In this document: positions 1 to 64,000 of the stretch, piece by piece
How the letters are laid out: each line of letters opens with the position of its first letter
Numbering within the stretch: position 1 is the first letter of the stretch
Made by a program: the position numbers and the translations under genes
The notes under the pieces: model-generated
The model's input: only the letters and a program-made list of their open reading frames with translations
Databases searched by the model: none
Told to the model about the DNA's origin: nothing
Source: an uncultured Dehalococcoidia bacterium
Lineage (GTDB): Bacteria; Chloroflexota; Dehalococcoidia; UBA6926
Direction: 5' to 3'
Assembly (NCBI GenBank): GCA_964405845.1
Contig: CAYOPL010000012.1
Coordinates: 95,583 to 159,582, forward strand
Length of the DNA stretch: 64,000 nucleotides

Positions 1-3000
1 TGCCGATAGCCCCTGCGCCAGGCGACGTGATTCTCCGCGTCCGGACGCAGCAGCTCATCAACAAGGTCGGCGCCCCGCGCGCCGTCATCATCGAGGTCGA
101 TCATTCTCGCCTGTAGAGCGGGGATTTCGCGGATCAGGGACTTGCCGAATCCCCACAAAGCCGCCCCAGCTGGTTCGATGAGCGGCTCTCGCCCGATGGA
201 CTGCGCCCCGCGCGTAATGATCCATGTGCCACTCGAAGGCGTCATGTCCGCGTCCAGCAGTCCTTGGATCATCGCAAGGGCGGAGCCGCCTGCCTGCCGA
301 ACATCCGCAGACATTTCGTCCGTCGTCGCGTCTGAACCGTGACCGCTCGCCGCAATGAGATGAACGACGCCCTGCAGCGGAACGTCATCCGACAATCCTT
401 CGAACAGCGCCTGCCACGCGCCACGCTCCGTCATATCAATGTCTGCGAGCGTGACGGTCTGATATCGTTCTGCCAGTTCGGTCGCCAACTCCTCGGCGAT
501 GCCGCTGTCATCTGCGGCAATGATCCACGCGCCGGGGCGTTCGGGTATGGTCGCGGGCGCTCGGGCGAGGAAAACGGAACGGTCGGGGGTTTCGGAAGAA
601 TCACCTGAACCGAGTCCGAGAACCTGAGGGTCTTCAAACCCGGTGTCCGTTAGCGCCTGCGTCCACACCTCTGGTCCGACGATTCCATGATTGGTTCGAT
701 ACTGATCGTCAAAGCGCCACCACCCCTCCAGCGCGCCAAACGTCACGTCCTGCCAACCCATCCCCTCAAGGGCCTCTAGCGCAACCAGGTGGCCGGATGG
801 TGCCAGGAGACTCATGCAGTTGCGCAGAGTCTCATTAAGGGAAATGGTGTCATGCAGGACATTTGCGGCGATGACCAAATCATATCCATGTGAGCTATAA
901 CCCTGTTCGACCGGGTCTTTTTCAATATCGAGGGGCCGGTAGTCTATCGCGCCGTCAGCAGTTCCGAACCGCGCCTCCGCTTCTGAGAAGAATCCGGCGG
1001 AAATGTCCGTATATACGTACTCGAAACGTCCGGCGGGAAGGATGGGCAAGATGGATGCTGTGCCTGAGCCTGTCCCTGCTCCCACCTCCACAATCCGGAG
1101 CGTTCGCCCCTCAGGCAGCTCCCCGATGAGTGCGGCAACGGCATCCCCTAGCATGGTATTGACGGCATGGGTTGCGGGGGCGGTGTTGAACAGGTCGCCG
1201 GGCGTCGGATAGCCGCTTCCAAACAGCACCGTTAGAGGGTCTGTCTCTCTTCGCAGGATGCCGGGCAGTTCTGCCGCCGTCCGCTGGCATAGCGCGATTT
1301 CAATCGATCCATGAGGATAGCGCTCCAGCATGTCCGCGGCGAACGCGTTGGGATCAAAGGGCAAGTCTGCCGGCAGCGGGTCATCTGGTCCGACCAAAAC
1401 TCGAAAGCCGTCCGCTGTTTCCTGCATGACGCCCGCGCGCGCAAGAAGTTCAAAAACGCGCCTCAACAGCCTGGCGCGGTCGCCCGTGATATCCAGATCC
1501 GCGCTCAACGTCTCCGGGTCAATTACGCTTTCTGCGGCGTAGTGGCAGCCGAGATTACGGATCGCAGTCAGCGCGAACGAGTACGAAAGCCGTTCAAGAT
1601 CGGCCAAAAGACTTACGCGCTCGTCCCAATCCACACCTTCCCGCGAGAGATACTCTCTGAACGTCGGCGTAGCGGACTGAATCGTGGAAGGCTCCGCGAG
1701 GAAATCTGCGGGCTGCAATGGGAACAGGGGCCGGTCGCCCCAAACGATGTCGTAGAGCAGGTTTGACAAGCCCTCGTCCGCTGAGAATAGAGCCTCGCGA
1801 GTGGCTCGCTTGATCGTCAAGCCAATGATTCCGCCAAGCGGTTGACCATCGGGGCTGTAGATGGTCACGTCCATGGCGAATACCTCGGGCGCGCCGCGTC
1901 GGCTGTCCGTTGCGGCGTCCGAGGCTCTTTCGCGCATGGTGGCGTGGCAAAGGACGCGGGACGGCAACGGGCCGCTCATCCACAGTCGCTCCCACGCAAA
2001 GGGCAAGTACGTGGCCGTTCCGACGGAGTCGTCATCTATCCGTGCGGCGGATGCGACTTGCACACAGCCATCAAGGAGAATCGGATGGAAATCGAGCCCT
2101 TTCCGGACCAGTTCGTCAGGAAGAGCGACCTCTCCAAGAGACGCCCCGTTTCCTGCCCACAGTCCCGTTATGACTTGGAACAAAGGACCGAAATCGATTC
2201 GTATGTCTGCCTTGGAGCGATAGAATTCCGCAATGTCGATTTCACGCAGACCGTCGCGTACCTCGTCCGGTGATATGGCCGTCACCCCCTCCGGCAGACC
2301 ACGTTGCTCAAGCGCCGATCCCTTGGCGTGGAGCGTCCAGTCATTCTCGGCATCGGACGTGCTGTAGATTTCAAAACCGCGACCGTCCGGACCGTTCTCG
2401 GAATCCATGATCACCTGAACGGAGCGTTCAATGGACTCGGGCGCGTCGCCGTCTTGAGCATCGGCAAAGACCATCGCGGTCTGTATCTGCGTATCGTCGA
2501 GGGCCACAACCCCGTCGTGATCCGCGCGCGCGGCCGTCAAGGCTAATGCGGCGTACATCGCGCCCGGCGCGATGACCCGCCCAAAGACGCGATGGTCGCT
2601 CAGCCACGCAGGCTCGGAGGATGACGGACGGCTTTCAAAAGTCACCTCTCCACGTGGGGACTCATGGCGAATTCCCAGTAGCGGATGTCCCGCAATCGCT
2701 GTCGAGCGGGCGGACGTGTCAATCCAGTGGCGATACCGCTGGAAGGGATAGCCGGGAGCTATAACCCGTCGGCGCGACTCCCCCGCGAAGAGGCCGGTGA
2801 AATCGATAGGGATGCCGGTGTTATAGGCATTTGATACGGCGGTCACAAAGCCGCGGGTAAGGTCTATCGGCGGCTCTGTTTCATCGTGATGAGGTCTTTC
2901 CAGGCTCGAAAACATCGGCGGGTCCTTGACCGGCGCGCCTTGCGGCCAAAGCAGGGTAATCATGGGGCTCAGGGTTGTAGCCGGACCCAATTCAATGACA

Positions 3001-5519
3001 CAGTCCACGCCCAATTCGGCCAGGGACTCCATGGAGTTTCGGAAAAGAACCCTCTGCCGTGAATGGCGAATCCAGTAGTCGGAATCGATCTGAACATCCT
3101 CCTCAAGAGGCTTTCCGGTAAAGTCGCATATAAGCGTGACCTTGGGCCTTTGCGGTTCACGGATGATGTCGGAAGCTACGCTCTTCAGTTGGTCCAGTAC
3201 CGGCTCCAACATTGCGCTGTGAAATGCCGCGCTCGGTGGCAGAAGCCTGACGCGAATCTCCTGCTCCTCGAACTTCTGGGCAACAGCGTTTACGTCCCCG
3301 GCGGGGCCGCTGATCACTTGGTTGATGCCGTGGTCGAGGCCTATGCAGAGGCGATCGTCGCCTGAAACAGCATGCTGCTCTTCAATCGCTTCCTGTATGG
3401 CGTCTTGCGGCGCGAAGATAGCCGCCATCGCGGCGCCCTCTGCCATCGGGCTCATGATTGTTCCGCGCGCAGTGACTAGGCGCATACCCTCTTCAAGTGA
3501 GTAAACGCCGGCAGCTTGCGCGGCGGCAAACTCGCCGAGGCTGTGTCCCGCGACGACGGACGGTGTAACACCAGCGCTTTCCCATAGGGCAGTCAGCATG
3601 CACTCAACTGCGTACGTTGCAGGCTGCGCCCAGGCCGAGTCATCAAGGTCGCCTGAGCGCCCAAACATGACATCAAGCAACGATTCGCCTCGTGCGTTCT
3701 GTACAACCGCTTCACAACGATCGAGGACTTCTCGCGCTACTGGCTCGGTCTCATAGAGCGTCTGAGCCATGCCCGGCCACTGGCTGCCCTGTCCTGTATA
3801 GACAAAAGCAATCTTTGAGGGAGCCGTTGTCGGGTTCTGGGAACCGTTCTCCGCTATACGGGCAAGGCCCTCTCGCAGCGAATCGACATCCTTATACACA
3901 ACACCCGAGCGATAGCGGAAATGGCTCCGTCCGATGCTCGTCGTCCACGTCAGGTCTGACAGGGCGGGGTCGGACGCGAGAGTATCCGGAGATGGCCCGC
4001 CGGACGTCTCACTTAGTCGGTCAAGATAGTGCCCCGCAAGTTCCCGCAGAGCCTCCGGTGATCTGGCAGATAGCGGCAAAAGTCGCGTTTGGCGTGGCGT
4101 GACCCCATCAGAGTCACCAGAACTGAGGGATTCCACTTCCTTGGGCGCGCCCAGAGGCCACATGGTTGTCCCGGTTGACAGAGACGGCGTAGCAGGCGCG
4201 CCGTAGCCTTCGATGACGACGTGGGCATTCGTGCCGGACCATCCGAATCCGCTGACGGCGGCTCGCGGCGGTCTGCCATCCACGTGCGGCCACTCCATCG
4301 CCTCGGTCGGCACGCGCAGATTGGCCGTCTCCCAGTCGATTGACGTGCTGGGATTCTCGAAGTTGAGGTGCTTGGGGATGATGCCGCGCCGCATGCCCAG
4401 CACAACCTTCATGATTCCTGCAACGCCTGACGCAGGCTCGAGGTGCCCAAAGTTCGTCTTGACGGATCCGATAATCATCGGTTGATCTGCCGGTCGTCTG
4501 CTGCCGTACGCGGCCGCCGCGGCTTGCAGTTCAGGGGGGTCGCCAACCGGGGTCGCGGTTCCGTGCGCTTCCAGATAATCCACGTCCATGGCGGTAAGCC
4601 CGGCTGAGGCCAGCGCATCGCGAATAACGTTTTCCTGCGCGGAAGCGCTCGGCACAGTCAAACCTTGGCTTGCGCCGTCTTGGTTGATTGCAGAGCCGCG
4701 AATAACACCCCAGATGCGGTCGCCGTCCCGTTCGGCATCGCTCAGGCGCTTGAGCACGATGATTCCGCAACCCTCGCCGCGGAGATAGCCGTCCGCCGCC
4801 TCGTCGAACGTGCGGCATATACCGTTGGGTGAGAGCATTCCCGCCTGTCTTCGCAGGAACATAACCCTGCCGGAGAGCATCGCGTTGACGCCTCCGGCCA
4901 AGGCAAGATCCGACTCTCCGCGTTGAAGGCCGGCAATCGCCTGGTGCGTGGCGACGAGGGACGATGAGCATGCTGTGTCGATAGCAATGGCAGGCCCCTC
5001 AAGGCCAAGCGTGTAGGAAACACGCCCGATAGCGGTATTAAGGGTGCTCCCGCTGGCCGCATAGAGACTGGTGGCGGGATCATCCAGTTCAATTGACGCG
5101 ACGGCCGAGTACCTGTACTCGTTGTTGGCAATGCCGCCATAGACGCCTGTGCGGGTTCCCTTGAGGCTATCCGGGTCGATCCCCGCGTCTTCAAGGGCGC
5201 GCCAACTCGTTTCCAGCATGAGCCGCTGCTGCGGGTCCAGCAGCTGCGCTTCTATCGGCGCAATTCGGAAGAACTCAGCGTCGAACTTGTCGATATCGTC
5301 GATGAAGGCCCCATAGTGCGTGACGTCGCTCTGTGTGGAGGGCATCTCAAGGAACTCGCCCATCCGGCCCGGCCCTTCACCGATTATTCCCTCTGTTCGT
5401 ACCATGGTGCCGGAGGCCAGCAGCCGCCAATAGGCATCGTAGCCGTCAGCACCGGGAAATCGGCACGCCATACCGATGATGGCGATGGGTTCGTCCGTAT
5501 GGGAGTTATTTCCTGCCAT
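1..5519 (-). CDS. Modular type I polyketide synthase, N-terminal part. The order is KS - AT - DH - C-methyltransferase - start of KR, and the gene continues beyond the window start (C-terminus off the edge).
   Basis: Reverse-strand translation from the ATG at 5519 gives [23 protein letters not shown]... The KS active site [12 protein letters not shown] has its D codon at 4977-4979. The AT motif GHSLGE is at about 3531-3548. A DH HPLLG-type region lies at about 2650-2700. The SAM-binding motif [13 protein letters not shown] of a cMT is at about 1080-1100. All checkpoints share one frame (codon top coordinate = 2 mod 3). The ORF is absent from the track because it is edge-truncated. Confidence 0.9.
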
Positions 5520-5657
5520 GAGCCCCCGCATGTTTCGATAAGCACATTCTCGGGCCGCAAGCCTGTGTCCACTATAGATAGCCGTTTTGCAACTGCCAAT
5601 ACGTCACAGCCCGATTTATCTATCATAGAGGCGCAAGTGAGACCCTTTCTCAGGATC

Positions 5658-7310
5658 ATGTCAATCGTTCAAACGGCACTCGATAAACTTCCAGTTCGAC
5701 CCTCGTACAGCTGGGGCCAACTGCGCGGTGACGTTTTCGGCGGGCTAACCGCGGGCAGCATCGTCCTGCCCGCCTCCATCGGCTATGGTCTGATTTCCGG
5801 TCTGGGTGCCGTCGCCGGGCTCTATGGAGCTGTGGCGGTTAGCCTCTTTGGCGCGCTCTTTGGCGGCACCCGGGGGATGATCTCCGGCCCGAATATTCTC
5901 GTTACCCTGACGATGGCCGCCGTCGTCTCCCAATACGCCAACAGCCTTGCCGAGGCCGCAACGGCAGCCATTCTTGCCGGTCTGATTCAGATGGGCTTTG
6001 GCGCTCTACGGCTTGGGCGCTATGTCTCCTATATTCCGTATTCCCTGATTGCCGGGTTCTTCACGGCCTTTGGCATCCTTTTGATCATCAAACAAGGACT
6101 GCTTGCCTTCGGTGCATCCGCGGGCGGTACTGCGCTCGACAGCATCCGTGCATTTCCTGATGCGGCGCGAGACGCCAACCTGGAGGCCCTCGCGGTCGCG
6201 ATTTTCTGTGTTGCGTTGGGAGTGGCGTGGCGTGGAAGACTCTTGAAGATTGCCCCGTCTCAATTTGCCGTACTCGTCTGCGGGACAGTCGTGGGCGTTT
6301 TGTTCTTTGCAGGGGCGCCGACTATCGGGGCTATCCCACAAGGGCTGCCCGCGCTGGAACTGCCCCCCTTCTCACTTGATTTGGTAATCCGGCTTCTACA
6401 GCCCGCCTTTGCGATGGCTCTGTTGAGTTCTCTGGCGACACTCATCGTCGCTCTTCCCCTGGATACGATCACAGGTACCCAGCACAAGCCCAATCAGGAA
6501 TTGGGAGCGCAGGGCATCGGCAACGTGGCCGCCGGCCTCATCGGTGGCCTGCCCGGCGGCGTAACCCCCGGCACCTTCGTCAACGTGTTCAGCGGAGGAC
6601 GCACACAGGTGGCGGGATTGACCGTTTCCGCCCTTATCATCTCGGTCATCCTCTTCCTTGGCCCGATAGCAGAGCGCATTCCCTTGGCGGTCCTCGCAGG
6701 CATCCTGGCCATCAACGGCTGGAACGTCATAGATTGGCGGTTCGTCAAACGCCTGCATCGCGTGCCTGCCGACTACACAATCGTGATGCTCCTCACGTGT
6801 TCTCTCGTGCTGTTTGTGGACATCACTCTTGCGGTGGTAGCCGGTGTCGTCGTCTCCGCGATGACCGGCGCGAGACGGCGCGAGAAAATGGAAACCGAAA
6901 CGCTCATCTCCGCCCCTATTCTTGACAGCGTGTTCCTTGAGGACGATGAGGCAGACCCTTTCGAGGCGCGTGCGGGCATCGTTATTTTCCCTGATCGCGT
7001 CACGGTGGCCTCAACCCGTGAGGTGAGCCGCATCGTCCGTTCGGACATCCTCGGGCATCAGGTCGTCATCTTTGACATGTCCCGCACCTTCTTCATCGAC
7101 GATTCCGCTGCGGTGGCCATAGCGGACCTCATCAGGATCGCCGCTGTTCGCCGCCCGGGCCGCCTTGTCATCGCAGGACTGACAAGACCGGTCACGGAAA
7201 CTCTTGACGCCTTCGGTCTACGTGCCGCCTTGCCGGAAGGATTGATTGTTCCGGACATGGACACCGCAAGAGCCCGCGTACGCGACTTACTGGCCACCCG
7301 TTCACCCTGA
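5658..7310 (+). CDS. SulP family anion (sulfate/bicarbonate) transporter with a C-terminal STAS domain.
   Basis: MSIVQTALDKLPVRPSYSWGQLRGDVFGGLTAGSIVLPASIGYG... is a SulP signature, with multiple TM segments. The C-terminal STAS region reads VIFDMSRTFFIDDSAAVAIADL. The start was refined to the ATG at 5658, since the track ORF from 5316 overlaps the PKS start. The stop TGA lies inside the REP-like repeat. Confidence 0.85.
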   Translation: MSIVQTALDKLPVRPSYSWGQLRGDVFGGLTAGSIVLPASIGYGLISGLGAVAGLYGAVAVSLFGALFGGTRGMISGPNILVTLTMAAVVSQYANSLAEAATAAILAGLIQMGFGALRLGRYVSYIPYSLIAGFFTAFGILLIIKQGLLAFGASAGGTALDSIRAFPDAARDANLEALAVAIFCVALGVAWRGRLLKIAPSQFAVLVCGTVVGVLFFAGAPTIGAIPQGLPALELPPFSLDLVIRLLQPAFAMALLSSLATLIVALPLDTITGTQHKPNQELGAQGIGNVAAGLIGGLPGGVTPGTFVNVFSGGRTQVAGLTVSALIISVILFLGPIAERIPLAVLAGILAINGWNVIDWRFVKRLHRVPADYTIVMLLTCSLVLFVDITLAVVAGVVVSAMTGARRREKMETETLISAPILDSVFLEDDEADPFEARAGIVIFPDRVTVASTREVSRIVRSDILGHQVVIFDMSRTFFIDDSAAVAIADLIRIAAVRRPGRLVIAGLTRPVTETLDAFGLRAALPEGLIVPDMDTARARVRDLLATRSP

Positions 7311-7417
7311 GCTTGTCGAAGGGTGGGCCCCCTTCGTCATTCTCGCGAAAGCAGGAATCCAGCGCGGCGCGCGGCGCCGCCTCTACTGTCATTCTGAGCG
7401 CAGCGAAGAATCTGAAG
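7297..7417. repeat. REP-like composite repeat: modules A (tcaccctgagcttgtcgaagggtg), B (gtcattctcgcgaaagcaggaatccagcgcggcgcgcggcgccgcc) and C (gtcattctgagcgcagcgaagaatct).
   Basis: The hairpin modules can be read directly. The SulP stop codon is the TGA inside module A. Confidence 0.8.
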
Positions 7418-7451
7418 CGGTGATCAAAAGACCAGGGAGAGGCGCAGCAGG

Positions 7452-8618
7452 CTACCCCCAGACGTTCTGAGCGGTCTCCGCGACAACCCGCAGCTTCGCG
7501 TTCTGCTCGTCGATACTGAGGCGATTGCCAACGATGGACGTGCCGAACCCGCATTGCGGGCTAATGGCCAACTGCTCGCGCGGGAAGTGATGAGCCGCCT
7601 CGGCGATTCTGCCTGCAAGCTCTGAAGGCGTCTCGGCGCGCGGTGTCTTTGTCGTAACTAATCCCAGCGCCACCGTCTTGTCGTCTGGCACGCCGCGCAA
7701 AGGTTCGAATGAGCCTGAGCGCTCATCGTCGTACTCCAGCATGAGCCGATCCGCGTTGACGCGCTGAAGCACCGGCTCGACAATCCGGTCGTAACCGCCT
7801 TCGGCCAGCCAACGGCTGCCCTGATTGCCTCGTCAAAGATGGAACGCGAACGTCACATCCGTGAAGCCGTCCATCACCGCGTTGTCCAGCTCAATCCCTT
7901 GCGTGATCCAGTCCTCTCCGGTCCGACCCTGGGACTCGTAGAACGCTGCCCATGTCGGATCGAGGATAAGAGGGTAGTGCGGGGCGTCGAGCTGGATATA
8001 CGTTGCGCCGAGCCTAATTAGCTCTTCGATCTCCTCGCGGATGATCTGTGCGACGTCACTCAGAAACGCATCAAGCGTGGGGTAAGCCTCAATAGACTTA
8101 CTCGGCGACCAGAAATTAGCGAATAGGCTGGGACTCGGCAGGGTCACCTTCAGCATGCGCGTCGTGCGGCCCCGGAGATACGTAAACTCTTCTGCCGACA
8201 GGTGACGCTTGCGCCGCAGCTTGCCGACGACACCGAGCGTCGCTGGCCGCTCCTTGGGGGCGTTCCCCACCCGCTCATCGCCACGCCAATCACCCCAGAG
8301 AAACGCGTCAATATCGAACTCACCGAATCCTTCCACCGCCTCGGGCATCTGGCTTTGGAAAGACAACCGCCGCATCTCGCCGTCCGTGAGAACCTGTAAC
8401 CCGGCGTCCTCTTGCGCCGCAACCGCGCCATCAACCGCGGCGTCCTCGATGCGCTTGAACTCTGAAGGCGTGATTCGTCCGGCCGCAACGTCCTCGCGTG
8501 CAGCGAGCAACTCCGGCGGCCTGATCAGGCTCCCAACCACGTCGGCATGCGGCAAATTCGGCATGCTGCGGAGTGTTGCATATCGCCGGGGCTTGGGCAA
8601 GCGATTGATGGTAGTCAT
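7452..8618 (-). CDS. Protein of the MetE C-terminal-domain family (cobalamin-independent methionine synthase / homocysteine methyltransferase-like, Zn-dependent). A single in-frame TGA at 7833-7835 interrupts the frame; it is either a candidate selenocysteine codon or a nonsense mutation.
   Basis: Track ORFs 7833..8681(-) and 7452..7772(-) are in the same frame (8681-7772=909). The translation ...IQLDAPHYPL...DVTFAFHL-TGA-RGNQGSRWLAEGGYDRIVEPVLQRVNADRLMLEYDDE...LAISPQCGFGTS matches MetE C-domain motifs: IQIDE, the H-x-C Zn site, the Glu ligand, and NPDCGL. The LPHADVVGSLIRP segment near the N-terminus resembles the MetE LPTTTIGSFPR motif. The start is uncertain; ATGs at 8618 and 8564 are both possible. 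Confidence 0.7.
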
Positions 8619-8630
8619 TCCAGATAAAAG

Positions 8631-8674
8631 TTGCATGCACAATAAATGTGTCTGATAATAATTGTTATATGCAA
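8631..8674. promoter_or_regulatory. AT-rich imperfect palindrome TTGCATGCACAAT-N17-ATTGTTATATGCAA in the divergent intergenic region between the MetE-like gene and marR. It is a candidate MarR operator or shared promoter region.
   Basis: This is a low-GC island in a GC-rich genome. Inverted half-sites can be read directly. It lies about 85 bp upstream of the MarR start at 8760. Confidence 0.35.
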
Positions 8675-8759
8675 ATAACAAGGACCGTCTGAAATCTCGG
8701 CTGCTTGGGCGCAGCGTACATGCTCTATACTGACCTCAAATCACCATGGCGATATACGA

Positions 8760-9245
8760 GTGACAGACAACCACGATCAATCTCAGGGCGGCAATGACTC
8801 CTCGCAAGAGGCGCAGCCTATGGGCTTGGGTATCCAGGTGACCAGCCTGATGAACGCGGTTCTCAGGGGCGCTGCGACTGAATTGGAGCCCTACAACATT
8901 ACTCCTTTGGAGTTCACAGCCTTGCGCATTTGCATGGCCAGGGGTGAGACCACCATGACGGAGTTGGCAGTCGTATTGCCTGTCGATACCTCCCGCACAA
9001 GCCGCACCGTGACCGGGCTGGTTGACAAGGGCTTGCTCCGCAGGCGCCGACGCCGAGACGACCGGCGTGTTGTCATGCTGCGGCTTTCCGAACAGGGAGT
9101 TGAATTGACGTCCACGCTCCAGGCCCTGCTGCAGGCCTTCGATGCCAAACTGACGGAGAACGTCACTGAGGATGAACTAAGCGTATTCGAATCCGTGATT
9201 TCAAGAATCGCGTCCAACTACGCTGCCATGCAGGAGACTGAATAA
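8760..9245 (+). CDS. MarR family transcriptional regulator.
   Basis: A winged-helix MarR signature is present: ITPLEFTALRICMARGETTMTELAVVLPVDTSRTSRTVTGLVDKGLLRR...RVVMLRLSEQG. Confidence 0.85.
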   Translation: MTDNHDQSQGGNDSSQEAQPMGLGIQVTSLMNAVLRGAATELEPYNITPLEFTALRICMARGETTMTELAVVLPVDTSRTSRTVTGLVDKGLLRRRRRRDDRRVVMLRLSEQGVELTSTLQALLQAFDAKLTENVTEDELSVFESVISRIASNYAAMQETE

Positions 9246-9304
9246 CTGCGAGAGGCGCGCCCCGCGGACGCCGGCGTCTCCGGCTCTAGAGCTTGCAGCG
9301 CTGC

Positions 9305-10144
9305 TTACGAAAACGGCTTGTTGGCAATCGCCTCACCGTATCCGACGGCAAGCAGCGCGCCGGGATCCCTCCGCCACTTCTCATAAGCGACGGCTATGTC
9401 ATCGGCGAGTTTCCTGGTGGCCACTCCGTAGCCAATCGCCTGCTCTCTGAGGCTCGGCGACAGGAACCAGCCGTAGACCAGGCGATGGATAAACTCGATT
9501 TCCTCGACCGAGTCGAATATGTCGAACGTCGCATTCATTCTAATGTTGGCAAATCCTGCCTTGAGAAGCTGGCCCTTTAGTTCCTTGCCCATCTGCGGAT
9601 GAGCATCGTCAGTCGCCAAAATGTCTTCGAACATATCCCATGCTTTCCTGAGAATGCCGAAGTCGGGCTCGGTGAAGCTGGACTCGCAGATCATCTCGCG
9701 GCAACCGATGATGCCGCCGGGTTTCAGGACTCGCATCACCTCTGTCAGCACGGCTTCCGTGTCCGGAACGTGCATCAGCACATTGTGGCAGTGGGCGACG
9801 TCGAAGTAGTCGTCCTCAAACGGAAGGTCCGATACGTCGGCAACCTGGAATATCGTGTTTGTCTGACCGCCTGCCTCCGCCACGGATCGCGCCAGGTCGA
9901 TCTGGGATTCCTCCATGTCGACGCCGTGCAGCTCCCCCGGTGAGACAGCCTGTGCCAGGCCAACTGATATGGTGCCGGGTCCGCAGCCGAAATCCAGAAC
10001 GCGAAGCCCCGGCCTCAGATAGGGAAGCAGATAGGCGGCGTTCTTCTGTGCGGTGAACCGCCGCATAGTCTCAACAAACTCATGGCCGAAGCCCATCGTG
10101 TAGTCGGGGGTTGAAGATGTGCGCTCAGTCATAGTGTCATTCAT
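9305..10144 (-). CDS. Class I SAM-dependent methyltransferase (Methyltransf_11/25 type).
   Basis: The motif I sequence VLDFGCGPGTIS is present, followed by HGVDMEE, the acidic FDVAHCHNVLMHVPD, and the post-II LKPGG. Confidence 0.8.
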   Translation of the reverse strand: MNDTMTERTSSTPDYTMGFGHEFVETMRRFTAQKNAAYLLPYLRPGLRVLDFGCGPGTISVGLAQAVSPGELHGVDMEESQIDLARSVAEAGGQTNTIFQVADVSDLPFEDDYFDVAHCHNVLMHVPDTEAVLTEVMRVLKPGGIIGCREMICESSFTEPDFGILRKAWDMFEDILATDDAHPQMGKELKGQLLKAGFANIRMNATFDIFDSVEEIEFIHRLVYGWFLSPSLREQAIGYGVATRKLADDIAVAYEKWRRDPGALLAVGYGEAIANKPFS

Positions 10145-10294
10145 GGACGTTCTGATCGTTCAGTCCGGACAACATGATTCCGCAAACACAACCCTGTAGG
10201 GCTGAAGATATGACACAATCCTGGCGCGCACCCTTTCCCCAGGTTTTCGCCTCTCGGGTTACGTTGATGATTGGGCGGGGGGTCTAAAGTAGCC

Positions 10295-10376
10295 TATCAC
10301 TCGGATATAACCGTCCCGTAACTGTTTCACCGATTTCCTATGACTTTGTGTAACGATTCAGAGAACTCCGCCAGAA
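10295..10376 (+). promoter_or_regulatory. Regulatory cassette copy A: three direct GTAAC(T)ATTC-like sites (ggatataaccgt / ccgtaactgtttc / gtgtaacgattc), followed 17 nt later by a -10-like cagaat.
   Basis: Its architecture matches copies B-E, with site spacing of about 12-13 and about 35 bp. Confidence 0.4.
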
Positions 10377-10694
10377 TCGCCACCCCCGCTCACCCTGAGC
10401 CTGTCGAAGGGCGGGAATAATCCCCCATTTTTCGCGCCACGGTCATCGAGGTGCGATCGCGGGTGGACACGCTACTGGCGCCCCCGTGTCGGGATCCGGG
10501 GGCTGCTCAGGCCCAGAAGGCGGGTCTGGGAACAGGTAGAGACTTTTGGGGTGCGACAGCGTAACGACCAAAGGGAATTTCGAGGTGTGGTCGCCACCGG
10601 ACTTATGCTGTTGCCGGCACAGGCTTTCGCCGTACAAGGGCCCCGTGGGGCGCCTCCCGACATTGCACTGCGAATCTCGCCGAGTGCCACTATA

Positions 10695-10775
10695 CCACTC
10701 GGATATAACCGTACCGTAACTATTCGTCCGATTCGGCATCACTTCCTGTAACTATTCCAGGAACTCCGCCAGAAT
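10695..10775 (+). promoter_or_regulatory. Regulatory cassette copy B (ggatataaccgta / ccgtaactattcg / ctgtaactattcc + cagaat).
   Basis: Direct repeats can be read in the sequence. It lies immediately 3' of gene 10809..11654(-). Confidence 0.45.
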
Positions 10776-10808
10776 CACTACGCCCGCTCACCATGAACTT
10801 GCCGTGGG

Positions 10809-11654
10809 TTAGCGCCAAGCCGCGCCCCTCGGGTGCATCCTTACACAGTAGGTGCTTCCTATCGAAGTCCACCGGGCAGGGGTTCCCGCCGTGTAGTACC
10901 CGTCACGGGGACAGACGTATTCTTTTGGAGTTGTAGCCGCATACCGGGTCTGGTCCAGCGTCATTCTTGAGTAATCGGGCACTACAGACCATTCGTTGCC
11001 GTCGTTCGGACAAGCATAGTTGGAGTCTTTGCTGGCCTTTACGAACCCTCCGTTGGAATCAGTGCGGACGCAAGATTCAGTGTCCTGTCGGCTGAACGCA
11101 AAACGCTCTTGAACGGACGCGCAGTATTTGGACAACCCTGAACTGGCCAGATCACCCACTCCGTAAGGCGAAAAGTATGAATAGACAGCACTGAGCAGGA
11201 TGCCAATGTTAGGCGCGTTTATCGTCGCCACCCCCGGGATATCCAGGAATGGGAATCCCTCTCTGTTATCAGAGTAGAAGCTCGAATAGATTACGCACGC
11301 AGCCTTCGCAGGTGTCTGTGTGGCCCGTCGCGGAGTTGAAGGAGACGTGCCTTGTGTCGGTGGTGTCGTTGCGCGTGGAGTTGGAGTGGCGGTGGCCTCG
11401 GGCTGCCCCGGGCCGTCATCCTCGTCCTCATCGCCATCCTCGTCGCCGTCCTCGTCTTCATCCTCCTCGTCCTCCTCTTCCGGAACCGGAGTCGGAGTGG
11501 CGGTCGCCAGGACAGGCGGCGGCAGCAAAGGACCCGGATTGCCCGGATCGGGAAGATCAGGCAGAGCCATCACAGAGGCGGCTGTCAGCATCAGCGATGC
11601 CATCAAGGCAATCGTTACAACAACACCAAGGGAAAATCGTCCACGCTTGCTCAT
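10809..11654 (-). CDS. Secreted protein of unknown function. It has a signal peptide, a Pro/Thr-rich linker, a poly-acidic (E/D) low-complexity linker, and a C-terminal Cys-rich domain of about 160 aa.
   Basis: It begins MSKRGRFSLGVVVTIALMASLMLTAASVMA (signal peptide), followed by the EEEDEEDEDEDGDEDGDEDEDD tract. The C-terminal domain has 6 Cys (CVIYSSFY...YCASV...CVRTD...YACPNDG...YVCPRDG...YCVRMH). I recognise no known domain. Confidence 0.6.
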   Translation of the reverse strand: MSKRGRFSLGVVVTIALMASLMLTAASVMALPDLPDPGNPGPLLPPPVLATATPTPVPEEEDEEDEDEDGDEDGDEDEDDGPGQPEATATPTPRATTPPTQGTSPSTPRRATQTPAKAACVIYSSFYSDNREGFPFLDIPGVATINAPNIGILLSAVYSYFSPYGVGDLASSGLSKYCASVQERFAFSRQDTESCVRTDSNGGFVKASKDSNYACPNDGNEWSVVPDYSRMTLDQTRYAATTPKEYVCPRDGYYTAGTPARWTSIGSTYCVRMHPRGAAWR

Positions 11655-12451
11655 CAGCTGCCCCTCCTTTCCTGGGAAGCAGTCGAGTACGCGTTATAGG
11701 CGGCCACCGCCGCCTCGTGAGCCTCCGTGTAGCGGGCGTAGAGCGCCTCAAGACGGTCCAGGCCGTCCTGATCAGTCGGGCAGGTTGAGACCGCCTCAAC
11801 GCTGCCGCACAGGGAAATCGCCAGCTCTTTGTACTCACGCTCAGCGCTCGAACGCTCCTCAAGTCGTGAATAGCTCTCATGGGCAAGACTATAGAAGGCG
11901 ACGTCCTCGGTGAGCGTTGCGGCCGTCTCTGACAGTTCCCGATGTTCGACAAAGAGGGTGTCGTAGCGACCCTGGATGTCCGCCTTCTCTCGCGACAATG
12001 AAGCAACGGTGGCTTGCAGCCGTTCACGCTCCTGGTCGCTCCGGGAGACGACCAGCGAATAGCGCGTGTTCTCGGCCTTCAGATCATTGCGGACATCTTC
12101 CAGGCCCTCGCGTTCCGCGCGTTCTCTCTCTAGTGCGGCCTCGGAGTCCACGAGCTGCCGCCCGGTCTCCTGCACGACCGAAGAAAGAGAATCGCGCTCA
12201 TTTCCCAGTGAGATTTTCGTTGCCCGCTCCACCTCAAGCGCAGCTTCGTTCTCGCTGAGATCCAGCGTGGTCGCGTTGAGTTGGCCCCGCGTCCCGCTCA
12301 GTTCATTCAGGGAGATGGCCAGCCCAATGCTGGCGGCGCCCAGAAGCGCGATCGCGAGAATCAGTCCAACGATCCGCTTGTTGTTCGGCGCGCTGTCGAA
12401 AGCGACAACGGCCATAGCTATTCCAAGGCTCAATCTGCTCATAACTCGCAT
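11654..12451 (-). CDS. Membrane-anchored coiled-coil protein of unknown function.
   Basis: An N-terminal TM segment (LSLGIAMAVVAF ... IVGLILAIALLGAASIGLAI) is followed by a long charged heptad-like region (ALEVERATKISLGNERD...LERERAEREGLEDVRNDLKAENTRY...). The start ATG at 12451 has an AAGGAAAGGA SD upstream; the track start at 12511 is TTG. The stop overlaps the start of the downstream gene by 1 nt, indicating an operon. Confidence 0.55.
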   Translation of the reverse strand: MRVMSRLSLGIAMAVVAFDSAPNNKRIVGLILAIALLGAASIGLAISLNELSGTRGQLNATTLDLSENEAALEVERATKISLGNERDSLSSVVQETGRQLVDSEAALERERAEREGLEDVRNDLKAENTRYSLVVSRSDQERERLQATVASLSREKADIQGRYDTLFVEHRELSETAATLTEDVAFYSLAHESYSRLEERSSAEREYKELAISLCGSVEAVSTCPTDQDGLDRLEALYARYTEAHEAAVAAYNAYSTASQERRGS

Positions 12452-12784
12452 GGCACAGGTCGACCATCCTTTCCTTCTTAGTGGGTGCAGCCGGCGCTTG
12501 TCCAAGCGCAAAAAATGTAGGTGAATGCCGAGAGAGAGGTTAGGGACTAATGCTCCATTCTCACGCTGTCAGCCCTCGTGTTGGGAGCGAAGGCTGCGCA
12601 GACCCATAGCGGGCCTGGATACAGGTGGAACCTATGGAGTGCAACAACACAGCGATCGCGAAAAGGCTCCCCGCGCGGTAGCCACCGGACGTGACGCTGC
12701 GTTGGCACAGTATTTCGTTGTACAAGGGCCAAGTGGGATGCCTCCCAACATGCACTACGAATCTGACCGAGGGCTACTATACCA

Positions 12785-12862
12785 CGCGAATATAACTATT
12801 CCGTAACTATTTGGCTCCCTCTCTATCACTTTTCGTAACTATTCGCCGAAAAGCAACAAAAT
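12785..12862 (+). promoter_or_regulatory. Regulatory cassette copy C (gaatataactatt / ccgtaactatttgg / tcgtaactattcg + caaaat).
   Basis: Three direct repeats sit between gene 12944..13996(-) and gene 11654..12451(-). Confidence 0.45.
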
Positions 12863-12881
12863 CAATGCCGTAGCGCACTTA

Positions 12882-12932
12882 CCCGCTCACCCTGAGCCTT
12901 CGCCCCGCTCACCCTGAGCCTGTCGAAGGGTG
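12882..12932. repeat. REP-like repeat; two tandem module A copies.
   Basis: cccgctcaccctgagccttcgcc + ccgctcaccctgagcctgtcgaagggtgagcc. Confidence 0.75.
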
Positions 12933-12943
12933 AGCCCCAGTCG

Positions 12944-13996
12944 CTACGCCCCCAGGGCCATAAGCACTCCCTCAAGCCCCGCCAGTTCCTCCTCATTCAG
13001 GCACGCGAACAGGTCGAATCCGGCGATGGCCGCCTCGTTGAAATCGACGGACGAGGACTGCGAAGGGTCGCCGCCAATGGGGGAGGCGATGGTAGCGATA
13101 TAAGTCGGGTGGCTGCGGATGAAGTCGCCCGCGCACGCCGCGGACGCATCGCTGAGATCTCCAATCTGGGCCTCAGTGGCAGCGAGCAGGAACGCGACGA
13201 CGCTATCCAACTCAAGGCATTCGGCCGCGCTGACGCCAAGCCCCGCTGCCCTGAGCGGCGTTGTGCCCACCATCGCTACGTACTCCGCCTCGGAGAGCGT
13301 GTCACGCACGCAGGACGCTTCAGACTCTGAGAGCAGGGCCACAAGGTCTTCCCCCGTGAGGGGTGAGAGATTGTCGATAGAGGTGTAGAGCTCGATCAGA
13401 GCGACTGCTTTCTCGTTCTCCGTCATGCAGTCGTAGAAGCCGACAAGGATGTCGCGTGTCTCCTCGCCGTCGAACGTGGTTGTCTCCGGCAATTCAAAGC
13501 CAAGGCGAGCGTAGATGAACTCAGGGTGTTCGAGGGCAAAGTCGGCGATGCACGCGCGGCTTTCGTCGCTGCGTCCACCGGCTGCGGCGTCAAGGAACGC
13601 GACGCCAACAAGCACAGCGTTCTCAGGGGTCAGGCATCCGAATATCGACGCGGCAGCCGCAGGATCTCCGCCGCCTGACGCGAGCAACGGAAAGCTCAGC
13701 ATGGCCTCGTACACGGCATCGCCCAAAACGCCCCTGATACAGGCTGCCTCCTGTTCAGCGAGACGGTCGAACAGGTCTTTGCCCGTGGTTGTCGGGCCGA
13801 GGACGAAGTCCCGCATCGAAAGGACTTCCGGAACGGGTGTCGGCGTGGCCGTCGGAAGCGGAGTTGCCGTAGCAGTCGCCGTGGGTTCCGGGGTAGGCGT
13901 CGGCGGCTCCGAGCATCCAATGAGCGTTAGTGCCAGGAGGAAGATTACTCCCGCGGCAAGTAGTTTGAATCGCAGCATTCCCGTCTCTCGGTGCAT
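12944..13996 (-). CDS. Lipoprotein of unknown function with 3-4 internal repeats of a Cys-containing alpha-helical module of about 90 aa.
   Basis: The signal peptide plus lipobox is LALTLIGCSEP, followed by a Pro/Thr linker. The repeated modules are ACIRGVLGDAVYEAML / ACIADFALEHPEFIYARL / SCVRDTLSEAEYVAMV / ACAGDFIRSHPTYIATI. The start is either the ATG at 13996 or 13978 (MLRFKLLAAG). Confidence 0.6.
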   Translation of the reverse strand: MHRETGMLRFKLLAAGVIFLLALTLIGCSEPPTPTPEPTATATATPLPTATPTPVPEVLSMRDFVLGPTTTGKDLFDRLAEQEAACIRGVLGDAVYEAMLSFPLLASGGGDPAAAASIFGCLTPENAVLVGVAFLDAAAGGRSDESRACIADFALEHPEFIYARLGFELPETTTFDGEETRDILVGFYDCMTENEKAVALIELYTSIDNLSPLTGEDLVALLSESEASCVRDTLSEAEYVAMVGTTPLRAAGLGVSAAECLELDSVVAFLLAATEAQIGDLSDASAACAGDFIRSHPTYIATIASPIGGDPSQSSSVDFNEAAIAGFDLFACLNEEELAGLEGVLMALGA

Positions 13997-14047
13997 ATTC
14001 AGTGTTTCAACTCCGGGTCGTACCCGCCTCTTCGCCTCGCGGCGTAA

Positions 14048-14143
14048 TTCCGTATAACCCTATCGCATCCATACAACCAATCCGTAACTATTCGGCTGCC
14101 TATCTATCACTTCTTGTAACCATCCGCCGAAATATCGAAAAAT
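14048..14143 (+). promoter_or_regulatory. Regulatory cassette copy D (ccgtataaccc / tccgtaactattcgg / cttgtaaccatcc + aaaaat).
   Basis: Three direct repeats sit between the adhesin gene stop (14193) and the lipoprotein gene start. Confidence 0.45.
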
Positions 14144-14192
14144 CCCTGCCCTCCCGTTCACCCTGAGCCTTCGGATCAGGCGTGCGCCGCCA

Positions 14193-16934
14193 TTAATCGT
14201 TCGGACGGGCGGTGCGGGTGAAGGACCATTCACCCCAGCCGTTGGCGTTCTTGGCCCGGACTTCGACCTCGTAGCGCGTGCCGCCGGTGAGGCTAGAGAT
14301 TCTCTGCTGCCTTGGATTGCTGCACCCGACGGATGGATCACAGATGCGCTGGGCCGGGCGCGGGAAGAGCACGGTGCCCTCAGTCCAGGTGGTGGCCCCC
14401 GCTGCGCGGTGGCGCACCTGGTAGGCGTAGGGCAGCGAACCGGTGGTGACCAGGTCCCACTCGACGAACAGGTTCTGGCTGCTGCCGGGGATGACCCTGA
14501 CTCGCGGCGGTATCACGGTCGTGGTGTTGCCGGCGGCCAAGGTGACGGTGAGGATCTCCGACTGGAAGCCCAATTTCGGCGAGTCCGTGGTCATCGGATC
14601 GTTGTCATTGCCGTCGGTGCGGGCGCGGACGTGGACCTGCCAGGTCCCGTTGGCCAGGCCGGTAAACGTGTGGCTGCGGTCGCTCACGCCCTTGACGGTG
14701 TTGGTCCAACTCCCGCTGGTGCCGGAGCGGTGGCGGACGATGTATTGGTCGATGCTGCCGACAGCGCCGATGGTGCTGGCTTCGCCCCACTCGACAACCA
14801 GCTTGCTGTTGCCGCCGGACGCGAACACCGCAGGGGCGCCCGGTCCGCCTTCCTCGCCGGAACTCTGGGTAGAATTGGTAGTCGCGCCCTCAATCGCGTG
14901 CCGGGCGAAAACCGAGATTGACCCGGTGGCTTCAGGCCGGACCAGGGTCCCTTTGGGGCAGTTTACTGTATCAGTTCCACCGCCGTCTGTGACGTCGCAG
15001 GTGGTCGTACCCCATTCCTTATTGCTTTTGGTTGTAATGAAGACTTGGCCGCCGATATGCTGAGGCCCGGTAGTGAACCAGACCTGGGTCGGCTCGGACC
15101 AGACCCGGGTGGCCGGTAGCCAGACCGACCAGGCGTTGGTGGCGGTCGAGGCGGGTTGGCCGCTGGCGTGGGTGCGGGCGGCGACGCGGACGGTGTAGTA
15201 CGCGCCGTCGGTCAACCCGGTGATGCGGTGAGCTGTGGCGGTAGCAAGTGCAGTGGCGCTGCTCGCGGTTCCGCTGCAGCCCGTCGTGCTGTTGGGATCG
15301 GGACAGGCCTTCCATTCCACAACAAATCCGACCATCGTGCGTCCCGTCGGCGTAGTGAACGAGTCCCAGTCAACTTCGATGCCATTGTTGTTGTTGGCCA
15401 CCGCAGTCACGCCGGACGGGCTGTTTGTGGCGGCGGTCGCCGATGGGTCCTGGCCGGTGATCGTGACCCTCTGGCCGGTGGTCGAGTACTTATCGTCGGA
15501 GGCGTCGTAGGCGGAGATGCGGAAGTCGTAGGCGACGTGGGGCTCGATGCCGTAGAAGATGAAGTGCGGCTGGCTGGCGTCGGTCTGCGTGTCGACGTAC
15601 CTCCACGGCAACGCGCTGTAACCGCGCCAGTAGTCGTCGCTGGAACGCTTGAGTTCGAGGTCGAACGTCTCGCGGGCCTCGCAGCCGGTGCCGTTGACGC
15701 TGGTGATCCGGCCGCTGACGGCGTTGCGGGCGTAGGGCTTGATCGCGAGCGTGATGCAGGCGTCCGGCACACTGTTGGCTTCCATCACGATGTAGTCGTC
15801 GGAGTCGCCCTCGTCGTACTGGATGCGCACGGAGAAGACGTAGTCGCCCGGGGTCAGGCCGCGGAAGGTGTGCGTCCGCGTCTCAGGGGAAACTGAGGCG
15901 GTCCAACTGACGGGACTCGACTCGCTGATGGCGGAGAGGACGAAGCCGGTCACTTCGCAGGACTCGTCCATGTTGTCGGGCAGCGTCCAGGAGACGACCG
16001 CGCCCTTGCCGATGGTCAGGGCGGAAACCGAGGAGGGCGCGGTTCGCTGGCAGTACACCTCGGTATCGTCGGAGGGCTCGAGTTGCCAGTTGACTTTGTG
16101 ACCTGAGTCGTGGGCCAGGCCGGAGTGGGCAAGGTTGGCGGCAGTCCCCGTGGCGGAGGACGCGATTGTGCCGCCGTTGAGCCTGAGGGAGTTGGGGAGG
16201 ACGGCTATGCCCTGGGTGGAGTAGTTGGGTTCTACGACGGTGTGGGCGAAGGTGAGCACATTTGCAGCGACGCCTGGCACGTAGGAGGCCCACTTGGTCC
16301 CCCAGTGGGCAGGGTCCATGTCAATGGCGATCTGCGGTGTTCCAGTGACCGTCACGTCTTCGCTAAAGGCGACCGACACCTCGATCACCTCGCCGTTGGC
16401 GTAGGTGTCGTCCTCGCCGGGGTTGGAGGTGATCGCGACGGCGGGCACGGTGGGCCCGGTGGGCCCGGTCACTTTCCAGTTCACCTTGTGGTTCGCGTCG
16501 TGGTCCAGTCCGGAATGGGACAGCGTAGCCGCTGTCCCCGATGAGACGGACGTGATCGAACCGCCGTAGAGTCTGAGGCTGTCCGCCAGCACGGCGATGC
16601 CCTGCGTGGAGTAGTTGGGTTCGACCACGGTATGAGCGAAGACGATGCTGCTGCCGCCGCTGCCGCTGTTGTAGAAGGCCCATTTCGTGCCCCAGTCGGC
16701 CGGGTCCATGTCGATCTTGATATACGGCGTGCCGGTGACGTTCACCGTTTCGCTGAAGGTCAGCGTCACGCGGATGTTCTGACCTAAGGCGTAGGTCTTG
16801 TCGGGGCCGGCGCCGGAGGTGATGGCCACGCCGGTCACTGAAGGGCCGTCCGCGGCGTTCACCGAACTGCCTCCCCACAAGGACACGGCGAGAGCCGCGA
16901 GGAAGAGGACAAGCACGGCTGCGGTGCGGCGCAA
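14193..16934 (-). CDS. Large secreted cell-surface protein (adhesin-like). It has two tandem N-terminal repeat domains of about 150 aa, followed by several fibronectin type III / Ig-like beta domains.
   Basis: The signal peptide is MRRTAAVLVLFLAALAVSLWGGSSVNA. Repeat 1 (VTGVAITSGAGPDKTYALGQNIRVTLTFSE...MDPADWGTKWAFY...HTVVEPNYSTQGIAVL...HKVNWKV) is duplicated as ...VAITSNPGEDDTYANGEVIEVSVAFSE...MDPAHWGTKWASY...HTVVEPNYSTQGIAVL...HKVNWQL. The downstream regions are FN3-like, rich in T/S/G with W..Y..V..R patterns. Confidence 0.65.
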   Translation of the reverse strand: MRRTAAVLVLFLAALAVSLWGGSSVNAADGPSVTGVAITSGAGPDKTYALGQNIRVTLTFSETVNVTGTPYIKIDMDPADWGTKWAFYNSGSGGSSIVFAHTVVEPNYSTQGIAVLADSLRLYGGSITSVSSGTAATLSHSGLDHDANHKVNWKVTGPTGPTVPAVAITSNPGEDDTYANGEVIEVSVAFSEDVTVTGTPQIAIDMDPAHWGTKWASYVPGVAANVLTFAHTVVEPNYSTQGIAVLPNSLRLNGGTIASSATGTAANLAHSGLAHDSGHKVNWQLEPSDDTEVYCQRTAPSSVSALTIGKGAVVSWTLPDNMDESCEVTGFVLSAISESSPVSWTASVSPETRTHTFRGLTPGDYVFSVRIQYDEGDSDDYIVMEANSVPDACITLAIKPYARNAVSGRITSVNGTGCEARETFDLELKRSSDDYWRGYSALPWRYVDTQTDASQPHFIFYGIEPHVAYDFRISAYDASDDKYSTTGQRVTITGQDPSATAATNSPSGVTAVANNNNGIEVDWDSFTTPTGRTMVGFVVEWKACPDPNSTTGCSGTASSATALATATAHRITGLTDGAYYTVRVAARTHASGQPASTATNAWSVWLPATRVWSEPTQVWFTTGPQHIGGQVFITTKSNKEWGTTTCDVTDGGGTDTVNCPKGTLVRPEATGSISVFARHAIEGATTNSTQSSGEEGGPGAPAVFASGGNSKLVVEWGEASTIGAVGSIDQYIVRHRSGTSGSWTNTVKGVSDRSHTFTGLANGTWQVHVRARTDGNDNDPMTTDSPKLGFQSEILTVTLAAGNTTTVIPPRVRVIPGSSQNLFVEWDLVTTGSLPYAYQVRHRAAGATTWTEGTVLFPRPAQRICDPSVGCSNPRQQRISSLTGGTRYEVEVRAKNANGWGEWSFTRTARPND
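15990..16850. repeat. Intragenic tandem duplication of about 430 bp x2 encoding the two N-terminal repeat domains of the adhesin-like protein.
   Basis: Near-identical peptide blocks (HTVVEPNYSTQGIAVL, MDPAxWGTKWA) occur twice. Mirrored + strand track ORFs overlap the same region. Confidence 0.6.
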
Positions 16935-17014
16935 GGACAGGGCAGGGGCTGTGTTGGAGAGCCTCGTGACGTCACCTCATCTCTATCTTTTTGCCAGTTC
17001 GTCCGAGTCTACCA

Positions 17015-17092
17015 AGTAGCTGTAACTATCCCGTAACTATTCGACCGACTCCCCATCACTTCTTGTAACCATCCACCAAAATACGCATAATT
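17015..17092 (+). promoter_or_regulatory. Regulatory cassette copy E, which includes a good sigma70-like promoter (TTGTAA-N17-CATAAT) for the hybrid kinase/regulator gene. The sites are gctgtaactatcc / ccgtaactattcg / cttgtaaccatcc.
   Basis: The -35 TTGTAA lies at 17063-17068 and the -10 CATAAT at 17086-17091, with a 17-nt spacer. The same triple-repeat layout is seen in copies A-D. Confidence 0.5.
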
Positions 17093-17171
17093 GCCCGTAG
17101 AAACGCAGACTCCAACGCCCACTAGGGACGAAACCCACGGGGTATCCCGAGGCCCATTAAGAGGTGACAAG

Positions 17172-19535
17172 TTGAGTCAACAAGACCAGCTGATGCGAGA
17201 GGTGGCGGAGCTTCGAGAGCGTCTCTCCAGGCTGAGCGAGGCTGGCTTCCGCATCAACGAGAGCTTGGACTTCGACACGGTGTTGCAGGAGGTGGTGGAC
17301 AGCGCCCGGACGCTGACCGACTCACGCTACGGGGCGATCACCATCCCGGGCGAGGTCTTCCGACGCCCCACGTTCATCACCTCTGGTCTGACCGAGGAGG
17401 AGCACCAGGGGCTGTGGGACATGCAGGAGGGACTGGGGTTCTTCGAGTATCTCAGCGGCCTGGAGGAGCCCCTGCGGGTCTCTGATATCGACAGCCATCT
17501 GAAGGCATTGAACATGCCTGCATTCCTGCCCTCGGTGGTGGTGAGTTCCGTGCTGGTAGCCCCGATACGCCATCAGGGAGTTGGTGTGGGCACCATCTAT
17601 CTCGCTCATGGCCCTGACGGTGGGGAGTTCACCCAGGAAGACGAGGACACGCTGGTCCTGTTCGCTTCCCAGGCGGCGATGGCCATCGCCAACGCTCGCA
17701 GGCACCGGGAAGAGCGGCGGGCTCGAGCAGACCTGGAGACCCTCTTGGAGGCGTCCCCCGTTGGCGTCGTAATCCTCGATGCCGTCATGGGAGTGCCGAA
17801 ATCCTTCAACAAGGAAGCTAGGAGAATCGTGGGCAGCCTGCTCAATCCTGACCAGTCCCCGGAGGACCTCATCGACCTGGTGACCTACAGGCGGGCCGAT
17901 GGTCGAGAGGTCACCCTGCGAGAGTTCCCGATGACCGAGATCCTCACCACCCGGGAGACCGTACGGGCCGAAGAGATCGTCATGAGTGTCCCGGACGGCC
18001 GCAGCGTCACTACCCTTGTTAACGCCACACCCATCTTCTCGGATGAAGGTGAAGTCGAGTCGGTAGTCGTCACTTTTCAGGACATGGCCAACGTGGAGGA
18101 GATGGCGCGGCTGCGAGCCGAATTCCTGGCGATGGTTAGTCACGAGTTGAGAACTCCTCTGACCTCCATTAAAGGTTCTGTCTCCACAATCATGGATGCG
18201 GGGGCGGACCTTGACCCCGCCGTGGCTCGCCAGTTCGTTCGGATTATCAATGACCAGGCCGACCACATGAACGCCCTGGTTGCAGACTTGCTCGACGTGG
18301 CCCGCATTGAGACGGGCACGCTGCCGGTTGATCCTGAGCCTGCCGAGGTGGCCGTATTGATGGACAGGGCGCGGAGCGCCTTCGTCAGTTCTTCGGGAGA
18401 CAGGAACAACTTCACAATAGACATCGAGCCGGATCTGCCTCTGGTGATGGCGGATAGGCGGCGCATCGTCCAGGTGCTGGGCAACCTGCTTTCTAACGCG
18501 GCGCGAAATTCCCCGGAGTCGGCGGTCATCAGGGTAACCGCTGTGCGGGATGGTGTTCATGTTGCGTTCTCTGTGGTCGACGAGGGACGCGGCATCCCGG
18601 CGGAGAGCCTGCCGCACCTGTTCCGCAAGTTCTATGGAGCGCAGTCCGAGGAGCAGGGAGGAGACACGGGGCTGGGTCTGGCCATCTGCAAGGGCATTGT
18701 GGAAGCGCATGGCGGCCGCATCTGGGCTGAGAGCGACGGGCCCGGAATGGGAGCGCGTTTCACCTTCACCCTTCCTGCGCTCGAAGACTCCGGAAACGAC
18801 ACAGCCGGTAGATTCCCGCCGGTCTCAACGCGACGTGAAGAAAGGGAAGAGGAGCGGCTGCGCGTTCTGGCCGTGGACGACGACCCCAACGATCTCCGCT
18901 ACGTTCGTGACACTCTTGCTAGGTCGGGCTATGCCCCCATCTTGACCGGAGACCCGGAGGAGGCGCTCCGTCTCGTGGAGGAGGAGAAGCCGGAACTCGT
19001 GTTGCTTGATCTGATGCTCCCGGAAACGGACGGCATCGAGCTGATGAAGGACATCCTCGATGTGACCGATGTGCCGGTTATCTTCCTGTCCGCCTACGGA
19101 CGAGAAGAGCTCATCGCCAGGGCCTTCGACATGGGGGCCACCGATTACGTCGTGAAGCCCTTCTCCCCCACGGAACTCTCAGCCAGGATCAGGGCGGCCC
19201 TGCGAAGACGCGCGGCCGCAGAGCCGACAAAACCTTACGTGCTCGGCGATCTGACCGTCGACTACGCCGGGCGCAGGGTGACCCTCGCCGGGAATCCTGT
19301 CCATCTCACACCGACTGAATATCGGGTGCTGGCCGAACTCTCGGCCAGCGCAGGACAGGTGATGACATATGAGCGCCTTCTCGTTCAGGTTTGGGGCGAG
19401 AAAAGCGACGGTGACGTGCGCCCAATGCGCACTATCGTGAACAAGCTCCGCCGCAAGCTGGGAGAGGACGCGGAAACCCCCACCCGCATCTTCACCGAAC
19501 CCCGCGTCGGCTACCGTATGCCGAAAGGCGAGTAG
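17172..19535 (+). CDS. Single-protein two-component system. The domain order is coiled-coil/GAF - PAS - HisKA - HATPase_c (sensor histidine kinase) - REC receiver - OmpR/PhoB-type winged-helix DNA-binding domain.
   Basis: The H-box reads EFLAMVSHELRTPLTSI, and the ATPase region contains GLGLAICKGIVEAHGGRIWAESDGPGMGARFTFTLP. The REC domain reads LAVDDDPNDLRYVRDTLARSGYAPILTGDPEEALRLVEEEKPELVLLDLMLPETDGIEL. The trans_reg_C region reads LTPTEYRVLAELSASAGQVMTYERLL...VRPMRTIVNKLRRKL...RVGYRMP. The probable start is TTG 17172 (SD AAGAGGTGA upstream) or ATG 17193; the track ORF begins at an in-frame TTG at 17091. Confidence 0.85.
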   Translation: MSQQDQLMREVAELRERLSRLSEAGFRINESLDFDTVLQEVVDSARTLTDSRYGAITIPGEVFRRPTFITSGLTEEEHQGLWDMQEGLGFFEYLSGLEEPLRVSDIDSHLKALNMPAFLPSVVVSSVLVAPIRHQGVGVGTIYLAHGPDGGEFTQEDEDTLVLFASQAAMAIANARRHREERRARADLETLLEASPVGVVILDAVMGVPKSFNKEARRIVGSLLNPDQSPEDLIDLVTYRRADGREVTLREFPMTEILTTRETVRAEEIVMSVPDGRSVTTLVNATPIFSDEGEVESVVVTFQDMANVEEMARLRAEFLAMVSHELRTPLTSIKGSVSTIMDAGADLDPAVARQFVRIINDQADHMNALVADLLDVARIETGTLPVDPEPAEVAVLMDRARSAFVSSSGDRNNFTIDIEPDLPLVMADRRRIVQVLGNLLSNAARNSPESAVIRVTAVRDGVHVAFSVVDEGRGIPAESLPHLFRKFYGAQSEEQGGDTGLGLAICKGIVEAHGGRIWAESDGPGMGARFTFTLPALEDSGNDTAGRFPPVSTRREEREEERLRVLAVDDDPNDLRYVRDTLARSGYAPILTGDPEEALRLVEEEKPELVLLDLMLPETDGIELMKDILDVTDVPVIFLSAYGREELIARAFDMGATDYVVKPFSPTELSARIRAALRRRAAAEPTKPYVLGDLTVDYAGRRVTLAGNPVHLTPTEYRVLAELSASAGQVMTYERLLVQVWGEKSDGDVRPMRTIVNKLRRKLGEDAETPTRIFTEPRVGYRMPKGE

Positions 19536-19712
19536 CCGGCGAACAATAAAACCTCGTTGTTCCTGCACCTTTCCCGGCTGGATGACTCAGACCAAAACTA
19601 CGACTAACTTCCGGCCGATAGTGATGTAGTAGCCGCTATTGACGCAGTAAAGGTAAAGGCGACCTGACCCGAAAGGCTGGCGTAACCAACCCAGCCCAAT
19701 TACAGCAAAAAA

Positions 19713-19784
19713 TACCCCTGCCGGGACTCGAACCCGGGCCACCAGCTCCGGAGGCTGGTGCTCTATCCGCTGAGCTACAGGGGC
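19713..19784 (-). tRNA. tRNA-Arg (anticodon CCG).
   Basis: The reverse complement GCCCCTGTAGCTCAGCGGATAGAGCACCAGCCTCCGGAGCTGGTGGCCCGGGTTCGAGTCCCGGCAGGGGTA folds as a cloverleaf. The anticodon loop CUCCGGA carries the anticodon CCG, and the T-loop reads GGTTCGAGTCC. CCA is not encoded. Confidence 0.9.
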
Positions 19785-19830
19785 ATGATTACGCCTTGCG
19801 GCGCCCCACCATCATACCCCGCTCAGTTGG

Positions 19831-21153
19831 CTAAACCTGGCTCTCCGACACTTGATCCCTGCGCAAGCCCGGGGCATTCCTGCGGAACGCAGGCACCAGC
19901 ACAGCGGGCGCAATAAGTGTGGTCGCAATCGTCATTAGGATTGCCACGCCGAACAGGTCTTGCCCAATCAATCCTTCAGATACACCGATGCCGGCCACAA
20001 TCAGTCCCACCTCGCCGCGCGGCGCCATTCCCACGCCCACGCGCCATGCTCCGATGCGACTGAATCCTGCCGCCAGCGCCGGAATGCCGGATCCCGCCAC
20101 CTTGCCGATAATGGCCAGCACAACGACGATCAACCCGAATCCCAGCGCATCTAACATCGCCTCGATATTCACCATCGTGCCCATCACGACGAAGAAAATC
20201 GGAACCATTGCGTGGTATAGGCCGTTCAAAGGTTGATGCAGTTGTTGGCGGAGCTCTGTTTGGGACAACGCCAGGCCCACGGAGTACGCGCCGATGATCA
20301 TTGCTAGCCCGAACATCTCCGCCAGCGCCGCCGCAAATAGTCCGATGCCGAACACAATCGCAATCGCCGCGCCCTCCACGCGGACGCTGTTGATCGCTCG
20401 GACAATGTACTTCGCGCCGAGAATCCCGCCGCCGGTCAGCACAAGCCAGAAGCCGATCGCCTTCGCGCCGACGATGGCCACCTCGGTCCACTCGAACGAA
20501 GCTGCCTCTGTAGCTGCCCCAACGGACTCGCCTGCCGTCACGCCCACCACAACCGTCAAAATCAGGATTCCCAGCACGTCGTCCACAACGGCCGCGCCCA
20601 GGATCGTCACACCCTCCGGTGAATCCAAACGTCGTAAATCGTCCAGCACCCGCGCCGTGATGCCCACGGACGTCGCCGTCATGATGGTTCCGACAAACAG
20701 GGCAGGGGCCGATGTGATTGAGTCGGCGAATCCGAACAGAACAGTTGAGTATGCTCCCAGGGCAAAGGGGGCAACAACGCCGCCGATGGCCACCACGCTC
20801 GCCTGCGGCACGAACCGCAGGAACGCCTTGAGATCGGTATTCAGTCCGGTTTCGAGCAGCAGGATGATGGCCGCCACCTGGCCCACAACGAACAACGTCT
20901 TGGGGACGGGGATGACAGCGTCCTCTGCTGGCTTCTCAAAAAGCGGACCGATCTGCCCGATTGGGCCGATGCCGGCCAACTCGAGGCCACCCAATGCGAA
21001 CGGGCCGATGATGATGCCCGCTACCAGCTCCCCAATGACGGCCGGCTGTCGCAGAATGCGCTCAGTGAACTCGCCTGCAAGCTTGGCGACGACCAGGATT
21101 ATGCCCAGCTGCATGGCGAGAATCACGGCCGAGTGGGTAAAATCTTCGCCCAA
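19831..21153 (-). CDS. Monovalent cation:proton antiporter of the CPA2 family (Kef/NapA-like Na+(K+)/H+ exchanger).
   Basis: MGEDFTHSAVILAMQLGIILVVAKLAGEFTERILRQPAVIGELVAGIIIGPF... shows 12-13 TM segments typical of Na_H_Exchanger family proteins. Confidence 0.8.
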   Translation of the reverse strand: MGEDFTHSAVILAMQLGIILVVAKLAGEFTERILRQPAVIGELVAGIIIGPFALGGLELAGIGPIGQIGPLFEKPAEDAVIPVPKTLFVVGQVAAIILLLETGLNTDLKAFLRFVPQASVVAIGGVVAPFALGAYSTVLFGFADSITSAPALFVGTIMTATSVGITARVLDDLRRLDSPEGVTILGAAVVDDVLGILILTVVVGVTAGESVGAATEAASFEWTEVAIVGAKAIGFWLVLTGGGILGAKYIVRAINSVRVEGAAIAIVFGIGLFAAALAEMFGLAMIIGAYSVGLALSQTELRQQLHQPLNGLYHAMVPIFFVVMGTMVNIEAMLDALGFGLIVVVLAIIGKVAGSGIPALAAGFSRIGAWRVGVGMAPRGEVGLIVAGIGVSEGLIGQDLFGVAILMTIATTLIAPAVLVPAFRRNAPGLRRDQVSESQV

Positions 21154-21220
21154 TATTTCCTCCTGGTCGAATATGGCGCAATAGCCACTTTAGTATAAGG
21201 GATACGTATAGGACTGAACC

Positions 21221-21625
21221 GTGCAGAAAAAGGATCGACAGACAGGCCCAACTACCCGTTCTAGGCGCGGGTTGCACGCCCAAAATCTCGCCCGCCGACG
21301 CCTTGAATCCGAGGGTTTCCGCACTCTGGCGGAGAACGTCCGCTACCGCGCCGGAGAGCTCGATATCGTTGGCCTCATCGATGAGACGCTTGTGGCCGTT
21401 GAAGTGCGCAGCCGCTCTACGCCCAACGTTGGCACACCGGAGGAGTCCGTCACTCCCGCCAAGGCTGCCCGCCTCGCACGCCTCATCGAGACATACCGGC
21501 AGCATCACGAAACCGAACGTCTACCGGAACACACCCGCATCGATATCGTCGCCGTCGTCTTTGACCGGCGGGGTAGGCTCATGCGGCTCACCTGGCATAA
21601 AAACGCCATTCAGGACGTACGCTAG
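21221..21625 (+). CDS. YraN family (UPF0102) restriction-endonuclease-fold protein.
   Basis: HAQNLARRRLESEGFRTLAENVRYRAGELDIVGLIDETLVAVEVRSRS... matches the YraN pattern (GEIDLI...VFVEVK). Confidence 0.7.
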   Translation: MQKKDRQTGPTTRSRRGLHAQNLARRRLESEGFRTLAENVRYRAGELDIVGLIDETLVAVEVRSRSTPNVGTPEESVTPAKAARLARLIETYRQHHETERLPEHTRIDIVAVVFDRRGRLMRLTWHKNAIQDVR

Positions 21626-21627
21626 CC

Positions 21628-21660
21628 TCCCGCTCACTCTGAGCGTGTCGAAGGGTGAGC
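21628..21660. repeat. REP-like repeat module A.
   Basis: cccgctcactctgagcgtgtcgaagggtgagcc. Confidence 0.7.
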
Positions 21661-21709
21661 CTGTCAAGAATAGGAGCAGCCGCAGCCCCTCTGGTAGACT
21701 GACCAAGCT

Positions 21710-21973
21710 ATGCCAATCTACGAATTCAAGTGCGATGACTGCAGTCGAGACACCAGCGTCTTCACCCGCTCCGTCTCCGCCCCCATCGGCGACCCCACGT
21801 GCCGCCACTGCGGCGGCAAGTCCCTGCGACGCAAGGTCTCGCGTGTTGCCGTCGTTCGCTCGCGACAGGATCTCTACCGCGACTATGACCGCCTCTCCGC
21901 CTTTGATGACGCGCCGAGTGATGATGATTACGATGGGACGGATGACGGCTACTTCGATGACGGGTACGATTAA
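21710..21973 (+). CDS. FmdB-family zinc-ribbon protein (putative regulatory protein) with an acidic D/Y-rich C-terminal tail.
   Basis: MPIYEFKCDDCSRDTSVFTRSV...CRHCGG shows the CxxC...CxxC motif. The tail reads DDAPSDDDYDGTDDGYFDDGYD. Confidence 0.75.
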   Translation: MPIYEFKCDDCSRDTSVFTRSVSAPIGDPTCRHCGGKSLRRKVSRVAVVRSRQDLYRDYDRLSAFDDAPSDDDYDGTDDGYFDDGYD

Positions 21974-22011
21974 GGACGTTAAGAGAGTTCGTCAGAGAGG
22001 GCGGTGACACA

Positions 22012-22368
22012 ATGCCCATTTATGAATTCACCTGTAACGAGTGCGGCAAGCGCTCCTCCACCTTCTATAAGGTCATGCCGGAGGAGCTGCCTACCAATCA
22101 GGAATGTGCCCATTGCGGCTCCACCAAGACCGAGAAGGTCATGTCCCGTGCCGCATATGTCCGCTCCACCGCCTCCCGTCATGAGGCCTCCGGTGATCCC
22201 GATGCCCCCGGCTATGACTACTGGCGTGACCCGTCAAACATCGGCCGATGGGCTGAGAAGCGCATGGACGAGGCTGGGATTGAGATGCCTGATCGCGTCA
22301 AAGAAATGATTGGCCAGGCCCGCGAAGGCGAAGTCGACAAAATCCTCGACAAGCGCGGCTTGGACTAA
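22012..22368 (+). CDS. FmdB-family zinc-ribbon protein; a paralogue of the upstream gene.
   Basis: MPIYEFTCNECGKRSSTFYKV...CAHCGSTKTEKVMSRAAYV is present. Confidence 0.75.
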   Translation: MPIYEFTCNECGKRSSTFYKVMPEELPTNQECAHCGSTKTEKVMSRAAYVRSTASRHEASGDPDAPGYDYWRDPSNIGRWAEKRMDEAGIEMPDRVKEMIGQAREGEVDKILDKRGLD

Positions 22369-22393
22369 CCCTCCCCCGCCCACCACTTCACGC

Positions 22394-22452
22394 CCCGTTC
22401 GTCCTGAGCGCCAGTCCATCCGCTTACCCTGAGCTTGTCGAAGGGTGAGCCC
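22394..22452. repeat. REP-like repeat; two module A variants.
   Basis: ccgttcgtcctgagcgcc...cttaccctgagcttgtcgaagggtgagcc. Confidence 0.7.
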
Positions 22453-22532
22453 CCATCGACGCACGCTCTTGCTACCACTTGCGATAATTGATGGTAGAAA
22501 TACCCGCCTCGGTTTGTTGAGGAGAAACCAAA

Positions 22533-23363
22533 ATGTCCTTGATCCCACCCGCATTCATGGACAAAGTCGTTGCTCTGGGCACGCCGGACAACGAAGGGAA
22601 CATACGGTACGCCGCCTCAGGTTTCTTGTACGGACAACCGTCAGGGCATCAGGGCAGATACTACGTTTATCTTGTAACGAATCGTCACGTCGTAACGGGG
22701 ATACGCAGCCCTCAGATACGCTTCAATGCACTTGCCGGGGCTGCTCCCAGGATCCTGCCATTGCCTCCGAATGACGGTGGCCCAAATGATCACTGGATCT
22801 TCCACCCCGACCCGGAGATTGACGTTGCCGTTCTGCTCATAGACTCCCTTGGGCAGACTCTGAAGGATGTCAAGGTTGCATTCTTCACGAGCAACGGACA
22901 GACAGAATTCCTGGACTCTATGAGGGATGGTTCTGTCTCCGAAGGAGACGAGGTTTTCGTGCTCGGCTTTCCTCTCGGACTGGCTGGTGCTGAACGGAAC
23001 TACGCGATCGTGCGCCAGGGAGTTATCGCCCGAATTCAGGACTGCTATGAGCGGCGCTCCAAGGAGTTCTTGATAGATTCCTTTGTCTTTCCGGGCAATA
23101 GCGGAGGCCCGGTCATCCTCAAACCGACCATGTTCTCGTATGGCCAGACGCGCCCGGACCCCAAATTGATTGGCGTTGTAGCTGCCTATCAGCCGTACGT
23201 TGACGTCGCGCTGAGCGAGCAAACAGGAAAGCCCCGGCTTATCGTGCAGGAGAACTCGGGACTCGCCACCGTAATGCCCGTCGATGTGATTCAGGAGACC
23301 GTCAAGTTGGCTGCGGAACGGTATGGAATCAGCCAACCCTCCCCATCCGGCATTCCCGCGTAG
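22533..23363 (+). CDS. Cytoplasmic trypsin-like (S1/chymotrypsin-fold) serine peptidase.
   Basis: No signal peptide is present. The His region reads YVYLVTNRHVVTG, the Asp region IDVAVLLID, and the Ser motif FPGNSGGPVIL. Confidence 0.7.
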   Translation: MSLIPPAFMDKVVALGTPDNEGNIRYAASGFLYGQPSGHQGRYYVYLVTNRHVVTGIRSPQIRFNALAGAAPRILPLPPNDGGPNDHWIFHPDPEIDVAVLLIDSLGQTLKDVKVAFFTSNGQTEFLDSMRDGSVSEGDEVFVLGFPLGLAGAERNYAIVRQGVIARIQDCYERRSKEFLIDSFVFPGNSGGPVILKPTMFSYGQTRPDPKLIGVVAAYQPYVDVALSEQTGKPRLIVQENSGLATVMPVDVIQETVKLAAERYGISQPSPSGIPA

Positions 23364-23493
23364 GCGGGAATCTGACACGCCCCACAACCCGCCACGCCGC
23401 CTTTTCCTCTTGTATCCTTATAGCTGAGCGTCGTTGGCACACTCAACGTCGCCCGCTGCGCAATATCCCGGATTCTGATGGAGGCCTCGCCAC

Positions 23494-24816
23494 GTGACCA
23501 TTGAGCCGACGCTGACCGATATGAACACGATCGTTTCGCTCGCCAAGCGACGCGGATTCGTGTTCCCCGCCAGCGAGATCTACGGCGGCATCGGCTCGTC
23601 GTGGGACTATGGCCCCCTCGGCGTGGAGCTCAAGCGCAACGTGCGTGATGCATGGTGGCGCGCGATGGTCCAGGAGCGGGATGACGTCGTTGGCCTTGAT
23701 AGTGCTATCATCCAGAGTCCCCTCGTGTGGGAGGCGAGCGGCCACGTCGCTGGTTTCACGGACCCGCTGATTGAATGCCGTAGCTGCCACCGCCGCCAAC
23801 GCGCCGACCACATCGAGAATGACACGTGCCCGGACTGTGGAGAGGTGGGACAGTTCACGGAGCCGCGACAGTTCAACCTCATGTTCAAGACTTTTCTTGG
23901 GCCGGTGGAAGAGGACGCGGCAGTCGCGTTCCTCCGGCCGGAGACCGCGCAGGGCATCTTCACGAACTTCGAGAACGTGAGAACGGCCACGCGCAAGAAA
24001 ATCCCTTTTGGAATTGCGCAAACGGGTAAATCCTTCCGAAATGAAATTACAACGGGAAACTTTATATTTCGCACCCGCGAGTTCGAACAAATGGAGATGG
24101 AATACTTCGTCCGACCTGAGGACGGATTTTCCTCTCTGGAATACTGGCGTATTGAGCGGATGCGATGGTACACGGATCTCGGCATCAACCCGGAGCGCCT
24201 GCGCTTTCGCCAGCATGATCAGGACGAGCTCGCCCACTACGCCGCCGCCGTCTATGACATTGAGTACCTGTTCCCAATCGGCTGGTCGGAATTGGAGGGC
24301 ATCGCCTACCGCGGTGACTTTGACCTCCGCCAGCACCAGGACAGTTCTGGCCGGAAGCTTGAATACTTCGATGACGAACGACAGGAGCGGTTCATACCTC
24401 ACGTCGTGGAACCCGCCAGCGGCGTCGATCGCTGCCTGCTCGCCTTCCTCGTTGACGGCTACACGGAAGAAGAAGTGAACGGAGAGAGCCGGACCGTGCT
24501 CAAGCTGCACCGCGATCTCGCTCCCTACAAGGTCGCCGTGCTACCCCTCTCCCGCAATCAGAAACTCCTGCCAAAGTCGCGGGAAGTCTATGACATCGTC
24601 CGCCGCCGCTGGATGACCGACTATGATGATTCCCAGTCCATCGGTCGCCGCTATCGCCGGCAGGACGAAATCGGCACGCCGTATTGCGTCACCATCGACT
24701 TCCAGACAGTTGAGGAAGACGACGCTGTCACCGTCCGCGACCGTGACACGATGGAGCAGGTGCGCGTCCCAATCGCTGAGCTTGGCGCGCTGCTAGAGGA
24801 CCGTCTGACGGGGTAG
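23494..24816 (+). CDS. glyQS: Glycine--tRNA ligase (class II, alpha2 dimeric GlyQS type).
   Basis: The N-terminus VSLAKRRGFVFPASEIYGGIGSSWDYGPLGVELKRNVRDAWWRAMV is characteristic. The start is GTG and the protein is 440 aa. Confidence 0.85.
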   Translation: MTIEPTLTDMNTIVSLAKRRGFVFPASEIYGGIGSSWDYGPLGVELKRNVRDAWWRAMVQERDDVVGLDSAIIQSPLVWEASGHVAGFTDPLIECRSCHRRQRADHIENDTCPDCGEVGQFTEPRQFNLMFKTFLGPVEEDAAVAFLRPETAQGIFTNFENVRTATRKKIPFGIAQTGKSFRNEITTGNFIFRTREFEQMEMEYFVRPEDGFSSLEYWRIERMRWYTDLGINPERLRFRQHDQDELAHYAAAVYDIEYLFPIGWSELEGIAYRGDFDLRQHQDSSGRKLEYFDDERQERFIPHVVEPASGVDRCLLAFLVDGYTEEEVNGESRTVLKLHRDLAPYKVAVLPLSRNQKLLPKSREVYDIVRRRWMTDYDDSQSIGRRYRRQDEIGTPYCVTIDFQTVEEDDAVTVRDRDTMEQVRVPIAELGALLEDRLTG

Positions 24817-24853
24817 GGGATACTGCGCCACCACGGGCGTTCTCACACTGCCC

Positions 24854-26632
24854 ATGCGAATCATCCACTTTGCCGACGCGCACATCGGCGTTGAGACCCA
24901 CAGCCGTCCCGTCACCTCGGACGAACTCAACGCCCTGCCGGACTCTTTCGCCCCGGGCGTAAACCGCGCCGCTACCTACACGGGTATGCCGTCCCGCCTC
25001 GTTGATGCCCTCCGCGCCTTTGATGAACTTGTTGATTTCGCCCTGACGGAACCCCGCGCCGATCTCGTCGTCTTTTCCGGCGACGCCTATCGCTCACGAG
25101 ACCCGTCCCAAACCCATCAGCGGGAATTCGCCCGCCGCATCAGCCGTCTTGCCCTTGCCGGTATCCCCGTCTTTCTTCTGACCGGCAACCATGACGTGCC
25201 CAACACGGAGGGCAGGGCAACAGCGCTGGATATCTTTGATGCCCTCGCCGTCGACAACGTCACGGTTGCCTCCCGCCCCGCCGTTCACCGTATTGAAACT
25301 GCGGCCGGCCCTGTCCAGATTGTTGCCGTCCCGTGGTTGCGTCGCAGTGCCGCCGCCGCGCGCGCAGAATTGCACGGCAAGAGCTCTGCGGAAGTCAATG
25401 ATTGGATGCAGAGTTTCCTAAGCAATGAAATCAACCGCATGGCCGGAGAACTTGATCCAGCCGTGCCGTCTATCCTGTCTGCCCACGCCACCGCCACCAC
25501 GGCTACCATCGGCCATGAACGCAGCATGATGATGGGCAACGACTACCTGCTGCTGCCCAGCGCCTTCCAAACACATCCCATTGACTACGCTGCTCTGGGC
25601 CACATCCATCGCCACCAGCAAATCGCTGACTCCCCACCTGTCGTCTACTCCGGCAGCCTCCACCGTGTCGATTTCTCTGAAGAAGATGACAACAAGGGTT
25701 TCTGTGTCGTGGACATTGATTCCGCTCTCCCGCCCGGCCGCCGTGCTGCCTCGTGGTCGTTCCATCCAGTCTGGACGCGCCCGTTCAAGACAATCAAAAT
25801 TGCCGTCCGTGCCGGTGAGCAGGATGTAATGGGGACGATTGCCGTCCGCCTTGCCGCTGCAGACGTGCAAGATGCCGTAGCCCGCGTGGAAATCGAAGCC
25901 CCCTCCGAACTCGCGGGCGACATAGACCGCGTCCGCATTCGCAATTTAGTGCGGCAGGCCGGGGCGCACGCGGTTTCGGGAGTCACGGTGCAGGTCGACG
26001 CGCCGGATAGAACACGAACCCGTCTTGATCGCGGCATGGCAATTGAATCACTTGAACCTGAACAAGCCCTCAGCCTCTATATGGACAAATCATCAATTGC
26101 CACTGAGCGCCGTACAGTGCTCATGCAAGCGGCCCGTGAGATTATCAACACGAATCAGATGGGGCAGGGAGCTGACGTGGAAGATCAGGCGGACGTGGTG
26201 GTCCGAATCGCCGAGTCGGACGACATGGAGGCGATCTTCGCCCTCCGTCGCGTCGTCTTTATCGATGAGCAGAACGTAGACGCCGACGAAGAGTGGGATG
26301 GACGCGATGAGGACGCCGTCCACGCAGTGGCTCTAACAGAGGGTGAGGTCGTTGGTACGGGCCGCCTGCTAACGGACGAGGGAGAGGAAACGTGCCGTAT
26401 TGGCCGCATGGCCGTTCGACAAGACCTCAGGCGACACGGAATCGGCGACAGGATCCTGGCAGTGCTGGAAGACGCCGCTCAGGAACGCGGCTTTGCTCAG
26501 GTTCACCTAAACGCCCAGACTTACGTTAAAGACTTCTACGCCCAGGCCGGCTACGCAGAACACGGCGAAACATTCATGGAAGCCGGCATTGAGCACGTAG
26601 CCATGACGAAGGATCTACCCCGCTCCTCGTAG
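24854..26632 (+). CDS. SbcD/Mre11-type calcineurin-like metallophosphoesterase nuclease fused to a C-terminal GNAT N-acetyltransferase domain.
   Basis: The nuclease motifs are MRIIHFADAHIG (motif I), VVFSGDAYRS, LLTGNHD and ALGHIHRHQ. The C-terminal 150 aa read EAIFALRRVVFIDEQNV...CRIGRMAVRQDLRRHGIGDRILAVLEDAAQERGFAQVHLNAQ, a GNAT acetyl-CoA motif A. No sbcC lies adjacent. Confidence 0.7.
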   Translation: MRIIHFADAHIGVETHSRPVTSDELNALPDSFAPGVNRAATYTGMPSRLVDALRAFDELVDFALTEPRADLVVFSGDAYRSRDPSQTHQREFARRISRLALAGIPVFLLTGNHDVPNTEGRATALDIFDALAVDNVTVASRPAVHRIETAAGPVQIVAVPWLRRSAAAARAELHGKSSAEVNDWMQSFLSNEINRMAGELDPAVPSILSAHATATTATIGHERSMMMGNDYLLLPSAFQTHPIDYAALGHIHRHQQIADSPPVVYSGSLHRVDFSEEDDNKGFCVVDIDSALPPGRRAASWSFHPVWTRPFKTIKIAVRAGEQDVMGTIAVRLAAADVQDAVARVEIEAPSELAGDIDRVRIRNLVRQAGAHAVSGVTVQVDAPDRTRTRLDRGMAIESLEPEQALSLYMDKSSIATERRTVLMQAAREIINTNQMGQGADVEDQADVVVRIAESDDMEAIFALRRVVFIDEQNVDADEEWDGRDEDAVHAVALTEGEVVGTGRLLTDEGEETCRIGRMAVRQDLRRHGIGDRILAVLEDAAQERGFAQVHLNAQTYVKDFYAQAGYAEHGETFMEAGIEHVAMTKDLPRSS

Positions 26633-27292
26633 CCACTCGGAGCCGCCGTCCCACACCTCGCGCTTCCACACAGGCGCCAGCGCCTTCACCTTTTCCACAG
26701 CCTCCCGGCACGCGTCAAAGGCCGCGCGGCGATGCGGCGATGCCACCGCCACCACCAGCGATGTCTCCCCAATCTCGAGCCGTCCCGTCCGATGCCACAG
26801 CGCGATGCTGCCAATGTCAAAGTCCTCGAGCGTCTCGCGCCCAATCCTCCGCAGCACGCTCTCGGCCATCTCCGGGTATGCCTCATATTCAAGGAAGAGC
26901 ACGTGACGCCCAAGATTGTTGTTCCGCACGATGCCTTCAAACGTCAGTACAGCGCCGTCGGATGAAGCCTTGAGCGACTCCGCAATCTTCAAGGCGTCCA
27001 GCGCATCAGCCGTCACCCCTACCTGAACTGCCTCCGCCTCGGAGACGGCCCCTCCGCTCACGGGAGGAATCAGCGCGACCTCATCGCCCGCCGAGAGAGT
27101 GGTTGATTGATCGACATATTCTTGGTTGACGGCAACAACAACGCCGTCGCAACGGTTCGCCAATGCTGGATGCTGCCGCTGCGCCTCGCCTAGCAGGCGC
27201 GAGACCGGCTCGCCCTCCGGAATCTCAACGCTGATTTCAGAAGCGCCCACTGCTTCTCGCAGTGCCGCAAACAGCCTTACGCGAACGTCCAT
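26615..27292 (-). CDS. moaDE: Fused MoaD-MoaE molybdopterin synthase (sulfur-carrier subunit plus catalytic subunit).
   Basis: MDVRVRLFAALREAVGASEISVEIPEGEPVSRLLG...ALIPPVSGG is MoaD with the GG terminus. The following MoaE domain reads VLTFEGIVRNNNLGRHVLFLEYEAYPEMAE...ETSLVVAVASPHRRAAFDACREAVEKVKALAPVWKRE. The start was refined to the ATG at 27292. Confidence 0.8.
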   Translation of the reverse strand: MDVRVRLFAALREAVGASEISVEIPEGEPVSRLLGEAQRQHPALANRCDGVVVAVNQEYVDQSTTLSAGDEVALIPPVSGGAVSEAEAVQVGVTADALDALKIAESLKASSDGAVLTFEGIVRNNNLGRHVLFLEYEAYPEMAESVLRRIGRETLEDFDIGSIALWHRTGRLEIGETSLVVAVASPHRRAAFDACREAVEKVKALAPVWKREVWDGGSEWLRGAG

Positions 27293-27425
27293 GCGGCCAT
27301 TATAGGCGTCGGTTCTCGCCGATTGTGATGCTTGACACAAATTCGCGCTGACAGATAGACTCGCAATGTCGTGGCGACGACGCAACATCAGTTGTTGAGG
27401 TATTGCTCTGAACAGGCTCAACCGA

Positions 27426-28553
27426 ATGGGGAAAGGGACTCAACTAATCGGAGTGCTGACGGTTTTTATGGCCGTCGTTCTCCTCTCAGGCTGCCAGTTG
27501 GCGTTGCCGCAGAGCACGCTCCATCCGGCAGGAGACGTAGCCCAGACTCAACAGAACCTCTTTGTCTTTATCTTCTGGATTGCCGTCGCCATCTTTATCG
27601 GCGTTCAGGGCTTCCTTACCATCGCCGTGCTCAAGTACCGTGCCAGGCGTGGTCGCGAAAGTGACATCCCGCCCCAGACTCACGGCAACACTCCTCTGGA
27701 AATCGGCTGGACAATTGCTCCTTCCTTAATCGTTATCGCCATCACTATCCCAACGGTCGCGGGCATCGGCGCAACGTATGATCCCCCGTCCCAATATGCT
27801 GATGACCCTTCCCTCACCATTGAGGTCGTTGGCCACCAATGGTGGTGGGAGTACCGCTATCTGGATGAGAACGGCGACCTTGATTTCACCACTGCCAATG
27901 AATTGCACATCCCCGTCGATACCGTCATCAAGCTCAAGCTCTCCTCGAACGACGTCATTCACAGTTTCTCCGTTCCACGCCTCGCGGGCAGCCGTGACGT
28001 CGTGCCCGGTCGCGTCAACCGCATGTGGTTGAACGCGACGGAAACCGGCGTCTACGCGGGGCAGTGTAAGGAGTTCTGTGGAGATTCACACGCTTTGATG
28101 CGTACGGTCGCCTTTGCCCGTGAACTTGACGACTACGAAGCATGGGCCGCCAATGAGCGCCGCCCGGCAGTCAACATGACTGCCGCCATGGAACCCGGCT
28201 GGGCGGTCTTTGTGGACAAGGGTTGCCGGAGCTGCCACAGCATCAGTGGTGAGACCGAAGACGAGTACGAACTAGCTATCGGCCTGAAGGCTCCGAACCT
28301 GAGCCACTTCGGGTCCCGCGTGACCATCGCCGCCAATACCCTCCATAAGGGTCCGGCGGATATCAATATGGGCGCATTCTTTGCGGATGTCCCGACTGAT
28401 CCGGACTTCATGCAGCGCGACCCGGCGGCAGAGAACCTGCGACAGTGGCTCGATAATGCGCCGGACGTGAAGCCCGGCACTGAGATGCCTGACCATGAAT
28501 TCACCGACCAAGAGCTTGATGATCTCGTATTCTTCCTGGAGAGCCTGAAGTAA
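27426..28553 (+). CDS. ctaC: Cytochrome c oxidase subunit II (caa3-type) with a C-terminal cytochrome c domain.
   Basis: A signal/lipoprotein-like N-terminus and 2 TM are present. The CuA site is H..GQCKEFCGDSHALM, and the heme c site is CRSCHSI. Confidence 0.88.
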   Translation: MGKGTQLIGVLTVFMAVVLLSGCQLALPQSTLHPAGDVAQTQQNLFVFIFWIAVAIFIGVQGFLTIAVLKYRARRGRESDIPPQTHGNTPLEIGWTIAPSLIVIAITIPTVAGIGATYDPPSQYADDPSLTIEVVGHQWWWEYRYLDENGDLDFTTANELHIPVDTVIKLKLSSNDVIHSFSVPRLAGSRDVVPGRVNRMWLNATETGVYAGQCKEFCGDSHALMRTVAFARELDDYEAWAANERRPAVNMTAAMEPGWAVFVDKGCRSCHSISGETEDEYELAIGLKAPNLSHFGSRVTIAANTLHKGPADINMGAFFADVPTDPDFMQRDPAAENLRQWLDNAPDVKPGTEMPDHEFTDQELDDLVFFLESLK

Positions 28554-28576
28554 CGGGCGGCAGGCTGAAGGAGTAG

Positions 28577-30439
28577 ATGACGATGGCTATGCTAGGGGGC
28601 TTACTCGAGAGACCCACCGGGACTACCGGTATCTGGAGCTGGCTCACGACGATCGATCACAAGAGGATCGGCACGCTCTACCTTGTCACGGCCTTCTTCT
28701 TCTTCCTTGTGGGCGGCATTGAGGCAAGCCTCATGCGGCTGCAATTGGCGGTGCCGGATTCGTCCATCATTAGCGCAAACGTATTCAGCCAGCTGTTTAC
28801 GATGCACGCGCTGACAATGATCTTCCTGGCCATCATGCCGCTCAGCGTCGCCTTCTTTAACTGGATCGTTCCGCTTCAGATCGGCGCGCGGGACGTCGCA
28901 TTTCCCCGCTTGAACGCCCTCAGCTATTGGGTGTTCCTCTTCGGCGCGATCATCCTGAACCTTGGCTGGTTCACCATGACCGCTCCGGCCGCAGGCTGGT
29001 TTGCCTACGCCAACCTGACCAACACCACGTTCTCACCCACCAATGGCATGGACTTCTACGTCCTCGGCCTGCTCGTGCTGGGAACATCCTCACTGCTCGG
29101 CGCGTTCAACTTCATCGTGACCATCATCAATCTGCGCGCCCCTGGCATGTCCCTGATGCGGATGCCCATCTTCACGTGGATGGCATTCATCACGTCCTTC
29201 CTGCTGGCTCTGGCCATGCCCGTCATCACCATCGGCTTGGTCGAGTTGGGCTTCGACCGTTTCTTTGGCACCAATTTCTTCGTGTTCGAGCGCGGCGGTG
29301 ATGTCCTCCTCTGGCAGCACCTCTTCTGGGTGTTTGGCCATCCCGAGGTGTACATCCTGATCCTGCCGGCCATGGGAATCATCTCCGAGATCCTGCCAAC
29401 CTTCTCCCGCAAGCCGCTCTTCGGCTTCCCGGTCGTCGTCTTCTCCGGCCTGACCATCGCATTCCTCGGATGGTCCGTCTGGGCGCACCACATGTTCGCC
29501 GCCGGTCTCGGACCTGTGCCGGACGCAGTTTTCGCGACGACAACAATGGCAATCGCTATCCCCACTGGTGTGAAAGTCTTCAACTGGCTGGCCACGATTT
29601 GGGGAGGAAACATACAGCTCAAGACGCCGATGTACTTTGCGCTCGGCTTTATTGCGCTCTTCACCATCGGCGGGCTTAGCGGTATGACACACGCGGCCGC
29701 TCCGTCAGACCTCCAGCAGACGGACACCTATTACATCGTTGCCCACCTTCATTACGTGCTCTTCGGCGGCTCGATCATGGCCATCCTTGGTGGAATCTTC
29801 TACTGGTTCCCGAAGATGACAGGCCGCATGATGAGCGACTACTTGGGCAAGTGGAGCTTCTGGCTCGTTATGATCGGCATGAACATGACGTTTGGTCCGA
29901 TGCACTACCTGGGTCTCGTCGGAATGCCACGACGGAACTTCACGTACCCCGAAGGGATGGGATGGGATATCTGGAACCTGGTCGCGTCCCTCAGCGTGTT
30001 GTTCATGATCTTTGGCATCGGCTTGTTCGTGTGGAATGCTCTCCGCAGCGCCCGTAGTGGTGAAGTGGCCGGCGATGACCCGTGGGATGCCCGTACGCTT
30101 GAGTGGGCAATGTCCTCTCCGCCGCCCCACTACAACTTCGCGGAGATTCCCGTCGTCCATGGCCGTGACGCCCTCTGGGAGCAAAAGCACCCGGATGAAG
30201 AGCACGCCGCCCCGCGCCCCGTTCCCGCCGGTGGCGCAGAGGAGGCGGACGAGCACCATGACATCCATATGCCGAGCCCGTCCTATTTCCCGTTTATCGT
30301 CGCGCTCGGCATCTTCCTGCTCGGAATCACAATGTTGCTCTACCAAGTCGCTGCGCCCGCCGGCTACGCCGCTGGGGCAATCGGAATGATCCTCCTGCTC
30401 TGGGGTTCTTACGGCTGGATCTTTGAGCCAACGGACTGA
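28577..30439 (+). CDS. ctaD: Cytochrome c oxidase subunit I.
   Basis: 12 or more TM are present with heme-copper oxidase His ligands (WFFGHPEVYILILP, HHMF, YVVAHFHYVL equivalents). Confidence 0.9.
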   Translation: MTMAMLGGLLERPTGTTGIWSWLTTIDHKRIGTLYLVTAFFFFLVGGIEASLMRLQLAVPDSSIISANVFSQLFTMHALTMIFLAIMPLSVAFFNWIVPLQIGARDVAFPRLNALSYWVFLFGAIILNLGWFTMTAPAAGWFAYANLTNTTFSPTNGMDFYVLGLLVLGTSSLLGAFNFIVTIINLRAPGMSLMRMPIFTWMAFITSFLLALAMPVITIGLVELGFDRFFGTNFFVFERGGDVLLWQHLFWVFGHPEVYILILPAMGIISEILPTFSRKPLFGFPVVVFSGLTIAFLGWSVWAHHMFAAGLGPVPDAVFATTTMAIAIPTGVKVFNWLATIWGGNIQLKTPMYFALGFIALFTIGGLSGMTHAAAPSDLQQTDTYYIVAHLHYVLFGGSIMAILGGIFYWFPKMTGRMMSDYLGKWSFWLVMIGMNMTFGPMHYLGLVGMPRRNFTYPEGMGWDIWNLVASLSVLFMIFGIGLFVWNALRSARSGEVAGDDPWDARTLEWAMSSPPPHYNFAEIPVVHGRDALWEQKHPDEEHAAPRPVPAGGAEEADEHHDIHMPSPSYFPFIVALGIFLLGITMLLYQVAAPAGYAAGAIGMILLLWGSYGWIFEPTD

Positions 30440-30477
30440 CAAGAAGACTGACAGGGAAACACTAAAGGAAATCGCAC

Positions 30478-31077
30478 GTGGCACACGACGCGACAATGGG
30501 ACAGGCTGAGGCTCACTACACAACAATGGGCCTCGACCATCGGAAGATCCTCATGTGGGTCTTCCTGGCCTCCGACTGCCTGTTCTTCGGCGCCCTGATC
30601 TCCACCTATATGGTGTACAGGAGCAACGTGCCGTCCGGACCCGGACCGGAAATTTTTGACATCCCGTACACCTCTGTCAGCGCGTTCGTCCTACTGATGA
30701 GTTCGTTGACAATGGTGCTGGCTCTCGCAGCGCTTCAGCGCGGCAACTCTCGGGCGGCACGGCTTTGGCTGCTTGCGACGGCCCTGCAGGGCGCCGTCTT
30801 CCTCGGCGGTCAGTTCTACGAATTCAATGTATTCGTTGATCAGGGGCTGACCATCACCAATAGCGTCTTTGGCACAAGCTTCTTCGTCCTCACCGGATTC
30901 CACGGGACGCACGTCGCCATCGGAGTGTTCATGCTCCTCACGCTTGTCGGCGCGTCTTATATGGGACGACTCAAGCCCAAGCATCACCTGACGGTTGAGC
31001 TTGTAGGCCTCTATTGGCACTTCGTTGATATCGTCTGGATCGTCATCTTTACGGTGGTGTATCTCATCCCGTCGTAG
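30478..31077 (+). CDS. ctaE: Cytochrome c oxidase subunit III.
   Basis: [20 protein letters not shown]-type C-terminus (GLYWHFVDIVWIVIF). Confidence 0.85.
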   Translation: MAHDATMGQAEAHYTTMGLDHRKILMWVFLASDCLFFGALISTYMVYRSNVPSGPGPEIFDIPYTSVSAFVLLMSSLTMVLALAALQRGNSRAARLWLLATALQGAVFLGGQFYEFNVFVDQGLTITNSVFGTSFFVLTGFHGTHVAIGVFMLLTLVGASYMGRLKPKHHLTVELVGLYWHFVDIVWIVIFTVVYLIPS

Positions 31078-31115
31078 GACGGGCTGAAACGGCACGCAAA
31101 GCGAGGAACGACAAA

Positions 31116-31433
31116 ATGGCGACAGCAGAGCAACAGGCACACACGGAAGATCACCCGACTCCGCGTACCTACGTCAACGTCGCGATCATCCTCTCGGTCA
31201 TCACGATCATTGAGGTCGCCATCGTCATCGTTGAAGTGCCCTCCGTCATCCTGATTTCATCTCTGCTTGCCCTATCGGCGGTCAAGTTCGCTTTTGTCGT
31301 CGGCTGGTTCATGCATCTCAAGTTCGACGCCCGCCTCTACCAGGCGCTCTTCCTCGGCGGCCTATTCCTTGCCATAGCAGTCCTCTTGGCGCTGGTGGCC
31401 CTCTTTGAGAACTTCACCCTGCCCGGCACGTAG
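31116..31433 (+). CDS. ctaF: Cytochrome c oxidase subunit IV (prokaryotic caa3-type small subunit).
   Basis: This is a 105-aa, 3-TM protein immediately after ctaE (YVNVAIILSVITIIEVAIV...). Confidence 0.6.
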   Translation: MATAEQQAHTEDHPTPRTYVNVAIILSVITIIEVAIVIVEVPSVILISSLLALSAVKFAFVVGWFMHLKFDARLYQALFLGGLFLAIAVLLALVALFENFTLPGT

Positions 31434-31477
31434 TGGCTGAATACGAATTGTGAATACACGAGGATAGCGGAGCAACC

Positions 31478-31753
31478 ATGGCGCACCAAGACGAACAGGG
31501 CAAGACGAACAACGTTCAGGATCGACTCGTTGTTCCGATTCTGCTGCCGGTCGTTTGCCTCATCATCACCATCGCGCTGATTGTTGGCATTGGCCAACTC
31601 CTGTACTCCGTCGTCCCTCACGACTACGTAACGCTGGCCGGTGAAAAAGTCTACTACTCCGTTCCTGCCGCGCTTGGCTTGGCGCTTTTCTTCCTGCTGG
31701 GATTCGCTTTCTTGGCGTCTCGCGCGCCTGACGACGACGGCGGCGACTCCTAA
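31478..31753 (+). CDS. Small 2-TM membrane protein of unknown function inside the oxidase operon.
   Basis: It is 91 aa with two hydrophobic helices (LVVPILLPVVCLIITIALIVGIG / YYSVPAALGLALFFLLGFAFLA). Its operon position is between ctaF and ctaG. Confidence 0.45.
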   Translation: MAHQDEQGKTNNVQDRLVVPILLPVVCLIITIALIVGIGQLLYSVVPHDYVTLAGEKVYYSVPAALGLALFFLLGFAFLASRAPDDDGGDS

Positions 31754-31853
31754 TAGTGCGACGCCGCTGATAGAGGCGGCAGCCCATTTGACTTTGGCCA
31801 TTCCAGTGCGCTCCTGTCTCCGCAACGCGCCGGAAAAGGCGTAGGATTGCCGC

Positions 31854-32744
31854 ATGAATGACCTGGGTGATTACCTGCTCGCGTGGTCGTGGGAGCCGCT
31901 AACTCTGTTCTTCGTCGGCCTCCTCGGATTCGCCTACGTCAGGGGACTGCGAGGCCTTAATCCGATTAAGGTTCGCGTGGTCACAAATTGGCGTGCCATG
32001 TCCTTTGCGACAGGCCTGACCGTGCTCCTACTCGCCCTCATTTCACCCATCGATACCCTCGGCGGTCGACTGTTCGCCTTCCACATGACCCAGCACATGC
32101 TCCTGATGCACGTCGCCGTGCCGCTGATTCTACTGGGCGCGCCGGTTCTCCCAGTTGCCCGCGGCATGGGGTACGGAATTCGCAGACTAACCCTCATCAA
32201 GCTCGCCAGAGCTCCCCAGGTGCGCTTCATCTTTCATATCCTCATCCACCCTCTCGTTGGCTTGGCAGTCTTCGTGGGCGTTATCTGGTCATGGCACGTC
32301 CCGGGAGCCTACGCCGCCGCCGTCACCAACGACTTCGCTCACATCGGCCAGCACGCCAGCTTCATTACTGCCGCAACACTCTTCTGGTGGGCCATCATCG
32401 ACCCGACACCCATCCGGGGCAAAATTCCCTACTTGGCCCGACTCGTCGTCGTCGTGATGGCGCTGTCGCTGACGTTCCCTCTGGCCGCGATGCTGACATT
32501 TGCGGCAAATCCTTGGTATGCCCCCTACATCGGTCAGGAACCACTCTGGGGAATCGACTCCATGACTGACCAGCAGATCGGTGGACTCATCATGTGGGTC
32601 GGCGGGATCGCGCCCTACTTCCTTGCCATTGCCGGCCTGTTCATCGTTGCAGTCCGGCGTGATGAAGAGGACACGCGCCGCTCGCGTGCCGCCCTCTACA
32701 ACAACTCGCCCAATCATGTGCCGCATAGGCCGGCGACCACGTGA
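31854..32744 (+). CDS. Caa3-type cytochrome oxidase assembly factor CtaG-like membrane protein.
   Basis: It is a 7-TM protein with conserved His clusters (FHMTQHMLLMH, FAHIGQHASF). Operon context supports the call. Confidence 0.55.
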   Translation: MNDLGDYLLAWSWEPLTLFFVGLLGFAYVRGLRGLNPIKVRVVTNWRAMSFATGLTVLLLALISPIDTLGGRLFAFHMTQHMLLMHVAVPLILLGAPVLPVARGMGYGIRRLTLIKLARAPQVRFIFHILIHPLVGLAVFVGVIWSWHVPGAYAAAVTNDFAHIGQHASFITAATLFWWAIIDPTPIRGKIPYLARLVVVVMALSLTFPLAAMLTFAANPWYAPYIGQEPLWGIDSMTDQQIGGLIMWVGGIAPYFLAIAGLFIVAVRRDEEDTRRSRAALYNNSPNHVPHRPATT

Positions 32745-34645
32745 TGTCCGGTACGCTTCAAAGCGCCGAATTGCGCTACCGCAAGACACTGCTGGGGCTC
32801 GCGTTAGCAGCGGCAATCACAACTGTCTTCCTGATCAGCCTTGGCAGTTTCGTGCGCGTCACGGGCTCCGGCCTCGCCTGCCCGGACTGGCCGCTGTGCC
32901 ACGGCAGCATCATCCCGCCGTTCGAATACCACGTCCTCATCGAATACTCCCACCGTCTCACGGCAGCCATAGTCGGCCTGCTCGTGGCCGCGATGTTCGT
33001 CGTGGCCTTCCTCGCGTCACGCGCCAACGAGCAGCCAACCCGGCGAGCGCTTATCCCTGCCGCAATCACACTCGTTGTCATGCTCACGCAGGCAGGTTTG
33101 GGCGGCGTGGCCGTCATAACGGAACTCCCGCCGCCAATCGTCACCCTTCACCTATTCCTCGCCGAAGCCATTCTTGCCCTGCTAATTGTGACCATGATGG
33201 CTGCCGCGCCCGGACGGACAACGCCCGCAGATGGGCAGGGCATCTCCCTCCGGGATGCCCGCAAGCTGTACATCTGGGCCGCCGTCGCCGCCTTCATGAC
33301 TCTCGTGATGATTCTCTCCGGCTCCTACGTCGTGGCTGAAGAGGCAACACTTGCCTGTGGCAGCGGCTTCTCCGCGTGGCCTCTCTGCGACGGCGCAATC
33401 ATGCCCAGCGGATTCGACCCCAACATCCACATGGGACACCGGTACATGGTTGTCATTGGAACCCTGACCACCGGCTACGTCGCGTTTCTCTCATGGCGTC
33501 AGAAAGAAAGAGATCGCATGATCAGCCGGGTAGGGCAGGCCACACTTCACCTGCTTGCCGTGCAGATTGTCATCGGCGCGCTCGTGCCGTGGACCGAGTT
33601 CCACCATGCCGCCCGTGTCGCCCACATCACTCTTGCCTCGCTGACGTGGGCTGCAGCCGTCCTTCTCGTTATACTCGCCGCCCGTGCAAGAGCATCCGGT
33701 ACCGAAAACGACGAAACGCCTGCATCCGCTCAGATGCCCCCCGCCCCCGCGGGGGGATCGGGATTCGCGCCGACTTTCTCTCTGAGAGGTGTCGCGTCCG
33801 ACTACTTCTGGCTGACCAAGCCGCGCGTTATGGTGCTCCTGCTGCTGACCGCGCTTGGAGGAATGGTGCTGGCGGCACAAGGCCTGCCGACACTAACCGT
33901 CGCCGTCGCCGTTCTGCTTGGCGGCGCGCTGGCATCCGGCGGCGCAGGAGCCATCAATCACGGCCTTGAAGGACACATCGACTCCGCAATGATGAGAACG
34001 CGTCATCGCCCCGTCGCGAGTGGTCGAGTCAGCCCCCGCATGGCAATCGGCTACGGTATTGCCCTCAACGTGTTTGCCTTTGTCGTGCTGGCAGGCGGAG
34101 CGAATGTCCTCGCCGCGTCTATCACCCTGAGCGGATCGCTCTTCTACGTCTTCGTCTACACGCTCTGGCTCAAGCAAACGACGGTGCAGAACATCGTCAT
34201 CGGCGGAGCAGCAGGAGCAGTCCCACCCCTCGTTGGCTGGGCGGGTGTGACTAACGATCTGAGCATGCCCGCCATCTACCTATTCCTGATCATCTTCTTT
34301 TGGACACCGCCTCATTTCTGGGCGCTCTCTCTGATGATCAAGGACGACTATGAGCGAGCCAGCGTGCCGATGATGCCGGTCGTCCTCGGCGAGGAGAGCA
34401 CGCGAACCAGCATCTTCCTCTACACGATCTTGGTGAATATACTCGCGCTGCTGCTCTACCTCTCAACAATGAGCCTCAGCGAAGTCTACCTCGCAGGTGC
34501 AATCGCGCTGGGAGGAATGTTTACCTACTACGCTTACCGACTTCTCAAGGAAAAGGATCGGCCCGCCGCCCTGCGCCTCTACAAGTACTCCCTGCTGTAC
34601 CTGGCCCTGCTCTTCCTCGCAATAATGATCGACCAGGTCGTGTAG
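32741..34645 (+). CDS. ctaAB: Fusion of heme A synthase (CtaA/COX15) with protoheme IX farnesyltransferase (CtaB/CyoE, heme O synthase).
   Basis: The N-terminal half contains GSGLACPDWPLCHG and a second C..C pair (CGSGFSAWPLCDG), as in CtaA. The C-terminal half is a UbiA-family prenyltransferase (YFWLTKPRVMVLLLLTALGG...DxxxD-like). Confidence 0.8.
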   Translation: MMSGTLQSAELRYRKTLLGLALAAAITTVFLISLGSFVRVTGSGLACPDWPLCHGSIIPPFEYHVLIEYSHRLTAAIVGLLVAAMFVVAFLASRANEQPTRRALIPAAITLVVMLTQAGLGGVAVITELPPPIVTLHLFLAEAILALLIVTMMAAAPGRTTPADGQGISLRDARKLYIWAAVAAFMTLVMILSGSYVVAEEATLACGSGFSAWPLCDGAIMPSGFDPNIHMGHRYMVVIGTLTTGYVAFLSWRQKERDRMISRVGQATLHLLAVQIVIGALVPWTEFHHAARVAHITLASLTWAAAVLLVILAARARASGTENDETPASAQMPPAPAGGSGFAPTFSLRGVASDYFWLTKPRVMVLLLLTALGGMVLAAQGLPTLTVAVAVLLGGALASGGAGAINHGLEGHIDSAMMRTRHRPVASGRVSPRMAIGYGIALNVFAFVVLAGGANVLAASITLSGSLFYVFVYTLWLKQTTVQNIVIGGAAGAVPPLVGWAGVTNDLSMPAIYLFLIIFFWTPPHFWALSLMIKDDYERASVPMMPVVLGEESTRTSIFLYTILVNILALLLYLSTMSLSEVYLAGAIALGGMFTYYAYRLLKEKDRPAALRLYKYSLLYLALLFLAIMIDQVV

Positions 34646-34650
34646 ACAAA

Positions 34651-34862
34651 CCGCTCATCCTGAGCCTGTCGAAGGACAGAGTGCCCCCTCCGTCATTCCG
34701 GCGAAAGCCGGAATCCAGTGCGGCGCACAGCGCCGCCTCCCCTGTCATTCTGAGCGTAGCGAAGAATCTAAAGTCTCCATTGCGCCGTTCATCCTGAGCC
34801 TGTCGAAGGACATGAGCGGGAGTATCCTCCCCTCATTCCGGCGAAAGCCGGAATCCATCGGG
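34651..34862. repeat. Largest REP-like cluster (A-B-C-D-A-B), filling the convergent intergenic region between ctaAB and the ccm operon.
   Basis: ccgctcatcctgagcctgtcgaagg ... gtcattccggcgaaagccggaatccagtgcggcgcacagcgccgcc ... gtcattctgagcgtagcgaagaatct ... ccgttcatcctgagcctgtcgaagg ... cattccggcgaaagccggaatcc. Confidence 0.85.
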
Positions 34863-34878
34863 ATTACGTACTGCTCGA

Positions 34879-35082
34879 TTAGCCCGCCGTGAGTTCCCAG
34901 AGTTCCTGGAAGAATAAGACCAATGCGGCGATAGCGACTAGCCAGGCTGCTATGAGTACGATGTTGAGTTGACGTACCAAGCGTCGCTCCATGCGGGCAA
35001 TATCGCTGCGCAGAGCTTTCGCGCCTGTGTACATCTCGTCGTGCGAGCGCGTGAGGTCGGAGGTATCTTCAATGTCGGTCAT
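34879..35082 (-). CDS. Small single-TM protein of unknown function downstream of ccmD.
   Basis: It is 67 aa with the TM segment LNIVLIAAWLVAIAALVLFF. Confidence 0.35.
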   Translation of the reverse strand: MTDIEDTSDLTRSHDEMYTGAKALRSDIARMERRLVRQLNIVLIAAWLVAIAALVLFFQELWELTAG

Positions 35083-35131
35083 TGCTCTTGCCTAAGATGC
35101 TGCCGAATCCGGGTTTCCCCCTTCGGGATTG

Positions 35132-35314
35132 TTATCCGTCGGATCCGGTTGAACCCTCGTCCTCTCCCGTTGATTCCTTGAGCGCGTCGATCTGCGAACG
35201 GATATCGGACTGCCTCCGCGCCACGTAATACAGATAGGCGAAAAACACGATCCATACCGCGGCGTAGGACACGAAGACAAAGATTGGACTGAAGTCGCCG
35301 AATTCGTTTTCCAC
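35132..35314 (-). CDS. ccmD: Heme exporter protein D (CcmD).
   Basis: It is a 60-aa single-TM protein (FVFVSYAAVWIVFFAYLYYVARRQ) immediately downstream of ccmC. Confidence 0.65.
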   Translation of the reverse strand: MENEFGDFSPIFVFVSYAAVWIVFFAYLYYVARRQSDIRSQIDALKESTGEDEGSTGSDG

Positions 35315-35330
35315 GTCTGACTGCCCCTCC

Positions 35331-36032
35331 CTAAGAGACCTCGCGCGCTGCCCGCAGCTCGTTCAGTTCACGCTGTGATTCCTCGACACGTATGCGGAAT
35401 GACATCAGGTATACGTACAGCAACGTGAATGCCAGCATCCCGAACAGGAATGGCACCAATATCGAACCCTCCGGCCTGTCCGTGGACGACTGCAGCGTCG
35501 GCACAGGATGAAGGATGTTCGTCCATAGCCAGATGGAGAAGTACGAGAGCGGCACACTGACAAAGCCCAGAATCCCGATAACCGCCGCTGAGCGATATGT
35601 CCCGGGGCCGCGCTCCCCGAGTGAGCGGAACATCAGGTATGCCACGTACACCAGCCACATCACCAGTGAAGTGACCAGCCGTGCGTCCGACCAGTCCCAC
35701 CACGCGCCCCACACCGGCCGCCCCCAAATCGACCCCGTCGCCAGCATGAGCGTCGTGAAGAGAACCCCCAGCTCCGCCGATGCAAGAGCAACCCGGTCCC
35801 AGCGGTCTGTCCGCTTCCAGACATACATGATGCTGGCGAACGCGACTACGCCGAAAGCGATGTAGCCAACCAGGGCGGTCGGAACATGGATGTAGAAGAT
35901 CTTCTGGTGGATGCCCTGCACGCGCTCAATCGGCGACTCAACAAAGGCCAGATAAAGGGCAATGAGCATGGCCAGAAAAGCGGCTATGCCAATGGCGTCG
36001 GTAATCGTGAATCGTCGACCGGTGAAGCTCAC
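35331..36032 (-). CDS. ccmC: Heme exporter protein C (CcmC).
   Basis: The WWD domain WGRPVWGAWWDWSDARL is present, together with the conserved His residues. Confidence 0.88.
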   Translation of the reverse strand: MSFTGRRFTITDAIGIAAFLAMLIALYLAFVESPIERVQGIHQKIFYIHVPTALVGYIAFGVVAFASIMYVWKRTDRWDRVALASAELGVLFTTLMLATGSIWGRPVWGAWWDWSDARLVTSLVMWLVYVAYLMFRSLGERGPGTYRSAAVIGILGFVSVPLSYFSIWLWTNILHPVPTLQSSTDRPEGSILVPFLFGMLAFTLLYVYLMSFRIRVEESQRELNELRAAREVS

Positions 36033-36742
36033 TTTTCAACCGTAACATAGAAGAGGAGCGAGGACACGAAGAGGAAAACAAGGTCATATGCCCCTAGGAT
36101 GGCCAGCCAGGGTTGAATGTCGTCCCACGGCCCGCTGTCTATAGCGACCGCCGTAGCGCGTACCGCCCCGATGATGACCGGCACAAGCAGAGGCAGCAGC
36201 ATGATCGGCAGCAGCGCCTCGCGTGCCCGAGCCCGTGCGCTGATCGCGGCAAGGATCGTCCCCACACTCGCGATTCCGATGTTGCCCAGCAGCAGCGTCA
36301 ACAGCAAAGTCGGCTGGAAAATCTGCAGGTTGAACAGGATCGCCGCAAGAGGAATGATGACGGCCTCCAGCACCACTAGCAGGATGACATTGGCGACCAC
36401 CTTGGCCAGGTAGAGTGCTCCCGGATCGATAGGACTCGCAAGCAGACCGTCCAGAGAGCCGCGTTCCACCTCCCGTGAAAAGGAACGCCCCAGCGCCAAC
36501 AAGCTCGCAAAGATGATTGCCACCCACAGAACTCCCGGCGCAACGAGATTCAGCGTGCCGCCGCGTAGGTCAAACGAGAACTGAAACGCGATAAGCGCCG
36601 CGGCGGCAAACACCGCCATCGGGATGGCGGTCTCGCGTGATCTGAACTCAACGGTGAGTTCCTTGGTCAGTAGAATCCGAATCTGCCCCAGATACCCGGG
36701 AGGTGAGGCTTGTCGTCGTTCGTTCATAGGAACAGATTTCAA
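36029..36742 (-). CDS. ccmB: Heme exporter protein B (CcmB).
   Basis: It is a 6-TM ABC permease and overlaps ccmA and ccmC by 4 nt each. Confidence 0.8.
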   Translation of the reverse strand: MKSVPMNERRQASPPGYLGQIRILLTKELTVEFRSRETAIPMAVFAAAALIAFQFSFDLRGGTLNLVAPGVLWVAIIFASLLALGRSFSREVERGSLDGLLASPIDPGALYLAKVVANVILLVVLEAVIIPLAAILFNLQIFQPTLLLTLLLGNIGIASVGTILAAISARARAREALLPIMLLPLLVPVIIGAVRATAVAIDSGPWDDIQPWLAILGAYDLVFLFVSSLLFYVTVEK

Positions 36743-37491
36743 CTTGCTCGTGAACCAAGTAGACGGGCTACTTCATCCCGTCGCCTGTCGGCATCCGCTG
36801 CTTGACTGCCAAGCGATGCGGAGTCATGGATAATCTCCCCGCCGCGCAGCACAATGTCGCGTGTCGTCAGTGAGACCCCCATCTCGACGTTGTGTGTCGC
36901 CAGCACAACCGTCATGCCGGAGGCCTCTTCCGTGATGTGCTGGGCAAGCATTTCTCGCGAAGTGGCGTCCAGGCCCGTCTCCGGCTCGTCCAGCAGCAGC
37001 AGCGCCGGATGATGAATCAGCGCCCGCATCAGGGCCACACGTTGCGTCATGCCTCGTGACAGCGTCCGTACCGGGTCGACCCGCCGCCCCGTCAGGCCAA
37101 ACTCAGAGATGAGCGCATCTGCCCTCGCCTGAGGATCCGCCACGCCGTAGAGCTTGCCGTACAAAGCAAGGTTCTCTCGTGCGGACAGCTCCTCATACAG
37201 ATGGCTCTGGTGGCTGAGTGTGCCGATCTGTCCTCGCGTGCGAGCCCCCTCGTTGCCCCACGGCTGCCCCCCGAAGACACGAATCCCCCCGCCACTTGGA
37301 CGCAAAAGACCTGAAATCAGTTGTAGCAGTGTGGATTTCCCCGCTCCGTTGTCTCCAAACAGAGCGATGCGCTCGCCAACGTTGATTGTCAGATTCAGAT
37401 TCCGAATCGCCGGGCGCTGTCCATAGGACTTCTCAAGACCCGCGCACCGCACGACGGCCTGAGACGAAGAGCCCGAGCGCTCGCCGCTCAC
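36739..37491 (-). CDS. ccmA: Cytochrome c biogenesis ABC transporter ATPase (CcmA).
   Basis: Walker A GDNGAGKST, the ABC signature LSRGMTQR, and Walker B LLLLDEP are all present. Confidence 0.85.
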   Translation of the reverse strand: MSGERSGSSSQAVVRCAGLEKSYGQRPAIRNLNLTINVGERIALFGDNGAGKSTLLQLISGLLRPSGGGIRVFGGQPWGNEGARTRGQIGTLSHQSHLYEELSARENLALYGKLYGVADPQARADALISEFGLTGRRVDPVRTLSRGMTQRVALMRALIHHPALLLLDEPETGLDATSREMLAQHITEEASGMTVVLATHNVEMGVSLTTRDIVLRGGEIIHDSASLGSQAADADRRRDEVARLLGSRAS

Positions 37492-38693
37492 TGCCTACGC
37501 TCCCCCTCGAGTAGTTGGCGCAGGAGTTCCCGATGGGGCGCAGACATGTCGTCATACTCCTCCTCGGAGATATCCCCCGCCTCCCGCGCATCCTCTAGCC
37601 GCGCCAACTCTGCAACCGCAGCATCCCTCTGCATCTGCAATTCCTCTCGATTAACGGCGGAGCCTCTGGGCCTGCGTCCCCGGCTCCGGAATCGTGCCCA
37701 CCACAGCGCAAATCCCGCCGCCATGATCAGCGCCACCGCGACAACACCGAACGCCACGTCGCGCAGTGTTCGTTCAAGGCTGCGGCTGCGTGAGCCGGCG
37801 CTTTGGGGCAGATCGGCAACCGTGGCGCTGAGGGTCTCGCCTGCGATAATCGACCTCATTTCATAGCGAGCATACGTCACCCCGGACACCTCTGAATCCT
37901 CCATCTGCACCCAGTCGGAACCGGGGCGGAACGAGACCTCCTCGGGGACCAGCAAGCGGGCGATTTCGGTAGGGTAGGGATACGTCTTGCTCCATGCAAA
38001 CACATCGGTCGTATAGAGGATGCCGTAAGTGACAATGTACTCCTCGATGCCCGGCATCAAGGGGATGATGGAATACACGTCCCGGCTGTCCGGCGCGAGC
38101 ACGAGGCTGCCCGGGCTATGCACGGACTCAAGATCGAACGCCATCACGGGCAGTGGCAGCCGAACGGTGAGCCGCGTATTGAGGGGATCATTGCCCACGT
38201 ACGCGCGGTCGCTCGTATTCTCGAAAGTGGTCACCTGCAGAATGCGTAGCACCCCGGAATCGTCGTCGGGCGGCGTGATCGCGGAACTGTCCCCGGTGAT
38301 GCGAATCACGGACGGATTGGACGTAGGCTCGAATATCGTGAGGTGAATCGGCCCGTCGCGATCAATTGTGGAGATATATGCGTCGCTGAAGAACCGGATG
38401 TCGTTGTAGGCCGCCGACAGCGTGTAAGTGACCTCCTCAGCGACTACTCCCCCGAACGCCACGCCTCCACTAGCATCGGTCTCTCCCTCAAGCCGCTGTA
38501 ATTCATTGTTCCCAAGGTCGAACACCTGCAGCGTGATGATTAGACCCTCCGGCACTGATCCCCCCGCTGTGCCGTTCCTGACCTCGGCTTCAAGAATGAT
38601 AGGCGGCGATGATTCCTGCGCGGCAACTGGCGCAACCGCGAGCAACAGCAAGGCCATAACCCCCACTGTCATTCCCGCCACTATTCCCCTCAT
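37488..38693 (-). CDS. Hypothetical membrane protein inside the ccm operon. It has a signal peptide, a periplasmic domain of about 300 aa, a TM segment, and a cytoplasmic coiled-coil tail.
   Basis: MRGIVAGMTVGVMALLLLAVAPVAAQ is followed by a periplasmic region lacking Cys, then the TM FGVVAVALIMAAGFALWWA, then a charged tail (EELQMQRDAAVAELARLEDAREAGDISEEEYDD). The start was refined away from the repeat-derived N-terminal extension. Confidence 0.5.
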   Translation of the reverse strand: MRGIVAGMTVGVMALLLLAVAPVAAQESSPPIILEAEVRNGTAGGSVPEGLIITLQVFDLGNNELQRLEGETDASGGVAFGGVVAEEVTYTLSAAYNDIRFFSDAYISTIDRDGPIHLTIFEPTSNPSVIRITGDSSAITPPDDDSGVLRILQVTTFENTSDRAYVGNDPLNTRLTVRLPLPVMAFDLESVHSPGSLVLAPDSRDVYSIIPLMPGIEEYIVTYGILYTTDVFAWSKTYPYPTEIARLLVPEEVSFRPGSDWVQMEDSEVSGVTYARYEMRSIIAGETLSATVADLPQSAGSRSRSLERTLRDVAFGVVAVALIMAAGFALWWARFRSRGRRPRGSAVNREELQMQRDAAVAELARLEDAREAGDISEEEYDDMSAPHRELLRQLLEGERRQ

Positions 38694-38795
38694 TCCTGCG
38701 AAAGCAGGAACCCATCGGGCCACTTCCACCCCGCTCGCCCAGAGCGCCAATACTCCGGTCACCCTGAGCTTGTCGAAGCGCCTCATTCCCCCCGC
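38668..38795. repeat. REP-like repeat (B-type cattcctgcgaaagcaggaac plus A-type tcaccctgagcttgtcgaag).
   Basis: Readable in sequence. Overlaps the artefactual N-terminal extension of ORF 37488..38786. Confidence 0.7.
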
Positions 38796-39133
38796 CGCTC
38801 CCGACTCAATTGCACGACCCGCTCGATTTCCTCATCAAGAATCTGCTCGCGGCCCTCTATCTCACGGATTAGCGCGGCGGCGCGGCGAACCAACAAGACT
38901 CTCGCAGTGCGGTGTTCTCCCTCGGAAACGTTGCCGCGTTCCAGCTCGTCATCCAGGTCCATGATGGCCGTCAGCGCCTCGTTGCGCGCCTCCCTCATGC
39001 GGCCTAGATCGGAGAGTTCGTCCCCTGCGGAAGTCCCGTCGTCCGCGCCCCGCGCTCGAATAAGAGGAAATACGATTGCCACGACTGTCACAACAACAGC
39101 CAGCAGGGTCAGTCCAACGGGTACTAGCTCCAC
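38783..39133 (-). CDS. Small membrane-anchored protein with a charged helical domain (possibly a CcmI/CcmH-accessory-like module).
   Basis: The TM is LTLLAVVVTVVAIVFPLI, followed by an acidic coiled-coil region similar in composition to the tail of the upstream 400-aa protein. Confidence 0.35.
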   Translation of the reverse strand: MELVPVGLTLLAVVVTVVAIVFPLIRARGADDGTSAGDELSDLGRMREARNEALTAIMDLDDELERGNVSEGEHRTARVLLVRRAAALIREIEGREQILDEEIERVVQLSRERRGE

Positions 39134-39140
39134 CCGCGCC

Positions 39141-39701
39141 TCAATTCGTGTCTTTCGTCATGCGGCCTAGTTCTCGCGTGACGATTTCATCGTCATCCGC
39201 CATAGAGGGTGGCGCAGGCCGTGGCGTCTGCGGATTCAATCGCGCTCGCCTGCCGCTCTTCAGGCCCAAATACACGATGATCAACCCGATCAGCGCCATG
39301 ATGGGCGGTGCCAGCCAGACGCCCCACCCGATGCCCTCGGGACGTGGCTCCCGCAGAACCTCCGGCCCGTATCGCTCAACGAAGAAGTTGAGGATCTCGT
39401 CCTCGCTCACGCCGTCGTCCACAAGCTGCTGTACTCGCACACGCATTTGGCGGGCGATGGTGGCGTTCGACTCCGTGATGGGCTGTCCGTCACAGACTGG
39501 GCATTGCACTTTCTGCGCAATGGCCCGCGCTTCTGGCGAGAGCGCCAACAGCTCAAGTTCCTGTCGTGAGAACTCGTCGGAGTTCGTTTCTTGGGCCTCA
39601 GCCGCTGCGGGCAAGCTCAGCAGGAGCAAGACTCCAAACGCCGTGGCCAGCAGAACGATTCCACTAAGTGCGAAACTCCGGCGTAATCGTGACTGGGACA
39701 T
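39141..39701 (-). CDS. ccmH: Cytochrome c-type biogenesis protein CcmH (CycL).
   Basis: A signal peptide is followed by the LRCxxC-type motif QKVQCPVCDGQPITESNATIARQMR. Confidence 0.8.
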   Translation of the reverse strand: MSQSRLRRSFALSGIVLLATAFGVLLLLSLPAAAEAQETNSDEFSRQELELLALSPEARAIAQKVQCPVCDGQPITESNATIARQMRVRVQQLVDDGVSEDEILNFFVERYGPEVLREPRPEGIGWGVWLAPPIMALIGLIIVYLGLKSGRRARLNPQTPRPAPPSMADDDEIVTRELGRMTKDTN

Positions 39702-39722
39702 GATGGTCCTTGATGCCTTTAC

Positions 39723-41723
39723 TCAGGATCGCCGTGGAGCGGTAGTTCCCGCAGAACCCAGTGGCTCCCACACAGGCCGCAGGGCAGGGGCACGACCCGG
39801 CCACGCCGTGATGAGCAATGCCAAAAAGATCATCGAACTCCCCAACCACACAAGGGTCATCAGTGGATTGAGAAAGATCGCGAATGTCGCCGACTCATCA
39901 TCGAATCCCGCCTGAAAAACGTACAGGTCATGCTCCCATGTGGAATACACCGCGACGCGGTTTGTCGGCTGCGTCTCGAAATTGGGATAAACCTGTGTCT
40001 TGGGGAAGAGCTGCCCAACAGTCGTTCCGTCTTCCTCAATGATCAACTGTGAACTGAACACCTGCCGGTTCGGCTCCTGGATCGACGCCGTCCCTGCATA
40101 CGTGATGGTGTAATCGTCGATGGTCACCGACTCTCCCCGTAACAGGTTCACCTCCGTCGCGGACTGAAACGCCGTTGAGGCGATGAGCCCGATGCCAAGC
40201 ACCACGATGGCAACGTGGACGAGATACCCGCCGTAGCGCCGCCGATCTCGCGAAACGAGACCCGAAAACGCCGCTGGATAAGATTCCCGTGTTGTGTTCC
40301 GCCGAATGCGTATGCCCCGCACGTATTCCTGGGCAATGGTAGCCAATACGAAAGCGCACGCCCCGAAAGCGATTGGTGTAATGACGTCGCGTAGCAACGG
40401 CGCAAGCAGCAATGCCGTCACCGCCCCGACTGCAACTGATATGCGGAGATGTCGCCAAAGACCCTGACCGGTCGACTTCCGCCACGCTAGCAGAGGACCC
40501 ACGCCCATCAGCAGCACGAGCGCAAGAAATAGCGGCCCGTTCACCTTGAGATAGAACGGCGCGCCTACCGTTAGCCGCTGATTGCCCAGAGCCTCGGACA
40601 CCATCGGGTATACGGTGCCCCAGAACGTCGCGAAGGCGATGCTGAACAGCAGCACGTTATTGAACAGAAAACCGGACTCCCGCGACAGGACCGCCTCAAA
40701 ACCCTCCTCGTCGCGGATGCGTGGCAGCCGCCAGAAAAGAAGAATCAGCGGCAGCGCCAGTGCTCCAACAAAGTACCCGAGGAACAGGCCGCCCACGTCC
40801 GACTCCGCAAAGTTGTGGACGGAACTGAGTATCCCGCTACGCACGATGAACGTCCCGAAAATGGCTAGCAGGTAGGTGGAGAAAACAAGACTCAGAGTCC
40901 ACACCTTGAGCTTGCCCCTGCGCTCCACAACCATGACGGAGTGCAGGAATGCTGTGCCTGTAAGCCATGGCAGGAACGCGACATTCTCCACCGGATCCCA
41001 ACCCCAGTAGCCGCCCCAGCCCAGCACGTGGTACGCCCACCACCCGCCGAGAATGAGTCCCGCGGTCTGAATGCTCCAGGCAATCAGAGTGGGAGTACGC
41101 AGCGCCCGCGTCCACTCCACTCCCACCCGGCCCGTCGCCAGCGCGGCGATTCCGATCGCAAAGGGAAGCGTCCAGCTCATGTACCCGGCCAGCAGCATCG
41201 GAGGGTGAACCAGCATTCCCGGGTCCTGCAACAGGGGATTCAACCCCACGCCGTCCGGCATCGTGGCGGGAAGACGCGCCATGGGATTCGCAAAGAAGAC
41301 CAGCACCATCAGGAAGAAGGACAGATTCGCGAGGATTACGGCATTCGCGTAGCCCATCAGCGCCGGGTATCGTCTGCGCATGACGTAGATCATCACGCTT
41401 CCGAACACCGCCAACAGAGTCGACCAATAGAGCAGGGAGCCTTCCTGTCCTGCGTAGAAGGCGGACAGTATGTAGTACCACGGCATGGTCGTGCTGGAGT
41501 GGAGCGTCACGTAGCGCATGCCAAAGTCCTGTGTGACAAACGAGTACACGAGGATGGAGGCTGTCATCACAAGTAGGAGCGCCACGGCGTAGATAGCGTT
41601 CCGTCCGCTCGCCGTCAACGGAGTGATGGACAGACGCGCCCCCAGCGCGGACGCCGCACAGCCGTACAGGGCAGCGCCAAGCGCGAGAATCAGCGCGATG
41701 TAACCGGCGTCTGAAAGCTGCAT
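39723..41723 (-). CDS. ccmF: Cytochrome c-type biogenesis protein CcmF (heme lyase).
   Basis: The protein is 666 aa and multi-TM, with the WWD domain GWGGYWGWDPVENVAFLPWL. Confidence 0.88.
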   Translation of the reverse strand: MQLSDAGYIALILALGAALYGCAASALGARLSITPLTASGRNAIYAVALLLVMTASILVYSFVTQDFGMRYVTLHSSTTMPWYYILSAFYAGQEGSLLYWSTLLAVFGSVMIYVMRRRYPALMGYANAVILANLSFFLMVLVFFANPMARLPATMPDGVGLNPLLQDPGMLVHPPMLLAGYMSWTLPFAIGIAALATGRVGVEWTRALRTPTLIAWSIQTAGLILGGWWAYHVLGWGGYWGWDPVENVAFLPWLTGTAFLHSVMVVERRGKLKVWTLSLVFSTYLLAIFGTFIVRSGILSSVHNFAESDVGGLFLGYFVGALALPLILLFWRLPRIRDEEGFEAVLSRESGFLFNNVLLFSIAFATFWGTVYPMVSEALGNQRLTVGAPFYLKVNGPLFLALVLLMGVGPLLAWRKSTGQGLWRHLRISVAVGAVTALLLAPLLRDVITPIAFGACAFVLATIAQEYVRGIRIRRNTTRESYPAAFSGLVSRDRRRYGGYLVHVAIVVLGIGLIASTAFQSATEVNLLRGESVTIDDYTITYAGTASIQEPNRQVFSSQLIIEEDGTTVGQLFPKTQVYPNFETQPTNRVAVYSTWEHDLYVFQAGFDDESATFAIFLNPLMTLVWLGSSMIFLALLITAWPGRAPALRPVWEPLGSAGTTAPRRS

Positions 41724-41738
41724 ATTGGCGTATATCGC

Positions 41739-42260
41739 CTAGCCGTAAGTTGGTTCGTAATTGGGAGCCGTCGCGCCGCTGGGTAGGGGCTCCATCGTAT
41801 CCGGGTGGCGCGTCAGCAAGACGTCTGCATTGAATGTCCCGCCGGGAGTGTAGTAGCCCTCAACGAAAACAACAGCGTTGTCCCCGAAGATGTCCGGCGG
41901 CGCTCCCTGGTAGACCACGGGAATCGTCGCCTCTTCCCCATGCACCTCAAATTCGTAGATGAGGTCCTCCCCGCGGACGATGGAACCGGCGGTCACCGTT
42001 CCGCCTATCCTGAGTCGGCGCTCATCCGTAATGTCCGGCGCGGCGGCTAGCTCGTCCACGTTCATGTAGGCAGCGGTGGCTGCATCCAGTGAAAGGAAGA
42101 TGAGATAGGCAACCACGAGGGCGACCACGCCGGCGCCAATGAGCAAACGGACGTTGAATCGTCCGCGCCGTGAGTGATCCTGTTCTTCGAAGATGGAATC
42201 GTTCGCAGTCAACGGTACCTCTATGCCGGTCGATACGCGCCTGCTGCGTTCGTCGAGCAA
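41739..42260 (-). CDS. ccmE: Cytochrome c-type biogenesis heme chaperone CcmE.
   Basis: An N-terminal TM is followed by an OB-fold region, RRLRIGGTVTAGSIVRGEDLIYEFEVHGEEATIPVVYQGAPPDIF...VFVEGYY, which aligns with E. coli CcmE. Confidence 0.75.
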   Translation of the reverse strand: MLDERSRRVSTGIEVPLTANDSIFEEQDHSRRGRFNVRLLIGAGVVALVVAYLIFLSLDAATAAYMNVDELAAAPDITDERRLRIGGTVTAGSIVRGEDLIYEFEVHGEEATIPVVYQGAPPDIFGDNAVVFVEGYYTPGGTFNADVLLTRHPDTMEPLPSGATAPNYEPTYG

Positions 42261-42386
42261 GAGCGTGGTAGAACAATCGTATTAAGAGGTGAAAGTTCCG
42301 TCAACGATGATGGAGATTGTTGCCGTGTAACATGGATGCTGTGACCGCGCGTCCGGCGCTCCGGAAAGTCCAAGCTAGGGCCTTTC

Positions 42387-42417
42387 TGGGCAAACGTTTG
42401 CCCTATGGGGCTATACT
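42387..42417 (+). promoter_or_regulatory. Perfect 16-bp palindrome GGGCAAACGTTTGCCC followed by a TATACT -10-like hexamer upstream of rpsP. It is a candidate operator/promoter.
   Basis: The palindrome sits at 42387-42402 and TATACT at 42412-42417. Confidence 0.3.
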
Positions 42418-42490
42418 GTGGTGTAGTATTGTCGCGACAGTAACTTCCAACCCTCCATGCACCGGACTACTGCAAAGGTAAAAGGAACAC

Positions 42491-42739
42491 ATGCTGCGAA
42501 TTCGCCTTACTCGAAAGGGCTTCCGTAAGCAACCGCACTATCGTGTCGTGGTGGCCGACCAACGCGCCCCGCGAGACGGAGCGTTTGTCGAGATCATTGG
42601 GCATTACGACCCGCGCACCGGCCCTGATTCTCTTCACGTTGACCACGATAAAGCGCGGGAATGGTTGAGTAGGGGCGCTCAGCCAAGTGAAGCTGTCACT
42701 AAGCTCTTTCGGCGCCAGGGGATTATCGCCTCGGCATGA
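42491..42739 (+). CDS. rpsP: 30S ribosomal protein S16.
   Basis: MLRIRLTRKGFRKQPHYRVVVADQRAPRDGAFVEIIGHYDPRT. Confidence 0.92.
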   Translation: MLRIRLTRKGFRKQPHYRVVVADQRAPRDGAFVEIIGHYDPRTGPDSLHVDHDKAREWLSRGAQPSEAVTKLFRRQGIIASA

Positions 42740-42773
42740 GAAGTGCGCCAGCAATGGCAGTTGGGACGTGATC

Positions 42774-43004
42774 GTGAAGGAGCTTGTTGAATTTATCGCT
42801 ATGAGCATTGTCGAAGACAAGGATGCAGTCCGTGTGACCGAGAGCGTCGCTGAGGATGGCCGAATCCTGATTAGTCTTGTTGTTGCTGAGGGCGATAAAG
42901 GTAAAGTCATTGGCCGTGGGGGCCGCGTTGCTGAAGCTATCCGCACGGTGCTGAGAATTGCCGCGATCAGGCGTGGCGTGAGAGCCAGTTTGGAGATCGT
43001 CTAG
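42774..43004 (+). CDS. KH-domain RNA-binding protein (YlqC family).
   Basis: From the GTG start the protein reads VKELVEFIAMSIVEDKDAVRVTE...GKVIGRGGRVAEAIRTVLRIAA, which contains the GxxG KH motif. Confidence 0.8.
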   Translation: MKELVEFIAMSIVEDKDAVRVTESVAEDGRILISLVVAEGDKGKVIGRGGRVAEAIRTVLRIAAIRRGVRASLEIV

Positions 43005-43017
43005 AGTCGTCAAGCCT

Positions 43018-43608
43018 GTGGATCGACGCTTTACCCCATCACCCTACATAGCAGTAGGTCGCATCAGTGGCCCTTTCGGCGTAAAGGGCGAACTTAAAGT
43101 AGAAGTCCTCACAGACTTCCCTCAACGGTTTCAACCAGGTAGCAGGCTCTTCCTTTCGGAGGAGCCTGTGACCGTTGCAAGCGCCCGTGCAAGCGGGATG
43201 GATCGACTCATCGTGCAGCTCGAAGAATTCCGCTCCCGCACAAAAGCCGAAACCATCCCCCGCGGCGCAACACTCGATATTCGGGAAGAAGATGTCATCC
43301 CGTTGCCGGACGGCGCCTATTACCGGTTCCAGTTGATCGGCCTGCCCGTCGTTACGGAAACTGACGGCGAATCAATAGGAACCGTCGAAGACATCATCGA
43401 GACCGGCGTGAATGACGTGCTTGTTGTCCGGGCGGAGGGCCGACCCGAAACGCTGATTCCGAACACCGACGAGGTCGCCACCATTGACCTTGAGAACGCC
43501 GTCATCCGGGTGAAACCCATAGAGGGGTTGCTGCCTTCCGCAGAGCCGGAGAAACCACAGGAGCAGCAGCCCCAGCAGAGACGCCGCCGGCGTAGGCGAC
43601 GACGCTAG
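43018..43608 (+). CDS. rimM: Ribosome maturation factor RimM.
   Basis: The N-terminus reads AVGRISGPFGVKGELKVEVLTDFPQRF, the PRC barrel VIGLPVVTETDGESIGTVEDI, and the C-terminal basic tail RRRRRRRR. Confidence 0.85.
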   Translation: MDRRFTPSPYIAVGRISGPFGVKGELKVEVLTDFPQRFQPGSRLFLSEEPVTVASARASGMDRLIVQLEEFRSRTKAETIPRGATLDIREEDVIPLPDGAYYRFQLIGLPVVTETDGESIGTVEDIIETGVNDVLVVRAEGRPETLIPNTDEVATIDLENAVIRVKPIEGLLPSAEPEKPQEQQPQQRRRRRRRRR

Positions 43609-43690
43609 CCTTACGTACGGCATCTCCGGTCACGCCCTGCACTGTAGCGCTCTTGACACCGGTCAATTGCCGATGACGTAAAATGTAGCC

Positions 43691-44446
43691 ATGTCTGGAC
43701 ATTCTCATTGGTCGACCATTCAGCGGCAGAAGGGCGCCAACGACGCCAAGCGCGCCAAGCTGTTCACCAAGCTGTCTCGTGAGATCTCTACCGCCGCCCG
43801 GGATGGGGGCGTCAACCCTGAGTTCAACCCACGCCTGCGTCTTGCCGTTCAGCGCGCCAAAGACTCGGGCATGCCCAATGACAACATCGACCGCACCCTC
43901 AAGAAGATCGCCGGTGGCGACAATGGCGATTCGCTGGAGGAAATCTGGTATGAGGGCTACGGTGCAGGTGGCGCGGCCGTCCTCGTGCAGACCCTGACCG
44001 ACAATCGCAACCGCACCTCAAATGAAGTGCGGTCCACCTTCAGCAGGCAGGGCGGCAACATCGGCGAGGTCGGAAGCGTCAACTGGATCTTTGACAACAC
44101 CGGCACGATTGTTGTTGAAGGTTCTGAGGATGAACTTGAAGAGGTAGCGCTGTCTGCCATCGACGCGGGCGCGGAGGACGTCGGTGACCCGTACAGCGGC
44201 CAATTGGAGGTCTACACCTCCCCCGCACAGCTTGAAGCGGTTCGTGCCGCAATGGCAGAGCAGGGCGCGAAGGTCGTCCAGGCGGAAATCACCATGCGAC
44301 CCAAGACGCAGGTAGACCTTGAAGTGTCGACAGCCAAGCAGAATCTCCGCCTGTTGGAGCGGCTCGATGAGCTCGATGACGTTCAACAGGTGTATACCAA
44401 CGCCAATTTCCCCGCGGAAGTCCTGGAAGACGCCGCGGCCGTCTAG
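43691..44446 (+). CDS. YebC/PmpR family DNA-binding transcriptional regulator.
   Basis: MSGHSHWSTIQRQKGANDAKRAKLFTKLSREI. Confidence 0.9.
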   Translation: MSGHSHWSTIQRQKGANDAKRAKLFTKLSREISTAARDGGVNPEFNPRLRLAVQRAKDSGMPNDNIDRTLKKIAGGDNGDSLEEIWYEGYGAGGAAVLVQTLTDNRNRTSNEVRSTFSRQGGNIGEVGSVNWIFDNTGTIVVEGSEDELEEVALSAIDAGAEDVGDPYSGQLEVYTSPAQLEAVRAAMAEQGAKVVQAEITMRPKTQVDLEVSTAKQNLRLLERLDELDDVQQVYTNANFPAEVLEDAAAV

Positions 44447-44470
44447 GTCCGCGTGATACGGCGGCCACTT

Positions 44471-44983
44471 ATGGCGCGCGTCCTCGGCATCGACCCCGGA
44501 ACACACGTGGCCGGCTACGGCGTACTTGATACAAGAGACGATGGCAGCGCCCATTCATTCGTGGAGTGCGGCGTCATTCGCCTCAAGCGGGACGACCCGC
44601 TGGAGATGCGTCTGCTGCGGCTGCGTGAAGGTCTGCTTGAGATCGTCAGCCGCCTGAACCCTGATGCCATCGCCATTGAGAGCCCGTTTGTCGGGCGAAA
44701 CGTCAAGGCGGCATTCTCGGTGGGAGAGGCGCGAGGCGTCGCGCTTGTCATCGCCGCCGAACGCGGCATCCCCGTCCGCCAATACGCCCCCGCCCAGGTC
44801 AAGAGCACCGTCGCCGGTCATGGGCGCGCCACGAAACAGGACGTTGATCGGCTGCTCAGGCTGCAAGTGACAATGCCGGAGGGCAAGGTCCCGGCGGACG
44901 CCACGGACGCCCTCGCAGTCGCCATGTGTGACGCTGTGCAATCGTCCTCGGTGCAAACGCAGGCAGCCAATTTGTTACGCTAA
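44471..44983 (+). CDS. ruvC: Crossover junction endodeoxyribonuclease RuvC.
   Basis: The N-terminus reads MARVLGIDPGTHVAGYGVLD, with the catalytic D...E...D pattern IAIESPFVGRN and DALAVAMC. Confidence 0.88.
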   Translation: MARVLGIDPGTHVAGYGVLDTRDDGSAHSFVECGVIRLKRDDPLEMRLLRLREGLLEIVSRLNPDAIAIESPFVGRNVKAAFSVGEARGVALVIAAERGIPVRQYAPAQVKSTVAGHGRATKQDVDRLLRLQVTMPEGKVPADATDALAVAMCDAVQSSSVQTQAANLLR

Positions 44984-45013
44984 CGAGAGATGTTTCGGGT
45001 GAGGGGGTAAATC

Positions 45014-46222
45014 ATGGACTTCAGATTGTCGCCTGAGGGTGAGGCATTCCGCGAAGAGGTTCGCGATTTTCTCAAGGAGAACTGGGATACCAAAGAGTTC
45101 GACGCCCACTCCATCAACGTCCGCTCGATTGACTTCGCAAGCGCCGAATCTCGCGAAAATGACCACGAATTCATCCTGAAGCTCGTCGACAAGGGCTGGT
45201 ACACCATGCACTGGCCGGAGGAGTACGGCGGCCAGGACGCCCCCTTTGACAAGCAGTTCGTGTACATGGAGGAGCTGGGATACGCGGGCGCGCCGGAAGG
45301 CTCTCCCGCATCCAACATCACCGGCGTCCTCATGATTCACGGCACTGACTTTCTCAAAGAAAAGTTCCTTGGCCCCATGGCTCGCGCTGAAATCGATTGG
45401 GCGCAGGGGTACAGCGAGCCTAACGCCGGTACCGATCTCGCCAGCCTGCAGACACGGGGCGTCGAGGACGGCGATGACATCGTTGTCACGGGCCAAAAGA
45501 TCTGGTCGTCCGGCTCCCACTTCTCCAACTGGTACCACATCCTTGTTCGCACGGATCCCAGCGCCCCAAAGCACCGCGGCATTACGTATCTCGCCATGCA
45601 GCTCAAGGACGATGACGGCTACATGATGCCCGGCATCACCCTGCGTCCCTTGTACGACTTCTTTGGCACGCGCCGATGGAACGAGGTCTTCATGGACGAG
45701 GTGCGCGTTCCCAAGCGTTACATGATTGGCGAGATGAACCGCGGATGGTATGCGGCCATGACGACGCTCAATTTCGAGCGCACGGGCATCGACAACGCCG
45801 CGCGTCAGATCGGCGTATTTGACCGCTTTATCGCAATGGCGCGCGACCTGAAATTCAACGGTGAGTCCATCCTCAACAACGGAGTCACACGACACCAGTT
45901 GGCGGATCTCCGCGTCACGTTGGAGATCGACCGCATGCTGGCGTACCGCGTCGCGGCAATGCAGGCGGCGGGTGAGGTGCCGCAAGCCGAGGGAGCGATG
46001 TCTGGATGGCGTGTCCTGCACACCTCCAAATACTGGCTCTGGCCCACGTTCGCGAGAGCTTTGGGACCGTACATTGGGCTGCATAAGCCTGAACCACGCG
46101 CGCCCGGCAACGGCATCTACGGCACGCACTACATGCTCTCTCAGAACGAGTCCGGCGGCGGCGGTGGCATCGCGCTCGGCGCAAACATCATTGCCTGGCG
46201 CGGCCTCGGCCTCCCGAGGTAG
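45014..46222 (+). CDS. Acyl-CoA dehydrogenase family protein.
   Basis: The three-domain ACAD pattern is present (MDFRLSPEGEAFREEVRDFL..., YSEPNAGTDLASL, QIWSSGS, central beta-barrel). Confidence 0.8.
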   Translation: MDFRLSPEGEAFREEVRDFLKENWDTKEFDAHSINVRSIDFASAESRENDHEFILKLVDKGWYTMHWPEEYGGQDAPFDKQFVYMEELGYAGAPEGSPASNITGVLMIHGTDFLKEKFLGPMARAEIDWAQGYSEPNAGTDLASLQTRGVEDGDDIVVTGQKIWSSGSHFSNWYHILVRTDPSAPKHRGITYLAMQLKDDDGYMMPGITLRPLYDFFGTRRWNEVFMDEVRVPKRYMIGEMNRGWYAAMTTLNFERTGIDNAARQIGVFDRFIAMARDLKFNGESILNNGVTRHQLADLRVTLEIDRMLAYRVAAMQAAGEVPQAEGAMSGWRVLHTSKYWLWPTFARALGPYIGLHKPEPRAPGNGIYGTHYMLSQNESGGGGGIALGANIIAWRGLGLPR

Positions 46223-46271
46223 CGTTACCTGCGCGACTACTATCGCCTCTTGCTCTGGTACGCTGTGAACG

Positions 46272-46883
46272 ATGATTTCCAGTATTCAGGGCATCCTTGA
46301 GGCGCGTGGCGAGGACTGGGTCGACGTTGCTATCGGCGGCGTCAGCGTCCGCGCCCAGGTTCCATCATCTGCTCTGTCCGGCCTTGGCCCTGTTGGCGCC
46401 CACGTCCGTCTCTTCACCCATCTCATCGTCCGCGACGAGAGCATCACCCTCTACGGCTTTCGTAGCACCGAGGAAAAAGCAGCATTCACGGCACTCCTCG
46501 GCGTCTCCGGCATCGGGCCCCGTCTCGGCTTGGTTATTCTGTCAGTGCTGTCGCCCGCCGAGCTTGTGGAAGCGATAGAGCAGGGTGATGCAGGAGTGTT
46601 GGCGCGCGCGCCCGGCGTCGGCAAGCGCAGTGCCTCGCGCGTCATCGTGGAACTCAAGGGCAAGCTGGATGAGCTGGACATCGCCGGCCTGACCGCCGGC
46701 CCAACCCGTGCCCCAACCATCCTCGACGCCGAGCTGACCGCCGTCCTGCAATCGCTGGGCTATACCGCGCAGGAGATACGTCTGGCAGTCTCGGCGGTCG
46801 TAAATCCGGAGTTGGAGGAAACGCCGCCATTGGACGAACGCGTGAGGTTGGCCCTCACAACACTCAGCGGAGGCGGAACCTAG
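46272..46883 (+). CDS. ruvA: Holliday junction branch migration protein RuvA.
   Basis: The N-terminus reads MISSIQGILEARGEDWVDVAIGGVSVRAQVP, followed by two HhH motifs (LLGVSGIGPRLGLVIL). Confidence 0.88.
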   Translation: MISSIQGILEARGEDWVDVAIGGVSVRAQVPSSALSGLGPVGAHVRLFTHLIVRDESITLYGFRSTEEKAAFTALLGVSGIGPRLGLVILSVLSPAELVEAIEQGDAGVLARAPGVGKRSASRVIVELKGKLDELDIAGLTAGPTRAPTILDAELTAVLQSLGYTAQEIRLAVSAVVNPELEETPPLDERVRLALTTLSGGGT

Positions 46884-46887
46884 AACC

Positions 46888-47346
46888 ATGCTTGAGAGTT
46901 TTTTCGTCGTTCTGGCGCTGATCAGTGTGCTTTGCGCTTGGGTCCTCTACACCGGCGGGCGTTACGGCACGGCGACTTCTAACCCCTGGTGGGCCGTCAT
47001 CGGCCTCATGGCAGTTCTGCTCAACCTGCACGTCATTGGGCTGCTGCTGCCGTCGTTCACGATCATCGCATGGGCATTGATTGCGATCGCCATCGGCACC
47101 AGCCTACCGGCCGCATTGCGGGAGATTTCGTTCTGGAACGCTGGCCTCCTAAAGCGCCCCGGCAACCGCGAACTCCTGATGGAAGTCATCCTCATCGTCG
47201 TCAGCATCTACGCTGCTACGACGGTCGACCCCCAGCTGCCGGACGTCGGACGCGGCCCAATCATCGCCGCCATCATCACCCCGCTGCTCATGGTCAGGTG
47301 GGCCATCACCCGCATCATGGTTCAGCGGCCCGATCGGTACAGCTAA
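46888..47346 (+). CDS. Hypothetical 4-TM membrane protein.
   Basis: It is 152 aa and hydrophobic, with no recognisable motif. Confidence 0.4.
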   Translation: MLESFFVVLALISVLCAWVLYTGGRYGTATSNPWWAVIGLMAVLLNLHVIGLLLPSFTIIAWALIAIAIGTSLPAALREISFWNAGLLKRPGNRELLMEVILIVVSIYAATTVDPQLPDVGRGPIIAAIITPLLMVRWAITRIMVQRPDRYS

Positions 47347-47396
47347 TCCCCTGACGTTCCTGAGGGAGCGATTGATCCCACCTGTACGGAGTCCGC

Positions 47397-47825
47397 ATGA
47401 GGGCAATCATCGACACCAACCTCCTTGTGGGAGCCCTTGCGCAACGTGGCGGTTCCGCAAGCCAAATACTCGACCTCTGGCGCGACGGCCGCTTTGAGCA
47501 CGTCGCTTCGGAAGCCACCCTCCGCGAAGCCGAACTTGTTGTTGGTGCGCGTTGGATCGAAAGGCTCAGCAGCGCGGAAGAGCGTGACGACCTGTTGGCG
47601 GAACTACGAGAGCGCTCAATACTGGTCGAAGCGCCGATCTTGGAGGAGTTGACTCTCAAGGACGCGGGAGACCGCCGCCTTGTTGAGGCCGCGTACGCGG
47701 GAAACGCGCGTTATCTTGTGACGGCGGATAGGGAAGTGCTCCGGATGTGGGGATATGGTGGCGTGGAATTCGTAACGTCCGCGGAGTTCTTGCGGGCGCT
47801 GAACGAACAGGCCAACCAAACGTGA
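47397..47825 (+). CDS. PIN-domain nuclease (putative toxin-type PIN, TIGR00305-like), with no adjacent antitoxin.
   Basis: The first acidic residue lies in MRAIIDTNLLVGAL. An ...EAPILEEL...DAGDRRLVEAAYAGNARYLVTADRE tail follows. Confidence 0.6.
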   Translation: MRAIIDTNLLVGALAQRGGSASQILDLWRDGRFEHVASEATLREAELVVGARWIERLSSAEERDDLLAELRERSILVEAPILEELTLKDAGDRRLVEAAYAGNARYLVTADREVLRMWGYGGVEFVTSAEFLRALNEQANQT

Positions 47826-47878
47826 AATTACGCGACCCGCAAGGCAAACCCTAGTTATACTAGGGTGTTGGGCAAACT

Positions 47879-49909
47879 TTGGGAGCCCGAAGTCAGGATC
47901 AGTTGATGGCTATTGCAGAGTATCCCACGACAGACCGGCAGTTTGAGCTTGTGTCCCCGTTCGGCATGATGGGTGACCAGCCTGACGCTGTCGGCACAAT
48001 TGTGGATGGCCTAGGGGATGGCCGCCGCTATCAGACACTCAAGGGCGTAACCGGCAGTGGCAAGACGTTCACCATGGCCAACATCATCGCCCAGTCCCAA
48101 CGCCCCGCTCTCGTTATCGCCCACAACAAGACCCTCGCCGCGCAGCTCGCCATGGAGTTTCGCGACTTCTTCCCCAATAACGCCGTTGAGTACTTCGTCT
48201 CCTACTACGACTACTATCAGCCAGAGGCATACGTCCCGCGTTCAGACACGTACATCGAGAAAGACGCCCAGATCAACGATGAGATCGATCGCCTCCGCCA
48301 CGCTGCCACGAAAGCGTTGTGGGAACGCCGGGATACCCTTATTGTCGCTTCCGTCTCCTGCATCTACGGCCTCGGCGCGCCGGATGAGTACGCCGCGTTC
48401 ATCCTCGTCCTCGAACGAGGAACACGGCACCGGCGTGACGATGTCATCCGCCGTCTCATTGATATGCAGTATGCGCGAAATGACTTTGACTTCACACGAG
48501 GCCGATTCCGTGTCAATGGCGACACCATTGAGTTGCAGCCAGCATATGAGGAGACCGCCGTCCGGATAGAGTTCTTCGGCGATGAGATTGAGCGCATCGT
48601 CACCGTCGATACCACCACAGGCCAACTCTTGGGCGAACGCTCGAAAGTGGCCATCTATCCCGCCAAACACTGGGTGACCGGCGAAGAGAAACTGCGCTCC
48701 GCCATCATAGATATCGAAGAGGAACTGCATGATCGTGTGTCATGGTTCCGGGAGCAGGGCAAGCTCGTTGAGGCGCAGCGCCTTGAACAGCGCACCCGTT
48801 ATGACCTTGAAATGCTTCGGGAAGCGGGCTACTGCGCCGGCGTTGAGAACTACTCGCGCCACCTCCAGCGACGTGAAGCCCACAGTCGTCCTTGGACCCT
48901 CCTCGACTACTTCCCCAAGGACTACCTCATCTTTATCGATGAGTCGCACATGACCATCCCTCAGCTCCGCGGCATGTTCCACGGCGACGTTGCCCGCAAG
49001 CAGGTCCTCGTCGATTACGGCTTCCGCCTCCCCTCCGCGTTGGATAACCGCCCGCTCAACTACACCGAATTCGAGCAGCTCTTCGGCCAGATTGTCTTCG
49101 TATCTGCCACCCCCGGCCCCTATGAACATGAGGTCAGCAACAGCATTGTTGAACAGGTCATCCGCCCGACGGGTCTCCTTGATCCGACGGTGGAAGTCAA
49201 ACCCACGCGAGGCCAGGTAGATGACCTGCTCGCCCAGATCAAGGAACGTGTGGACCGTGGCGAGCGTGCCCTCGTCACCACACTCACCAAGCGCATGGCC
49301 GAGCAACTTGCAGACTATCTACAGGAAATGGGCGTCAAAACCCATTACATCCACGCCGACGTGAAAACGCTGGATCGCAGCGAGATACTCCGTGATCTCC
49401 GCCTCGGCGTCTATGACGTCATCGTCGGCATCAACCTCCTGCGTGAAGGTCTGGACCTCCCGGAAGTCAGCCTTGTCGCCATCCTGGATGCCGACAAAGA
49501 GGGCTACCTGCGTTCGGGCACATCCCTGATCCAGACCGTCGGACGTGCCGCCCGTCACGTCAACGGCCACGTCATCATGTACGCCGACCGGGTAACGGAC
49601 TCCATGCGCAACGCCATCGAGGAAACCTATCGACGGCGCGACCTGCAAGAGGACTACAACACGGATCACGATATCGTCCCGCAGGGAATCCAAAAGGCTG
49701 TTCACGACATTACGGAAAGAGTGAGGCAGGTCGCGGAATCTCGCGCTGTCTACGAGACAGCGCCGGCCGAAATCGAAATTGAGAACGTCGCGTCTGCTGT
49801 CCGTGAGCTTGAAAAGCAGATGAAGCAAGCCGCCCGCAACTTGGAGTTCGAGAAAGCCGCTGCCCTGCGAGACCAGATGGTTGAGCTTCGCCGGCTGATG
49901 ATTGAGTGA
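47879..49909 (+). CDS. uvrB: Excinuclease ABC subunit B (UvrB).
   Basis: [17 protein letters not shown], the GVTGSGKTF Walker A, helicase motifs, and the C-terminal UVR domain [22 protein letters not shown] are all present. Alternative start at 47906. Confidence 0.92.
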
Positions 49910-49912
49910 GCC

Positions 49913-50932
49913 ATGCCTGCGCTGCGCACCATCCGCGGACTCACGTGGCTGCTCCCGGCGACGCTCCTAACCCTCACTGCCATCGCTCTCACCGGCTGCG
50001 TTGAGCACCTGTCCAATGATGGCGTGCCCGGCGTTCCTGAGGGCTTCGGCGAACGAGTGCCCGACGTGCCCCTCGGCGGCTACCTCTTCGTAAAGCCGCC
50101 CGGCGATGATTCCACGATCAACATCAGCACAAATCTCAGACAACGGGACGGCTCAACTATCTCTTGGCAGGCGGAAGCCCGCTCGATTTCCCTCTGGCTA
50201 AGCCCGGCTGACACGGATGAGAGACTAATAACCACAACAATCCGCTTCTCGTTCGGCAGCGAGTTCGATGCAATTTCCGCGCACAGCGTGCTCTCTCGCG
50301 TCGATGCGGGCGTGTCATCGTGGGCCAACAGGAGCGGGCATGACGCAGAGCTCGTTATCGGCGACCAGAGACAGGTCTGGTCCATGCGTAACACGCTGAA
50401 TGAAAACATCTTCGTCTCAGATGAGCAGCTGGCCGAAACGGGAGCATGGCGCAACGCCCTCAAACTGCCGCAAGCCCCGCCAAAGCCCGTGCTCGCCGCG
50501 GGATTCACACAGGTTCCTCCCGAGCGCATGAATGAGATTCTCGATTGGCTGGCAAGGCAGGGCATCGTCGATCTCACGCAGTTCGGTGAGATGCTTGATA
50601 GACTCCAATTGGACAACGCCATCTTTGCGGTTTATGGCGACTCCCTCCCCGAGCTAAGCGTGAACACCGCCCCCGGCGAACTGGCGGCACACGGCCTCAC
50701 CGGGCTCGCCATCGCCCGCACCGGAATCCCCGCCCCCCTTGTTTCGTGGGGATTCAATGTTGGAGCATTGCGAGCCGGTCTCGACAGGGTCGAATCCCCA
50801 ACTGGCCGCTACTATCGCTACGAAGGTGATGGCGCGGTCGTGCTCGCGCAGGTCAGGCAGGGCGATATTCAGGTGGCGGCATCGTCAAGTCCGGAAGACG
50901 CCGCACAGATACTCGAACTGATACCCAACTGA
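49913..50932 (+). CDS. Hypothetical lipoprotein.
   Basis: The signal/lipobox is LLTLTAIALTGC. No known domain is recognisable. Confidence 0.5.
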   Translation: MPALRTIRGLTWLLPATLLTLTAIALTGCVEHLSNDGVPGVPEGFGERVPDVPLGGYLFVKPPGDDSTINISTNLRQRDGSTISWQAEARSISLWLSPADTDERLITTTIRFSFGSEFDAISAHSVLSRVDAGVSSWANRSGHDAELVIGDQRQVWSMRNTLNENIFVSDEQLAETGAWRNALKLPQAPPKPVLAAGFTQVPPERMNEILDWLARQGIVDLTQFGEMLDRLQLDNAIFAVYGDSLPELSVNTAPGELAAHGLTGLAIARTGIPAPLVSWGFNVGALRAGLDRVESPTGRYYRYEGDGAVVLAQVRQGDIQVAASSSPEDAAQILELIPN

Positions 50933-51047
50933 GACGCGCCCGGCGCCCACAGTACCTAAACCGCCGGAGTTAACCCGCTAGAATGAACAGGGTGGCGGCG
51001 CAGCGGTCAAAACCGCGTCGCCGTACAGAACGGAGAAGGGAAGACAA

Positions 51048-51881
51048 GTGACTCAGCCCGGAATGAATGATCAGGCCCGCGCGCGGCTTGGCTCCATGAT
51101 GAAGACGTGGGAGCGCCGCAAGAAGATCGCCGAACACCTAAACCAGATCCAATATCGCGTCGCTGTCTACAGCGGCAAGGGGGGCGTCGGCAAGACGACG
51201 GTCGCCGTCAACCTCGCGGTCGCGCTCTCACAGATGGGACATTCCGTTGGCCTCCTTGACGCTGACATCGACTGCCCAAACGCTGACAAACTACTCGGCG
51301 TCACCGAGCGCCCCCGCTATGTCGACGGCACACTCCATCCACCGCAGCGCGCCGGCGTCAAGACCATCTCCATGGCGTCGTTTCAGGAAAATGAGGATGA
51401 GGCCATCATTTGGCGCGGGCCAATGGTCACCAACGCCATCAACCAGTTCCTTGAACTAACCGAGTGGGGCGATCTCGAATATCTCGTCGTCGACCTGCCC
51501 CCCGGCACCTCTGACGCCCCGCTGACCATCATGCAGACACTTCAACTGCACGGATTCGTCGTTGTAACTACTCCACAGGACCTCGCCGTCTTGGACGCCA
51601 AGCGCTCCATCAACATGATCAAGAAGATGAACATAGACATCCTCGGCGTCGTCGAGAATATGTCCGGCGACATCTTTGGCAAGGGCGGCGGCGAAACTCT
51701 TGCCAAGGACTTGGCCGTCCCCTTCCTCGGGCGACTGGAACTCTCCCGCGACTTCAGCGATATCGGCCCCGACCTTGCGGTCATCAAGCACAAGAAAGCC
51801 CAGAAACGCTATAGGGAAATTGCCGAGGGCATGATTGACCGCGTCAAGGAAGTAACCCCCGCCGCCCAGATCGCCTCCTAG
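51048..51881 (+). CDS. Mrp/NBP35 (ApbC) family Fe-S cluster carrier ATPase.
   Basis: The deviant Walker A VAVYSGKGGVGKTTVAVNLAVAL is present, plus the CxxC-region LDADIDCPN. Confidence 0.85.
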   Translation: MTQPGMNDQARARLGSMMKTWERRKKIAEHLNQIQYRVAVYSGKGGVGKTTVAVNLAVALSQMGHSVGLLDADIDCPNADKLLGVTERPRYVDGTLHPPQRAGVKTISMASFQENEDEAIIWRGPMVTNAINQFLELTEWGDLEYLVVDLPPGTSDAPLTIMQTLQLHGFVVVTTPQDLAVLDAKRSINMIKKMNIDILGVVENMSGDIFGKGGGETLAKDLAVPFLGRLELSRDFSDIGPDLAVIKHKKAQKRYREIAEGMIDRVKEVTPAAQIAS

Positions 51882-52086
51882 GCTCCCGTCGGCGAGTTTA
51901 GCGCTCAGTCCTCTATAGAAGTCTTAGTATCACTGCCGCAATGAGAGGAAGCAGGACAAGGACGATGAGTGCCTGCACTATGGCCTGCCAGTCCTTGCGC
52001 ATCGTTTTCAAAACCCAATGTGTCATTTGTGATAGGACCCCCACCGAGTAGTGTGTTCCACCCTGCAAAGCAGGGCAGGGCAGCGT

Positions 52087-55000
52087 TTACTCTTCGCCGT
52101 CGTCCTCTTCCACAGCAGCGGCAGCCTCGCGAGTCCGCCTGATTCCGCGCCCCGCCGTCTCCGCCGGCGCATTCGGAATCTCGGCCCCGGCCAGACCCTC
52201 TTCAACGAGCCTGTCGCGCAGCCGCGCCGCGCGTGGATAGCCGATGCCCAGTCGGCGTTGCAGCAGCGAAGTTGAAACCTTGCCCTTATAGATGTCGGAC
52301 AGCTCGCGCGCCTGCTCCATGATGTCATCCTCGCCGGAGCCGTTGCGCTTTGACCCGTTCCCGTTCATATCGTCCGTGCTGCCGTTCCGGCCCCGTGATT
52401 GCAGGCCGATGTCCTCAGGTTGAACAAGGTCGGGCAGCTCAGGCGGTACGTAGCCCTTGGATTGGGCCCGCCACGCGTCAACAACCGCGTCCGATTCATG
52501 CGATGAGATAAACGCGCTCTGGATGCGGAGAGGGCGTGATGCGTCCTGCGGCAGGTAGAGCATATCGCCGCGTCCAAGCAGCTTCTCCGCGCCCGCCCCG
52601 TCCAGGATCGTCCGTGAATCCACCAACGACGTCACCATGAAGCTGATTCGCGTTGGGAAGTTAGCCTTGATGAGACCCGTGATGACGTTCACGGACGGGC
52701 GCTGCGTCGCGACCACAAGGTGAATGCCCGTTGCGCGTCCCATCTGCGCCAGCCGGACGAGGCCGGTTTCCACAGCCTTGCCTGACGTCATCATCAGGTC
52801 CGCCAACTCATCAACGATGAGGACGAGATAGGGCATCCGCTTGCCCTCTCCAACCTTGTCGTTGTAGGAGGCAATGTCGCGCGCGCCTTGTTGCGCCAGC
52901 TGTTCAAGCCGCTCCTCCATCTGCTGCATCATCCACTGCAGTGCGTTGACCACTTTCTGCGTGTCGACGATGACGGGCGTAATGAGGTGGGGAATGCCGT
53001 TATAGATGGTCAGCTCAACTCGTTTCGGATCGATCATCACGAAACGGAGATCGTCCGGCGTGGCCCGTGAGATGAGGCTTGTGATCAGGCTGTTGATAAA
53101 GACGCTCTTACCGCTGCCTGTTGAGCCTGCAACAAGCAGGTGCGGCATCCGGGCGAGGTCTGCAACCACCGGCTCGCCGCCGCTGCCCTTGCCAAGCGGG
53201 AACGCCAGCATGCTCTTGCCCCGCGCTGTGCGGTAGGCGTCACTCTCCATCTGTGGGCGCATGTAGACTGTCTCCGCCGTCGCGTTCGGCACCTCGACTC
53301 CCACCAGGTTCGTGCCCTGGATGGGTTCGATACGGACGCTCGCAGCCTTCAGTTGGAGCGCGAGGTCGTCATCGAGCTTGGAGATCGCGTCTACCTTGAC
53401 GCGCGTGCGCCCAACTTCCTGTCGCTTTGCGACAATCTGACCGTCCTCGTTCCGCTCACGCACAGTTCGGTAGCGCCTGTCCCATCCGGGCCGCACTCCA
53501 TAGAGCGTGACGGTCGGGCCGGGGCGAACTTCCGTCACCTCAACCTCGATGCCGTACTCCTGCAGGGTTTCCTGGATGGCCTCCGCCGTTTCGAGGTGTG
53601 ATTCGGTATCGACTTCCGCCGCCGGCTGTTCGTCAAATAGCTTGAACGAGGGGTATTTCCATGCCACCTTGGGCAGTCCGGCGAACGGATCAAGAGAGTC
53701 CAGCAACTGCTGGTCGCTGCGACTGACAACGGCAACCGCCTCCTCTTCGTCCGCCTCTGGTTCCTCCTCTATCTCCTCTAGTTCGGCGTCCGCCTCAATG
53801 CCTTCTTCCGTCAGGTCGATATCGTCGTCTACGGCCTCGAATTCGCCCACCTCTAGGACGGGACTGTCTGAACCGGAGTCAAATTCGTCGACATCTTCCA
53901 TAGTCTCGATGGACTCATCAGTTGTGCCGTCGATGAGCGTCTCGATGTGCTTATCGAGATCCCAGGCATCGTCCTCGTCATCCGCGTCATGGTCGGTGAA
54001 GGCCAGCGGATCCCTCTGACCCATCTCGTCAACCTCGTCTGGATTCATTCCGAATCCTTCACCCTCTACGTCAGGATGGAACGAGTGGTGCGTCCTCTGA
54101 TCATCGACGCTGCTGAGACCGGGAGGCGGGATGAACAGAGGCTTCTCCTCCACTGCCGTCGCGTTCTCTTGGTTGACGGGTCCTTCGATAGTCGCTGTTT
54201 CCTCAGAGTCGAAGTGCCGTTCACCAAATGGCTTTGTGGCGTCATCCACGTCCTTGTTGCTGGGAACGCCGGGCATAACGATGCGGGGACGCTGCTCTTG
54301 CGGTGTCTCCCCGCCCCGTGCCGACTCTATTTCCTGTTGCACTCGCTTCTGTTGGTCACGGACAACCCCAACCGGCTCCGGATACCGTGGCTTCATTACG
54401 GCGCGCGCAGGCTCGGGCACGACAATCCGCGTGCGAGGAATCGGAGCCTCATCGAATTCGGAGGTGTCTCCCTCGTCACTCGCGTACGTGCGCGCCGCGC
54501 GAACCTCTTGTACCCTGCGCTTGGCCGCTGCGCCACTGGCAACCGCGGCGCTCGCGCTTGCCACGCCCGCCGCGTGTCCTGCGCGCCCTGATGCTCGCGC
54601 AGCCCTGAACGCCCCAATTGGTGAGAGAAGAATGAGCGTGACCAGCGTTAGCCCGGCAAAGATGCCGATCACCTGGAGATCTGTGAAGTCAGCAAGAAAG
54701 CCGGTGAGACTGCTCTCGATGGAGATGCCCTGTATCTCCGTCACCTCGAAATAGTGCAGGGCAGCCATGGCAGCCCCCGCGCCGAACAGCAGCGCGCCTG
54801 CCCAGCGCCAAACCCGCGCGTTCTTCAGACCAAAGACACGAAGAGCGATATACGTTGCAACCAGAAGCGCGGGCGCAATGATCAGCCATGGCCCCGAGTA
54901 CGTCCATGCCGGAGCCAGCCGACCCGTCAGTTCTGCAGGCTGCAATAACGCGGCCGCGATTGAACCGACGACGATGCCCAGCAATAGGAGAATGACAACG

Positions 55001-55095
55001 ATGCGCAGCTTCGAGGAGCCGCCGCTAGCGGAAATCTCAACATCGGCTGTACGCGCTCGTCCGGAAGCGCGCCGAGTGGCAGTTGAACCAGCCAT
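52087..55095 (-). CDS. ftsK: DNA translocase FtsK/SpoIIIE.
   Basis: N-terminal TM segments and a long acidic linker precede the motor domain with Walker A GSTGSGKSVFINSLITSL. The gamma domain reads VSTSLLQRRLGIGYPRAARLRDRLVEEGL. Confidence 0.9.
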   Translation of the reverse strand: MAGSTATRRASGRARTADVEISASGGSSKLRIVVILLLLGIVVGSIAAALLQPAELTGRLAPAWTYSGPWLIIAPALLVATYIALRVFGLKNARVWRWAGALLFGAGAAMAALHYFEVTEIQGISIESSLTGFLADFTDLQVIGIFAGLTLVTLILLSPIGAFRAARASGRAGHAAGVASASAAVASGAAAKRRVQEVRAARTYASDEGDTSEFDEAPIPRTRIVVPEPARAVMKPRYPEPVGVVRDQQKRVQQEIESARGGETPQEQRPRIVMPGVPSNKDVDDATKPFGERHFDSEETATIEGPVNQENATAVEEKPLFIPPPGLSSVDDQRTHHSFHPDVEGEGFGMNPDEVDEMGQRDPLAFTDHDADDEDDAWDLDKHIETLIDGTTDESIETMEDVDEFDSGSDSPVLEVGEFEAVDDDIDLTEEGIEADAELEEIEEEPEADEEEAVAVVSRSDQQLLDSLDPFAGLPKVAWKYPSFKLFDEQPAAEVDTESHLETAEAIQETLQEYGIEVEVTEVRPGPTVTLYGVRPGWDRRYRTVRERNEDGQIVAKRQEVGRTRVKVDAISKLDDDLALQLKAASVRIEPIQGTNLVGVEVPNATAETVYMRPQMESDAYRTARGKSMLAFPLGKGSGGEPVVADLARMPHLLVAGSTGSGKSVFINSLITSLISRATPDDLRFVMIDPKRVELTIYNGIPHLITPVIVDTQKVVNALQWMMQQMEERLEQLAQQGARDIASYNDKVGEGKRMPYLVLIVDELADLMMTSGKAVETGLVRLAQMGRATGIHLVVATQRPSVNVITGLIKANFPTRISFMVTSLVDSRTILDGAGAEKLLGRGDMLYLPQDASRPLRIQSAFISSHESDAVVDAWRAQSKGYVPPELPDLVQPEDIGLQSRGRNGSTDDMNGNGSKRNGSGEDDIMEQARELSDIYKGKVSTSLLQRRLGIGYPRAARLRDRLVEEGLAGAEIPNAPAETAGRGIRRTREAAAAVEEDDGEE

Positions 55096-55157
55096 AGCCC
55101 GACTATTTTAGACCAATTTCAAAACCACGTCCAATAACTGCTGTTTCTCATCCGTGT

Positions 55158-55315
55158 CTGTCATTCTGAGCGCAGCGAAGAATCTAAAAACTCAATTGCC
55201 CCGCCAGTGTCGGAACGTGGAATACCACCTAACAGGCCAATCCTCGCCGGATCGCGAACCGAGAGCCGTAACGCAGTTACCCGTTCACCGTGAGCTTGTC
55301 GAAGGGTGAACCCTC
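55158..55315. repeat. REP-like repeat (C plus D module at 55158-55215, A module at 55281-55315).
   Basis: gtcattctgagcgcagcgaagaatctaaaaactcaattgccccgcc ... ccgttcaccgtgagcttgtcgaagggtgaacc. Confidence 0.75.
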
Positions 55316-55319
55316 TCCC

Positions 55320-56225
55320 TTAAGAGGAAGACCGGCCCGAACCCCCAAGCGCCTCCTCAAGGATCGTCCGCGCCTGCTCCGAAACGTCAGACCTCTTTAA
55401 CGCGAATGAAGCCGCCGCCCGCAGATGACCCAAGGGATTCCCCGCGTCATACCGCACACCGTCAAAGGTGAATGCGAACGTCGGCGTCCCCTCTCGGCGC
55501 AGAATCTCCATCGCGTCCGTAATCTGGATCTCATCCTTCGCGCCGGGCGGCGTCCGTCGTATCGCGTCAAATATCGCGCCGGGAAAGATATACCGCCCAA
55601 CAATCCCGAGATCGGAGGGCGCGTCGACAGGTTCCGGCTTCTCAACCAGACCCGTCACCCGATGAACGCGCTGGTCATCCCCGCCCGCCGGTTCAACCGC
55701 CACGACACCGTACGCCGAGATAGCGTCCCCCGGCACACGTTCAACTCCCACGTGAATACCGGGATGTTGGCGATATGCGGCCAGCATCTGCGCCAACACC
55801 GGCGTCTCCGCGTCCACAATATCGTCAGGCAAAATCACGGCGAACGGCTCATCGGCCACCGTATCCGCTGCCTGCAGGATCGCGTGACCCAGGCCGAGCG
55901 GCTCGTTCTGATGAACGATCGTCACCGATAACGAATCCATCAACCGCTGAACGTCCGCCGCGCTCGCGTGCTCCCCCAACGCCCGTGCCAGCGCCGGACC
56001 CCGCAGCGTCACATAGTTCTCCATCACCGCCTTGCCGGGTGCGCTGATCAGCACAATCTCCGTAAGCCCGGAGTTCGCCGCCTCCTCTAGCGCATAGAAC
56101 AGCATCGGACGGTCGAAGATCGGCAAAATCTCCTTCGGGATGGCAAGGGTCGCCGGCAGAAAGCGGGTTCCGCGCCCCCCCGCCACAATCACCGCCTTGC
56201 TGATTCCGTCTTGTCGTTCGCTCAC
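55320..56225 (-). CDS. galU: UTP--glucose-1-phosphate uridylyltransferase (GalU).
   Basis: AVIVAGGRGTRFLPATLAIPKEILPIFDRPMLFYALEEA. Confidence 0.85.
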   Translation of the reverse strand: MSERQDGISKAVIVAGGRGTRFLPATLAIPKEILPIFDRPMLFYALEEAANSGLTEIVLISAPGKAVMENYVTLRGPALARALGEHASAADVQRLMDSLSVTIVHQNEPLGLGHAILQAADTVADEPFAVILPDDIVDAETPVLAQMLAAYRQHPGIHVGVERVPGDAISAYGVVAVEPAGGDDQRVHRVTGLVEKPEPVDAPSDLGIVGRYIFPGAIFDAIRRTPPGAKDEIQITDAMEILRREGTPTFAFTFDGVRYDAGNPLGHLRAAASFALKRSDVSEQARTILEEALGGSGRSSS

Positions 56226-56237
56226 TCAATCTGCCTC

Positions 56238-56320
56238 CGTCATTCCCGCGAAAGCGGGAATCCAGTGCGGCGCGCAGCGCCGCCTCCCCCGTTCACCCTG
56301 AGCCTGTCGAAGGGTCACCC
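56238..56320. repeat. REP-like repeat (B plus A modules).
   Basis: cgtcattcccgcgaaagcgggaatccagtgcggcgcgcagcgccgcctcccccgttcaccctgagcctgtcgaagggtcaccc. Confidence 0.8.
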
Positions 56321-56500
56321 CCGTTCGCACATAAAAACAAGGGGGCTCAGCCGAAGCCGAGCCCCCTTCTCCCAGTCGCCAAGGTCAACGCTATGGCGCC
56401 TGGCGCTGGGTTAGCCTTTGCTCACCTCGTCCGTTGAAATAAGCTCTGGCTGTCTAGGTAAAGACATGCGCCAAACCACCTCCTTCCTTCTCAAGATGAC

Positions 56501-57856
56501 CTAAGTATATATCACGTCTTTCTTGCCGGTCAGACGCAAGATACCGTACCCGAATACGGCCGCCGCGATGGACGCCACGAATATTCCCATCTTTGCCTGA
56601 TCAACAAGGGCCGGATCGTCAAACGCGATGCCTGAAATGAAGATCGCCACCGTGAATCCGATGCCCGCCAAAAACCCCACTCCCAGAACATGCATCTTCG
56701 TCACCCCCGCAGGCAGCTGACCGACGCCAAAGCGAATGGCAAGCCACGTAATTCCGAAGATGCCTAGTGCCTTCCCCGCAAGCAGCCCCGCCGCGATGCC
56801 GATTGTAATGCTGCTCCCGGCAGCATCGGACAACGTGTCGCCCGTAATCGTGATCCCCGCATTCGCCAGCGCGAACAGCGGCAGAATAGCGAGGCTCACC
56901 CATGGATGAATCATGTGCTCCAGGCTCTCCAGCGGCGACTCTGTACTCCGGCTGAGCTTCTCGATTTCTTCAAGGATGATTTCCGCGTGCTCCTCGTCCC
57001 CATTTGATATCGCAAGGCGATAGTCGTGCAGAAGATCGTCTAGCGCAGCGGCGTAGCCATCGCGGCCCCGCGCCGATGACGCAGGAACAACCGCTGCAAG
57101 AAGCACACCTGCGAGAGTCGCATGCACTCCGGATTCGAGGAAGAAGTACCACATAAGGAGGCCCGCGACGATGTAGAAGACCATGGAACGGATCCCGAGG
57201 CGGACGCTCACTGCCACCGCCGCGAGAATAGCCAGCGAAATCCCGAGACTCGACCACGCGATTGTGTCCGTATAGAAGAGGGCAATGACAGTGATTGCGC
57301 CTAGATCGTCCACCACCGCCAACCCCAGCAAAAATACCCGCAGCTCCACCGGGATTCGTCGCCCCAATAGCGCCAGCACACCGATCGCGAACGCAATGTC
57401 CGTCGCCATGGGTATGCCCCAGCCAACCGCAGCCTCGCCGGAACTGTTGAACACCAGATAGGTGAGCGCCGGCACGACCATCCCGCCAACCGCCGCCAGA
57501 ACCGGCAGCGACGCCTTCCTGACGCTGGACAACTCCCCGTGCAGCAGCTCCCGCTTGATCTCCAGTCCCACCACGAAGAAAAAGACGGCCATCAGCCCAT
57601 CGTTGACCAGGTGCCCCAGATCTTCGTGGATCGAGATGATAGGCGTCTCGAACGTGATATAGGTATGCCAGAAGTCGAAATACGATTCCGACCACGGTGA
57701 GTTGGCCCATATAACGGCCGCGGCCGCCGCCGCCAACAGAATGAGCGCCCCGACCTCTTCCGTGTGGATAAAGCTCTGCACGTGCTCGCGCAGCCCGCTG
57801 ACGCGATACGGCAGATTGGTCGCCGATTCGGGAGCCTCGCCTTGCTTGTCGTTCAC
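56501..57856 (-). CDS. nhaA: Na+/H+ antiporter NhaA.
   Basis: The NhaA N-terminal pattern FIHTEEVGALILLAAAAAAVIWANSPW is present, with 11-12 TM. The start is a GTG estimate; the track ORF extends to 57958. Confidence 0.8.
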   Translation of the reverse strand: MNDKQGEAPESATNLPYRVSGLREHVQSFIHTEEVGALILLAAAAAAVIWANSPWSESYFDFWHTYITFETPIISIHEDLGHLVNDGLMAVFFFVVGLEIKRELLHGELSSVRKASLPVLAAVGGMVVPALTYLVFNSSGEAAVGWGIPMATDIAFAIGVLALLGRRIPVELRVFLLGLAVVDDLGAITVIALFYTDTIAWSSLGISLAILAAVAVSVRLGIRSMVFYIVAGLLMWYFFLESGVHATLAGVLLAAVVPASSARGRDGYAAALDDLLHDYRLAISNGDEEHAEIILEEIEKLSRSTESPLESLEHMIHPWVSLAILPLFALANAGITITGDTLSDAAGSSITIGIAAGLLAGKALGIFGITWLAIRFGVGQLPAGVTKMHVLGVGFLAGIGFTVAIFISGIAFDDPALVDQAKMGIFVASIAAAVFGYGILRLTGKKDVIYT

Positions 57857-57913
57857 CTGTCCCCGCCGCTTGGGTCTGGATTTCTGATGCCCTACTATAG
57901 TGCCACTTGAAGA

Positions 57914-58369
57914 GTGAACGCTGAGAACAGGCTCAACACAATAGTGAACTCCAATCAAATCGACGATTCCCCCCGCGCCCGCTGCATTGCGTCAGTCCTG
58001 ATCAGGGACGACAAGGTCCTCCTCGTCAAGAGGCTCCCGCATCGCCGCGTCTACCCCGACCTCTGGGACCTGCCCGGAGGCCACATCGAAGACGACGAGA
58101 CACCGGAAGAAGCCCTGCGTCGTGAAGCCCGCGAGGAACTCGGCATCGACCCCGCTGAATACCGAAACCTGGGAACTGCTCTCGATCCCGTCGAGCCGGC
58201 CGACATTATCGTATTTGCTGTCACCGCGTGGCACGGAGAACCCACCAACGCTGCCCCCGAAGAACACAGCGAAATCGGCTGGTTTAAGGAGCGCGACCTG
58301 CCTGTATCCGCCGCCCTAGACTGCTACCGCAAAGAAGTCATCGAAGAAATGACCGCCGCCCGCAAATAG
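57914..58369 (+). CDS. NUDIX hydrolase.
   Basis: The Nudix box GGHIEDDETPEEALRREAREELGI is present. Confidence 0.85.
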   Translation: MNAENRLNTIVNSNQIDDSPRARCIASVLIRDDKVLLVKRLPHRRVYPDLWDLPGGHIEDDETPEEALRREAREELGIDPAEYRNLGTALDPVEPADIIVFAVTAWHGEPTNAAPEEHSEIGWFKERDLPVSAALDCYRKEVIEEMTAARK

Positions 58370-58373
58370 CCAT

Positions 58374-58455
58374 TCGTCATTCCCGCGAAAGCGGAAATCC
58401 AGTGCGGCGCGCAGCGCCGCCCTCGTTCACCCTGAGCTTGTCGAAGGGTGACCCC
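58374..58455. repeat. REP-like repeat (B plus A modules). It supplies the C-terminal codons and stop of the oxidoreductase gene on the minus strand.
   Basis: cgtcattcccgcgaaagcggaaatccagtgcggcgcgcagcgccgccctcgttcaccctgagcttgtcgaagggtgacccc. Confidence 0.8.
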
Positions 58456-59806
58456 CCAACATCTCCGCCACCTCCGTCCCCGCCCTGTGCCCACTCGAAA
58501 GCGCCCCGTTCACCGACGGCACGCTCATGTAGTCCCCTGCCAAAAACAGGTTATCGACGCGCCCCGCCAACTGCCCCGGGATCTCCGCCACCGCCGCCAG
58601 CATCCCCGGCGTCCCCATGCACAGCGCCTCCTCCCAGCGGTACACGCGGAAGAACAGACCCTCGTCGTCGCCGGGCAGGGCGGAGCCCTGCGGCGCTTTC
58701 GACCGAGCCGCGCCCAGCATCTGCCGCTTGATCTCATCGTCGTCGAGTGGAATCAACTCCTTCGCCTTATCCCGCCCGATGAGCAAGTCCAAAATACTCT
58801 TACCGACAGGCGCGCAGGCGGGTAGGAATGCGGTCCGATTCATCAGAAGCGGCGTGTCGTCATCCTCAGGGAACAGCGCTCCATGCCACCCGGCAGGCAG
58901 CGGCGACTCATCGAGCCCGATAACCACCCGGCACCCCGTCGAATAGCTGACGTTGCTGAGTGCCCGGTGCGTCTCCGTCGGCAGGTCGGGAATCAGACCC
59001 GAGACTTTCGTCCCCGGCACCGCGCAGATGACCGCGTCTGCCTCGATTGTCTCCCCGTCCACCACAACGCCCGTCGCCCTCCCGTCCGCCACAACGACCC
59101 TCTCCACGCGAGTCGATACCTGAATTGCATCAGTACAGAATTCGCCAAGCGCCGCGCTCAGCGACCCTATCCCCCGCTCCGGCATATACACTCTGCCAGC
59201 GCTTAACATCGTCTCCCCGATGTACGCCCGCATCAGAGCCTGCCCCGCGGGCAGCGGATCGCCTAGCACCATCTCCAACGGCCCGCGCAGTGATATCGCC
59301 AGCTTGTCCGGCACCCGCAGCCGCTCAAGATACTCGCCGAAACTCTCGTCGTCGTCGATCTCGGCGATAGGACTGTCGCTGGCGAAACTCATGTAATCCG
59401 CCTGCTGCCGGATCTCCCGCATCACCTTGTAACCGGCACGCATGCCTGAAGGTGAAAGAAAACCCATCGCCACTGCCGTCCGCAGATGCCTCAGAAAGTT
59501 CCAGAGCGACTGGTCCGGCGTCGTCGTAACCCACCGCCCGCCGCGATAGTGCCCGAACTTCATCTGCGAAGGCACGAGCGGCAGACCCAACTCTTCGCAG
59601 ATACGGAACGCCGTGTCATATGTGGACGTGAACACAAACGCCCCCATATCCACGGAGAACCTGTCCACCCGCTCCCCGCTGCCGCGTCCCCCCACGTGGT
59701 CCTCGGCCTCAAGCAGCAGGGGAGTGATTCCCCGCTTCATCAGCGTGTACCCCGCGCTCAGCCCCGCAAACCCTCCGCCAACAATCACAACCCGCTTACT
59801 GCTCAT
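58427..59806 (-). CDS. FAD-dependent oxidoreductase of the protoporphyrinogen oxidase / phytoene desaturase (amine-oxidase fold) family.
   Basis: MSSKRVVIVGGGFAGLSAGYTLMKRGITPLLLEAEDHVGGR is the dinucleotide-binding motif. The start was refined to the ATG at 59806; the track ORF extends to 60241. The last 8 codons and the stop lie in the REP-like repeat. Confidence 0.75.
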   Translation of the reverse strand: MSSKRVVIVGGGFAGLSAGYTLMKRGITPLLLEAEDHVGGRGSGERVDRFSVDMGAFVFTSTYDTAFRICEELGLPLVPSQMKFGHYRGGRWVTTTPDQSLWNFLRHLRTAVAMGFLSPSGMRAGYKVMREIRQQADYMSFASDSPIAEIDDDESFGEYLERLRVPDKLAISLRGPLEMVLGDPLPAGQALMRAYIGETMLSAGRVYMPERGIGSLSAALGEFCTDAIQVSTRVERVVVADGRATGVVVDGETIEADAVICAVPGTKVSGLIPDLPTETHRALSNVSYSTGCRVVIGLDESPLPAGWHGALFPEDDDTPLLMNRTAFLPACAPVGKSILDLLIGRDKAKELIPLDDDEIKRQMLGAARSKAPQGSALPGDDEGLFFRVYRWEEALCMGTPGMLAAVAEIPGQLAGRVDNLFLAGDYMSVPSVNGALSSGHRAGTEVAEMLGGHPSTSSG

Positions 59807-59894
59807 TCGCGCCGTTCCTTTCCAACCGATAGTAGTATGTAGGGCGGTTGCCGTCGAAATCCCTAAACAGTGCAACCCGAGAAGGAAGGTAGCC

Positions 59895-61607
59895 ATGGTG
59901 AGTGTGCTGGTGGCGATAGCCGCCCTCGCCACTGTCGGCATCCTGTTCGCGCTTGACCCGGGCGGGGCAATCGCTGAAAGCGGCTTCCCCGATTTCCGGG
60001 AGATGGACTGGACGCAGCTCGCGTTCTGGGGCTTCCGCACCATAGGCGTAGCTGTAGCCCAGCTGATCGTCATCGTGCTGTGGCTGTGGCCCGGGTACCG
60101 GCCTCCGGCGGCGGGCGCATCGTACCTGGGAACTCCGCGGCCCGACTCAATGCCCGCGGCGGCGGTATCTGCGATGGAAGGCCACATGATATGGAGTCCA
60201 ACGATTCTGGCCTCCATCATTGAGATGGCCCAGCGTGGCACATTGCGAATAGAGCCTGTCGCAACAAGGGTCGGCTTCCTCTACCGCCTGTCTCGGCAAG
60301 GCCTGGTGGAATATGACTGGGAGCGAGCGATATCCGACAGCCTGCCGTCGCGCCCCACAACGATTGATGCGCTTAGTGAAGCAATAGACGAGCATAAGGA
60401 TGCTATCGGCGACCGGATAGGGGCCTACCTACAGCAGCGCGGCCTTTTCGATGACAATCCGGTGCGAGTCAGGAGAGAGAACTCCGACGACGGAAGCACG
60501 TGGTGGATGCTGGCCTCGCTCCTGACGGGTGTTGGCAGCGGGTTCTGGGCTGCCCTATGGCTGGACCGGTGGTGGGTGAATGTCCTTATCGGCGTGTTCG
60601 CGGGTCTCGTGTACTCGTTTTTCACAATACCGTCGAAGATAAGGACAGGCATGCTGAAGCCAACACCGGCCGGGGCAATCGAGATCGGTCGGTGGCTTGC
60701 CTGGAAAGAGACCGTGACCGCAACGGGATCGGCGATCTCCCGAGACCAGTCGGATCCCATGCTGCCCCACGCCGTCGCATTCAACACGGCCCAGTCGTGG
60801 CTCAACGTCTTGGCTCCGGCTCCCCCGTGGTTCGGGTCAGCCGCCGCATCCACTATGGCGCCCGCCGATTTGGATGCCGCTTACCGCGCCTTCATCCACG
60901 CGCCGGAGTGGTATCTGACCGGGCGAGACGACGATGCGGGGAAAGCGGCTGCCCAATACGGCTATGAGCTGGAACTCGAGGCCCTCGGGCCCCTGCCGCT
61001 GGATTTCGAGGAGGCTGCTGAAAGCGGAACCCAGGCCGAATTTGAAAACATTGCCCGTGAGATGGAGCCGCAGGACACCCCTCCGGCAGCTACGCTGGAA
61101 ACGCCATCAACCGAATATCGGGTATACAGCTCGGAGGGGGCTGCTGAAGAGAAGAAGCGCAGCGGCTGCCTCCGCGGGTGCCTCATGTGGATAATGGGCC
61201 TGCTGATTCTTGGGGTGCTGGCCCTGGGGGTTCTGTTCAGCCTCGATGTGGTCTCGCCCCGTGAAAAACCGTGTCCTCTGGACTCTCCCCCCATCCTCAC
61301 GCCTGCGCAGATCGTAACGCTCAGTGACTTGGTCAGGGATGAATGTGTGCGGGTCGGAGGCACGATTGTGCTCAAGGGTGTCGGGGAGTTGGTGATTGAA
61401 ATGGATCGGGGCGAGTTCGTCCAGCATGTTACCGTCCTCGATCCGTCGGACGATCTCGTAGCAATCCCTCAAGGCCGCGCGATAACCCTGGCCGGATGGC
61501 TCAGAGTGGAGGAGGACGGAACGTACGTAGTCCACTTCGTACCGGACCGGGGAGCGGACCGGGAGTGGTGGCGGAACCTCCGGGACAACCTCGAAGCGTT
61601 GTTCTAG
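59895..61607 (+). CDS. Hypothetical membrane protein (N-terminal TM plus 2-3 internal TM segments, Trp-rich).
   Basis: The start was refined to the ATG at 59895, which has a GAAGGAAGG SD. The sequence MVSVLVAIAALATVGILFAL... matches no known catalytic motif. Confidence 0.5.
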   Translation: MVSVLVAIAALATVGILFALDPGGAIAESGFPDFREMDWTQLAFWGFRTIGVAVAQLIVIVLWLWPGYRPPAAGASYLGTPRPDSMPAAAVSAMEGHMIWSPTILASIIEMAQRGTLRIEPVATRVGFLYRLSRQGLVEYDWERAISDSLPSRPTTIDALSEAIDEHKDAIGDRIGAYLQQRGLFDDNPVRVRRENSDDGSTWWMLASLLTGVGSGFWAALWLDRWWVNVLIGVFAGLVYSFFTIPSKIRTGMLKPTPAGAIEIGRWLAWKETVTATGSAISRDQSDPMLPHAVAFNTAQSWLNVLAPAPPWFGSAAASTMAPADLDAAYRAFIHAPEWYLTGRDDDAGKAAAQYGYELELEALGPLPLDFEEAAESGTQAEFENIAREMEPQDTPPAATLETPSTEYRVYSSEGAAEEKKRSGCLRGCLMWIMGLLILGVLALGVLFSLDVVSPREKPCPLDSPPILTPAQIVTLSDLVRDECVRVGGTIVLKGVGELVIEMDRGEFVQHVTVLDPSDDLVAIPQGRAITLAGWLRVEEDGTYVVHFVPDRGADREWWRNLRDNLEALF

Positions 61608-61611
61608 GCCC

Positions 61612-62199
61612 CTAATACTCCAGCTGCGCCTCCCAGTCGTCCACGCCGTCTGCCAACAGGTCGAACAGGTGCCACACGCCGCAGTACAGGTCCCCCGGAC
61701 CAAAGAAATCCTTCGCGATCCGGTCGATCGTCCCGTCGGCGTTCTTGCGAAAAGTAGACACCCCCGGCATCGCGTTGGAATTGTATGAGACCCCGTCCGA
61801 CTCGAACCCCATGTCCTTGATGAACGACGTGCCCTCCGCCGAGTACATCTCGAACGCCCACCCCCGCGTCTTACGCACCGCCTGCTGGACGTCCACGCTG
61901 TTCGGCGACACCACCACGAATGCCGTCCGGTCCTGTAGATGCCGTAGGACGCCGTTGAACTCGTCGGCCCACATCGTGCAGTACGGGCACTCCGATCCCA
62001 TGTTGTGGATCAGGATAAGGTCCTGCTTGTCGCCGAACATCTCGGACAGACTCATGACGCCCTCGCGACCCTGCAGCTCGTAGTCCTCGACCCGCTCCGG
62101 CCCGATCCGCCGGCTCACCTCGACCAACTTCCGCTTGGCCTCTTCCAGGTTCGCCCACGCCTCCGCGTACTCTGCTTGCAAGTCCTGTGAAGTGGTCAT
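61612..62199 (-). CDS. DUF899-like thioredoxin-fold protein.
   Basis: LILIHNMGSECPYCTMWADEFNG shows the CxxC motif in a Trx-like context. The start was refined to the second ATG, which follows a GGAGGGGG SD. Confidence 0.55.
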   Translation of the reverse strand: MTTSQDLQAEYAEAWANLEEAKRKLVEVSRRIGPERVEDYELQGREGVMSLSEMFGDKQDLILIHNMGSECPYCTMWADEFNGVLRHLQDRTAFVVVSPNSVDVQQAVRKTRGWAFEMYSAEGTSFIKDMGFESDGVSYNSNAMPGVSTFRKNADGTIDRIAKDFFGPGDLYCGVWHLFDLLADGVDDWEAQLEY

Positions 62200-62217
62200 T
62201 GAATGTCCCCCTCCGTA

Positions 62218-62310
62218 TGTCATTCTGAGCGCAGCGAAGAATCTACAGACTCAATTATGCCGCCCAACCCCCACCGTCATTCCCGCCAAAGCCGGAACGC
62301 GGCGCGCCAA
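62218..62310. repeat. REP-like repeat (C plus D plus B-variant).
   Basis: gtcattctgagcgcagcgaagaatctacagactcaattatgccgccc...ccgtcattcccgccaaagccggaacgcggcgcgcc. Confidence 0.75.
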
Positions 62311-62459
62311 CCACAAGTACCAGCCAACCCTGACCGCGAAGTATGGCCGTAGGCACTGCCTACCCGCTTGCAATTCCACAACTTTGGAGTAGGATGCAGG
62401 TGCGAGGCGTTGAACCCGGATGGCTCCTTTCCATCACAACACATAAAGGAGGCTTGAGG

Positions 62460-63140
62460 ATGGGTACAATTTCCGTGAACCGCTTGGCCGGTCTCTCCCT
62501 CATATTCGGCCCGATAATCGCCTTCATCTTCTTTCTCATAGAGCCGGGTGGGCTATTAATAGACAGCGCCGAAGTATCAGACCCTGTTGGCTCCATAACT
62601 GCCAAGGGAGACAACGAGGCCCTGACAAATGTAACCAACATCGGGATAATCCTTGGCTTGCTGCTGATCCTCTCGGGCCTCTATGCGCTAATGAGAAACG
62701 TAACCCTGCAGGGCAACGGCAAGGCCCTTGTTCAGATGGGCTTCTTCATGATCTTCGTCGGACTGACCGGATGGATTCTATCTGGCGGCTTGGACTTCAT
62801 ACTGGCCGATGCCCAAACCGCTGACCAGATCAGCGAAAGTATTCCCGTCTACTACGTCGGCTCCGCTCTCGTCTACGCCGGTGGGATTGTGCTTGGCTTT
62901 GGCGGCTTCATTTTCGCGTTGGGCCTCTCTACGAGAGACGACTTCAACCGGATAATCTCCCTGTTGGCCACCCTTGTCAGCCTGGCCGTAATGGTCTTCT
63001 TCGTGGTAGCCGTAATTGACAACGATAGCCGCGACACCTTTATCGCCCTGGCTCGGAGCTCCTACGTCCTACTCGTTATCTGGTACGCATATCTCGGCTT
63101 CGGACTCATGAACCGACCCGATCCTGACCTCTGGCAATAA
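62460..63140 (+). CDS. Hypothetical multi-TM membrane protein.
   Basis: The ATG at 62460 is preceded by an AAGGAGG SD. The protein has about 6 TM helices. Confidence 0.5.
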   Translation: MGTISVNRLAGLSLIFGPIIAFIFFLIEPGGLLIDSAEVSDPVGSITAKGDNEALTNVTNIGIILGLLLILSGLYALMRNVTLQGNGKALVQMGFFMIFVGLTGWILSGGLDFILADAQTADQISESIPVYYVGSALVYAGGIVLGFGGFIFALGLSTRDDFNRIISLLATLVSLAVMVFFVVAVIDNDSRDTFIALARSSYVLLVIWYAYLGFGLMNRPDPDLWQ

Positions 63141-63161
63141 CAAACTCTAGGACGTACCACC

Positions 63162-63250
63162 CGTCATTCCCGCGAAAGCATGCCCCGTACTCCGATACGG
63201 GGCGGGAATCCAGTGCCGCCCACAGGGCGGCCTCCCCTGTCCCGCCTCCC
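63162..63250. repeat. REP-like module B carrying a nested extra hairpin (gccccgtactccgatacggggc) inserted into its loop.
   Basis: ccgtcattcccgcgaaagca[tgccccgtactccgatacggggc]gggaatccagtgccgcccacagggcggcctcccc. Confidence 0.7.
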
Positions 63251-63251
63251 C

Positions 63252-64000
63252 TTAGAAGCGCGTATTGAACAGAAACGGCATCTCCCCCTCAAATCCAGAG
63301 AACGTTCCACTCTGAATTGCATTGCTGAGATACGCCGCAAGGTCCTCGACAACCAACGATTTCCCCTTGCCGCGGCGATAGTTACTGCCGTCTTTGTGCA
63401 AATCCATCCCAATCCGGCTGGCGTCGCCCGATTGTCCGGAGCTCGGCCGGATGCTGCCACAGCGGAACACGCTCCACCGTCCGTACCCCGAGGTCAGAAG
63501 GAGCATCGCCTCGTCGTGATTGTCGCGCAGCGCCGCGCTCATCCTGTTGGCCAGCTTCGCCATTGCCTTCTGGACAAAGCTGATGTTGCCGTCATAGCCC
63601 GTAAAATACTCCGGCCCACAAAAGGCAACAATGTGTGGTTTCCTTCCGTCCTGGGAAGCAATCTCCACAATCCCTCTCGTCAACGATGAAACGACATTGC
63701 CCCATTCGCGATTGATTCGGGACCAGGGCACAAAGGAGACAGGCTTGGAGGCGACGTTGAAGATGTAGTCGCAAGCCATCATCTCTTGCGCCACAGATGG
63801 GTCGGCGACGGCCTTTTCAGCAAACAGGTCCAGTTCGACGACGGACAATCCTGAGGGATTGTCCATTCCCTGCGCGCTGAGCATTCGTCGGAACTTGTCG
63901 GTGTCGCGCACCACGGCGAGCGCCCTGCAACCGGCTTGTAACACGTGAAGGGTCACCTCGAAGCCGATAGAGCCGGTCGCCCCCAGAATGCAGACCTTTG
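63252..64000 (-). CDS. NmrA-like / atypical SDR NAD(P)-binding protein. It is partial; the N-terminus extends just beyond the window end.
   Basis: Reverse translation at the window edge gives KVCILGATGSIGFEVTLHVLQAG, the GATGxIG Rossmann motif. Confidence 0.7.
   Translation of the reverse strand, partial: KVCILGATGSIGFEVTLHVLQAGCRALAVVRDTDKFRRMLSAQGMDNPSGLSVVELDLFAEKAVADPSVAQEMMACDYIFNVASKPVSFVPWSRINREWGNVVSSLTRGIVEIASQDGRKPHIVAFCGPEYFTGYDGNISFVQKAMAKLANRMSAALRDNHDEAMLLLTSGYGRWSVFRCGSIRPSSGQSGDASRIGMDLHKDGSNYRRGKGKSLVVEDLAAYLSNAIQSGTFSGFEGEMPFLFNTRF

Follow-up and report, generated by a model that had tools for sequence, protein, structure and literature searches.

The window, a stretch of 64,000 nucleotides of DNA from an uncultured Dehalococcoidia bacterium, contains a gene in which the reading frame of an SbcD/Mre11-type nuclease continues into a GNAT acetyltransferase domain. 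The features of the locus are as follows:

23494..24816, plus strand: glyQS, class II glycyl-tRNA synthetase (ORF), the conserved upstream neighbour
24854..26632, plus strand: complete sbcD::GNAT fusion gene with ATG start, 592 codons and a stop codon
24854..25723, plus strand: SbcD/Mre11 metallophosphoesterase (nuclease) core, residues 1-290 (Pfam, TIGR00619, motifs, model)
25724..26008, plus strand: capping domain, residues ~291-385 (beta strands plus helices in the AF2 model)
26051..26155, plus strand: C-terminal helix-loop-helix, residues ~400-434 (AF2 helices 402-412 and 417-438)
26156..26200, plus strand: disordered acidic/Gly-rich linker, residues ~435-449 (pLDDT, length variation, dN/dS)
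26201..26617, plus strand: GNAT domain of the ElaA/YjcF/SACOL1063 type, residues 450-588 (Pfam, NCBIfam, Foldseek)
26429-26446, plus strand: acetyl-CoA loop RRHGIG, residues 526-531 (motif)
26615..27292, minus strand: moaD-moaE fusion gene (ORF, phmmer match), conserved downstream and convergent

The glyQS gene is located on the same strand as the fusion gene with a gap of 37 nt between them, and the 3' ends of sbcD::GNAT and moaD-moaE overlap by 18 nt. Both neighbours had been named in the first-pass annotation, and the open reading frames of the window agree with it. In the syntenic loci of relatives, the glyQS counterparts contain tRNA-synt_2b and HGTP_anticodon domains, and the 225-aa moaD-moaE genes match the ThiS and MoaE models of Pfam. 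The synteny around the fusion gene is conserved and of a housekeeping type, and most Dehalococcoidia-type loci have glyQS upstream of sbcD. The ten largest open reading frames of the window correspond, according to Pfam, to FtsK, an fn3 protein, a hybrid kinase, SulP, CtaA-CtaB, CcmF, UvrB, an amine oxidase, DUF2207 and NhaA. A promoter and terminator scan of positions 23200-27700 gave no signal exceeding the shuffle expectation.

The N-terminal ~435 residues of the protein are a complete, motif-intact SbcD/Mre11 with core, capping domain and a predicted helix-loop-helix. The motifs already quoted for this half in the first-pass annotation are all present: FADAHIG (with D8 and H10), SGDAYR (D77), GNHD (residues 111-114, including D114) and GHIH (249-252). 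Among 30 fused homologues, D8, H10, D77, N112, H113, H211, H250 and H252 are invariant, H211 being the histidine of the fourth motif of the phosphoesterase set. The Pfam model Metallophos matches residues 1-253 with 47.5 bits, above its gathering threshold, and the NCBIfam model TIGR00619 ('sbcd') was passed over residues 1-281 with 143.2 bits (cut-off 77.65). The scores for the equivalog models of SbcD stayed below the cut-offs, i. e. 63 versus 450 bits for NF008206 (E. coli-type SbcD), 50 versus 480 for NF041753 and 42 versus 750 for NF041754, and the equivalog models of Mre11 failed as well (33-52 bits, cut-offs 500-600). In Foldseek searches with the AF2 model of the fusion protein (pLDDT 89.6, pTM 0.66), the nuclease plus capping fold was recognized with a probability of 1.00, with a target-normalised TM of 0.7-0.8 to 2q8u, 4lty and 7dog for this predicted structure. 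The capping region superposes on the nuclease plus capping structures of Mre11/SbcD, and 447-459 columns align with the full-length Mre11/SbcD chains 3tho_B, 3qg5 and 6s6v from Rad50/SbcC complexes. Like canonical SbcCD/Mre11-Rad50 (references: E. coli SbcD, 4lty, 6s6v and 7yzo; T. maritima Mre11, 3tho and 3qg5), the fusion protein has the six phosphoesterase motifs, the nuclease plus capping fold and a predicted C-terminal helix-loop-helix, with Foldseek E-values of 1e-20 to 1e-15 over ~450 aligned columns. Unlike the canonical proteins, to which it is only 18-24% identical, it carries a GNAT domain after the helix-loop-helix, and sbcC is not adjacent.

The C-terminal half is a GNAT domain, as had been claimed earlier: The fold, the acetyl-CoA motif RRHGIGDRIL at residues 526-535 and three Pfam models agree. 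Acetyltransf_10 matches residues 472-588 with 63.3 bits (gathering threshold 23.6), and this half also matches Acetyltransf_1 (50.1 versus 20.7) and Acetyltransf_7 (43.8 versus 27). R526, G531 and Y562 are invariant in the 30 fused homologues, and R527 is conserved in at least 90%. The modelled alpha/beta fold superposes on the SACOL1063-CoA complex 5jph with a TM of 0.90-0.91 and an rmsd of 1.8 A, and on YjcF (1q2y) with a TM of 0.88 (Foldseek, AF2 model). The domain shares the motifs R..VF..EQ and RxxGxG with the ElaA/YjcF/SACOL1063 group (PDB 5jph/5jq4, 1q2y, 3efa, 5z6n and 1xeb), being 30% identical to SACOL1063 (E=1e-19) and 35% identical to YjcF; what sets it apart from this group is its covalent link to a nuclease. 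The ElaA equivalog model NF007644 (cut-off 171) gives 47.1 bits for the domain, which is a relative of ElaA but by this criterion not an orthologue.

Our analysis confirms that the SbcD/Mre11-GNAT fusion is genuine and that the catalytic motifs of either half are intact. The first-pass annotation had raised the concern that a frameshift or a missed stop codon around positions 26090-26200 might have merged two separate genes. Split versions do occur in relatives, and they are interrupted exactly at the linker, as would be expected if a sequencing or assembly error had joined the halves here. However, the reading frame is continuous not only in this sequence but also in at least 36 distinct clusters of fused homologues from many assemblies, which range from 92% down to 49% identity. 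Moreover, the linker of these homologues varies in sequence and in length (10-26 aa) but is always in frame and free of stop codons, and the four splits arose from four different mutations, i. e. a nonsense mutation and three indels that differ from each other. Finally, both domains are under purifying selection, with dN/dS values of 0.04-0.05 for the nuclease core and 0.08-0.09 for the GNAT half, as compared to ~0.8 or more for the linker. An artefact is thus effectively refuted, with a residual probability that we consider negligible, and the fusion is real and maintained by selection. The region of the original concern is nevertheless the linker in which the natural splits of the relatives are located; in the AF2 model, its residues 435-445 have a pLDDT below 50.

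The fusion is rare and confined to a single clade within the uncultured Dehalococcoidia-like Chloroflexota. Of the 1.84 billion representatives covered by an exhaustive scan, three carry it, one over its full length and two as fragments that span the junction. When species genomes were scanned with the fused alignment, the matches listed were plain SbcDs only, with at most 45% identity, and a search of a plasmid collection retrieved no fusion, only distant SbcDs of 25-30% identity. The fused proteins are labelled just 'exonuclease subunit SbcD' in the databases, and our literature searches found no description of an SbcD/Mre11-GNAT architecture and nothing relevant on orphan SbcD. The first-pass annotation likewise knew of no earlier description of a nuclease-acetyltransferase fusion. 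In the SbcD tree, the fused clade is monophyletic and nested among Dehalococcoidia-type orphans, and the GNAT tree agrees with this topology; the fused forms span deep branches, whereas the split forms are shallow tips (neighbour-joining, unbootstrapped).

Close relatives contain other arrangements in the slot between glyQS and moaDE. Four loci (L006, L008, L009 and L094) have split sbcD and GNAT genes, and all observed splits fall within the linker. In three of these pairs (L006, L008, which has 3x coverage, and L094), the stop codon still overlaps with the following start codon; the pair of L009, a locus 96-97% identical to the fused L001, has a GTG start codon 9 nt downstream of the stop codon. 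The slot contains only sbcD in L002 and only the GNAT gene, directly after glyQS, in L095, indicating that neither half needs the other. Since the halves are also found split or alone in close relatives, sbcD::GNAT is best described as a modest variant rather than as a new system.

The first-pass annotation had described the nuclease as being without SbcC. This is correct for the surroundings: Neither Pfam analysis of the ten largest open reading frames nor phmmer and a 16-sequence SbcC HMM applied to all window open reading frames of at least 100 aa detected SbcC/Rad50 in the 64 kb. As a distinctive trait of the fusion it does not hold, since it is shared by the whole Dehalococcoidia-type SbcD clade. 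In a survey of loci, for which the species-genome scan was also used, with flanks of up to 10 kb in relatives, no sbcC was found within 5-10 kb of sbcD in the fused-clade and Dehalococcoidia-type orphan loci L001-L046. The orphan SbcDs of this type (410-447 aa; P0071, P0050, P0119; L011-L046) are 41-50% identical to the fusion protein and share the C-terminus of its SbcD half at about residue 435. As with the fusion gene, they are mostly located after glyQS and none has an adjacent sbcC; unlike it, their 3' end neither encodes a GNAT domain nor is followed by a GNAT gene. The orphan state of sbcD is the rule rather than the exception in Dehalococcoidia-type Chloroflexota, and the missing adjacency of sbcC predates the GNAT fusion and is not specific for it.

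Is SbcC then absent from these genomes? If so, SbcD alone might act as a Mn-dependent dimeric nuclease or phosphodiesterase, possibly on a different class of substrates, with the GNAT domain taking the place of SbcC at the helices. The lack of sbcC in the window and around sbcD in both fused and orphan loci would fit this idea, as would the apparently small genomes of the clade, in which the gene is found on near-complete contigs of 1.96-2.07 Mb (ENA ERZ26167216 ctg495584_43.59x_c, 1.96 Mb and, judging from the suffix '_c', probably circular; ERZ21861969 ctg21538l, 1.99 Mb; ERZ25069711 ctg17198, 2.07 Mb). However, the counterpart of the helix-loop-helix in solved complexes is the module that binds the base of the Rad50/SbcC coiled coil, and its signature R.R..L.P...L..Y...R...L...A is common to the SbcC-linked, orphan and fused groups and equally conserved in all of them; in the orphan and fused groups, the conservation goes along with purifying selection. 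The C-terminus of the fused SbcD half is also kept by the GNAT-less L002 and by all 430-aa orphans. Moreover, sbcC is located directly downstream of sbcD in at least 13 members of this SbcD family that are more distant from the fusion. Among the Anaerolineae branches of the tree (neighbour-joining, unbootstrapped), sbcD genes with and without a linked sbcC are intermingled, a pattern more in line with relocation than with loss. With the Chloroflexota SbcC of L050 as the query, all 120 matches listed came from its own lineage. Since distant members of the family have sbcC downstream and the helices predicted to bind SbcC are equally well conserved, an unlinked sbcC elsewhere in the genome is likely, and its genome-wide absence, together with the idea of a nuclease acting alone, is unlikely.

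For the fusion as a whole, we favour the following reading, to which we assign a rough probability of 45%: In the maintained fusion, an SbcD nuclease would work with an unlinked SbcC and an active GNAT enzyme would act near the complex, and this coupling would be beneficial but not obligatory. The sbcD gene of the lineage was already located beside glyQS, without a link to sbcC, when a GNAT gene that had stood alone was captured at its 3' end. The trees (neighbour-joining, unbootstrapped) indicate a single capture, after which the two halves diverged together. The SbcD part is probably the usual Mn-dependent nuclease, its SbcC partner being most probably encoded elsewhere since the helices that would bind it are conserved, and the GNAT part is probably an active acetyl-CoA-dependent transferase that would be made in a 1:1 ratio with SbcD. 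According to the model, the GNAT domain would be tethered right after the helices at the base of the SbcC coiled coil, beside the ATPase head, and this position suggests that a putative acceptor would be modified in the nuclease complex or in its vicinity. Mutations in the linker would repeatedly split the gene again into a translationally coupled pair, from which either half may be lost.

The main competitor of this reading is that the fusion is incidental. A GNAT gene might have landed behind sbcD in a compact genome and the intervening stop codon been lost, and the product would persist since it is harmless, with co-expression as the only possible benefit. The acceptor would then be a housekeeping one without relation to repair, e. 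g. polyamines, free amino acids or some other small amine. We consider this possible, although somewhat doubtful. Several observations point in this direction: the sbcD-only and GNAT-only variants, the four independent splits and the many standalone GNATs of this large family that are 48-57% identical to the GNAT half. The one that was checked for its context is not located near sbcD, and this points to a generic acceptor. The different contents of the slot in relatives and the close standalone GNATs also weaken the earlier proposal that end processing is coupled to the acetylation of a partner protein. The only activity reported for SACOL1063, the nearest solved relative, is a weak acetylation of free amino acids including threonine in vitro (PMC10267138), and a SACOL1063-like domain is also joined to an unrelated enzyme domain, a thioesterase, in MadA/YiiD (PMC8666670). 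In that protein, the GNAT domain is N-terminal and the partner is a different one, so that no homology to the nuclease half is implied, and MadA has been reported to decarboxylate malonyl-ACP rather than to transfer acetyl groups (PMC8666670). On the other hand, a relaxed linker offers many ways in which one mutation can split the gene, and reversal is difficult; split forms should therefore accumulate if they were neutral. Yet, with at least 36 clusters as compared to 4 confirmed splits, fused forms prevail, and they cover the deepest divergences, while the splits are confined to shallow tips. Three of the split pairs have kept the stop/start overlap, and that of L009 is separated by 9 nt. 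Finally, the other fusions of the window, MoaD-MoaE and CtaA-CtaB, join functionally related partners.

A link of the GNAT domain to the function of glyQS, e. g. the acetylation of aminoacyl-tRNA, has a low probability. The activity of SACOL1063 towards amino acids, the toxicity of ElaA upon overexpression (PMC6199490) and the position of the GNAT gene in L095 would fit such a role, but the adjacency of glyQS and sbcD is older than the GNAT domain. Two further candidates were rejected. For anti-phage defence, the PADLOC models gave 0 families at an E-value of 0.01 or better and the synteny is of the housekeeping type. A type II toxin-antitoxin GNAT (TacT/AtaT type) was dismissed from the gene context, as the neighbours in the window are glyQS and moaDE and there is no small antitoxin-like partner; an HTH_3 and DUF6932 pair is found downstream only in L001 and L009.

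If the preferred reading of a GNAT enzyme acting near an SbcCD complex is followed, a parallel comes to mind. Eco1/ESCO acetylates the ATPase head of SMC3 and thus provides a precedent for the regulation of an SMC-family ATPase by lysine acetylation. The acetyltransferase domain of Eco1 represents another subfamily and has no nuclease fused to it, and we regard the position of the GNAT domain beside the expected SMC-like head of SbcC as an analogy only, a lead that implies no membership in this family. It is a long shot that the GNAT domain acetylates lysines of the SbcC ATPase head, SbcD itself or a protein blocking DNA ends and thereby tunes the nuclease by the level of acetyl-CoA. Should this be true, bacteria would have a counterpart of Eco1-Smc3 regulation that acts in cis, and metabolism would feed directly into the processing of DNA ends.

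If the fusion is incidental, the locus would mainly be a cautionary example, as the label 'exonuclease subunit SbcD' hides a second domain. Should the GNAT domain instead target SbcCD or the substrates of this complex, it would be the first acetyltransferase built into an Mre11-type nuclease of bacteria. The natural loci that are fused, split or reduced to sbcD or to GNAT would then provide a ready comparative series for testing such an action, and the fusion may offer a first functional handle on the ElaA/YjcF/SACOL1063 group of GNAT proteins.

The gene studied is a single open reading frame, and all of the SbcD/Mre11 and GNAT motifs quoted in the first-pass annotation were found in its 592-aa product; the neighbours glyQS and moaDE were borne out as well. 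The features of the window discussed here are the following:

17091-19535, + strand: one-polypeptide signalling protein (814 aa) with GAF, PAS, HisKA, HATPase, receiver and Trans_reg_C DNA-binding domains
19712-19785, - strand: tRNA-Arg(CCG), the sole RNA gene detected in the 64-kb window
21221-21625: UPF0102 (YraN-like) gene, preceding the Zn_ribbon_8 pair
21710-21973 and 22012-22368, + strand: two tandem small Zn_ribbon_8 (FmdB-like) genes, 87 and 118 aa
23494-24816, + strand: glyQS, on the same strand as the fusion gene and 37 nt ahead of it
24854-26632, + strand: sbcD::GNAT fusion gene, 592 codons, ATG start
26615-27292, - strand: convergent moaD-moaE fusion, its 3' end overlapping that of sbcD::GNAT by 18 nt
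32741-34645, + strand: fusion of CtaA (COX15, haem A synthase) and CtaB (UbiA-type haem O synthase), 634 aa, at the end of the cox cluster

The Zn_ribbon_8 pair upstream of glyQS is kept throughout the clade, the single gene of ~225 aa for MoaD and MoaE (the small and large subunits of molybdopterin synthase) in all relatives, and the CtaA-CtaB fusion is also found in relatives. The counterpart of the signalling protein in the related locus L001 has 495 aa and lacks GAF and PAS matches.

In the fusion protein, the Pfam model Metallophos covers residues 1-253 and three GNAT models cover residues 472-588, all above their gathering scores. The NCBIfam subfamily model TIGR00619 ('exonuclease subunit SbcD') reaches 143.2 bits over residues 1-281 (cut-off 77.65); all equivalog-level SbcD and Mre11 models score far under their cut-offs, and there is no sbcC in the same operon. 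An AlphaFold2 model computed from a 109-sequence alignment (mean pLDDT 89.6, pTM 0.66) predicts a nuclease core (residues 1-290), a capping domain (residues ~298-382), a lower-confidence stretch followed by two helices (402-412 and 417-438), a disordered segment (435-445, pLDDT <50) and a compact GNAT (449-587). The best PDB match in Foldseek was the T. maritima Mre11 of the Mre11:Rad50 complex (3tho_B, E=2e-20, 452 aligned columns), and E. coli SbcD from the SbcCD head complexes (6s6v, 7yzo) matched over ~450 columns, so that the match spans the C-terminal helix-loop-helix. For the GNAT, Foldseek identified S. aureus SACOL1063 (5jph; TM 0.90-0.91, rmsd 1.8 A, 30% identity) and B. subtilis YjcF (1q2y, 35% identity), and a PDB sequence search added 3efa, E. 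coli ElaA (5z6n) and PA0115 (1xeb); the top NCBIfam GNAT model, the ElaA-like NF007644, gave 47 bits against a cut-off of 171. The motifs, the predicted fold and the subfamily cut-off place the N-terminal part in the SbcD/Mre11 family. The C-terminal part belongs with the ElaA/YjcF/SACOL1063 GNATs but is not an ElaA equivalog. As modelled, a flexible tether would place the GNAT directly after the predicted SbcC-binding helices.

The concern that a frameshift or a missed stop had merged two genes is effectively excluded: our first homologue search gave at least 36 full-length fused clusters (560-624 aa, identities from 92% down to 49%) that keep the frame. Across the fused forms the linker is 10 to 26 residues long and never interrupted by a stop codon. 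In an alignment of 30 fused clusters, the metal ligands D8, H10, D77, N112, H113, H211, H250 and H252 are invariant, and so are R526, G531 and Y562 of the GNAT and the GNAT family motif R465..V468-F469..E472-Q473. Pairwise Nei-Gojobori comparisons of the window with L001 and the split locus L009 gave dN/dS values of 0.04-0.05 for the nuclease core, 0.08-0.09 for the capping and C-terminal region, 0.08-0.09 for the GNAT, and ~0.8 or more for the 14-codon linker. The catalytic motifs are intact in both halves of the fusion, and purifying selection acts on each.

As the first-pass annotation had it, no SbcC adjoins the fusion, and a scan of every ORF of at least 100 aa in the 64-kb window with a 16-sequence SbcC HMM found none. 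The SbcC probes from E. coli, Euzebya and Salinibacter all detected one another as a positive control. When the HMM was run on every ORF of the related loci L001-L090, 13 of them proved to have sbcC as the gene right after sbcD. All 13 are more distant relatives (33-40% identity), from Anaerolineae, Thermoflexales, Ardenticatenaceae and several other phyla; no sbcC was found in any Dehalococcoidia-type (at least 41% identity) or fused-clade locus. Chloroflexota sbcD genes thus usually do not adjoin sbcC (80 listed loci, L011-L090); the 13 linked cases all fall in this set, in which the downstream flank is not always long enough to judge. In most Dehalococcoidia-type loci, sbcD follows glyQS. 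A search with the SbcC of the Chloroflexota locus L050, aimed at fusion-bearing contigs, listed only matches from L050's own lineage. A partly orthogonal rival account, conceivable but unlikely, is that the genome lacks SbcC and the protein works on its own as a nuclease. Distant kin are linked to sbcC, linked and orphan sbcD genes are interleaved within the Anaerolineae part of the SbcD tree (neighbour-joining, unbootstrapped), and the C-terminal signature R.R..L.P...L..Y...R...L...A is equally conserved in linked, orphan and fused groups. This suggests that the window protein is a true SbcD whose partner gene is unlinked and probably not lost.

The order glyQS - sbcD(::GNAT) - moaDE - cox operon is common to the window, L001 (88% identity) and L003 (50% identity). 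In close relatives, the same slot also occurs in other states: (i) In four loci the gene is split. In L006, sbcD precedes a 166-aa GNAT gene and the stop and start codons overlap as TGATG, L008 has an ATGA and L094 a ATGGATGA overlap, and L009 carries one CAG-to-TAG nonsense change in the linker with a GTG start 9 nt later; the overlap is thus kept in three of the four pairs. The flanks of the L009 split site are 96-97% identical to the fused L001. (ii) L002 has sbcD only, the GNAT being absent altogether. (iii) L095 (3585-5480) has glyQS, 96 nt, and then a linker remnant with the GNAT gene; tblastn found no sbcD remnant in this locus. In this lineage of the fused clade sbcD is cleanly gone from the slot, and the linker remnant plus GNAT protein occurs on four contigs. 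In the window linker (26165-26200), a purine-rich GGGAG precedes, by 5 nt, the in-frame GTG of V442, the codon that serves as GNAT start in L009; translation of the fused mRNA might conceivably also begin there and yield a separate GNAT. In L001 (9902-10681) and L009 (6540-7357), a DUF6932 and HTH_3 gene pair absent from the window separates moaDE from the fusion or split gene; it is perhaps a small cassette of mobile or toxin-antitoxin-like type.

In the SbcD tree, the fused clade forms one group nested within Dehalococcoidia-type orphan SbcDs, with the split and sbcD-only forms nested among the fused ones. The GNAT-half tree, likewise neighbour-joining and unbootstrapped, has one fused and split clade with sub-groupings congruent with the SbcD tree, apart from standalone GNATs. 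The closest outside kin of the GNAT are a large family of standalone proteins (143-148 aa, 48-57% identity; JGI label 'predicted GNAT family N-acyltransferase'), and in the one context examined, L010, sbcD is not nearby. The simplest history would be that a standalone GNAT was captured once, downstream of sbcD, and fused to it, with recurrent secondary splitting or loss thereafter.

What does the fusion do? Our best account, held tentatively (probability about 0.45), is that the SbcD part acts as a nuclease subunit, probably with an SbcC encoded elsewhere, and carries an active GNAT, tethered and stoichiometric with SbcD, that would modify its acceptor at or near the nuclease complex. The main rival, an incidental fusion with a housekeeping GNAT, is a real but lesser possibility. 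Tight functional coupling is disfavoured by the loss of either half and by the close likeness of the GNAT to many unlinked standalone GNATs. Moreover, the closest relative with a characterised activity, SACOL1063, uses free threonine and a few further amino acids as acetyl acceptors in vitro (PMC10267138), ElaA was itself never assayed because its overexpression inhibits growth (PMC6199490), and a SACOL1063-like domain is also joined to a thioesterase in MadA/YiiD (PMC8666670). However, the fused state is dominant and deep in the tree, and the split forms are shallow tips. Since any of many single mutations in the relaxed linker could split the gene, and a split is hard to undo, the persistence of the fusion over saturated synonymous divergence argues for some selective benefit. 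PADLOC gave zero defence-system matches for the fusion gene, and no toxin-antitoxin-like partner for the GNAT was found among the window neighbours.

When 1.84 billion representatives at 50% identity were searched exhaustively with HMMER, one full-length fused protein (P0029) and two junction-spanning fragments (P0362, P0367) came up, so that the architecture is rare and clade-restricted; the other top-150 matches showed no SbcD-GNAT join, their best stretch ending no later than query residue ~452, short of the GNAT core. One match, P0487 (1143 aa), carries an SbcD-like domain (residues 26-398) that is 33% identical to the window protein, plus ~750 residues more, and may be an SbcD-SbcC or other fusion. 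Two fused proteins bear the NCBI label 'Chloroflexi bacterium', and the nearest plain SbcDs among the matches listed are mostly from MAGs titled Dehalococcoidia; it is the SbcD tree that suggests a placement in Dehalococcoidia. In the literature searched, we found no description of an SbcD/Mre11-GNAT fusion, in line with the first reading, or of orphan SbcD in Chloroflexota. The fusion sequences are already in public databases under names that conceal the second domain, the fused clusters being called just 'exonuclease subunit SbcD [Chloroflexi bacterium]'. The gene, restricted to a narrow uncultured clade, offers a clean and evolutionarily informative case of domain fusion, with natural variants in which it is split or one half is lost.
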